Source of the DNA: Candidatus Heimdallarchaeota archaeon
Lineage (GTDB): Archaea; Asgardarchaeota; Heimdallarchaeia; Heimdallarchaeales; Heimdallarchaeaceae
Reading direction: 5' to 3'
NCBI GenBank assembly: GCA_030668875.1
Contig: DAOVER010000007.1
Location: 1 to 32,000 of the forward strand
Length of the DNA stretch: 32,000 bases
Shown here: positions 1 through 32,000 of the stretch, one piece after another
Layout: each line of letters opens with the position of its first letter
How positions within the stretch are numbered: the first letter of the stretch is position 1
The notes under the pieces: generated by a model
Databases searched by the model: none
What the model saw: only the letters and a program-made list of their open reading frames with translations
Told to the model about the DNA's origin: nothing
Position numbers and translations under genes: made by a program

Positions 1-1
1 G

Positions 2-523
2 AACAGATTGATCTATGGGCAAGCTTACTACAAACTGAAGGAGAAATGGAGGAGGAAATTGAAAGATGGGATTCATAAGTTAACGAGTTATTTGATAGAT
101 ATATGGGTCGAACGCGATCTCCATGAAGTAATTATAGGCTATAACTCTCTATGGAAACAAGGATTACATTTCTGGAAGAAAGTTACCCAGATGTTCGTCA
201 CCATCCCTTTTCTGAGAATCATCAATATCTTGAAGTATAAAGGAGCAGAACGAGGGATAAAGGTGGAAACCATCCCAGAACAATATACTTCTAAGAGCAG
301 TTTCCTAGACAACGAATTCCCCAAAAAACGAGTGAAGTACATAGGCAAACGAATCAAACGAGGGTTGTTCCGTTCTTCTAAAGGTTATTTAATCAATGCT
401 GATGTTAATGCTGCATACAATATATTAGTTAAAAGCGATCCGAAAGCCTTGCTTAAACGCAATGTGAACGGGGTAGGAGGATACGTGATGTATCCACAGA
501 GAGTGAGTATAGAACTCTTGTAG
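2..523 (+). mobile_element. tnpB: TnpB (IS200/IS605/IS607-associated RNA-guided endonuclease), 3' part; 5' end lies outside the window
   Basis: The frame is open to the window edge (aac aga ttg...). It contains the TnpB C-terminal signature IPF..I.N.LKYK....GIKV....EQYTSK.SFLD....GKRIKRGLFRSSKG.LINADVNAAYNIL, with the RuvC-III Asp in NADVNAA. Confidence 0.9.
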
Positions 524-605
524 TTGTATATGATGACCTCTACGAAACTAGCTCAACTATGGTTGTCTTAATATGACAACATGACAATAACCCATCATGA
601 ATCAA
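479..605 (+). ncRNA. Candidate omega-RNA (reRNA) scaffold / element right end overlapping the tnpB 3' end
   Basis: Inverted repeats ggatac/gtatcc (479-495), tagttg/caacta (521-526 / 554-559) and gttgtc/gacaac (562-580). TnpB guide RNAs are known to derive from this position. The exact boundary cannot be determined here. Confidence 0.45.
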
Positions 606-698
606 TTTATTAAAAATAGGGTGAACCTCAAATTGATATAATACCTTGAAAAGATTTATTATACATAAAGAATTTGATTTACTGCCATAGAAATATCG

Positions 699-1892
699 GT
701 GATTAAAATTAGTGATAACGACAAATACCATGAAATAGAGATTTCTCCTTTTCAATTACCATTTTTGCGAGATCTTGGAATTAAAGTCGTTTCCATGATA
801 GTTTTTGATATCATCTATGGTCCAGTTTGTTATATGAAAGAATTATCACGCTCAAATTTTGGAGATAAACTAAAGGATGTAAGTTCTCTTTCTGAAGTAT
901 ATACAGGTTTTGCGCGAACTAATGCTGATGTTATTACAAGTCTAGAAGAAAGAATAGTTATTGGTAGATACACTGTAAGAGAAGATGAAGTAGAGAATAT
1001 CGTTGTCCTTCTTCTAGTATGCGTTCCAACAGCTAATCTCGATAAATTAACTAAATATGCAAGATCTCTATCGGAACGAGCTAAAGGAAATCCTAAATTA
1101 CTTGATGACGCACTAAAACATCTAATAGAAGCTGAAAAAACAGCAGTACAAAAAATACCTATTTCAAGTCGTGATGGTGTTTTAACAAAAGGTATAACCA
1201 TTAATGATACCTCAGTAGTAACTGGAACTGAGTACAACAATTTCTACGGTTTCTTATTTGTTCAATATCATAGAGCAGAAATGGATGGTAGATTCTTTCC
1301 CAAAATGGTTGATGGAAAAAAAATAGATTTGCGTCATCTTTTCAAGTTTATTGATACTCAAAAGAATGAAGCTGAATTGAAAGAAGGTGACTTGATAAGC
1401 CTCTATTACAAAGGTCTCGAACTACTAGTGTATCAGCACATAGAGAAAGATGCTATCTTGATAGGAGCAAAGAAACCTCAGAGCAGAATTAATTATAGCT
1501 ATATCGATGAATGGTTTAAAATATTGTTTAACTCTTACATCAATATTCCTGGGAATAGCAAAGCAGTATCAACCGTTGAAGCAATAAAATTCTTGGATAA
1601 AAACGTCTCAAAACAACCTAAGAAGTATATAATAGATGAAATAATGGATCTCATTATAAATGCAGAAGATGACTATCCTGAGTTATCAAAAAGTAAGAAC
1701 ATTCTAAGACAACAAGGGTGGATTACTCTTCATAAAAACTATCAGCTTTTCTTAGAAAATTTAGATCTGATTAATGGAGACCAATCTGTTTATGGATTGA
1801 GCCAAGATTTGTCTGTACCTGTTTCTTCCGTAATAGAATTCATTATATTCCTCAAATCAAGAGGTTTCATAGACGTTTATAGAAAGAAATAA
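699..1892 (+). CDS. Longin/uDENN-like domain protein with C-terminal winged helix (NPRL2-like architecture)
   Basis: 397-aa ORF. The N-terminal beta strand plus FDIIYGP matches the longin/uDENN 'FD...GP' start. A second beta-rich longin-like segment begins near NNFYGFLFVQY. The C-terminus INGDQSVYGLSQDLSVPVSSVIEFIIFLKSRGFI is a wHTH pattern. A TATA-like gaaaa-ga-tttattat lies at about 649-663. The start could be GTG 699 or a later ATG. Confidence 0.55.
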   Translation: MIKISDNDKYHEIEISPFQLPFLRDLGIKVVSMIVFDIIYGPVCYMKELSRSNFGDKLKDVSSLSEVYTGFARTNADVITSLEERIVIGRYTVREDEVENIVVLLLVCVPTANLDKLTKYARSLSERAKGNPKLLDDALKHLIEAEKTAVQKIPISSRDGVLTKGITINDTSVVTGTEYNNFYGFLFVQYHRAEMDGRFFPKMVDGKKIDLRHLFKFIDTQKNEAELKEGDLISLYYKGLELLVYQHIEKDAILIGAKKPQSRINYSYIDEWFKILFNSYINIPGNSKAVSTVEAIKFLDKNVSKQPKKYIIDEIMDLIINAEDDYPELSKSKNILRQQGWITLHKNYQLFLENLDLINGDQSVYGLSQDLSVPVSSVIEFIIFLKSRGFIDVYRKK

Positions 1893-1998
1893 CCTGTTGT
1901 TTCACCTGAAATATTTTTGATTTTCTAAAAAAACTATAATAAGATTAAAAATACATTGTGTATTCTTTAGCATATAATCTCCTATACTGGTGCACTTT

Positions 1999-3000
1999 AT
2001 GAGAATGTACGAAGCCGAAGAATCATTATCTGAAGAAGAAATCAACAAAAACTTAGATATATTACTAAAATTATCCGCATTAAAGGCATCCAAGATGTTT
2101 GAAAACCTAGATATTTACAACATTCTGAATCGTCCTAGATCACCTGAAGAGATATTTCATATGTCCAATTTCAATACTTTGCAAGAGGAGTTCGTCAGAG
2201 TGTTTGATTTACTAACTTATAACGAGTTATTAACAAAACAAGGAGAATTTTACGCTGAAAATCCTAGACGAAAATTTCTAGAAGAGTATATGGAGAACGA
2301 TATAAAAGAATTCGATAATGATTTAATTGCACATTTCAACTCATTGTTTGACCGACTTGGTTCTATATATGAATCCATACTTAAAGGAGAGTCAAGCAAA
2401 TTACAAGAAGTTGATCTAATAAATGTACTTGATTCCATATTGGGTTCAGAATATTTCTTTCAATTACGTAGTTTATTCTTCAAGACAATATCTCAACGAA
2501 TGTCATTGTTTTTCTCCAAAGACAAACTGACTTTTCTTAATTGGGGTAATGGTTCAGGTTATGATGCTTTACACTTAGCTGATTTCTATAGGCACAACGT
2601 CAAAGTTATCAGCATAGAACCACCAAATTCTCTTAACAGATGCCAAGTTTTACAAGATCTATATGAAATTTATAATGTTGAATTCATAGAATATGATGAT
2701 TTCAAAGCAAATCAAATGGCAAATTCTGTTGATCTAGTTGTGGGAACAAGCTTCCTCTTCAAAGATGATTTAAAGAAATTCATAGATGTAAGTAAAATCG
2801 TTTTACACGATGAAGGCTATTTAGCTTTACCTCTTATTCGAAAACTTTCCCTATCTTTTGACTGGATTATGGGTGTTTACACTCCCTATTATTTCAATCT
2901 AGAAAGAAACTCACTAATTGCTAAATTAAAGCATTATGGCATCTCAAAATTGAAATACATTGGATTAGATGAAAGTTTTATTATGATGCAAAAAATATAG
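1999..3000 (+). CDS. Class I SAM-dependent methyltransferase with N-terminal helical/wHTH-like domain
   Basis: Motif I FLNWGNGSGYD, followed by VISIEP (acidic residue at the end of strand 2) and VDLVVG. ATG 1999 is preferred over GTG 1990. Confidence 0.7.
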   Translation: MRMYEAEESLSEEEINKNLDILLKLSALKASKMFENLDIYNILNRPRSPEEIFHMSNFNTLQEEFVRVFDLLTYNELLTKQGEFYAENPRRKFLEEYMENDIKEFDNDLIAHFNSLFDRLGSIYESILKGESSKLQEVDLINVLDSILGSEYFFQLRSLFFKTISQRMSLFFSKDKLTFLNWGNGSGYDALHLADFYRHNVKVISIEPPNSLNRCQVLQDLYEIYNVEFIEYDDFKANQMANSVDLVVGTSFLFKDDLKKFIDVSKIVLHDEGYLALPLIRKLSLSFDWIMGVYTPYYFNLERNSLIAKLKHYGISKLKYIGLDESFIMMQKI

Positions 3001-3013
3001 AAGAAGAAAAAAG

Positions 3014-4165
3014 TTACTTCTTCTTCTTTTCAATACCTATGTCAGTTCTTTTAGCTAATTCAGGCACAATTTGCAAAAATGGTAGGATTGCATTAGCTAT
3101 CGATGAGAAAGCATCCTCTTTACTACCAGTTACTATCATTTTATCAATCTCTAGATTCTGATAAATTTCTGGAAGTTTCTCAATTATCATCTCTTGGAAT
3201 AGACGAGAATCTGATTTGTTTAATGCTTCAATTCTTTTAAGAATACCTTCAGCTTCAGCCATTTTGGCTTCACGAATAACTGTAGCTTCACCTCGAGCTC
3301 TTGATTCAATTTCGAATTGTTTAGCTTCAGCTAGTTTCTTAATTCTATCCGCTTCTGCAGAAGCTTCTATCTTAATCTTTGTTTGATAAGTTTGAGCTTC
3401 TACTTCTGTCCTCCTTCTCTCTAGTTCTTGAACCTGAATGTCTTTCTCTTTCTCCTTAGAGTCGACATCCATACCAACTTCTTGTTCTTCAATACCCACT
3501 TTACGACTTACTTCAAGATCTCGTAACTTTGTTATTTCTTCCATTTCAGCGTTCTTCAATCTAGCAAGTTTCTCTTGTTCGATTTTCATTATAGCGCTAA
3601 CATTTGATTTCAGATTAGGATCGATAATTTCAATCTCTCTAATCTCACATGATTCGATAACTAAACCCCAATCTCGTGTTAAAGTGTGTAGTTCTTTAGT
3701 TACAGCTTCTATGATCGCTTGTCTATCTCTAATGATCTTTTCTAGTGCCATATTTGCGCAAGCAGTTCTTATAATGCTTTCAGCTGCATTTTTGATGATT
3801 TTCTCAACGTGTGCTTGTGATGCGGTATCCCATGAAGTACGTGAGAACGCTACTTCAGGATCAACAACTCGCCAGAAAATGAACGCAGTTACACTAATTT
3901 CTTGAAATTCTCGCGAAACTACTTTTTCTTTAGCTTCTAAAAATGTAGACTGCGTTGTTACAGGTATCACTCTAACTTCATCTATAAGTGGAATAACTAC
4001 TGCTTTCCCTCCTATCCCTGCTTTGATAACTCTCCCATTACGAAAGTGTATCATATATGTATCAGAAGTAAATTTCCGATAACGACTTGCATAGAATAGC
4101 AAGAATAGTATAGCAACACCAACGATTCCAATAACTATCCAAACAATAACCATTGTTATTTCCAT
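3014..4165 (-). CDS. SPFH/band-7 domain protein, flotillin-like
   Basis: N-terminal TM helix; SPFH core (FIFWRVVDPE.A; IRTACANMALEKIIRDR; WGLVIESCEIREI); Glu/Ala-rich coiled coil (AEADRIKKLAEAK...AEAEG); flotillin-type C-terminus (IEKLPEI..NL.IDKM). Confidence 0.9.
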   Translation of the reverse strand: MEITMVIVWIVIGIVGVAILFLLFYASRYRKFTSDTYMIHFRNGRVIKAGIGGKAVVIPLIDEVRVIPVTTQSTFLEAKEKVVSREFQEISVTAFIFWRVVDPEVAFSRTSWDTASQAHVEKIIKNAAESIIRTACANMALEKIIRDRQAIIEAVTKELHTLTRDWGLVIESCEIREIEIIDPNLKSNVSAIMKIEQEKLARLKNAEMEEITKLRDLEVSRKVGIEEQEVGMDVDSKEKEKDIQVQELERRRTEVEAQTYQTKIKIEASAEADRIKKLAEAKQFEIESRARGEATVIREAKMAEAEGILKRIEALNKSDSRLFQEMIIEKLPEIYQNLEIDKMIVTGSKEDAFSSIANAILPFLQIVPELAKRTDIGIEKKKK

Positions 4166-4301
4166 TCTTCTTCATACCCTCTGTTTTCTGTGAATCAAAA
4201 TTAGTAATGGTTGCTTTTTAAGGTATCCAAACGTCGATAAGTAAAAAGGTGAAGTGAGAAACTAATTTCTGCAATAGATAAAAAGAAGAAAAATAAAGAA
4301 A

Positions 4302-5054
4302 TTAGATGACATCAACAAGGTATACTCTGTTCTTCACAGCAACAATACGAACCTGTTCTTCTCGCTCAAATCTTTTGAAATGGTCAAAGCTTTTTGCATT
4401 TAGTTTCTGTAATCCCATGCCTTCTCCAAGATCAACATGGATGATTCCTCCTCTTGAATCTACAGGAACATAAACTAATGCTACCTTACCTACAAGTTGA
4501 AGTCCACGTATAATTGGTTTAACAGTTGTAGCTGAAATTTTCTTCCAAATATTTGTAATAGCTAGTGCTAATAGAAAAGGTGAGACAATTATTACGATTA
4601 TTCTGAATATTCTTATTCCAATACTTTCTGAACTAATTTGTAGTGTAGATACACCTAGAATCCCGAACATAAGGAAATATGTAGACATTAGTAAAAATAT
4701 AGGGGCAGTTGTATGAGTGACGTCCTTAAAGCCATCTGCATGCACTTCGGTGATATCCCCATCATGAGCCCCAGAAATGTCATGGTCCAGTGACACATCA
4801 TGGTCTACTGATAAATCATGATCTAATGATATATCGTGATCAACAGAGATGTCATGATCAAATGATATATCGTGATCAACAGAGATGTCATGATCCATTG
4901 ATATATCATGGTCACCAATCCCTAAGGCATGAGCTAGACTTTCTAAGTTTAGAACAACTGATAATAAAATCAAAATTCCGCCTGATATGAGTAAACCTAT
5001 TGCTAAATAATAAAGAACGCTCTCAAACCCATTAAGGAATGTATCAAATGACAT
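4302..5054 (-). CDS. NfeD-like (YuaF/YqiJ-type) membrane partner of flotillin, with His/Asp repeat loop
   Basis: Three TM segments plus a C-terminal OB-fold (LVGKVALVYVPV...GGII.V...LNAKS......EEQVRIVAVKNRVYLV). It lies directly upstream of the SPFH gene on the same strand, the established nfeD-SPFH pairing. Confidence 0.85.
   Translation of the reverse strand: MSFDTFLNGFESVLYYLAIGLLISGGILILLSVVLNLESLAHALGIGDHDISMDHDISVDHDISFDHDISVDHDISLDHDLSVDHDVSLDHDISGAHDGDITEVHADGFKDVTHTTAPIFLLMSTYFLMFGILGVSTLQISSESIGIRIFRIIVIIVSPFLLALAITNIWKKISATTVKPIIRGLQLVGKVALVYVPVDSRGGIIHVDLGEGMGLQKLNAKSFDHFKRFEREEQVRIVAVKNRVYLVDVI
4770..4913 (-). repeat. Intragenic 18-bp tandem repeat x8 encoding DHD(I/L/V)Sx
   Basis: Units DHDISM, DHDISV, DHDISF, DHDISV, DHDISL, DHDLSV, DHDVSL, DHDISG. 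An identical 35-bp stretch aatgatatatcgtgatcaacagagatgtcatgatc occurs at 4825-4859 and 4861-4895 (period 36). Confidence 0.95.
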
Positions 5055-5206
5055 GTGATCCCCTGCTTTTTATTCTATGTAAATCTAGGCATACCAACTT
5101 AAAAACGTATAGAAATTCAGTGATTAACGAAATAGTCAAATAATCAGTTTGTAAGTATAATTTGAATGCATTGAATGGTATTAACGCGTCTGATTTCTCA
5201 ATTTGT

Positions 5207-6592
5207 ATGGAAGAAATCAGAAAAAGAGGATTGGAGCCAAAGTTATACACTATTCCGCAAAATTTGATGAATAAGATTAGTAATAGTATATTGAAGAAAA
5301 TACACATTGTAATTGAACTAGCTAAAGAACAGAAAATTTCTTTGGCTATAGTGGGGGGTTTTGTTAGAGATCTACTGTTAGGTAACCCAAGTCAAGATGT
5401 TGATTTTGTTGTTTTTAGAGGAGATATTAACGAATTTACACAAATATTAGCTAAAAGAACTGGGAGCAAAATAGGAAAAATGAATAACAAGACTCTTACA
5501 ACCCAGATTAGGTTTGCAGATGGTATTTTTTTTGAATTTAATTCTACAAGAAAAGAGGAGTATCAATACCCTTCTAGAACTCCAAAAGTATCTGCAGGCA
5601 CTATCCTGGATGATTTACATAGAAGAGATTTTACGATTAATGCATTATTGCTGTTCGATGAAAAAGTCATTGATATCTTCAATGGAAAGGAAGATTTAGA
5701 ACAAGGTATAATTCAAACTACTCGAAATCCTGAAACAGTATTTAAAGAGGATTATCTGAGAATACTTCGTGCTGTAAGATTTGCCAGTAAATTGGACTTT
5801 GTTCTATCGGAGAGAGTACAAACTGGAATCCGAAAAAACGTTAAGAATTTATTAGAAGTTCCAAAAGAACGAACATTATCTGAACTGAGAAGTGCTCTCA
5901 GTTATAATCCAATTAAAACATTGAAGCTATTGATAGATTTGAATATACTTGAAACAATGTTTTCTCAAATTCTAAACCTTGACTTAGATAAGAGAATCTT
6001 CTCGTCTGATACAATTTTTCAGAAAATTGAAACTAAATACAAGTACTTAACAGATATGAGCGTATCCGATATTGCAGTATATTTTGCTGTTTTACTTATG
6101 GAAACCTATGTAGAAGAAGAAGAGACTAAAAAAAGAGAATCTATGTTGAAATTGAAACTTGACAAACAATTGAGATTCTATAAATTTTCTAATAAACTAA
6201 GGGAAAACATACTTTTCATTATTGAAAATCGCAACTCACTTCTGAGCTTAATTGGCAGTAAACCTTCAAAACTTGAACTTAGACAACTATTAAAGAAACT
6301 AGGCACACAAATGGAGAATATAATTTATTTAACTGAGGCTGAATTATCTGTTAAAGCTAATAAATTAGATTTCACTTCTTTGAAAAATGCTCTAGATGAG
6401 ATAAAGAAGAAACATGATCTTATTAATTTTCAACTGCGTATTGATGGTTATGAAATTGAAGCCATATTTGGAATTAAAGGAAAGAAAATAAAACAATTAA
6501 AAAGCGATTTACAGAGAGCAATTATGAATGAAGAAATCGAAAATACTAAGGTATCTTGTATTAAGTATCTAAAAGAAAACTTGGAGAAATGA
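5207..6592 (+). CDS. cca: Class II (bacterial/eukaryotic-type) CCA tRNA nucleotidyltransferase
   Basis: Motif A VGGFVRDLLLG....DVDF; flexible loop RKEEY...SR.P.V; motif B RRDFTINAL; motif C D.F.G.EDL..G; motif D EDYLRILRAVRF. The start is uncertain (TTG 5162, ATG 5207 or ATG 5267). Confidence 0.9.
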   Translation: MEEIRKRGLEPKLYTIPQNLMNKISNSILKKIHIVIELAKEQKISLAIVGGFVRDLLLGNPSQDVDFVVFRGDINEFTQILAKRTGSKIGKMNNKTLTTQIRFADGIFFEFNSTRKEEYQYPSRTPKVSAGTILDDLHRRDFTINALLLFDEKVIDIFNGKEDLEQGIIQTTRNPETVFKEDYLRILRAVRFASKLDFVLSERVQTGIRKNVKNLLEVPKERTLSELRSALSYNPIKTLKLLIDLNILETMFSQILNLDLDKRIFSSDTIFQKIETKYKYLTDMSVSDIAVYFAVLLMETYVEEEETKKRESMLKLKLDKQLRFYKFSNKLRENILFIIENRNSLLSLIGSKPSKLELRQLLKKLGTQMENIIYLTEAELSVKANKLDFTSLKNALDEIKKKHDLINFQLRIDGYEIEAIFGIKGKKIKQLKSDLQRAIMNEEIENTKVSCIKYLKENLEK

Positions 6593-6661
6593 ATACGAAA
6601 AAGATTAAAGTGTTTGACCCAGAACAATTGTAAGAGTACAGAAGTAGTAATTAATAGATAG

Positions 6662-8422
6662 GTGATGAATGTGATGAGTTCCAGGGGTGGAATGTACCTT
6701 ATTGCCATTGTTATATGTTCGCTGTTAATGACTAGTTCTTACCATTCACAATCATATCAGACCAATGAGTTACCTACCAATTTGTTTCAAGATTCACCTG
6801 TAGTGGATTTTACAAATTCTTTGGAATATATCCTAGTAGAATCAATGAGGATTGAGTCAGATGAAGACTTCATTTTATTAGGCATACCTGGTAGTGGAAC
6901 CACTATGGACCCATATAGAATTGAATATTTCAAGCTGGGTGGATCTGGAATTGATACAGCATTATTTATTTCAAACATTACAAAGCATTTTATCATAGAA
7001 AATTGTCGAATTGCAGCAACATTTTTGATTAATATTGCCAATATCCCAGATGTAAGATTCAACATCACTGACAATTCTATATATAACACGGGGTCTTATT
7101 ATCCAATTGATACCCGGACTGGTATTAAATTGATTAATTGTTGTAATGTGTCTATAACAGGAAACATTGTAGAATCTTCATATATTGGGTTAGAAATGAT
7201 TTCCACAAATAACATACACGTAATGAATAATTCATTCTCTGGAAATGATAATGAAGATTCCAACATCAAATACGCTGGAATAAGATTAAAAAATACAATG
7301 GGTTGCAAATTCATAAATAATCTCTTTTCAAAGGGTGGTTTTTCTTTAGATTTAGATTTCGAGCAGTTTAATGATCTTTTAATTGAAAATAATTCAATAA
7401 GGGAAAGGGAAATATTATTCAGTAAGAATGAAACTGGAACAATAGTTTCCAATAACATATATGGACAAATTTTACTTTTCAATTGTCAATATATAATCGT
7501 TAATAACCTCATTCTGTCAGAACTTTACATCGGAATTGGTATATTTTTCTCAGATTCATGTGAAGTGTATGACAATATGTTAATTGACTGCCATCAAGGA
7601 ATTTATGATTTTAATTCATACAATTCTATAATTAGCAACAATTTTTGTGATAAAAATAGTATTGGTATCTCCGTAGAGACTGCTGAAAATTGTATTCTAA
7701 AAAACAATACCTGTATAAATTCCAATTTTTATGATGGAATCCAGCTATCTAACTCTCTCTATTCTTTAGTTGAAAATAACAATTGCTCATTTAACCGTCT
7801 AGGAAATGGTATTTTCGATTCCAGTTTCGATTCACTCATTCTTAACAATGTTTGCGAGTTTAATGGTTATGGACTTCATATGTGGTTCTCTGAAGCTACA
7901 GCTATTTGCAACAATAAATTCAATCAAAATTCTGGAGGTATTTGGGTTCTAGATGCCAATGATATTGGAATCTATAATAATTCAGTTGAATACAACACAA
8001 AGTTTGGAGGAATTATAGTTCAAAATGGTATTGGAGGAACTCTATCCTATAATTTATTATTGGAAAATGTTGGATATGGAGTAACATTAAATGGAGGAAC
8101 AAAGGATTATATTGTTCATCATAATAGTTTCTTCAATAACCTGATTCCTTCAGACGCTTTAAGCCAAGCTTCTGATGATGGAATAGGAAATTGTTGGTAC
8201 CATCCTGATACTCTTGTTGGTAACTACTGGTCTGATCGTGGAATATCAAGTAAATATGAAATAGATGGAACTGCTGAATCTATCGATTCATATCCACTAA
8301 AAGAACCAATTGTTCTCCCAAGTACTGACTATACTGGAAGAAGCACTTTCTTTATTGCTCTGACACTCACAGCATTAGCAATAGTAGCTTTTGTCCACAG
8401 AAAGAAGAGAGGCAAGATTTGA
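6662..8422 (+). CDS. Secreted, membrane-anchored right-handed parallel beta-helix (NosD-like) protein
   Basis: Hydrophobic N-terminal signal; many 'N.I.NN.....GI.L' repeats; GNYWSD motif near the C-terminus; C-terminal TM followed by basic RKKR. Confidence 0.8.
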   Translation: MMNVMSSRGGMYLIAIVICSLLMTSSYHSQSYQTNELPTNLFQDSPVVDFTNSLEYILVESMRIESDEDFILLGIPGSGTTMDPYRIEYFKLGGSGIDTALFISNITKHFIIENCRIAATFLINIANIPDVRFNITDNSIYNTGSYYPIDTRTGIKLINCCNVSITGNIVESSYIGLEMISTNNIHVMNNSFSGNDNEDSNIKYAGIRLKNTMGCKFINNLFSKGGFSLDLDFEQFNDLLIENNSIREREILFSKNETGTIVSNNIYGQILLFNCQYIIVNNLILSELYIGIGIFFSDSCEVYDNMLIDCHQGIYDFNSYNSIISNNFCDKNSIGISVETAENCILKNNTCINSNFYDGIQLSNSLYSLVENNNCSFNRLGNGIFDSSFDSLILNNVCEFNGYGLHMWFSEATAICNNKFNQNSGGIWVLDANDIGIYNNSVEYNTKFGGIIVQNGIGGTLSYNLLLENVGYGVTLNGGTKDYIVHHNSFFNNLIPSDALSQASDDGIGNCWYHPDTLVGNYWSDRGISSKYEIDGTAESIDSYPLKEPIVLPSTDYTGRSTFFIALTLTALAIVAFVHRKKRGKI

Positions 8423-8436
8423 AACTTTAAACACTT

Positions 8437-8568
8437 TTAGGATTCTAGTAATTCTAGTAATTCTTCTTTGTTTATTAAATCTGATTCTGAAACTATTTAC
8501 TTGATTGTTTTATCAGTTTCATGGGCTTTCATCGCTAATTCTACTGCTTTATCATAACCTACAAAGGT
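8437..8568 (-). pseudogene. 3' remnant of a class II fumarase / aspartate ammonia-lyase gene (C-terminal domain)
   Basis: The minus strand translates TFVGYDKAVELAMKAHETDKTIK*IVSESDLINKEELLELLES*, matching the FumC/AspA C-terminal pattern GYDKAAEIAK.A...GKT....v.E..l..EE...lLdP. Internal TAA at 8497-8499, in-frame stop just upstream, no start codon. Confidence 0.75.
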
Positions 8569-8663
8569 AGTTTAGATAAAACAATAGCTTTGTTATATGA
8601 TTATATCTTTGTGTCAAAAAAATAGAAGTAAAGCGATTTCAATTGAAATCTGTCCTGTTTTGA

Positions 8664-9071
8664 TTATTGTAGAGCTAATATGATTATTGGAATTACTAAA
8701 GCAGCTATTCCAGTAGATATTACAACTACTGTAAAGAGAATGTATCTTACATTGTAAGTACCTAAAATTGAAGAATCATAATATCCACTAACTTTTTGAT
8801 CTTCATATAATTGTATCAAACCCTCTAATAACTTCTGTCGAGTTTGCTTTCCTCGTGTTAAGCCAAAGAATACAATCGTATTAATTACAACAATCAGTAA
8901 TGCAATAACAATGAAAATAGGTATATCGAAATCGTTATCGCCATTAGCAAACGCACCATTTGCAATTGCACCTATAAGATTTAGAAGAATTGCAGTAATG
9001 ATGAAAATTGTGTCTGTTCTAGTATTAGTTTTTAATTCATCAAGAATATGTTCATGAACTCGTTCAATCAT
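8664..9071 (-). CDS. Small three-TM membrane protein, function unknown
   Basis: 135-aa ORF with three hydrophobic segments and SD-like aggag about 8 nt upstream of the ATG. Confidence 0.75.
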   Translation of the reverse strand: MIERVHEHILDELKTNTRTDTIFIITAILLNLIGAIANGAFANGDNDFDIPIFIVIALLIVVINTIVFFGLTRGKQTRQKLLEGLIQLYEDQKVSGYYDSSILGTYNVRYILFTVVVISTGIAALVIPIIILALQ

Positions 9072-9370
9072 TTTTGTTCTCCTAGACGTTCAATCTAATT
9101 CTTAAAAGAGATAAGTTTCTTTTAAACTTAGTTAGAAAATATGCCAGTTTTAGATATTTAATTAATCTCTCTCAGTTTTAACCTGCTAAATATCTAGGTG
9201 ATGTTAAACCGCCTAATAGTCTGAATTGAATGAGATTTAATATAAGCGGCAAAAAAATTTCAATATATAATCAGAGCGCGTCTAGAATAAAATCATTAGA
9301 AAACATTAATATTGCAGTTTGTGTAAAATATGAAAGTAAGAGATAATGTTGTAAAGGGGTTGATTGTGAC

Positions 9371-9823
9371 TTGAAAGATAACAAGTCTTATGGGGAAAAT
9401 AATAAAACAGAAAAAATTGTGGTTAATCTGCAAAAACTAGTAAATCAAGCAACTTTGAGTAGGTTGAAGGCTGAAATAGAAAGGCAACTAGAGGAAATGA
9501 ATTTTGAGATAGATATAATGATCTCAACAAGGATACCACATCCAAGACCAATATTTTTACATTTTGAGGACCTGGAAGAGATACCGATGGATGTGTTTGA
9601 ATGGTTAGGTGATTTCAGTAAAAAGAATGGGTTAAAGTACGTAAATAGCAAAGGAAATTTGTTTTCTCTATTCCTGAAGAAGGACTATGACAATATCAAT
9701 GAAATACAAACAGCAAATACATCATTGTATTCAATTTACAAGAAAGAAAAAGCAACAATATTGCAAAGAGAAAAAATGAGCGAAGAAAATCTTTATACTT
9801 ATACTACGAAAAAAGTAAGTTAG
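9371..9823 (+). CDS. Hypothetical protein, possibly degenerate STAS-like fold
   Basis: 150-aa ORF with TTG start. The pattern IVVNLQKLVNQATLSRLKAEIERQL...PIFLHFEDLEEIP...WL.DFSKK..LKYVN....LFSLF loosely follows STAS secondary structure. Weak call. Confidence 0.45.
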   Translation: MKDNKSYGENNKTEKIVVNLQKLVNQATLSRLKAEIERQLEEMNFEIDIMISTRIPHPRPIFLHFEDLEEIPMDVFEWLGDFSKKNGLKYVNSKGNLFSLFLKKDYDNINEIQTANTSLYSIYKKEKATILQREKMSEENLYTYTTKKVS

Positions 9824-9986
9824 AAAAGATACAAAAATTCATGACTATTCAGAAAAATATATAAATGAGAAAAAAGGTTCTCAAAAACCTAATTTGGGCT
9901 GAATTGAAGTCTAGGATGGTTTCTGGCAGTAACATGCATAAAAATGAAATACTCCAGTAATCGAAAGATTTAAAAGGGAAATGTGA

Positions 9987-10002
9987 GGGAAACATTTATA
10001 AG
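9987..10002 (+). promoter_or_regulatory. Candidate BRE/TATA upstream of tfb (distal)
   Basis: gggaaaca-tttataag matches the purine-rich BRE plus TTTATA archaeal promoter pattern. Confidence 0.4.
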
Positions 10003-10182
10003 CAGAAAAAATGGGCGCATTGGTGGGTTGTCTTTAGCATTTTTATGAGGGCTAATCGTAAATAGGGTAGAGATTCTCACTTTGATGAACTAAGCTAATG
10101 GAGATGCAATTGGTATTAATTAACAATGAAATCAACCAACTCTAAGCGTTCCGTTCCCAGAGGAAAGTTAGAAACTAGAAAA

Positions 10183-10199
10183 GAATAGAAATTATATTA
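10183..10199 (+). promoter_or_regulatory. Candidate BRE/TATA upstream of tfb (proximal)
   Basis: gaatagaaa-ttatatta ending 28 nt before the ATG, with SD-like aggtaggt in between. Confidence 0.35.
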
Positions 10200-10227
10200 T
10201 TAGCCAAATTAACAGGTAGGTAAAAGA

Positions 10228-11175
10228 ATGAGTAAAAAACCAGATAAAACATCTCATAGAGAAGAAGAAGAGGACATGGAGTGCCCTGAATGTGGTAGCA
10301 CCGATGTTATTCTGGATGAGACTAGAGGAGAGCACATTTGCCGTAATTGTGGTACCGTCGTAGAAGAGAAATTAATTGATGATGGTCCTGAATGGAGAGC
10401 ATTTACAGCTGAAGAAAGATCCAAAAGAAGCCGGGTAGGATCTCCTACTACTATTACAATCCATGATAAAGGTCTTTCTACCCAAATCGGTTGGGAAGAT
10501 CGGGACGTATATGGTAAGAAACTTTCACCGAAAAGGAGAGCTCAAATTTATCGTCTCAGGAAATGGCAGATTCGTACTCGTGTTCATAGTTCCATTGATA
10601 GAAATTTAGCTTATGCTATGTCTGAATTAGATCGTCTTTCATCACAACTAGGTATTCCTAGAAGTGTAAATGAAACAGCTGCAAATATTTACCGTAAAGC
10701 AATTGAAAAACGTCTAATTCGTGGAAGATCGATCGAAGCTATGATCGGTGCAACAGCATATGCAGGAGCAAGAATTCGTCGTGTTCCCAGAACACTAGAT
10801 GAAATTGCTCGTCATTCGCGTATTTCCAAAAAAGAACTTGGAAGATGTTATAGATTAATAATCAGGGAATTAGATATCAAAATCCCATTAGCTAATCCAA
10901 CCGATTACATTGTTAGGTTTGCTGCTGAATTGCGTTTAAGTGGTAGAACTGCTAGAAAAGCAGTTGAACTTCTTAACAGAGCTAAAGAGCACAACCTAAC
11001 AGCTGGTAAAGACCCAACAGGATTAGCGGCTGCATCAATCTATATTGCAGGTATTACTGAAGGAGAAAGACGAACACAAAGAGAAATTGCTGAAACAGCT
11101 ACTGTAACTGAAGTTACTGTCAGGAATCGTTACAAAGAGCTAGTTCGCAAACTCAAAATAGAGGTAACAATTTAA
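10228..11175 (+). CDS. tfb: Transcription initiation factor IIB (TFB)
   Basis: Zn ribbon CPECGS...CRNCG; B-reader GPEWRAF; two cyclin repeats; C-terminal HTH TQREIAETATVTEVTVRNRYKEL. Confidence 0.98.
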   Translation: MSKKPDKTSHREEEEDMECPECGSTDVILDETRGEHICRNCGTVVEEKLIDDGPEWRAFTAEERSKRSRVGSPTTITIHDKGLSTQIGWEDRDVYGKKLSPKRRAQIYRLRKWQIRTRVHSSIDRNLAYAMSELDRLSSQLGIPRSVNETAANIYRKAIEKRLIRGRSIEAMIGATAYAGARIRRVPRTLDEIARHSRISKKELGRCYRLIIRELDIKIPLANPTDYIVRFAAELRLSGRTARKAVELLNRAKEHNLTAGKDPTGLAAASIYIAGITEGERRTQREIAETATVTEVTVRNRYKELVRKLKIEVTI

Positions 11176-11176
11176 T

Positions 11177-11204
11177 CCTCTTTTGTTTTTTATTTTTTAT
11201 TTTT
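11177..11204 (+). terminator. Oligo-T archaeal terminator after tfb
   Basis: cctcttttgttttttattttttattttt immediately after the stop codon. Confidence 0.65.
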
Positions 11205-11206
11205 AG

Positions 11207-11344
11207 GCTTCTCAGTCTTCAAATAATTTCAAAGATGAAGTATTTAACAATGTTATGAAGAGGAAAAAAGACATGCCTAGAACAGCTTTGAGATATGCAA
11301 TTGATAAAATACCTCAAGAATTGAAAAAGGAAGCTATGAGTTGA
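11207..11344 (+). pseudogene. 3' remnant of an AlkD-family DNA alkylation repair gene
   Basis: The frame reads *ASQSSNNFKDEVFNNVMKRKKDMPRTALRYAIDKIPQELKKEAMS*, matching the conserved AlkD-like C-terminus (K.ASQ....EVF.YVM..K..MPRTALRYAIEKMP.EL...AM). In-frame TAG at 11204-11206; the rest of the gene is absent. Confidence 0.8.
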
Positions 11345-11403
11345 GTTGTCTCTCTTTTCAAAGTATTTAATAATCATTTTTCTTTTGAAAGCTTTAGATA
11401 TTG

Positions 11404-12927
11404 ATGACTGAAGAAAGATTAATGGATAAAATTATTGAAGTCTGCACAAGAAGAGGATTCATAAGCCCTGCAGCTGAAATCTATGGAGGAGTTGGGGGAT
11501 TTTACGAATATGGACCATTAGGCACTTTGATGATGCAGAAAATAATTGATCTCTGGAGACAAATATTTGTCTTAGATGATGATAGAGTATACGAGATTTC
11601 TGGTTCGGTACTTCTACCTGAGTCAGTATTTCAAGCCTCAGGGCATCTAGAATCTTTTGACGATCCACTAGTTCAATGTAAGAACTGTAAGTCAATGTTT
11701 CGTGCAGATGATATTATTTTAGATGAATCAAGTATAAAAGCTGAAGGTCTTCCACTAGAAGAATTGGACAAAATTATTGCAGATAACAATATTAAATGTC
11801 AGAAATGTCAAGGAAATCTTGATAAAGCAAAACAATTCAATTTAATGTTCAAAGCTCAAGTTGGTTCAACAGGTGGAACTACTGCATATCTTCGTCCAGA
11901 AACAGCTCAAAACATATTCATTAATTTCAAAAGATTAGCAGGTTTTATGAGAAATAAATTGCCTTTTGGAATTGCCCAGGTTGGATCATCTTTCAGAAAT
12001 GAAATCTCTCCAAGAAACTTCCTCTTAAGAGTGAGAGAATTTCAACAAATGGAAATTGAGATGTTCTATGATCCTGCAAAGGAGAATGAACATGAACATT
12101 ATGAGGAAATAAGAGATTTAAAAATCAACCTTGTGACTCGAGAGATGCAAGAAAAGGGATGGACTAAACCTTTGAAAATTAGCATTGAAGAAGGATTAGA
12201 AAAGAAACTCATTCCAAACCAGTATATGGCTTTCCTCATGGCAATGGAAACAGAAATGTTGAAAGTTTTAGGAGTACCTGAAGACGTCTTTTGGTTCAGA
12301 CATATGCAGGATCACGAAGCACCTCATTATTCTGCTGGTAATTATGATCTTGAGGCAGATTTATCCATCGGTCATATGGAAATTATTGGAAATGCCCTGA
12401 GAACAGATTACGATTTACAAAAACATGCAAAAGCCTCAGGTACTTCATATGAGATTGTAGTTGATGACAAGAAAATAGTTCCTCATGTTGCTGAACCATC
12501 TCTAGGTGTAGGAAGAATACTATATACGATACTTGAAAAGTGCTACCAAGATGATGGAAGAGGATGGACTTGGTTCAAGTTTCCTTCTACAATCGCACCC
12601 TTAGAAATAGCTGTTTTTCCACTTATGAAAAAAGATGGTTTAGCTGAATTCGCTTATGATTTGCATCAAGATCTAAAAGATGCTGGATATCTATCTTTCT
12701 ATGATGTTAGTGGAAAGATAGGAAAGAGATATGCTCGAGCTGATGAAATTGGAATACCCTATTGTATAACAGTTGATTATGATTCTTTGAAGGAAGGCTC
12801 GGTAACTGTTCGCGATAGGGATACAATAAAACAGATTCGAGTTCCTGTAGAGGATTTGGAAGTAGTAATAGGAGAATTAAGTGAAGGAGAAGCAGAATTT
12901 GAAGAGTTTGGAGGTATAATCTCCTAA
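11404..12927 (+). CDS. glyS: Glycyl-tRNA synthetase (alpha2, archaeal/eukaryotic type)
   Basis: YEYGPLG; LRPETAQNIF; motif 2 FRNEISPR...RVREFQQMEIE; motif 3 EPSLGVGR; anticodon domain IGKRYARADEIGIPYCITVD; CxxC...CxxC Zn insert. Start TTG 11401 or ATG 11404. Confidence 0.97.
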   Translation: MTEERLMDKIIEVCTRRGFISPAAEIYGGVGGFYEYGPLGTLMMQKIIDLWRQIFVLDDDRVYEISGSVLLPESVFQASGHLESFDDPLVQCKNCKSMFRADDIILDESSIKAEGLPLEELDKIIADNNIKCQKCQGNLDKAKQFNLMFKAQVGSTGGTTAYLRPETAQNIFINFKRLAGFMRNKLPFGIAQVGSSFRNEISPRNFLLRVREFQQMEIEMFYDPAKENEHEHYEEIRDLKINLVTREMQEKGWTKPLKISIEEGLEKKLIPNQYMAFLMAMETEMLKVLGVPEDVFWFRHMQDHEAPHYSAGNYDLEADLSIGHMEIIGNALRTDYDLQKHAKASGTSYEIVVDDKKIVPHVAEPSLGVGRILYTILEKCYQDDGRGWTWFKFPSTIAPLEIAVFPLMKKDGLAEFAYDLHQDLKDAGYLSFYDVSGKIGKRYARADEIGIPYCITVDYDSLKEGSVTVRDRDTIKQIRVPVEDLEVVIGELSEGEAEFEEFGGIIS

Positions 12928-12977
12928 AATGTTACAAACAGAAAAGAATAAAAAGAAAGGAATAGGAGAAAAGAACG

Positions 12978-13124
12978 ATGACTAAATATATCTGCCAACG
13001 TTGTAAAAATGAGATTACTCCCAGTGAACTAAGATTACTCCCTGGAGTTAAATGCCCAAAATGCTCAAATCGTATATTAATGAAACAACGAAGTCTTATC
13101 GCAAAACCTGTAAAAGCAAGATAG
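12978..13124 (+). CDS. rpoP: DNA-directed RNA polymerase subunit P (Rpo12; RPB12 homologue), not in the ORF track
   Basis: MTKYICQRCKNEITPSELRLLPGVKCPKCSNRILMKQRSLIAKPVKAR (48 aa): Y.CxxC...LPGV.CPxC..RIL.K.R....K.VKAR signature. SD aggag at 12964-12968. Confidence 0.93.
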   Translation: MTKYICQRCKNEITPSELRLLPGVKCPKCSNRILMKQRSLIAKPVKAR

Positions 13125-13169
13125 TTATTGCAATACTTTTTATACATATTTTGCAAATATGTTGATTAT

Positions 13170-13466
13170 ATGCCAAGAACATGTAAAGTATGTGGGAGTG
13201 GAAACATTAGTCTGGTTTGGAGTCCTCGATGGGGATCAACTGGTTATTGTTCATTTAGATGTTATGCAATAGGAACAGCAAATTATACATTCGCTGTAGC
13301 AGTTTTTCTTGGAATTGTAGCCATTGGTTTGATAATAATAGCATTAGTGATTCCGAATCCAACGCCTGAAGCATTAATCTATGGTATAATAGCAGGTGCT
13401 ATGGCAGTTATATGTTCAGTTCAAAGCTCTATTGGTTTCTTTCTCAAGAGACAAGATGGCTATTAA
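13170..13466 (+). CDS. Small membrane protein with N-terminal CxxC...CSxxC Zn finger (TRASH/MYM-like) and two TM helices
   Basis: MPRTCKVCG...GYCSFRCY followed by two hydrophobic helices. ATG 13170 is preferred over 13128, which sits just after the rpoP stop. Confidence 0.65.
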   Translation: MPRTCKVCGSGNISLVWSPRWGSTGYCSFRCYAIGTANYTFAVAVFLGIVAIGLIIIALVIPNPTPEALIYGIIAGAMAVICSVQSSIGFFLKRQDGY

Positions 13467-13513
13467 AAGAACTTCAAATTAAGAATCATTCCATTAAATA
13501 AAATCTTCTAGTA

Positions 13514-13936
13514 TTAGGGTTCATATTTGAGAATCTTCGTGAATTCATGACCTTGTAACTGAAAAAAAAACTCTATTAAATAAATGATATTTTCCTGAAA
13601 AGAGCATCTAAGGAAAATAGTTTGTGTCTCATTTACAGGGATAAAAAAAGGAATGATGTCTACACTTTCATTATTAAAAATTCCTAAACTTATACATGGA
13701 TTGCTAGAAACGCTAATTAAATAAATAGATGCATTGAGACAAGTGATATTTACAGGTAAATCAAACAGATCACCACCTGCACTCTGCAACTCTCCTATTT
13801 CAAAAACAACTATTGGTTCTTGAAAGTTGTTTCCTCCAGGTAGAAGAAGAAACATAGATGTAACGATTCCACCAATAGTTATCATCGTGAGAATAATATA
13901 AATTGCTTCTTTCTTCGTCATTATGTGTCGTTTCAC
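13514..13936 (-). CDS. Hypothetical N-terminally membrane-anchored protein
   Basis: 140-aa ORF: single TM near the N-terminus, then a beta-rich domain with N-x-S/T sequons (NIT, NAS, NES, NET). Confidence 0.6.
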   Translation of the reverse strand: MKRHIMTKKEAIYIILTMITIGGIVTSMFLLLPGGNNFQEPIVVFEIGELQSAGGDLFDLPVNITCLNASIYLISVSSNPCISLGIFNNESVDIIPFFIPVNETQTIFLRCSFQENIIYLIEFFFQLQGHEFTKILKYEP

Positions 13937-14001
13937 AATAACACGGTAGAATAAACACTTTTACACTTTTCTATGGGAATTAATTGTTTTTAATGCATAG
14001 T

Positions 14002-15612
14002 TTATTCTAGGATTTCAATTATCTCTCCTTTAACTAATTTATCACTTAACATCTTTGATATCTCTACTTTAGCTACTCTTCCTAGTAACTTCTCTTCGGA
14101 TTCAATACTGACAGCAGGACCACTGTATAATGGATAACTAATGTAAGTATTTTTTCTTACTTTATCTTTTTCAGCTATTATGACTTCTATCTTTTCACCT
14201 ATCATTTGCTCTTTCTTGTATCTATTGAAATTTATGATGGCTTTTTTCAATTCCTCACGTTTAACTTTCATCAGATATCTGTCGTGAGTGATTTTAGCTC
14301 CTGTCACAGAAAAGGGTGAATTAGGTAGAGGTAGATACCGATAAACAGTTATTTTCTCAGCAACATCTCCCAATTCTTTTTCAATAACTTTTCTTGTTAT
14401 ATCAAGAGATTGTACTGTCTCTCCTGGTAACGAATGTATGAGATATATCTGTGAATTAATTCCATTTTCAACAAACAATTTTGCTGCTTCCAAAGCTTTA
14501 CTTGGAGTTGAGGGTCTCCCTATTTTGTTACTGTGGTTCTCATCAAAAGTTTCACAACCAATACTCAAAGCTGTCTTAGGTAGATATTTTCCAACAATTT
14601 CAGCGATTTGTGGAGTAACTAGTGACGGTTTAGCATTTTCTATTGCAATACTACATTTGTGTTTTTGTTCATCTCTAATTCGTGCTAATTTTGATAATAA
14701 ATCCTCTATTTTTAGTATATTGACTGGTGGATAAGTCGGAGAGTATATTGGTTTATTATCCGGTTCTCTATAATAATCAAAGAAACCTGGAGCAGATAAG
14801 ATGATTTTCCTTACACCTTTATTTAGAAGTGCTTTTATCTCGTTTTCAACCAGTTTTATTGGTTTGCTCAACGGTGCTCCAAAAGTTGCTGAAACACTGC
14901 AAAAACCACAACCTGGAGGAATATTCTCAGGGCAATCACCAGACATGATCGTATCTAAATCGTCACAGTTTCCACAATTACTGCATCCTCCTAATTCTCT
15001 TACAGTTTCACCTCTATAATGATTCGAACACCCTCTTACTACTTCGACATAGACTTTGGAAAACCAATAATCGGGATAATCTTTAATATTATCAATTGAT
15101 GGTTTGAATTCGTCAAATATATTGTGATTTTTCCTTTTTTTCTGTTCTATTAGGAATGATTTTCCTTCTTTTATCCAGAAATAATCCTCTTTGTTCTTAT
15201 CTTCAAGAAAAGCATCTACAGAGAAATCCTTCTTGATTAGTTCATCTAGAATCCATTCTCCTTCACCTGCTACACCAATGTTGATTTTGTTTCTGAATAG
15301 GAATTCTGGTTCTGATAAAATTGGTCCCCCAAGAATAATCAAGCTTTCTGCGTTTTCTTTCCTTATTTTATTTAGTACTCTTTCTACTGCAATTTTATCT
15401 ACTGACATTGCACTGATTAATATTTTATTATACTCATAAATTTGTGAACCCATCTTCCCCTCGATGATATCTTCTACTCGAGCAATGTGTGAATCTAATT
15501 TATTTTTTAAACAGATTCCTGCCAGTAAACGAGGACCAACACCAATAGCATCACGAGAAAATCTTCTTCGTCCTTCATTAGCTGCTAAAGCGTCAATGAT
15601 TAATGTACTCAC
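14002..15612 (-). CDS. Radical SAM protein with N-terminal B12-binding-like domain and C-terminal TRAM domain
   Basis: IILGGP and GEGE in the N-domain; EVVRGC...GCGFC split cluster motif; SIGCET; LIHSLPGET; YRYLPLPNSP; TRAM-like C-terminus (IEVII...LLGRVAKVEI...GEI). Confidence 0.85.
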   Translation of the reverse strand: MSTLIIDALAANEGRRRFSRDAIGVGPRLLAGICLKNKLDSHIARVEDIIEGKMGSQIYEYNKILISAMSVDKIAVERVLNKIRKENAESLIILGGPILSEPEFLFRNKINIGVAGEGEWILDELIKKDFSVDAFLEDKNKEDYFWIKEGKSFLIEQKKRKNHNIFDEFKPSIDNIKDYPDYWFSKVYVEVVRGCSNHYRGETVRELGGCSNCGNCDDLDTIMSGDCPENIPPGCGFCSVSATFGAPLSKPIKLVENEIKALLNKGVRKIILSAPGFFDYYREPDNKPIYSPTYPPVNILKIEDLLSKLARIRDEQKHKCSIAIENAKPSLVTPQIAEIVGKYLPKTALSIGCETFDENHSNKIGRPSTPSKALEAAKLFVENGINSQIYLIHSLPGETVQSLDITRKVIEKELGDVAEKITVYRYLPLPNSPFSVTGAKITHDRYLMKVKREELKKAIINFNRYKKEQMIGEKIEVIIAEKDKVRKNTYISYPLYSGPAVSIESEEKLLGRVAKVEISKMLSDKLVKGEIIEILE

Positions 15613-15713
15613 ATGAAATTCTTATAATCATTTTATTTAAGTGATGTTGTTTGCTTTGAAAAAGAACCTTTTCAATGACAAAGTATAATAAGGATTATTC
15701 TCTCTTTGTATTT

Positions 15714-16034
15714 GTGTCTGAAAACGATTTATGTGACATTTGTGGATTACCAAAACCTGATTTATGTGTTTGCGAAGAAATAGCAAAAGAAGAACAGATT
15801 GTTCGAGTCATCATGGAAACCAGAAAATGGGGGAAGAAGTATACTATTATTACAGGTATCGACCCACAAGAAGTTGATCTTAGTGCTTTAGCCAAAAAGC
15901 TTAAAACAAAATTTGCTTGTGGTGGAACTGCTAAGGAAGGCAGAATCGAATTACAAGGAGATCATAGACATAAAGTCAAAGACCTACTTGCAAAATTTGG
16001 TTACCCAACTGATAATATTGAAGTACAATACTAA
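15714..16034 (+). CDS. sui1: Translation initiation factor SUI1 (aIF-1 / eIF1 homologue)
   Basis: CDICGLP..LCVCEEIAKEEQ; RKWGK.YT.I.G; LAKKLKTKFACGGTAK; IELQGDHR. GTG 15714 is a more likely start than ATG 15675. Confidence 0.95.
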   Translation: MSENDLCDICGLPKPDLCVCEEIAKEEQIVRVIMETRKWGKKYTIITGIDPQEVDLSALAKKLKTKFACGGTAKEGRIELQGDHRHKVKDLLAKFGYPTDNIEVQY

Positions 16035-16039
16035 ACAAG

Positions 16040-16300
16040 GTGTCCTATATAACAGCTAATGATGAAGAACCTTTTGAAGAATTTGTAGAAGAACCTCGTA
16101 TTCGTAGGAGATCTATTAGAGAAACTATAACCGTATGCCCAGAATGTTTTTCCCCATCTAAGATGATTCCTGGTTTTTTTAACGCTAGTTACAGATGTGA
16201 AAATCCATCATGTGGATGGGTCGGTTCTCTAGCTATTGAGGTTGATAGAACAGACTATCAGGAATTTTTAGAGAAACAAGCTCGTCAATCTACAAAGTAA
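16040..16300 (+). CDS. Small Zn-ribbon protein, function unknown
   Basis: 86 aa with CPEC...CENPSC; GTG start 5 nt after the sui1 stop. Confidence 0.7.
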   Translation: MSYITANDEEPFEEFVEEPRIRRRSIRETITVCPECFSPSKMIPGFFNASYRCENPSCGWVGSLAIEVDRTDYQEFLEKQARQSTK

Positions 16301-16354
16301 ACATCTGCTAATCATAAGATTTATCAAATATGTCAATCTAATTGACCTATCACG

Positions 16355-17191
16355 ATGAATACAGCTATTGTAATTGATACTAGTAGAGAGATTCCTGATA
16401 AATGGTACAGTCTCTATAACATTTATCCACTAGGTTATGTTGTCGAAGATAGCTCTGGACAAAAACATATTGAAAGAACACAAATTCAATCTGTTAGAAC
16501 TCCTGAATTAGTTGAATTGGTGTGCAAGGATAGAAAATCTAAGCTCTTAGCTCCTAGCATTAAAGATTTTGTCGAGCTTTATACCTACCTTGCTGAAAAT
16601 TACGATTCTATTGTTAGTTTACATTCTTCGAATATTACTCCAGCTGTTTTCGAAAATGCTTTGGTTGCAAAGAAACTTGTTTCTGAAATTGAAATTGATA
16701 TCATTGATTCTCACACATTTGGTGCTTCTTCAGGTATTTTTGTTGAAGAACTAGCTAAATTTATCATGGAAGCTAAGAATATTAACGAAATTCGTAAGGA
16801 AGCGATCAGCCTAAACAAGCATATAAGTTCAATAATCCTTTCAAAGAACGATCAATTAGACACTATTGGTCTTCGAAAAGGTAGTTGGCACACTGCTTTT
16901 ACATCATCCTTCCGTCCATATGTTATGTATCAAGAACTATATGGTAAATGGGAAACAATCAAACGGGGAAGAAATATCAAATCTTTTGTAAACCAGATAA
17001 TCAAACAAGTAGAGATTGTAAATCGAGCTAAGGAAATTAAAATTGTATATATCACTTACCATGGAACATTATCTAAAAGTGTAAGAAAAATAAAGAGCAT
17101 TGTTTCAAATACAAACATTGTCGAAACGAATCCATCTCTTATTACACATTATCTTCTAGGTGAGAATTATGTTGATGTTGCATTTCTCTGA
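16355..17191 (+). CDS. Divergent DegV/FakB-like protein
   Basis: TAIVIDTS.EIP, SIVSLHSS, IDIIDS.T.G.S.G follow the DegV pattern, and the length (278 aa) is typical. The canonical SG(T/S)Y and H.GPG motifs are altered. Confidence 0.65.
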   Translation: MNTAIVIDTSREIPDKWYSLYNIYPLGYVVEDSSGQKHIERTQIQSVRTPELVELVCKDRKSKLLAPSIKDFVELYTYLAENYDSIVSLHSSNITPAVFENALVAKKLVSEIEIDIIDSHTFGASSGIFVEELAKFIMEAKNINEIRKEAISLNKHISSIILSKNDQLDTIGLRKGSWHTAFTSSFRPYVMYQELYGKWETIKRGRNIKSFVNQIIKQVEIVNRAKEIKIVYITYHGTLSKSVRKIKSIVSNTNIVETNPSLITHYLLGENYVDVAFL

Positions 17192-17194
17192 AAT

Positions 17195-17989
17195 CTACAA
17201 TCGATAAAAATCTTTTACATTTTTAGTTGTTATATAAGCCAAATCTTTCTCTTCAACTTCAAGCATCCTTGCTGCCTTACGACATAGAATTGGTATACTA
17301 GATGGATCATTCTTTTCTCCTTTCTCTAATGAATGAAATGGACTATCTGTTTCAAACATTAAACTATCCAATGCTACAGACTTCAATATTTTTTGAAAGC
17401 TTTTTCTATAAACAGCACTAGTAGGTACAGTAACATACCAAGATAATCTTGATATTTCCTTTGCTTGTTCTTCAGATCCTCCAAAACAATGCATCAAAAC
17501 TTCTTCAGCTCCCATTTCTTTCAAAATAGTAATAGCTTTTTCTTCTGCTGCGCGTGAATGTATAACTATTGGTTTGTCTAATTCCATTGCGAAGCTTATT
17601 AATTCTCTGAAAAGTACTTCTTGTTCCTTTCGCTTATCCTCTTCCTTAACCCAATGAAAATCAAGACCTATCTCCCCTATCGCAACTGTATTATCGACAT
17701 TTTCTAGATGGAACTTCTTAAGTTCTTCAACACTTTCTTTAGTTATTTTTGATGTATCTAACCCAACAGAGAGAAAAACACCTGGTAACTCCTTTGTCTT
17801 GAGACCAAAATCATAGTATTTTGATTCAATTGCACAGTTAATAATGTATTTTACACCACTTGCAACTGCTTTTCCAGCAAGCTTGACTACTTCGTCATAT
17901 TCGAACCATTCTGGAACTAAATGGCAATGTCCATCAGCGTAAATTATCTCGGAGGTTCTTTCGATGTTTATAGTAGCATCTGATTGCAT
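17195..17989 (-). CDS. tatD: TatD family nuclease
   Basis: DGHCH; AIGEIGLDF; IVIHSR; LMHCF; MFETDSP. Confidence 0.95.
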   Translation of the reverse strand: MQSDATINIERTSEIIYADGHCHLVPEWFEYDEVVKLAGKAVASGVKYIINCAIESKYYDFGLKTKELPGVFLSVGLDTSKITKESVEELKKFHLENVDNTVAIGEIGLDFHWVKEEDKRKEQEVLFRELISFAMELDKPIVIHSRAAEEKAITILKEMGAEEVLMHCFGGSEEQAKEISRLSWYVTVPTSAVYRKSFQKILKSVALDSLMFETDSPFHSLEKGEKNDPSSIPILCRKAARMLEVEEKDLAYITTKNVKDFYRL

Positions 17990-18028
17990 TAAATTCCCAA
18001 AATATTAGTGTTTTTTTCCTTTATAAAA

Positions 18029-19003
18029 TTATAGCAAATTTTTTGCAAAAAACTTTAACATCTTGATTCCACGAATCTCTCGATCAAAAGCGTCAACAGA
18101 AGTTAAATTATCCTTTCCAAAAACTGATTCAATATATTTTATGTTTTTCAAATGCTCTTTACGTCTATGAGAACAGTATTGACAATTAGAATTATCAGGG
18201 TTGATCATATTTACAACGACGAAATCGTGTGCAATTGAATGAGAATCTAGTTCCTCAACAAGTCTTTCGGTTTCAAAGATACTCATCATTGTTGGAATCA
18301 TTACTTTAACGAACTGTGTTCTATCCTGATCCATCAGCTGATCTCTTGCTATGAGTACTTTTTCTTTCATAATCTCTAAATTTTCTATAGTATTGTCTTT
18401 TTCTCCTTTTGAACCAAAAAGAGATTTCATCATGGTCATTGCATTAGAAAGAAAAGAACGCATTTTCAACATTCTCCCAAGGAATGAATCAAGGAATTCT
18501 GGAATGTTAAGAAGTCTGAGAGTATGACCTGTAGGTGCTGTGTCGAGAACAATTGTATCATATGAATCATCATCTGCGTACTCAAGAATTTTAGCAAAAG
18601 ATAAAGCTTCATCCATCCCTGGTTGTGGCATAGATTGCATATCTTGTCCCATCCCCTGTAATTCGGATAGTCCAGGAATGTTTGTTAAATTTGCGAAATC
18701 GCTAGAATCCATTGGTTTACCTATAACTTTTGAGATTTCATCTCCGGCGGTTTCAGGATTAATTTCCAATGCATATAGTTCTCCCTTTACTCCTTTAACT
18801 TTTTCAATTTCTCCGCTTGAGAAATCTAAATCGAATGAATCGGAGACACTGTGAGCTGGATCTGTAGAGATGATTAGAACTCTTTTACCATTTTTTGCAA
18901 GAGAAATAGCTAAGGCAGAAGCAACGCTTGTCTTTCCTACACCGCCTTTACCACCAACGAGTATGAATTTTAAATCCATCTCTAAAAGATTTGTAAGTGT
19001 CAT
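18029..19003 (-). CDS. Get3/TRC40-like (ArsA family) single-domain ATPase
   Basis: Deviant Walker A GGKGGVGKT; STDPAHS; switch II DTAPTGH; Met-rich helical insert; ETERL; CQYC motif. Confidence 0.9.
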   Translation of the reverse strand: MTLTNLLEMDLKFILVGGKGGVGKTSVASALAISLAKNGKRVLIISTDPAHSVSDSFDLDFSSGEIEKVKGVKGELYALEINPETAGDEISKVIGKPMDSSDFANLTNIPGLSELQGMGQDMQSMPQPGMDEALSFAKILEYADDDSYDTIVLDTAPTGHTLRLLNIPEFLDSFLGRMLKMRSFLSNAMTMMKSLFGSKGEKDNTIENLEIMKEKVLIARDQLMDQDRTQFVKVMIPTMMSIFETERLVEELDSHSIAHDFVVVNMINPDNSNCQYCSHRRKEHLKNIKYIESVFGKDNLTSVDAFDREIRGIKMLKFFAKNLL

Positions 19004-19025
19004 GGATTTTTCTAAATAATGGCTA

Positions 19026-19033
19026 TATATAAA
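19026..19033 (-). promoter_or_regulatory. Candidate TATA box for a near-leaderless get3-like transcript
   Basis: tttatata on the minus strand, ending 22 nt before the ATG at 19003, preceded by a T-rich tract after the upstream gene. Confidence 0.5.
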
Positions 19034-19071
19034 GGATAAGTTTTAGAAAAAATAGTTAGGGAAGAAATTGA

Positions 19072-19836
19072 TTATCTTCTTTTCCCAATTTTTCTTCTCT
19101 CTTCTCTCTTACTTTTACGTTTTGGGGTAGTTGGAGATCTACGTCTTTTGGATTTGCTTTTATGTACTTTTTGAATAGCATATCTATCAACTAGAATTAT
19201 AGCTCCTAGGACTCCTACTACACCTAAGCAGAAATATAAGCTGTTTAACCATAAATCAGTTTCAAGTACATATTCCTCTGCAACAGCTTCAACTTGGAGA
19301 ATAAATCTCTGAGAACTAGAGAAATATTCGATTCCTGTTCCATTAATGTAAGTTACAGTAGTAGCCTCTAATGTATAATTGCCTTCTAGCTTAGGTTGGA
19401 AGTAATAGAAATAGAATATTGTTGCATTAACATCAACTTGAATATATCTTTGAGTCGTTAAGTTAAGATTTCCTACTGCCCATTCCTCAAAACTAGGATC
19501 AACAGTGGTTAGATTGTAAGCTGATGCGTTACCCACATTAGTAATAGTTACGTTAACTCTTATCCATTCATTTGGTCTAATTAGATGCGAACATACCTCT
19601 ACATTATCATCCTGGATTGGAGTTGCATTGATTGACTTCTCTATAGTCAAAATTGGACGATTTCTTAGAGTGTCATTAACTTGGATTAAATTTGAATTAA
19701 CTGTTGTTTGTTGAAAATCTTCCGCCCTTATTAAGTCCCCAGTAATGGGAGATGTACTTAGTGCTCTTGATACAGGAAGTCCTATGAATAGTAGCGAGAT
19801 GAACAAGACTAAACTAATAGTGATTTTCCTTTGCAT
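19072..19836 (-). CDS. TRAP-beta (SSR2)-like type I membrane glycoprotein (Ig-like luminal domain)
   Basis: Signal peptide; L...KS...V.I.NVG.A.A..L...DPSF...P...G.Y......VTY pattern; nine N-x-S/T sequons; one TM; K/R-rich cytoplasmic tail. Confidence 0.65.
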   Translation of the reverse strand: MQRKITISLVLFISLLFIGLPVSRALSTSPITGDLIRAEDFQQTTVNSNLIQVNDTLRNRPILTIEKSINATPIQDDNVEVCSHLIRPNEWIRVNVTITNVGNASAYNLTTVDPSFEEWAVGNLNLTTQRYIQVDVNATIFYFYYFQPKLEGNYTLEATTVTYINGTGIEYFSSSQRFILQVEAVAEEYVLETDLWLNSLYFCLGVVGVLGAIILVDRYAIQKVHKSKSKRRRSPTTPKRKSKREERRKIGKRR

Positions 19837-20025
19837 TAGATTCGTTCCGTTTAACTTCTAAACATGCTTCATACAGCCAACTTAAATATTTTGCTCTTTG
19901 GTATTTTTCTTGCTTAAAGCAGAATTAGCTCTTTTCATCCTTTCATATCTCTATTGTTTTTTCTAATTATTATATGTGTATATAATCACCAAATCTTTAA
20001 AACAAACCTCACTCTGTTGCACTTT

Positions 20026-20913
20026 ATGACGGTTAAAATTATTTGTGACACAAGTGCAGACTTGAATATACCTAATGATGCTACTCTTTACGAAAAATAT
20101 GATATCGAATGGGTTCCAATGAATATAATGTTCGGAACAACAGAATACAAAGAACTCGTTGATCTAAAACCTTCTGGCTTTTACAAACTCGTCCATGAGT
20201 CTACAGACCATCCTACTACTTCTCAATCTACTCAACATGATTTGCTAGCAGCTTATGAAAAATTTGGTTCCAAATATGATGAAATAATCTCTATTCATAT
20301 ATCAAGTGAACTAAGTGGTGCATATGCTAATGCTCGAATGGCTAATAAGATGTATAAGAATAGGAATCCAGATGGTGCAGAAGTTCATATTTTCGATTCT
20401 AAAAAAGCAAGTGTTCCTTTTGGGTTAGTTGTTATCAAGGCAGCTCAACTTGCCAAGCAAGGTTTAAAAGCTGAGGCTATTATTGAAAAAATTACACATT
20501 TTGTGCAAAACGATGATGTAATGTACTTCACTGTTAAAGACATTAAATGGTTATTTGAGGGTGGAAGGTTAAGTCGTGCAAAATATGTTCTTGGAAAGAT
20601 GCTGAATGTAAATCCAATTCTTACTTTAATTGAAGGAAAAATAGAATCGGCAGCTAAAGGATCAGGACTCACCAAAACACTTGATTTAATGTTAGATATG
20701 GCTTTAGAAAAACTAGACAGAGATGTTGATAATATTACCTTACACTTCGTTGAAGCTGAAACACGTGTCGAAGTTGAAGACTTTATATCACGTATCAAAG
20801 AGAACTATCCTTCAATAAAGATCGGAGAGATTTTCACTCTAGGTGGAACTATTTGTGCCCATACTGGACCTGGAACAATTGTTTTATTAGCTACAAGAAA
20901 TTTTGAATATTAA
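20026..20913 (+). CDS. DegV/FakB family fatty-acid-binding protein
   Basis: VKIICDTSADL; HPTTSQ; ISSELSGAY; FDSK.AS; L..GGRLS; AHTGPG. ATG 20026 is preferred over 19954. Confidence 0.92.
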   Translation: MTVKIICDTSADLNIPNDATLYEKYDIEWVPMNIMFGTTEYKELVDLKPSGFYKLVHESTDHPTTSQSTQHDLLAAYEKFGSKYDEIISIHISSELSGAYANARMANKMYKNRNPDGAEVHIFDSKKASVPFGLVVIKAAQLAKQGLKAEAIIEKITHFVQNDDVMYFTVKDIKWLFEGGRLSRAKYVLGKMLNVNPILTLIEGKIESAAKGSGLTKTLDLMLDMALEKLDRDVDNITLHFVEAETRVEVEDFISRIKENYPSIKIGEIFTLGGTICAHTGPGTIVLLATRNFEY

Positions 20914-20969
20914 AATTATTGAGTAAGGTTTAAAACTTTCTCCTTTTTTCTTAACTGTAGGTTGTTAAG

Positions 20970-21848
20970 TTGACTGTAAAAATAATGACTGATAGTGCTG
21001 CTGATATTCCACAAAAATATATCGAGAAATATGATATAAGAACTGTTCCAACTTTAATTCGTTTTGGAGATGAGATTTTTTACGAAAATGTAGACATAAA
21101 CCTTGAACAATTTTATGAAAAATTCTTTAATTCAGAAACCTATCCTCAAACTGCAAATCCAACATTACATCATCAATTTTCCTTATATGAGGAATTGGGG
21201 AAACAGTCGGAGGAAGTTTTGAATATTGTGATATCTTCTGGTATTTCAGGATCTTATAACACTGCTCAGATTGCTAACAGGAATTATAAACGCAGAGTTG
21301 AAAATCCGTCTGATGTCCATATCTATGATTCGAAGTTTGCCACATTTGGAATAGGAATCCTAGCTATTAAAGCTGCGGAAATGGCTAAAGAAGGATATAG
21401 TGTTGAAGAGATAATACCCGTGCTAGACGACTTTAGATCCTCATTACAGATAGGTTTTACTGTTGAGAATCTCAAATATCTTCATCGAGGTGGAAGACTA
21501 AGTTTATCCAAATATTGGGTAGCTAAAATTGCAGATATGAAACCTGTAATTAATTTCATTGATGGAAAAATGGAAGTAATCAAGACAGTGAGAGGACATG
21601 CAAATGCTGTTATTGAATCATTTAATTCAGTTTATGACAAAATGGGAAAACCTCGTACTTTCAATGCATATGTACTGCATGCAAGAAATGAAGAATCAGC
21701 TCAATTAGTTAAAGAGCATATTAAAAATCAAATTCAACCAGAGAATTGGAACATCTCTATAAGAGAGGTTGGAATGACTATCGCAACACATGCTGGACCT
21801 GGGTGCATAGGAATATGTATAGATGCAAAATACAAATTTTTAGGATAA
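20970..21848 (+). CDS. DegV/FakB family fatty-acid-binding protein
   Basis: VKIMTDSAADIP; PQTANP; ISSGISGSY; YDSK; LHRGGRLS; THAGPG. TTG start. Confidence 0.92.
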   Translation: MTVKIMTDSAADIPQKYIEKYDIRTVPTLIRFGDEIFYENVDINLEQFYEKFFNSETYPQTANPTLHHQFSLYEELGKQSEEVLNIVISSGISGSYNTAQIANRNYKRRVENPSDVHIYDSKFATFGIGILAIKAAEMAKEGYSVEEIIPVLDDFRSSLQIGFTVENLKYLHRGGRLSLSKYWVAKIADMKPVINFIDGKMEVIKTVRGHANAVIESFNSVYDKMGKPRTFNAYVLHARNEESAQLVKEHIKNQIQPENWNISIREVGMTIATHAGPGCIGICIDAKYKFLG

Positions 21849-21866
21849 ATAGAGGATAGAATAAAG

Positions 21867-22583
21867 ATGAAATACAAATACCTGCTTTTTGACCTAGATG
21901 GGACTTTACTCCACTTTGACCCAGAAGACTTCATTAGAACATATCTTGGTGCTGCTTCAAAATATTTTATAGACTTGATTCCTGATCCACAGAAATTTGT
22001 AAAAGAAATACTTCGTTCAACAGATGTAATGGAAAAAGGAGACGATAAGAACACGAATACTTTAGAGAAATTTCTGAATGATTTTTGTCCAAAATTTGAA
22101 GCTAGTTGCGAAGCTATTAGACAAAGATTTCATAATTTTTATAAAACAGAATTTGAAGTTATTAAGCCTTTGATCACTAAAATGAAGGGTGCGGTGGATT
22201 TACTAGAAATGGTTAAGAAAGATTATCCAGAGATTAAGGTTATATTGGCAACCAATCCTGTTTTTCCCTTCGTTTCAATAGAAAGGAGAATGGAATGGGG
22301 TGAAATATCACAAGATTACTTCGATTTTATCACACATGCTGAAAACAGTACATACTGCAAGGGAAACGGTAAATATTGGACCGAAATACTTGAAAAAGTT
22401 GGCGGAACTCCAGAGGAATCTCTCGTTATAGGGAATGATGGTTATAGAGATATGGGTGCTAAAACTTATGGTTTTAGTACATTTTTGATTGAGGAAAATC
22501 TTGAAAACGGAGAAAATATGACCAGTGATATACAACCAGATTATCGAGGTACTTTAGAGGATTTATATCATCTGCTTAAATGA
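21867..22583 (+). CDS. HAD superfamily hydrolase
   Basis: Motif I FDLDGTL; LATNP; K; VIGND...DM.A. Confidence 0.9.
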   Translation: MKYKYLLFDLDGTLLHFDPEDFIRTYLGAASKYFIDLIPDPQKFVKEILRSTDVMEKGDDKNTNTLEKFLNDFCPKFEASCEAIRQRFHNFYKTEFEVIKPLITKMKGAVDLLEMVKKDYPEIKVILATNPVFPFVSIERRMEWGEISQDYFDFITHAENSTYCKGNGKYWTEILEKVGGTPEESLVIGNDGYRDMGAKTYGFSTFLIEENLENGENMTSDIQPDYRGTLEDLYHLLK

Positions 22584-22643
22584 GAACGTTAAACGAAAAT
22601 GGTAAGACATTTAAAAGCTTCAGCAGTTTTATTTTGAAGATAA

Positions 22644-24371
22644 ATGGCACTAATTAATCCTGAAACATCTATCATTTTTATTTACTTATCATTCTTCTAC
22701 AATTCTTTATTAGCTATTAAACTAATATACGATACATTTGCAGGAAAGGTTGAAAAAAACAAAGTCGCGTGGAATCTTATATCCGCTTGCTTAATTTTCG
22801 CGGGAACTATACTAATGTTTATCTGGTTCCCACGGGCGTTTACTCCTGTTATTGGGTGGGATGCTTTCATAGGAATTATTTTGCTTTTCGTGAATAATCT
22901 TGCTGTAACGATTTTAGCATTTATGAACCGAATCGAAGCTAGTAAAATTGCTAAAGCTGGAAATGTTCTATTCACTTTGTTAGCTCTTGTAACAATGATG
23001 CAGTATTTGCATAAAATATCTGCGCTAACCTCATTTATCCTACCTCGAGAACTAGGGTGGTTAACTCTTATCCCAAGCATTGGTTATGCTCAATTTCAAG
23101 CCTTTTTATATGGATCAATTGGCTATTTCTATCCAACATTGATTTTTATTCCTATTGCAGTTCCTATCAAGTTTAGAAAGAAGGTAGCGATAAAGAAGAA
23201 AGATGTAGTAGCAGAAAATTCTTCCAAAGCAAGACTAAATAACGGAAAATCAAAATCTACATCTACTCAGAAGAAACCAAAACGAGATGTTTTTCTAGAT
23301 AAAGTTGAAAGGGAAAAACCTGTAGAGATTGAAAGACCTCCACTTTTTGCAAGTTTAAGGCGGTTTATGGATAATGCTACAAAAGTGATTTTTGCTGGTT
23401 TAGCTATATTGATTCTTGTTTTCGCAGGATTGGGAATCGGTACAATGACATCCTATAACCCATACACTTCAGCTGATTATCTCCCTGTTTTTCCAGATAG
23501 AGATGATTTTGAATTCGGAGTTTCTTTAAAATCAGTTTCTTATCAAACCGTTAATTTATCTGATTACGAATCATTATTTTTAGAAGAATTAGATTTAATC
23601 GAGGATCTAGGAGTAACTATAGCTAGACTGGATGTACGAATGGAGTTGCTAAACGATTTTGAAGCAGAGCTTAACCAAACCATTGCTTCTCTTAGAGCAA
23701 ATGGATTCAAAATAATGCTGTCTACATATGGTTATGCTCCTCCTACATGGTTGTTTCAAAGTGTGAGTTTCTTAGATTATACTCAAGTGATTCATAATCA
23801 ATCTGTTAAACTTGTACAATACTATGAACCTGACTATCTGCTGATTTATCCTGAACCATTCGGTTTTTCATCAGCTTTTATCGAAGATTTACAGGATACA
23901 GACACATGGGTCAGTGTAATAGATGATACTTCCAACTTTATTCACTCAATATCAAATGTAACTGAAGTAGGAATAAATCTTTCATTCAATGATTTTGATC
24001 CCTCAATAAACTTGTTCCAAAACTTGTGGGAAAATTCCACACTTGATTTCGTAGGCTTAGATTATTACATTATACACGCTAGAGAATTAGATCTCAGTTA
24101 TTATCTTGATATGGTAACAAGTAACACTAAGGATTTCTGGTTTACAGAGTTTGGTTTATCAGCTGTGATTTATGGAGAACGAACTCAAGCAGGGGCTTTA
24201 GCTGGAATGTTAGAAAATTGTCTTAATAGCGAAAAAATCAAAGGTTTTGTCTATTACTCTTTACTTGATGATTTTTATGGAGCTAACACTTTAGGTCTTG
24301 TAACTGAAACAGGATATAGAAGAATGGCTTTTACAAAATACAAAGAGATTATTGCAGAAGTGTTGGGTTGA
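22644..24371 (+). CDS. Polytopic membrane protein fused to a clan GH-A-like glycoside hydrolase TIM barrel
   Basis: About 5-6 N-terminal TM helices, a Lys-rich linker and a further TM, then DLGVTIARLD, LLIYPEP (acid/base Glu position), DFVGLDYY, FWFTEFG (nucleophile Glu position), IKGFVYYSLLD. Confidence 0.65.
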   Translation: MALINPETSIIFIYLSFFYNSLLAIKLIYDTFAGKVEKNKVAWNLISACLIFAGTILMFIWFPRAFTPVIGWDAFIGIILLFVNNLAVTILAFMNRIEASKIAKAGNVLFTLLALVTMMQYLHKISALTSFILPRELGWLTLIPSIGYAQFQAFLYGSIGYFYPTLIFIPIAVPIKFRKKVAIKKKDVVAENSSKARLNNGKSKSTSTQKKPKRDVFLDKVEREKPVEIERPPLFASLRRFMDNATKVIFAGLAILILVFAGLGIGTMTSYNPYTSADYLPVFPDRDDFEFGVSLKSVSYQTVNLSDYESLFLEELDLIEDLGVTIARLDVRMELLNDFEAELNQTIASLRANGFKIMLSTYGYAPPTWLFQSVSFLDYTQVIHNQSVKLVQYYEPDYLLIYPEPFGFSSAFIEDLQDTDTWVSVIDDTSNFIHSISNVTEVGINLSFNDFDPSINLFQNLWENSTLDFVGLDYYIIHARELDLSYYLDMVTSNTKDFWFTEFGLSAVIYGERTQAGALAGMLENCLNSEKIKGFVYYSLLDDFYGANTLGLVTETGYRRMAFTKYKEIIAEVLG

Positions 24372-24448
24372 AATAGATAATGAAGAATTAGTCTCAGACC
24401 GCCCATCACATCTCCTTTTCTTTCGAATCATAGACCGTTGTATCATCA

Positions 24449-24467
24449 TGAACGAATTCTTCGTTCA
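24449..24467. repeat. Perfect 8-bp inverted repeat between convergent genes
   Basis: tgaacgaa-ttc-ttcgttca. Confidence 0.5.
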
Positions 24468-24509
24468 ACATAAAATCGGAAAATGTTTAAGGTTTTCTAT
24501 CTCGTTTTT

Positions 24510-25733
24510 TCACAACATAGCATTGGACATAGATATGTAGCCTTCAATTTCATTTTTGGAGATTCTAACGAATTCTAAAAGTTGATCAATATTCCCTTCA
24601 GTTGCACATCTTTGAGTTTCCTCAAGTTTCCTCATCGATTCCTCAAATTTTTCTTGTGCTTCTTTGAAGTTTTCTTGATCAAAAAGGTAGATGCCTTCTG
24701 TTTCTAAAGACAAGGACTCGTAAAAAGAACGCTGAGCTGTCATATTGTAGATTAAGGTCTTACTTTTAATACTTGTTAGTAATCCTAATGCTATATCAAC
24801 GATTTCTACTGCTTTCATGAATATCTCACTTGCTTTTTTAGGCTTATCTTTCCTCTTATACAATTCATTCGCTTCTGCCTCGAATCTACTAGCTTGAGTG
24901 ATTCTAGATAATGCTAGATAAAGTCTTTGTTCCAAAAAATTATCACAAATACCACTTGCGCGTGCATAGTATTTTGAAGCTATAGCGAAATATCGTAAAG
25001 CTTCATTGAACAGACTTTGTGCTATATATTCGGTACCCCTATCCCAGAAAAATTCAGCTCGACTAATAATATGAAGTTTAGTTGTTTCATCAATTCTATT
25101 GTGAATATCTTCCATCTCTTCATCAAGAGATTTGAAGAAGAAGTTAGCTTTCATTAATTCAGTTCGGGCATAAAGCAAATATTTTTTGTATAAATTTGTA
25201 TTATCTGATTTTGTTTGAGCTGTAGCTTTGTTGAGGACATATTTTGCAAAGGAAACCTTTGATTTTGCAATTAAATTATCTATTTGATTATTTTCCTCAT
25301 TTCGATTTTCTGAAAAGGCTTTGAAGAAGTCTATCCCCTCATTAATTATCACTATTTGCTGATTTGGATCTGTTTCGATTAATGCTTTGCATATTCTTAT
25401 CATGCCTTCAGAGTAGTTTGTCCATTTGATCATCTCTTTGAAAACTAAATCTCCTTCTACACCTCTTGAAGCTCTTGATCTAACGATTAATTTAAGACCA
25501 TCCTCATAATGTTTGAGAGCTTTAGGATAATCTCTATTATTGAACAAATCATCCGCTTTGATTAGATATAGCATTCCTTCATAGAAATAGGAGAGGACCT
25601 TAGCATTAACATTCTCCACCCCTGCTTTCTGATAGGTGTTGAGAGTTTCAGAGTATTCAGCAAAAACCTTGTTTAAATCTGAATAAACGGGCTCATAATG
25701 AATGAATCTAAAATCTGAGATATTTGAGCTCAA
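24510..25733 (-). CDS. All-helical TPR-like repeat protein
   Basis: Repeated 'A..lF....y..A...y..A..l' helices (KADDLFNNRDYPKALKHYEDG; GIYLFDQENFKEAQEKFEES). TTG 25733 is a plausible start; the ORF is open to 25787. Confidence 0.65.
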   Translation of the reverse strand: MSSNISDFRFIHYEPVYSDLNKVFAEYSETLNTYQKAGVENVNAKVLSYFYEGMLYLIKADDLFNNRDYPKALKHYEDGLKLIVRSRASRGVEGDLVFKEMIKWTNYSEGMIRICKALIETDPNQQIVIINEGIDFFKAFSENRNEENNQIDNLIAKSKVSFAKYVLNKATAQTKSDNTNLYKKYLLYARTELMKANFFFKSLDEEMEDIHNRIDETTKLHIISRAEFFWDRGTEYIAQSLFNEALRYFAIASKYYARASGICDNFLEQRLYLALSRITQASRFEAEANELYKRKDKPKKASEIFMKAVEIVDIALGLLTSIKSKTLIYNMTAQRSFYESLSLETEGIYLFDQENFKEAQEKFEESMRKLEETQRCATEGNIDQLLEFVRISKNEIEGYISMSNAML

Positions 25734-25845
25734 GTATATCAGAATAATATCACAGCGTAAGAATAAAAAATTAACTGTTGTTTTCACTTCAATGAGTGTT
25801 TCTAAAACTTAATTAACGAGCAGTTTGAGAAACCATTTGAAATTT

Positions 25846-26496
25846 ATGAGATCTATCCAACTGATTGTATTTGATCTAGATGGAACATTAATTCAATCTA
25901 ATATCAATTACATGGGAATTCGAGATGAAGTAAGGGAGATGTTAGAAGATCTCGTTCCTCCAGATGAATTTCAAATAATAAAAAATACACCTACAACCAT
26001 TTTGAATTTGGTTGAACTCGTTAAGGATAAAGATACACAAGGTGGGCTTTATGAAAAAGCTTGGCAGATTGTTGAGGACGCTGAACGAATAGGTTACGAG
26101 AAAGCTAAGATAGAAGAAGATGTTCATTCTACTCTAGATAAATTGCAATTGGAGAATTATGATTTAGCCATTTTCACCAACAATTCCAGAAAATTAACTG
26201 ATTATGGTATGAAGAAATTCGAACTTGATCAGTATACCGATGTTGTAATAACTAGAGATGATGTCAAAAAAGCAAAACCAAACCCTGAAGGGCTTATTAA
26301 GATTATGAACCACTTCAACAGATCAACAGAACAGACAATTTTCATAGGTGATTCCTGGTTAGATGCTGAAACTGCTCAAGTAGTAGGTGTAGATTTCATC
26401 TATTTTGGTGATTTAAGTGCCCCAGGTACTCGTAGAAAGAAAATAGAGGTTAAGAGAGTAGTTAACAAAATAAGTGAAATATTAAAATACGTTTGA
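25846..26496 (+). CDS. HAD superfamily phosphatase (phosphoglycolate-phosphatase-like)
   Basis: FDLDGTL; IFTNN; KAKPNPEG; FIGDSWLD. ATG 25846. Confidence 0.92.
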   Translation: MRSIQLIVFDLDGTLIQSNINYMGIRDEVREMLEDLVPPDEFQIIKNTPTTILNLVELVKDKDTQGGLYEKAWQIVEDAERIGYEKAKIEEDVHSTLDKLQLENYDLAIFTNNSRKLTDYGMKKFELDQYTDVVITRDDVKKAKPNPEGLIKIMNHFNRSTEQTIFIGDSWLDAETAQVVGVDFIYFGDLSAPGTRRKKIEVKRVVNKISEILKYV

Positions 26497-26560
26497 TTTT
26501 ACTAGATATTTCTATGCGAAAGAAATTTAACCTATATAACACTAATCTATACCGATTAAG

Positions 26561-27985
26561 ATGAATCCGTTTAAGATTAAAAAAATGACCATTTCTCTCT
26601 TATTAGTTGCTCTTTTTGCTATTTCTATAGTTCCGTCTGTTAGTGTTTTGAGTGACACCACTAGCGAAGAGGATATTAATACTATAAAGAGAGTTATTGT
26701 TTTTAGTGCTGATGCTTTCAGACATGATTACTTTGAAAAAACTAGTTTGCCAACAATTGAATGGTTAATTGGGGAAGGTGCAAAAGCTGCATATAATGTT
26801 CCTTCTAATCCCTCAGTAACGGCAGTAAATCACGTTTCTATGATTACAGGAAATCATCCTGATGTTCATGGAATACTAGGAAATACTTTCTATGACTGGG
26901 TAGATAATAAATCATACTCGTTATTTGGTGAAGCGAGTGATCCTTATCGAGACACAAACACAGGTTTGCATTTGTTGTCAACTAAACCATCTGTCTTACA
27001 TGCGGAAGAAAATGATATAATAACCGCAGTTTTTGCGTGGCCTTATGTAGATGACGGTACATCGTATGGTGGTGCTGCTCCAACTTATGTTTTCGATTAT
27101 GATTATTTTTGTTCAAAAAACACCCGTAATAACATGGGAATTGCGAAAAAAACAGTAGATGTTATAATTGCACATCCTGAAATTGGGTTAGCATATTCTT
27201 GGTGGCCAGCCGTAGATTCTACAGGACACTATGCAGGTGTAGATTCAACCCAGCTTATCGATGAGCTAGTGAGTGTGGATAATGCGCTTGCGTATGTTAT
27301 CCGAAGACTGCAGGAAGAAGATATGCTAAGGGAAACCGTTATCATTTTAACATCTGACCATGGAATGGCTCCTGTCCATGATAGCAATTTCTTCTTAGAA
27401 GAAAAATCATATTTTGAGCTAGCCATGAACATGACTGGGATTGAACCGTATATTGCACACGATGCTGCTTTTGAATTACTTTATTTCATGGAAGAAACCA
27501 ATGTCACTAAAGTAGAAGAATTTGCTAGTTATCTTGAAGGACAAACCGAAATAGAAGGAGTGTTTGTAAATGAAGAGAACGAGGATATTGACATCTTCAA
27601 TGCTAATAGAGGTATTAATATCTCAGTTTTTCTAAAACCAGGATATTCTAGGAATTTTGGAGGCACATACGTTGGTATGCATGGGTATCTTAATACTAAT
27701 ACCGATATGCATGGAATCTTTATAGCTGCTGGTCCCGGCATTAAACAAAATTCAACAATTGCTGGAATTAGTATGATTGATATAGCTCCCACAGCATTAT
27801 CACTGCTGGATTCACTAAGTGATTTCGAAACAGAAGGCACCGTACTAAGTACTGCATTTGGTGATAGAACAAATGAATTTCTTAACCCTGATTACGTTGT
27901 TGAATCATCCATAAGTTTGATCCCTGTTATAGCCTTCCTGGTAATAGTTCCAATCATAAATGCTATACGTAAGAAGAAGAAATAA
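26561..27985 (+). CDS. Alkaline phosphatase superfamily ecto-nucleotide pyrophosphatase/phosphodiesterase (ENPP-like), membrane-anchored
   Basis: Signal peptide; SADAFRHDY; PSVTAVNHVSMITG..P..HGI; DSTGH; TSDHGM; GMHGY; C-terminal TM plus RKKKK. Confidence 0.9.
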   Translation: MNPFKIKKMTISLLLVALFAISIVPSVSVLSDTTSEEDINTIKRVIVFSADAFRHDYFEKTSLPTIEWLIGEGAKAAYNVPSNPSVTAVNHVSMITGNHPDVHGILGNTFYDWVDNKSYSLFGEASDPYRDTNTGLHLLSTKPSVLHAEENDIITAVFAWPYVDDGTSYGGAAPTYVFDYDYFCSKNTRNNMGIAKKTVDVIIAHPEIGLAYSWWPAVDSTGHYAGVDSTQLIDELVSVDNALAYVIRRLQEEDMLRETVIILTSDHGMAPVHDSNFFLEEKSYFELAMNMTGIEPYIAHDAAFELLYFMEETNVTKVEEFASYLEGQTEIEGVFVNEENEDIDIFNANRGINISVFLKPGYSRNFGGTYVGMHGYLNTNTDMHGIFIAAGPGIKQNSTIAGISMIDIAPTALSLLDSLSDFETEGTVLSTAFGDRTNEFLNPDYVVESSISLIPVIAFLVIVPIINAIRKKKK

Positions 27986-28057
27986 GTTTCTTCTTTTATC
28001 TTTTTTTTTAAAAAATAGCAGTTATATACTAGTGTGTCAACTACACCTTAGATACTA

Positions 28058-29851
28058 ATGAAATTAAGATTAGTTTTTAGAGGGATGCTTACTCTAATCT
28101 TCCTTTGGGGCTTGGTGTATGCCGTTGTAATGGGAGCCATAGCAATTGCATATTATGTTGGTGATTTTCATGAAGCGCTTGGAATGTCTTCTTTTGTTCT
28201 ACTTCCGGTGCTAATTACCTTGGGAATAGTCCTTTTACAATTCCTAATATCTCCATGGTTGTTAGATTTAAGTTTCAGATGGATGCACAGAATGACTTGG
28301 ATAGAAGTATCACAACTTCCACCACATCTTGCTCAATATATAGTAGATCAGAGTCAGTTGCATAATATTTCGATTAAGAAAGTTGGAATGATTCACGATA
28401 ATATGCCCACAGCATTAACATATGGTCGTTTCAAAAAGAATGCTAGAATAGTTCTTTCAGATGGTATTCTGAATTTACTTACGCCTGATGAACAGACAGC
28501 AGTTGTAGGTCATGAAATAGGTCATATTGTCCACATGGATTTCTTATTCATGACAATTGCATCGGCAGTACCAATGATTATGTATACTTTCTACATCTTC
28601 TCTCGAGGTTTACTTAGATCTGGAGCTTTATCGAGTGGAGGAGATAATAAAGTAGGATCAGCTATAGCCGTAGCAGCCGTAGTAATGGTCGTCATTTCCT
28701 ATCTCTTCTATTTAATCAGTCAGTTTCTTGTTCTTTTCCTTAGTAGAGTTCGTGAGTATTATGCTGATAGATTTTCAGGAGAACAAACGGGAAATCCGAA
28801 AGCACTATCAACGGCTTTAGTCAAAATTGCTTATGGTATGGTAAGTACTCAAGCTCAGTATTCTGAAACTGTAAATGATAAGACTGTGGATAGAAGAACA
28901 AGAGTTAGGACATATCGTCGAGCATCTAGTTTCTCGAGCGCTATAAGATCATTAAATATTTTCGATATTAAAGCTGCTAAAAGTTTAGTAATGACAGCTT
29001 ATGCTCAATCCACTGGTGGAGAACTCGATCCTGAAATGATTGTTAAAGCAGCTGCTTGGGACCTTGAAAGTCCTTGGGGTGGTTTCCTCGAATTACAATC
29101 TACTCACCCATTAACTGCAAAAAGACTTTTAGCTTTAGACGATTTAGCAGAAGAAAACAATATGAAACGAGCATATCCTGCACTTGGCACAGATCAAATC
29201 AAAGAAAGCCTTTGGGATGAGTTTTTTGTGGATGTTTTCCTACTTTACATTGTTCCTATACTTACCTTTGTACTTCCAGGATTGGGTGCTTTATCCTACT
29301 TCTATGGTTCTAGCACAGGGTGGATGTGGATTGGTATCGGTTCTGGACTAGGTTTAGCTACTTTGTTGTGGATTTGGAGAGTAGTTGTTCGATATCCTAG
29401 ATTAGATGAAGAAATCCCCCTAGTTAATGCCATGACTGCAGTAACTGATGTAAGTGATGATGGATATGCAGAAGCTTCTCCATTCAGAGGAAAACCTATA
29501 AGATTACAGGGGACAATAATTGGAAGAGGAACACCCGGCTATTACTTAAGTGAGGATGTTGTTCTTCAAGATCCTTCCGGAATTATAACTTTGGATTATA
29601 ATCCTCTTTTCGGTTTCATGAGATGGTTTACTGCTCTATTCAGAGTTGATAGACTGATTGGAAATCAAGTGACAGTAATTGGATGGTACCGAAGAACACC
29701 AAGACCTATTGTTATGATCAAACGGATGGAAACACCAGACGATCAAGTATTTCGATCAAACAAAAATATAGCTGGTTGGGTACTTGTAGGATTGTTAGCT
29801 TTAGGGGCTTTAGTGTGTATTTTTATGGGATTACCTCCAATTGGTTGGTAA
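28058..29851 (+). CDS. htpX: M48 family (HtpX-like) membrane zinc metalloprotease with C-terminal extension
   Basis: HEIGH zinc motif; SRVREYYADRF; ALVKI; THP...RL; an extra TM hairpin and beta-rich OB-like domain after residue ~370. Confidence 0.85.
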   Translation: MKLRLVFRGMLTLIFLWGLVYAVVMGAIAIAYYVGDFHEALGMSSFVLLPVLITLGIVLLQFLISPWLLDLSFRWMHRMTWIEVSQLPPHLAQYIVDQSQLHNISIKKVGMIHDNMPTALTYGRFKKNARIVLSDGILNLLTPDEQTAVVGHEIGHIVHMDFLFMTIASAVPMIMYTFYIFSRGLLRSGALSSGGDNKVGSAIAVAAVVMVVISYLFYLISQFLVLFLSRVREYYADRFSGEQTGNPKALSTALVKIAYGMVSTQAQYSETVNDKTVDRRTRVRTYRRASSFSSAIRSLNIFDIKAAKSLVMTAYAQSTGGELDPEMIVKAAAWDLESPWGGFLELQSTHPLTAKRLLALDDLAEENNMKRAYPALGTDQIKESLWDEFFVDVFLLYIVPILTFVLPGLGALSYFYGSSTGWMWIGIGSGLGLATLLWIWRVVVRYPRLDEEIPLVNAMTAVTDVSDDGYAEASPFRGKPIRLQGTIIGRGTPGYYLSEDVVLQDPSGIITLDYNPLFGFMRWFTALFRVDRLIGNQVTVIGWYRRTPRPIVMIKRMETPDDQVFRSNKNIAGWVLVGLLALGALVCIFMGLPPIGW

Positions 29852-29944
29852 CCCCTTCACTTTTTTATTTTTATTTGCAACAATGTGTTAAAACATCAAA
29901 GTTAAATATTCACAAAAAAAGCTATTTTCATTCTGGTGAAAGCA

Positions 29945-30910
29945 ATGGCTGAGAAAAAAGTAAGTACCAAAGAAAAAGCCAAAGAAAAAGTTGAAGAGAT
30001 AATAGAAGAAGAGAAAGAAGAAACTATTCTCGAAAAATACCAAAAAGCTGGAGATGTTGCTAAGAGTGTTTTGCAACATGTAAAAGGAATGGCTAAACCA
30101 GGTGTTAAAGCTCTTGACTTATGTGAAACTGCAGATAGACTTATAGAAGAAGCAGGGATGAAAACTGCTTTTCCACTAAATGTATCTGTTAATAATCATT
30201 GTGCACATTATACCTGTCCTTGGGAAGACGACCTTGTTCTAAAGGAAGGAGATGTTGTAAAGCTTGATTGTGGGGTGCATTATGAAGGTTATATAGCAGA
30301 CACTGCATTAACTGTAGCTTTTGATGATCTTCACAACGACCTGATTAAAGCCAGTAAGGAAGCAACAGACACAGCTGTTAAAGTGATTCGTGTTGGTGGA
30401 TATACTGGAAAATTGGGTGATTTGATAGAAAGTATCATTGAAGGATATGGATTTACAACAATTAAAGATCTATCTGGTCACATGCTGATGCAATACAGAG
30501 TCCATGGACCAAAAACCATTCCAAATGTTGCAGGAAGGAAAGGTAATCTTATACTACAAGATGAAGCATTTGCAATAGAAACATTCGCTTCAACTGGAGC
30601 TGGAGAATCTGGTCAAGATAAAAATAAATTGTATATTGTACGTCTAGCAGATGGAAGGTTTCCTCTCAGAACAGACGCAGCAAAGCAAATTCGAAGACTT
30701 CTTGATAAGGAATATAACCGCTTACCCGTATCTACCAGATGGATCTATAAGCATGTGGGTGTCGCAAAAGCTAAGATGGGTTTGAGGGAATTAAAGCAAG
30801 TGGGTGCATTGTATCAATATCATGTTTTATCTGATGTTGCAGGATCGTTCGTTTCTCAACATGAACACTCCGTTTATATGACACCTGAAGGACCAGTTCG
30901 TACTACATGA
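29945..30910 (+). CDS. map: Methionine aminopeptidase type II
   Basis: AFPLNVS.N..AHY; KLD.GVH..GYIADTA; SGH; AIETF; QHEH; type II helical insert. ATG 29945. Confidence 0.96.
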   Translation: MAEKKVSTKEKAKEKVEEIIEEEKEETILEKYQKAGDVAKSVLQHVKGMAKPGVKALDLCETADRLIEEAGMKTAFPLNVSVNNHCAHYTCPWEDDLVLKEGDVVKLDCGVHYEGYIADTALTVAFDDLHNDLIKASKEATDTAVKVIRVGGYTGKLGDLIESIIEGYGFTTIKDLSGHMLMQYRVHGPKTIPNVAGRKGNLILQDEAFAIETFASTGAGESGQDKNKLYIVRLADGRFPLRTDAAKQIRRLLDKEYNRLPVSTRWIYKHVGVAKAKMGLRELKQVGALYQYHVLSDVAGSFVSQHEHSVYMTPEGPVRTT

Positions 30911-31022
30911 TAATCCTTCAAATTAACTTTCTTTTCTTTCTTTATCTTAGAAGCATGGTTATTTGATATTTCACTGATGTTAACCTAAAACATTTTTAAA
31001 CATTGTAGATTTCTTGATACAT

Positions 31023-32000
31023 ATGAATTTAATCCTCAGCATTGATCAAGGGACAACAGGAACACGGTCAATTCTATTTAATTCTAAAGGAGAAGAAGTA
31101 GCAAAATCATATGAGGAACATAAGCAAATCTTCCCTTCTCCTGGATTGGTAGAACATGACCCCTCCGAGATTTGGCTGAAAACATTGAAAACAATTAGAG
31201 ATACAGTTAATGTTGCAAAAATAGAATTTTCGGAAGTTTCAGGAATTGGTATAACTAATCAAAGAGAAACAATCGTTGCTTGGGATAAGAATACAGGGAT
31301 TCCCCTGCACAATGCTATAGTTTGGCAATGTAGAAGAACTGCAGGAATATGTGAGGATCTAAAAAGCTCAGGTTATGCTGAAATCTTCAAGAAGAAAACA
31401 GGATTAGTGTTGGATCCTTACTTCTCTGGAACAAAGATAAAATGGTTATTAGAGAATTCAGAAAAAATACAATGCAAACTAGCTGATGACTCACTAGCAG
31501 TTGGAACAATTGACAGCTGGTTGATCTATAATTTAACTGGTAATCATTTTACTGATTATTCAAATGCTTCCAGAACTCTTCTTTTTAATATACAAACTGG
31601 AACTTGGGATGACGAATTACTCGAAATCTTACAAATTCCTAAACACATACTTCCAGAGGTTCGTCCAAGTAGCGATAAAGAAACCTACGGTGATGTAGGC
31701 TCACTATTCAACCACCCCATACCCGTTGCTGGAAATGCAGGAGATCAACAAGCGGCTCTTTTCGGACAATATTGCTTTGATCAAGGAGAAGTGAAAAATA
31801 CTTATGGGACTGGGAATTTTATGCTGATGAATACAGGTGAAGATATCGTTCATTCTAATAATGGTCTTCTTACTACCATTGCATGGAAATTAGACCATAC
31901 TATCACATATGCTTTGGAAGGTAGTGTCTTCATCACAGGAGCAAGCATTCAATGGTTAGAACAAGGATTAGGTGTATTGGAGGACAAATCAGAACTTATA
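31023..32000 (+). CDS. glpK: Glycerol kinase (FGGY family), truncated by the window end; not in the ORF track
   Basis: MNLILSIDQGTTGTRSILF; VEHDP.EIW; GITNQRETIVAWDKNTG.P..NAIVWQCRRT; DPYFSGTKIKWLL; TDYSNASRTLLFNI; GDQQAALFGQ; KNTYGTG; YALEGSVF. Confidence 0.96.
   Translation, partial: MNLILSIDQGTTGTRSILFNSKGEEVAKSYEEHKQIFPSPGLVEHDPSEIWLKTLKTIRDTVNVAKIEFSEVSGIGITNQRETIVAWDKNTGIPLHNAIVWQCRRTAGICEDLKSSGYAEIFKKKTGLVLDPYFSGTKIKWLLENSEKIQCKLADDSLAVGTIDSWLIYNLTGNHFTDYSNASRTLLFNIQTGTWDDELLEILQIPKHILPEVRPSSDKETYGDVGSLFNHPIPVAGNAGDQQAALFGQYCFDQGEVKNTYGTGNFMLMNTGEDIVHSNNGLLTTIAWKLDHTITYALEGSVFITGASIQWLEQGLGVLEDKSELI

Follow-up and report, generated by a model that had tools for sequence, protein, structure and literature searches.

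The stretch of DNA analysed here (32,000 nucleotides, called the window throughout) very probably carries the gene of a working class II tRNA CCA-adding enzyme ('CCA2') of a Heimdallarchaeaceae archaeon, which would be of Bacteroidota/FCB-type origin and would serve mainly in repair. According to the textbook rule, archaea possess class I CCA-adding enzymes, and class II enzymes belong to bacteria and eukaryotes. The window corresponds to contig C34 of a 3.23-Mb genome (92% complete, 4.4% estimated contamination), in which a whole-genome search returned a single PF01743 match and no second class II gene.

The CCA2 family of Heimdallarchaeaceae is already known, because a preprint has described and assayed an orthologue; the window protein is a further member from another genus. 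In that work, Cassidy, Doktor, Betat, Morl and Prohaska reported class II enzymes in Asgard archaea, DPANN and Euryarchaeota (bioRxiv 10.64898/2026.05.29.728689, dated 2026-08-10). They found both CCA1 and CCA2 in Heimdallarchaeaceae ('Heim12'), CCA2 only in Hodarchaeales and CCA1 only in Gerdarchaeales, and showed in vitro that the CCA2 of H. aukensis adds the complete CCA and that its CCA1 is inactive (bioRxiv 10.64898/2026.05.29.728689). The Heim12 CCA2 (Ca. Heimdallarchaeum aukensis) shares with the window protein a clade supported at 100/100, the motifs, a degenerate class I partner and an affinity to Bacteroidota-type enzymes. The window protein and the orthologues in G015 and G016, two closed genomes that are probably Heimdallarchaeum, share about 39% identity, and the assayed H. 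aukensis belongs to another genus than the window's archaeon.

The CCA2 gene and its domains

CCA2 occupies an intact open reading frame on the + strand that stops at 6592 and offers three starts: TTG 5162 (476 aa), TTG 5171 (473 aa) and ATG 5207 (461 aa). An earlier note, made from the sequence alone, had placed the gene at 5207-6592. Its reading frame and stop were borne out, and its start is probably too far downstream because the orthologues conserve residues upstream of ATG 5207, including a near-invariant Cys. Judging from this alignment, TTG 5162 or TTG 5171 is the likelier start, with the caveat that a TATA-like element lies at 5150-5160, near the TTG codons. Database cluster P0001 (476 aa) is 100% identical to the window protein, and a protein atlas returned generic class II clusters only for it. 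Residues are numbered from ATG 5207 throughout, and the motif scan by regular expressions was run on the 476-aa form (Table 1).

Table 1. Coordinates of CCA2 and of its predicted domains and motifs in the window
Feature	Coordinates	Strand	Evidence
Class II CCA-adding enzyme gene (CCA2)	5162..6592	+	Open reading frame; N-terminal conservation in orthologues
Catalytic head domain, PF01743 PolyA_pol	5348..5713	+	Pfam 5e-25; same coordinates in whole-genome search
Motif A GGFVRD...DVD (GGFVRDLLLGNPSQDVD), metal-binding aspartates D64 and D66	5354..5404	+	Regular expression; invariant in 25 orthologues
Flexible loop R115-P126 (STRKEEYQYPSRTPKV)	5549..5584	+	Alignment of 25 orthologues
Motif B RRDFTIN (scan match RRDFTINA), ribose recognition	5621..5641	+	Regular expression and orthologue alignment
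Motif C DIFNGKEDL	5672..5698	+	Regular expression and orthologue alignment
Motif D EDYLRILRAVRF, amino-acid template E181, D182 and R185 selecting CTP and ATP	5747..5782	+	Regular expression and orthologue alignment
Neck / RNA-binding domain, PF12627 PolyA_pol_RNAbd	5795..5971	+	Pfam 5.7e-6
Motif E KERTLSE	5864..5884	+	Regular expression; within neck domain
Helical body and tail domains	5984..6589	+	Weak PF13735 match (0.0025); all-helical model, pLDDT above 90

Motifs, loop and fold of CCA2

The complete set of class II motifs, the intact flexible loop and the missing poly(A)-polymerase signature, all claimed beforehand from the bare sequence, were recovered in our analyses. The regular expressions found motifs A to E, and motif A and all catalytic and template residues were invariant in an alignment of 25 orthologues. 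The loop was full-length and equal in length to that of the Bacteroidota-type CCA-adding relatives, and its residues R115, E117, Y119, R124 and P126 did not vary among the 25 orthologues. The poly(A)-polymerase signature [LIV][LIV]G[RK][RK]F was absent from the 476-aa form of the window protein. In class II enzymes, the flexible loop is needed for the switch from C to A addition, and CC-adding enzymes have this loop, between motifs A and B, deleted; the template function of motif D is known from structural work on the class.

The AlphaFold2 model of the window protein, computed from the family alignment, comprised four domains (head, neck, body and tail) with a pLDDT of 92 and a pTM of 0.87. 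Its best Foldseek matches were structures of the Thermotoga maritima CCA-adding enzyme (5hc9 and 3h38), which aligned over the full length with TM scores of 0.68-0.77, followed by the Aquifex A-adding enzyme, the CCA-adding enzymes of Bacillus and Planococcus, and the human and Arabidopsis enzymes. The T. maritima enzyme (PDB 3h37, 3h38, 5hc9) was also the best single-sequence match of the window protein in the PDB (103 bits), yet the identity was only 20-22%. When the family profile was compared with solved structures, the A-adding enzyme of Aquifex aeolicus (PDB 1vfg, 4wby, 4wbz) came first with 151-156 bits and the T. maritima enzyme second with 144 bits. The window protein scored far below the cut-offs of all curated NCBIfam CCA equivalogs (TIGR02692, NF009814, NF008137 and others), the best values being 123.7 against 438.8 and 123.4 against 290. 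Altogether, motifs, loop and predicted fold confirmed the assignment of the encoded protein to the class II tRNA nucleotidyltransferases.

The class I homologue of the same genome

The earlier note had left it open whether CCA2 replaces a class I enzyme or coexists with one. Both turned out to be true: the genome search for a class I cca gene revealed one intact homologue (G000:C94, 501 aa), which has lost catalytic residues. In alignments with the Archaeoglobus enzyme and with the class I enzymes of sister families, carboxylate 1 was replaced by V and carboxylate 3 by N, the DRTPxH motif read DxIPxH, the NTP-selecting Arg ('RNVAA') was changed to D and an insertion of about 12 residues was present. 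The same changes were found in all five genera of the family, with V or S at carboxylate 1, N or H at carboxylate 3 and D, N or E at the Arg position, and the homologue of the window's genome scored below the TIGR03671 cut-off (212.8 against 281.3). These substitutions suggest a protein that is conserved and catalytically dead. Because two of the three catalytic carboxylates and the base-selecting Arg are lost from the class I homologue, CCA2 would be the working enzyme, and the genome seems to offer no other plausible CCA-adding activity.

Distribution across Asgard genomes

We searched for class II genes in 399 genomes of the phylum and for class I genes in 82 genomes of the class. In the Heimdallarchaeaceae (family f1), PF01743 was present in 25 of 29 genomes, among them single-contig (closed) ones, and class I in 26 of 29. 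The family named Kariarchaeaceae (f4) had class II in 11 of 12 genomes and class I in 0-1 of 12, and the Hodarchaeales (f5) had class II in 19 of 22, mostly in two copies, and class I in 2 of 22. Families f2, f3 and f7 had class I in all genomes and class II in none. Elsewhere in the phylum, the 399 genomes yielded only four sporadic class II matches; at least one of them, in G265, adjoins a sigma-70 gene and looks foreign.

Bacterial origin of CCA2

The proteins most similar to CCA2 in databases carry the names Heimdallarchaeaceae or Heimdallarchaeota. In a word-indexed search, an Asgard block with at least 40% identity was followed by a sharp drop to HD-containing bacterial enzymes at about 30% (Echinicola, Chitinophagaceae, Calditrichota), and an exhaustive profile search showed such a break too, between scores above 600 bits and scores of at most 313 bits. 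A scan of species-representative genomes identified 80 bacterial loci, nearly all from Bacteroidota and some from Ignavibacteriota, Rhodothermales, Caldisericaceae and KSB1, and one of the closest relatives outside the family was a Cloacimonadota protein. Similarly, Bacteroidota, Chlorobiota and Rhodothermota enzymes had been described as closest to the Heim12 CCA2 (bioRxiv 10.64898/2026.05.29.728689).

A careful tree was built with IQ-TREE under PMSF from 60 rows and 269 core columns, with supports given as UFBoot/SH-aLRT. The CCA2 proteins of the Heimdallarchaeaceae were monophyletic (100/100), stood on a long stem (1.25-1.5 substitutions per site in our trees) and were nested in a clade of Bacteroidota, Ignavibacteriota, Rhodothermota and Cloacimonadota type (98/98 for the family together with the Bacteroidota type). 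PcnB sequences fell outside the CCA2 clade. A phylogeny with bacterial enzymes and PcnB, part of what the earlier note had proposed, agrees with the horizontal acquisition it had offered as one possibility, and acquisition of CCA2 from bacteria is supported by these alignments and trees.

Compared with the window protein, the HD-containing CCA enzymes of Bacteroidota, Ignavibacteriota and Rhodothermota are 27-31% identical over nearly the full length, and loop length and motifs are the same. The two groups differ in the C-terminal half, where the body and tail domains are homologous to the HD-containing part of the bacterial enzymes: throughout the Heimdallarchaeaceae family, other residues stand in place of the H..HD..H..D metal ligands that multifunctional CCA/HD phosphohydrolase enzymes of the Bacteroidota and E. 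coli Cca types possess, and the Pfam search gave no HD (PF01966) match in the window protein. In addition, an N-terminal extension of some 30-45 residues sets the Heimdallarchaeaceae enzymes apart from the Bacteroidota-type ones.

Kariarchaeaceae and Hodarchaeales likewise have class II enzymes that replace class I within the Heimdallarchaeia, but theirs are of the Bacillota/Spirochaetota type: Kariarchaeaceae formed one group (99/94), which joined the long Hodarchaeales copy and the Bacillota/Spirochaetota-type enzymes (91/89). Pairwise BLAST scores of the window protein were 119-154 bits with the Bacteroidota type and 53-87 bits with the other Heimdall CCA2 proteins. In the careful 60-row analysis, the AU test rejected a single clade of all Heimdall CCA2 proteins (delta lnL 69, p-AU 0.003), and a quick 102-row analysis that included the chimeric P0241 did not reject one origin for all of them (p 0.27). 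On the careful test, the Kariarchaeaceae and Hodarchaeales enzymes would have been acquired separately from the window's clade.

Two candidate relatives were set aside. P0241, which had appeared as the sister of the window's clade (100*), is identical to P0047 over its first ~170 residues and is an HD-type enzyme in the rest; it was considered a chimera or recombinant and removed. The short Hodarchaeales paralogue (~390 aa) shares 'GIIQT' before motif D with the window protein, a string that varies within the family, and in the trees it fell beside the long Hodarchaeales copy or close to it, away from the window's clade; it was not retained as an orthologue.

Relation to the eukaryotic enzymes

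The earlier note had raised a possible relevance to the origin of the eukaryotic enzyme. The Heimdallarchaeaceae CCA2 lineage could have given rise directly to the ancestral enzyme of eukaryotes (the 'eCCA' of plants, fungi and protists), a reading that is compatible with the one preferred here and that we consider rather unlikely. Bit scores against solved structures, a weak substitute for a tree with TRNT1, were used for this comparison (Table 2). Against the plant and fungal enzymes (9kma, 9ns2, 9ns4), the window protein and its family profile reached 57-114 bits and the Bacillota-type enzymes of Kariarchaeaceae and Tissierella only 41-56 bits, and a published clade joins eukaryotes that branch early, Heim12 and the Bacteroidota-type group with a UFBoot of 99 (bioRxiv 10.64898/2026.05.29.728689). 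However, the Bacteroides enzyme scored the same plant and fungal proteins as well or better, so that a direct bacterial origin fits equally; human TRNT1 scored higher with the Bacillota-type enzymes (105-112 bits) than with the window protein and the Bacteroides enzyme (42-61), and the AU test of the preprint leaves the order within the clade undecided among three arrangements (bioRxiv 10.64898/2026.05.29.728689). Our scores support two broad similarity groups, as in that study, and do not bring the archaeal enzyme any nearer to the eukaryotic ones than the bacterial enzyme.

Table 2. Bit scores of class II enzymes against solved eukaryotic structures
Query	Plant/fungal enzymes	Human TRNT1
Window protein	57-84	61
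Heimdallarchaeaceae family profile	101-114	82
Bacteroides enzyme	83-89	42
Kariarchaeaceae enzyme	41-48	112
Tissierella enzyme	48-56	105-107

Encoded CCA in tRNA genes and the task of CCA2

ARAGORN called 35 tRNA genes in the window's genome; CCA is encoded at the end of 33, and the remaining two predictions contain introns of implausible length. For eight Infernal-defined tRNA genes in each sampled genome, we also scored CCA after the discriminator base: it was present in 8/8 genes of G015 (Heimdallarchaeaceae), G080 (f7) and G042 (f3), and in 0/8 of G065 (Hodarchaeales) and G053 (Kariarchaeaceae). In a census of the 82 genomes of the class, in which T-arm matches that continue into an 11-nt spacer and CCA were related to matches of the T-arm pattern alone, families f1, f2, f3, f6 and f7 reached about 50-88%, f4 0-18% (zero in 7 of its 12 genomes) and f5 2-20%. 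A general link between missing encoded CCA and class II was discarded, since CCA-encoding genes are likewise few in family f20, which is class-I-only (5/46, 3/43 and 1/40; f31 had 23/39).

In Escherichia coli, CCA is encoded in all tRNA genes, and cca is dispensable but useful. By analogy, and from the fact that nearly all tRNA genes of the window's genome encode CCA, we infer that the main task of CCA2 is probably the repair and upkeep of damaged 3′ ends, assuming that 3′ processing spares the encoded CCA. The decay of the class I enzyme, like the long branch on which the class II clade stands, may stem from a relaxed need for CCA synthesis.

Because the tRNA genes encode CCA, full CCA synthesis is not strictly required and a narrower activity would be tolerated. 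CCA2 might then be an A-adding or otherwise partial repair enzyme that restores only the terminal A of such tRNAs. The rarely needed addition of C would suit this activity, as would the top profile score of the Aquifex A-adding enzyme (4wby/1vfg), which extends over nearly the full length. We nevertheless regard it as improbable: loop and motifs match those of canonical single-enzyme CCA-adding proteins of the Bacteroidota type, the best structural match is the CCA-adding enzyme of T. maritima, and the orthologue adds a complete CCA in vitro (bioRxiv 10.64898/2026.05.29.728689). Moreover, the Aquifex enzyme works beside a separate CC-adding partner, whereas the window's genome, with its single class II gene, offers none.

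The poly(A) polymerase alternative and contig integrity

CCA2 shares its Pfam head domain with PcnB, and TIGR01942 (pcnB) matched at 95 bits; still, a PcnB-type enzyme, whether a poly(A) polymerase or some other nucleotidyltransferase that tails RNA, is very improbable, given the missing signature, the position of PcnB outside the clade and the scores of solved PcnB structures (68-98 bits), which lie below those of CCA- and A-adding enzymes.

The archaeal context that the earlier note had taken as its premise was upheld. Among the other genes of the window are those for TFB (10228-11175), for a TRAP-beta-like protein and for Get3/ArsA, the GC content of the window is even over the whole length, and the gene order methyltransferase-SPFH-NfeD-like-CCA2(-NosD-like) is conserved across genera of the family. 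Bacterial contamination or a chimeric contig, the danger named in the earlier note, might be suspected because the gene is of bacterial type, the genome is metagenome-assembled with some estimated contamination, and some sporadic class II matches elsewhere in the phylum, such as that of G265, look foreign, but it is hardly credible in view of the archaeal flanks, the uniform GC, the orthologues in 25 of 29 family genomes, closed ones included and in conserved order, and the monophyly of the clade on its own long stem.

Discussion

Our preferred reading is that CCA2 is a working CCA-adding enzyme. The body and tail domains would hold the tRNA, as conserved residues and class II enzymology suggest, and the head domain would add nucleotides by two-metal catalysis with D64, D66 and E110. 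The EDxxR protein template of motif D would pick CTP and then ATP with no nucleic-acid template, and the flexible loop together with motif C would drive the switch to A. Trees and gene distribution show that an ancestor of the family gained the gene from a bacterium of the Bacteroidota/FCB type and passed it on vertically in a stable chromosomal context, and that CCA2 took over from the archaeal class I enzyme, now surviving only as a conserved dead homologue.

What is new here beside the preprint is the context of encoded CCA, including its loss from the two class-II-only families, which changes the reading of an 'essential replacement', and also the loss of the HD residues. The words 'encoded', 'repair' and 'tRNA genes' do not occur in the text of bioRxiv 10.64898/2026.05.29.728689, and the pattern of encoded CCA is likewise unaddressed in a 2026 preprint about Asgard tRNA introns. 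Dependence on class II for every tRNA would be confined to the sister families without encoded CCA.

Encoded CCA covaries with the enzyme state inside the class, as our counts show. A tentative reading, possible though on balance doubtful, is that tRNA genes and CCA-adding machinery changed together in the Heimdallarchaeia, the causal and eukaryotic parts of which we infer. The Heimdallarchaeaceae and the class I families f2, f3, f6 and f7 keep CCA encoded in most tRNA genes and would need the enzyme for repair only; under this relaxed need, the Heimdallarchaeaceae would have exchanged a dying class I for a divergent Bacteroidota-type class II enzyme. In the class-II-only Kariarchaeaceae and Hodarchaeales, almost no tRNA gene encodes CCA any longer, a eukaryote-like state that would make their separately acquired Bacillota-type enzyme indispensable. 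If eukaryotes stem from a Hodarchaeales-like lineage, the combination of class II alone with tRNA genes that lack CCA would be older than eukaryogenesis. The textbook rule is broken where a class II enzyme functionally replaces class I, here in the archaea closest to eukaryotes, and the CCA2 of Heimdallarchaeaceae is relevant to the question of the source of the eukaryotic enzyme.

Encoded CCA and the class I homologue

Across the 82 genomes of the class Heimdallarchaeia, the 3' CCA was almost never encoded in the tRNA genes of Kariarchaeaceae and Hodarchaeales, both of which have class II enzymes only, while the tRNA genes of Heimdallarchaeaceae, like those of the class-I families within this class, almost always encoded it. 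The tRNA loci were sampled from one genome of each of the former groups (G053 and G065; L157-L172), with a Heimdallarchaeaceae genome and members of families f3 and f7 as the contrast set (G015, G042 and G080; L149-L156 and L173-L188). Family f20, which belongs to the same phylum outside this class and has class I only, also presented tRNA genes without encoded CCA.

The genome of the window carries a class I homologue as an intact ORF. Two of the three carboxylates and the selecting Arg were replaced, in five genera, and judging by its sequence this homologue is a conserved pseudo-enzyme.

Locations of the features described
Feature	Location	Strand	Remark
NfeD-like membrane protein gene	window 4302-5054	-	adjoins SPFH gene
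DegV-family gene	window 16355-17191
DegV-family gene	window 19954-20913
DegV-family gene	window 20970-21848
Get3/ArsA gene	window 18029-19003
TRAP-beta-like gene	window 19072-19836
Class I homologue	L001:880-2385 (G000:C94)	-	501 aa
Long Hodarchaeales CCA2 copy	L033:1492-3450	-	C-terminal extension at residues ~480-652
Short Hodarchaeales class II copy	L034:2302-3489	-	second paralogue, ~385-400 aa

Class II copies in Hodarchaeales

The long Hodarchaeales copy of the class II enzyme (CCA2) has a conserved C-terminal extension of ~170 aa, found in about 50 database clusters (650-685 aa), with P-loop kinase-like features. Since the Walker A motif 'GNVLTGKT' lies at the extreme C-terminus, after 'IVIFDGTNF', the P-loop elements appear to be in permuted order. 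A precomputed AAA_33 (PF13671) match exists for one relative, and a Pfam scan of residues ~480-652 of L033 gave no match. The extension is absent from the text of the preprint on archaeal class II CCA enzymes (Cassidy et al., bioRxiv 10.64898/2026.05.29.728689).

The short paralogue, with further copies at L036, L038, L040, L042 and L050-L052, has a branch length of 1.7, which is very long, and its motif D is altered (EDGTRIIRLARF).

The Hodarchaeales genome G055 had no class II gene and carried a canonical f7-like class I gene (L064) on a short 3.98-kb contig (C101), which is probably mis-binned. In G265 the class II match (L048, contig C8) is next to the gene for a sigma-70 factor and seems to be of bacterial or viral origin. 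P0241, from a 3-kb ENA contig, is identical to the Heimdallarchaeaceae CCA2 P0047 over its first ~170 residues, and its sequence beyond motif B is that of an HD-containing enzyme. Either recombination or a chimeric assembly produced this sequence.

Other genes in the window

The TatD, Get3/ArsA and TRAP-beta-like genes are flanked by the three DegV-family genes (16355-21848), the Get3 homologue directly adjoining the TRAP-beta homologue. In the NfeD-like protein the unit 'DHDIS(V/L/F/M)' occurs about nine times in tandem; this repeat is rich in His and Asp and could be metal-binding.

Follow-up and report, generated by a model that had tools for sequence, protein, structure and literature searches.

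TRAP and GET are regarded as separate routes of protein insertion at the endoplasmic reticulum (ER), and the actual role of TRAP is poorly understood. Get2 captures the ATPase Get3 by means of a basic, RERR-containing helix. No Get2 homologue is known from archaea, nor is a receptor of the Get1/Get2 type. Get3/TRC40/ASNA1 proteins (3ZQ6, 3UG6; ARSA1, 5ZME) have in common one ArsA-fold domain that bears a deviant Walker A motif, a DTAPTGH motif, a Met-rich helical stretch and CxxC. The arsenite-pump ATPase ArsA has the same P-loop NTPase fold and belongs to the same Pfam family (ArsA_ATPase, PF02374), but, at ~580 aa, is tandemly duplicated, and its genes lie in ars operons. Eukaryotic TRAP-beta, or SSR2 (8B5L chain v, 8B6L chain F), combines a signal, an Ig-like sandwich, one transmembrane helix and a basic C-terminus, and contacts between its basic C-terminal residues and ribosomal RNA have been described (PMC11186639).

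Homologues of TRAP-beta have been reported from Heimdall-group archaea (Eme et al. 2023, PMC10307638; Lewis & Hegde 2024, PMC11186639; Carilo et al. 2024, PMC11417166), and a search of this literature by term found no mention of a Get3 neighbour. Both genes are already known from Asgard archaea; the observation added here is their lasting adjacency across several classes. The sequence-only reading of the locus had supposed this linkage to be undescribed, and our literature search on TRAP-beta and Get3, with papers checked by term, likewise found no account of the pair and no Get3 for which a conserved TRAP-beta-like neighbour is reported.

The window is a stretch of 32,000 nucleotides from the genome (92% complete) of a Heimdall-group archaeon. 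Its TRAP-beta-like, Get3 and TatD genes are co-oriented, and the open reading frames bear out exactly the gaps of 68 and 39 nt that had been read from the sequence (Table 1). Among the sequencing runs listed for the locus, the only strong matches are four marine-sediment DNA runs, all from one study and probably the source of the DNA; no RNA run is listed.

Table 1. Positions of genes, protein segments and intergenic elements at the locus; nucleotides are numbered in the window and residues in the respective protein.
Feature	Nucleotides	Strand	Residues	Remarks
TRAP-beta-like gene	19836-19072	minus		254 aa; first of three, directly upstream of Get3
Signal-like hydrophobic helix			2-26	N-terminal; AF2 helix
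Linker between signal-like helix and Ig domain				low confidence in AF2 model
Ig-like beta-sandwich	19653-19291	minus	~62-182	AF2
Transmembrane helix	19251-19189	minus	~196-216	AF2 helix 193-230
Cytosolic C-terminal tail	19075..19188	minus	217-254	38 residues, 19 K/R, 3 D/E
Spacer TRAP-beta-like/Get3	19004-19071	minus		68 nt
T6 run	19052-19047	minus		inside T-rich tract of the 68-nt spacer
TATA box TTTATATATA	19033-19024	minus		ends 20 nt ahead of Get3 ATG
Get3 gene	19003-18029	minus		324 aa; Get3/TRC40-type ATPase, single domain
P-loop GKGGVGKT			18-25
DPAHS			48-52
Met-rich segments			96-205	10 Met
Switch II DTAPTGH			154-160
CxxC motif CQYC			274-277
Spacer Get3/TatD	17990-18028	minus		39 nt
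TatD gene	17989-17195	minus		264 aa; TatD-family metal-dependent hydrolase/nuclease

The assignment of the first gene holds at the level of both sequence and predicted structure. The protein scores 38.3 bits on Pfam TRAP_beta (PF05753; cut-off 22.4), and TRAP-beta is the only significant match of family profile A2 in the PDB (E 1e-8). For the AF2 model (pLDDT 78), Foldseek places TRAP-beta chains at PDB ranks 1-5 (8B5L_v, 8B6L_F, 8BTK_TB, 9N9J_6 and 8RJC_6), with E-values of 2e-9 to 2e-8 and target TM-scores of 0.61-0.67; these matches, the best of which is 8B5L_v (E 2.2e-9, TM-score 0.67), take in the transmembrane helix as well as the Ig domain. A wide VIA-align search returned many generic Ig-like domains at Z ~10 and TRAP at Z 8.5 with a poor rmsd. 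Because VIA-align cannot discriminate within the Ig fold, the assignment rests on Foldseek and the sequence profiles. The AF2 model and the residue composition point to type I topology, with an N-terminal signal-like helix, a single C-terminal transmembrane helix and a basic tail. The domain order is that of eukaryotic TRAP-beta, and motifs around K67 and N100..A106-x-N108 are common to the two, although only 14-16% of residues are identical to those of the solved TRAP-beta chains, the Ig domain is preceded by an insert of 30 residues and the archaeal protein would sit in the cell membrane rather than the ER. Its Ig-like domain carries nine N-x-S/T sequons. The Pfam TRAP_alpha and TRAP-gamma models gave no match in the 92%-complete genome, a result that is not evidence of absence; the published TRAP-alpha candidates from Heimdall-group archaea (PMC11186639) were found by structure only. 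A TRAP complex as such would be hypothetical in this host.

The assignment of the second protein holds as well. It scores 271 bits on TIGR00345 (GET3_arsA_TRC40; cut-off 135) over residues 15-323 of 324 and 279.9 bits on PF02374. In the PDB it aligns best with Chlamydomonas ARSA1, with archaeal Get3 (3ZQ6, 3UG6) and with Get3 from fungi and humans, and the Get3 chains are matched over their whole length. The CxxC motif is kept in 62 of 63 sampled Asgard Get3 sequences. Get3 is near-universal (353 of 399 genomes), and the single copy here is the sole Get3 of the host genome. The sequence-only reading had named ArsA and BatD as the identities to which the two proteins might be reassigned, and neither applies. 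On the ArsA equivalog TIGR04291, Get3 reaches 127 bits, far short of the cut-off (650), and E. coli R773 ArsA (1F48) is a far weaker PDB match, covering the N-terminal half only. In contrast to ArsA, moreover, the protein is not duplicated, and its gene has TRAP-beta-like, TatD and DegV genes as immediate neighbours rather than ars genes. For the TRAP-beta-like protein, BatD (PF13584) scores 21.1 bits in one partial stretch (cut-off 24.1) and CARDB scores 14.7 bits (cut-off 22.7).

TatD, as had been suspected, is a passenger, here one restricted to the window's family (f1). The protein is matched by Pfam TatD_DNase (PF01026) over residues 19-262 (172 bits, cut-off 27), with 174 bits on NCBIfam TIGR00010, under its cut-off of 206. 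Its gene lies downstream of Get3 in most f1 loci and in 0 loci of any other family. In other f1 members, Get3 and TatD range from a 1-nt overlap (L039, L040) to 40 nt apart, short gaps that are consistent with co-transcription.

The adjacency of the TRAP-beta-like gene and Get3 is a different matter. A survey of gene neighbourhoods, suggested by the sequence-only reading as a check, found the two genes side by side in all 81 assessable loci, from ten Asgard families that include Heimdall-group families, Wukongarchaeum and Borr/Sifarchaeia; the linkage is not unique to one genome. For this survey we dropped Pfam TRAP_beta as a marker of the small orthologue in other Asgard families and used a custom profile, because the Pfam matches there are mainly surface proteins of 1,300 aa and 450 aa. 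The arrangement is tandem in f1 (28/28; gaps of 35-114 nt and one of 587 nt), f3 (11/11; gaps of -8 to +45 nt), f4 (3/3), f28 (Borr/Sifarchaeia, 5/5), f29 (1/1), f32 (1/1) and f33 (Wukongarchaeum, 2/2), head-to-head in f5 (20/20), and tail-to-tail in f6 (1/1) and f7 (9/9); tandem pairs often overlap. With ~3,000 genes per genome, a named gene would be an immediate neighbour by chance in ~1 genome in 1,500, and recurrence in ten families therefore exceeds chance. As a synteny control, we clustered the neighbours within 4 kb on either side of the loci (1.5 kb for 30 loci), and Get3 proved to be the only gene found beside TRAP-beta in at least four families.

The linkage is nevertheless dispensable. 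Both genes are present but unlinked, on different contigs in the genomes checked, in f24 (0/7) and f25 (0/5), and apparently also in f22, where one locus was just partly assessable; in two large families, f20 and f31, the genes around Get3 are different ones and include no small TRAP-beta-like gene. In unrooted trees of Get3 and of TRAP-beta, nearly each family forms one clade, and a clade of f28 and f29 and another of the unlinked f22, f24 and f25 are common to both trees, which argues for vertical inheritance of the pair. With the trees unrooted, an origin of the pair in the Asgard ancestor is no more than possible.

How the pair is transcribed would differ by lineage. In the window, the spacer ahead of Get3 is a putative promoter, probably giving rise to a leaderless or short-leader mRNA, a role that we infer from archaeal promoter architecture. 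A TTTATATAT-type box (TTTAAATA in other genera), at the same distance from the start codon and preceded by a T-rich tract, recurs in most of the 28 f1 loci, the L005 and L019 spacers, as extracted, being without one. Because the box is kept so widely, a promoter of its own for Get3, which the T-tract and TATA box had first suggested, is very likely in f1, and the case for strict co-expression is correspondingly weakened. The pairs of f3, f4 and f32 overlap or lie at most 20 nt apart, except at three loci (39, 45 and 401 nt), implying an operon in these families. In one Asgard order, the TRAP-beta-like and Get3 genes have a predicted shared divergent promoter region. An Rfam scan recognised no RNA family in the unusually long L047 and L019 spacers or at the L056 locus.

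We lean, with modest conviction, towards the reading that the locus consists of an anciently linked membrane-protein biogenesis pair and a lineage-specific passenger, with the pair kept by selection for co-ordinated expression or function. By analogy with its family, Get3 would be the only cytosolic ATPase with which the cell picks up C-terminal transmembrane segments for delivery to the membrane. The TRAP-beta-like protein, as its homology suggests, would most likely assist insertion at the SecYEG/ribosome site as an accessory subunit; it would cross the membrane once, carry its Ig-like domain on the cell surface and probably be glycosylated. In f1, its extended basic tail would most likely touch ribosomal RNA, as the C-terminus of eukaryotic TRAP-beta does. 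The genes would have been inherited jointly, staying side by side through local rearrangements, under selection for their co-ordinated expression or function in insertion and not necessarily for direct binding. In the host genome, the TRAP-beta-like gene would end in the T-tract and Get3, probably together with TatD, would start from its own TATA promoter.

Selection need not be invoked if the two genes simply met once early in Asgard evolution and have rarely been separated since, an inherited synteny without functional meaning. Such inertia would fit the splitting of the pair in f24, f25 and apparently f22, the other neighbours of Get3 in f20 and f31 and the apparently separate transcription of the genes in f1. 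We consider it unlikely, however. All other neighbours have been replaced at distances where TRAP-beta-like proteins of different Asgard classes are 18-28% identical, the pair has come through at least three changes in its orientation (tandem, divergent and convergent), and the persistence of a lone pair by neutrality is unusual in archaeal genomes.

A direct partnership, in which the TRAP-beta-like protein would tether Get3 to the membrane or form part of its receptor, like Get2 or CAML, turns largely on the C-terminal tail. In f1, the basic tail (..KREERRK..) would dock on an acidic face of Get3, and the release of tail-anchored proteins would thus take place at the Sec/TRAP site. Immediate adjacency kept across classes, including overlapping frames, is a classic signature of interacting proteins, and the strongly basic f1 tail ends in a family-wide motif (S-K-K/R-x-x-K-R-K-x-x-K-R-R); AF2 predicts a helix at residues 243-253. 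In alignments A1 and A2, however, both this motif and the long basic tail belong to the window's family: all f1 members have the tail, and the ~190-215-aa orthologues of other families do not. The tails of most linked families other than f1 comprise just ~5-12 residues, which would leave a cytosolic ATPase little to hold, and the long tail is found in exactly the family in which Get3 has a separate promoter. The basic tail of eukaryotic TRAP-beta touches rRNA, not Get3 (PMC11186639), and rRNA contact is for that reason a simpler reading of the archaeal tail than Get3 binding. A complex prediction for the Get3 dimer with residues 190-254 of the TRAP-beta-like protein scored 0.00, a value obtained without controls that speaks neither for nor against binding. 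Overall, we judge direct partnership to be quite unlikely, and we find still more doubtful a role for the TRAP-beta-like protein as the missing partner of archaeal Get3 on the membrane side, where it would be a tether for Get3 and its bound clients at the SecYEG/ribosome site.

Alternatively, the TRAP-beta-like protein could itself be a preferred substrate of Get3, encoded beside its own targeting factor, given that its transmembrane helix lies within ~10-40 residues of the C-terminus. In most families, fewer than 12 residues follow the transmembrane segment, a tail-anchor-like geometry. We regard a chaperone-client pairing as very unlikely: the N-terminal signal-like segment and the extracellular, glycosylation-rich domain lead one to expect co-translational SRP/Sec targeting instead, and a single, near-universal general factor such as Get3 is not normally linked to one client. 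Finally, the possibility that the pair is a generic BatD/CARDB-type Ig surface protein beside an arsenite-pump ArsA, which would leave any ER-route reading empty, can be set aside as highly improbable. TRAP_beta does score above its cut-off in Methanosarcina acetivorans and, in other Asgard families, in surface proteins of ~1,300 aa, and VIA-align ranks generic Ig-like domains highly, but the profile and Foldseek matches, the sub-threshold BatD and CARDB scores, a size and topology that fit TRAP-beta, and the single-domain, CxxC-containing Get3 with its low ArsA equivalog score and no ars neighbours all argue otherwise.

Should the link reflect no more than co-regulation or inertia, the locus would hold two known genes in an ordinary pairing. 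The sequence-only reading went further and spoke of functionally coupled routes and a proto-ER targeting module, an idea that gene order suggests. If the tether reading were true, the eukaryotic routes, co-translational through Sec/TRAP and post-translational through GET, would go back to a single Asgard machine in which they were physically coupled, and tail-anchor insertion would have been part of TRAP's ancestral job. More generally, the pair has held together in several Asgard classes while its orientation changed and other neighbours were lost, a signal that usually marks a functional link. We offer the hypothesis of co-operation between TRAP-beta and Get3 at the membrane, which is relevant to how archaeal parts may have been assembled into the protein-insertion apparatus of the eukaryotic ER.

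In 399 genomes of the phylum, TRAP-beta-like genes were sought with the window protein and a custom profile, and Get3 was then mapped in each of the 99 loci retrieved. The two genes adjoin each other in all 81 assessable loci, drawn from 10 families, and their adjacency is thus not unique to the window's genome.

Arrangement of the TRAP-beta-like/Get3 pair in the families in which it is linked
Family	Relation	Linked loci	Arrangement
f1	window's own family	28/28	tandem, gaps 35-114 nt, one 587 nt
f3	same order as f1	11/11	tandem, gaps -8 to +45 nt; several overlaps of 4 or 8 nt
f4	same order as f1	3/3	tandem
f5	another order, same class	20/20	head-to-head, mostly 35-280 nt apart
f6	same class	1/1	tail-to-tail
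f7	same class	9/9	tail-to-tail; TRAP-beta domain ends ~500-aa protein; 90-aa ORF between
f28	Borrarchaeum / Sifarchaeum	5/5	tandem
f29	other class	1/1	tandem
f32	other class	1/1	tandem
f33	Wukongarchaeum	2/2	tandem

Elsewhere the pair is broken or missing. Linkage is absent from f24 (0/7 loci) and f25 (0/5), whose checked genomes carry the two genes on separate contigs; it did not appear in f22, whose locus is assessable only in part; and in the two large families f20 and f31 (24 loci each) Get3 has other neighbours, with no TRAP-beta-like gene beside it. In f20 (L141-L163), a same-strand gene of 419-434 aa lies just upstream of Get3 in ~19/24 loci, the one example tested being the translation termination factor aRF1/eRF1, and on its other side Get3 faces a convergent PP-loop ATPase gene. 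Get3 itself is near-universal (353/399 genomes); in f19 (G129-G142) it was found in just 3/14 genomes at E<=1e-40, and at E<=1e-10 in 0/4, including two closed genomes of ~4.3 and 6.0 Mb.

Within the window, ORF coordinates give three minus-strand genes with spacers of 68 nt (TRAP-beta-like/Get3) and 39 nt (Get3/TatD), and these spacers match the sequence-only reading exactly. The genome assembly (3.2 Mb, 92% complete) contains a single Get3. Three DegV-family (fatty-acid-binding) paralogues flank the trio, and the two upstream copies stay beside the TRAP-beta-like gene throughout f1, not beyond it.

Features of the window and of surveyed loci (L, locus; G, genome; C, contig)
Feature	Position	Strand	Product
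TRAP-beta-like gene	19836-19072	-	254 aa
TTTATATAT-type box, spacer before Get3	19033-19024	-	
Get3 gene	19003-18029	-	324 aa
TatD-family hydrolase gene	17989-17195	-	264 aa
DegV-family paralogues	16355-17191, 19954-20913, 20970-21848	+	
f20 gene upstream of Get3 (example)	L143:126-1400	+	
Get3 of the same locus	L143:1462-2466	+	
Relatives of the f7 ORF	L107:6978-7250, L094:571-837	-, -	
beta-CASP/RMMBL ribonuclease genes	L094:945-2342, L107:5630-6967	-, +	445-465 aa
Long TRAP-beta-like/Get3 spacers	L019:2248-2834 (G022), L047:3169-3569 (G028)		
TRAP-beta/Get3/TatD locus in f7-binned genome	L075 = G085:C32:1-5636		
TRAP_beta matches in surface proteins (examples)	G147:C1:297052-297366, G130:C2:222537-222830		

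The gene identities hold. The 324-aa protein scores 271 bits against TIGR00345 (cut-off 135), far below cut-off against the ArsA equivalog (127 versus 650), and carries a P-loop, DTAPTGH, a Met-rich segment and CQYC. Its closest solved relatives are Chlamydomonas ARSA1 and archaeal, fungal and human Get3, whereas the match to E. coli ArsA is weak and confined to the N-terminal half. Profile matches make the third gene a TatD-family hydrolase. The 254-aa protein exceeds the Pfam TRAP_beta cut-off (38.3 versus 22.4 bits) and falls below those for BatD (21.1 versus 24.1), the reassignment envisaged earlier, and CARDB. In an AF2 model from 21 orthologues (pLDDT 78), a beta-sandwich (residues 62-182) lies between an N-terminal helix and a long helix that starts at residue 193; nine N-x-S/T sequons lie in the ectodomain. 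Foldseek ranks 1-5 are TRAP-beta chains of ribosome-Sec61-TRAP structures (E 2e-9, target TM-score <=0.67), and TRAP-beta is the only match to the orthologue profile in the PDB (E 1e-8). Surface proteins of ~1,300 aa in other Asgard families, and the control genome of Methanosarcina acetivorans, also give TRAP_beta scores above the curated cut-off, so this match alone does not suffice for orthology; as the Ig domain by itself resembles many generic Ig-like domains in a wide structural search, the assignment rests on size, topology, profile and Foldseek ranking combined.

The linkage outlasts its surroundings. When all ORFs around the surveyed loci were clustered, Get3 was the sole gene adjoining TRAP-beta in at least four families, and TatD and DegV neighbours were restricted to f1. 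TRAP-beta identity between classes is just 18-28%, a distance at which the remaining synteny is lost, and the pair persists through switches among tandem, divergent and convergent order. Nearly all families form single clades in both the Get3 and TRAP-beta trees, which also both recover f28+f29 and the unlinked f22+f24+f25; these matching clades fit vertical co-inheritance with few separations. Linkage changes state at least three times on the Get3 tree, gain being indistinguishable from loss on unrooted trees with weak backbones.

Other neighbours recur locally. Directly downstream of Get3, f29 carries a beta-CASP/RMMBL metallo-beta-lactamase-fold ribonuclease gene; in f33 one gene intervenes, and a relative from the f32 locus falls in the same cluster. 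In f7 (L076-L085), the ORF between the TRAP-beta-like gene and convergent Get3 is conserved and has no Pfam match; f29 and f33 have relatives of it a few genes away from the pair. The Get3 of L075 is 95% identical to the window's, and that contig is probably mis-binned from the window's genus.

Transcription signals differ among families. Most f1 spacers contain a T-rich tract and then a TTTATATAT-type box ~20 nt ahead of the Get3 start, a spacing compatible with a TATA promoter and a leaderless or short-leader Get3 mRNA, which supports the earlier caution that get3 may have its own promoter. TatD, which overlaps Get3 by 1 nt or trails it by <=40 nt in f1, probably shares its transcript. Overlaps or gaps of <=20 nt prevail in f3, f4 and f32 (three loci have 39, 45 and 401 nt), and purine-rich stretches precede the start codon, implying a single predicted transcript. 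The long spacers of L019 (587 nt) and L047 (401 nt) match no Rfam family and are perhaps mobile-element remnants.

A long basic tail on the TRAP-beta-like protein is specific to f1; in the window, 19 of 38 residues beyond the membrane helix are K/R. Get2 engages Get3 through a basic helix, and the tail might by analogy tether Get3; most linked families have only very short tails, which weakens this less likely reading. Because the basic C-terminus of eukaryotic TRAP-beta touches 5.8S rRNA (PMC11186639), ribosome contact would be the most economical interpretation.

Both proteins are already known in Asgard archaea, and Heimdall-group TRAP-beta homologues are published (PMC10307638, PMC11186639 and PMC11417166). 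Full-text literature searches and term searches within key papers found no mention of the linkage. By these searches the components are known but their conserved arrangement had not been described before; it reaches Wukong- and Borr/Sif-type genomes and is broken in some lineages, and the promoter motif is conserved in most f1 loci. The observation is confirmed, and the proposal of coupled ER insertion routes is supported in part: the linkage behind it is real and old, and a putative functional coupling is what we infer from it. The TRAP-beta-like protein and Get3 may both serve a single process, that of membrane-protein insertion; selection may have kept their genes together for co-ordinated expression or function.
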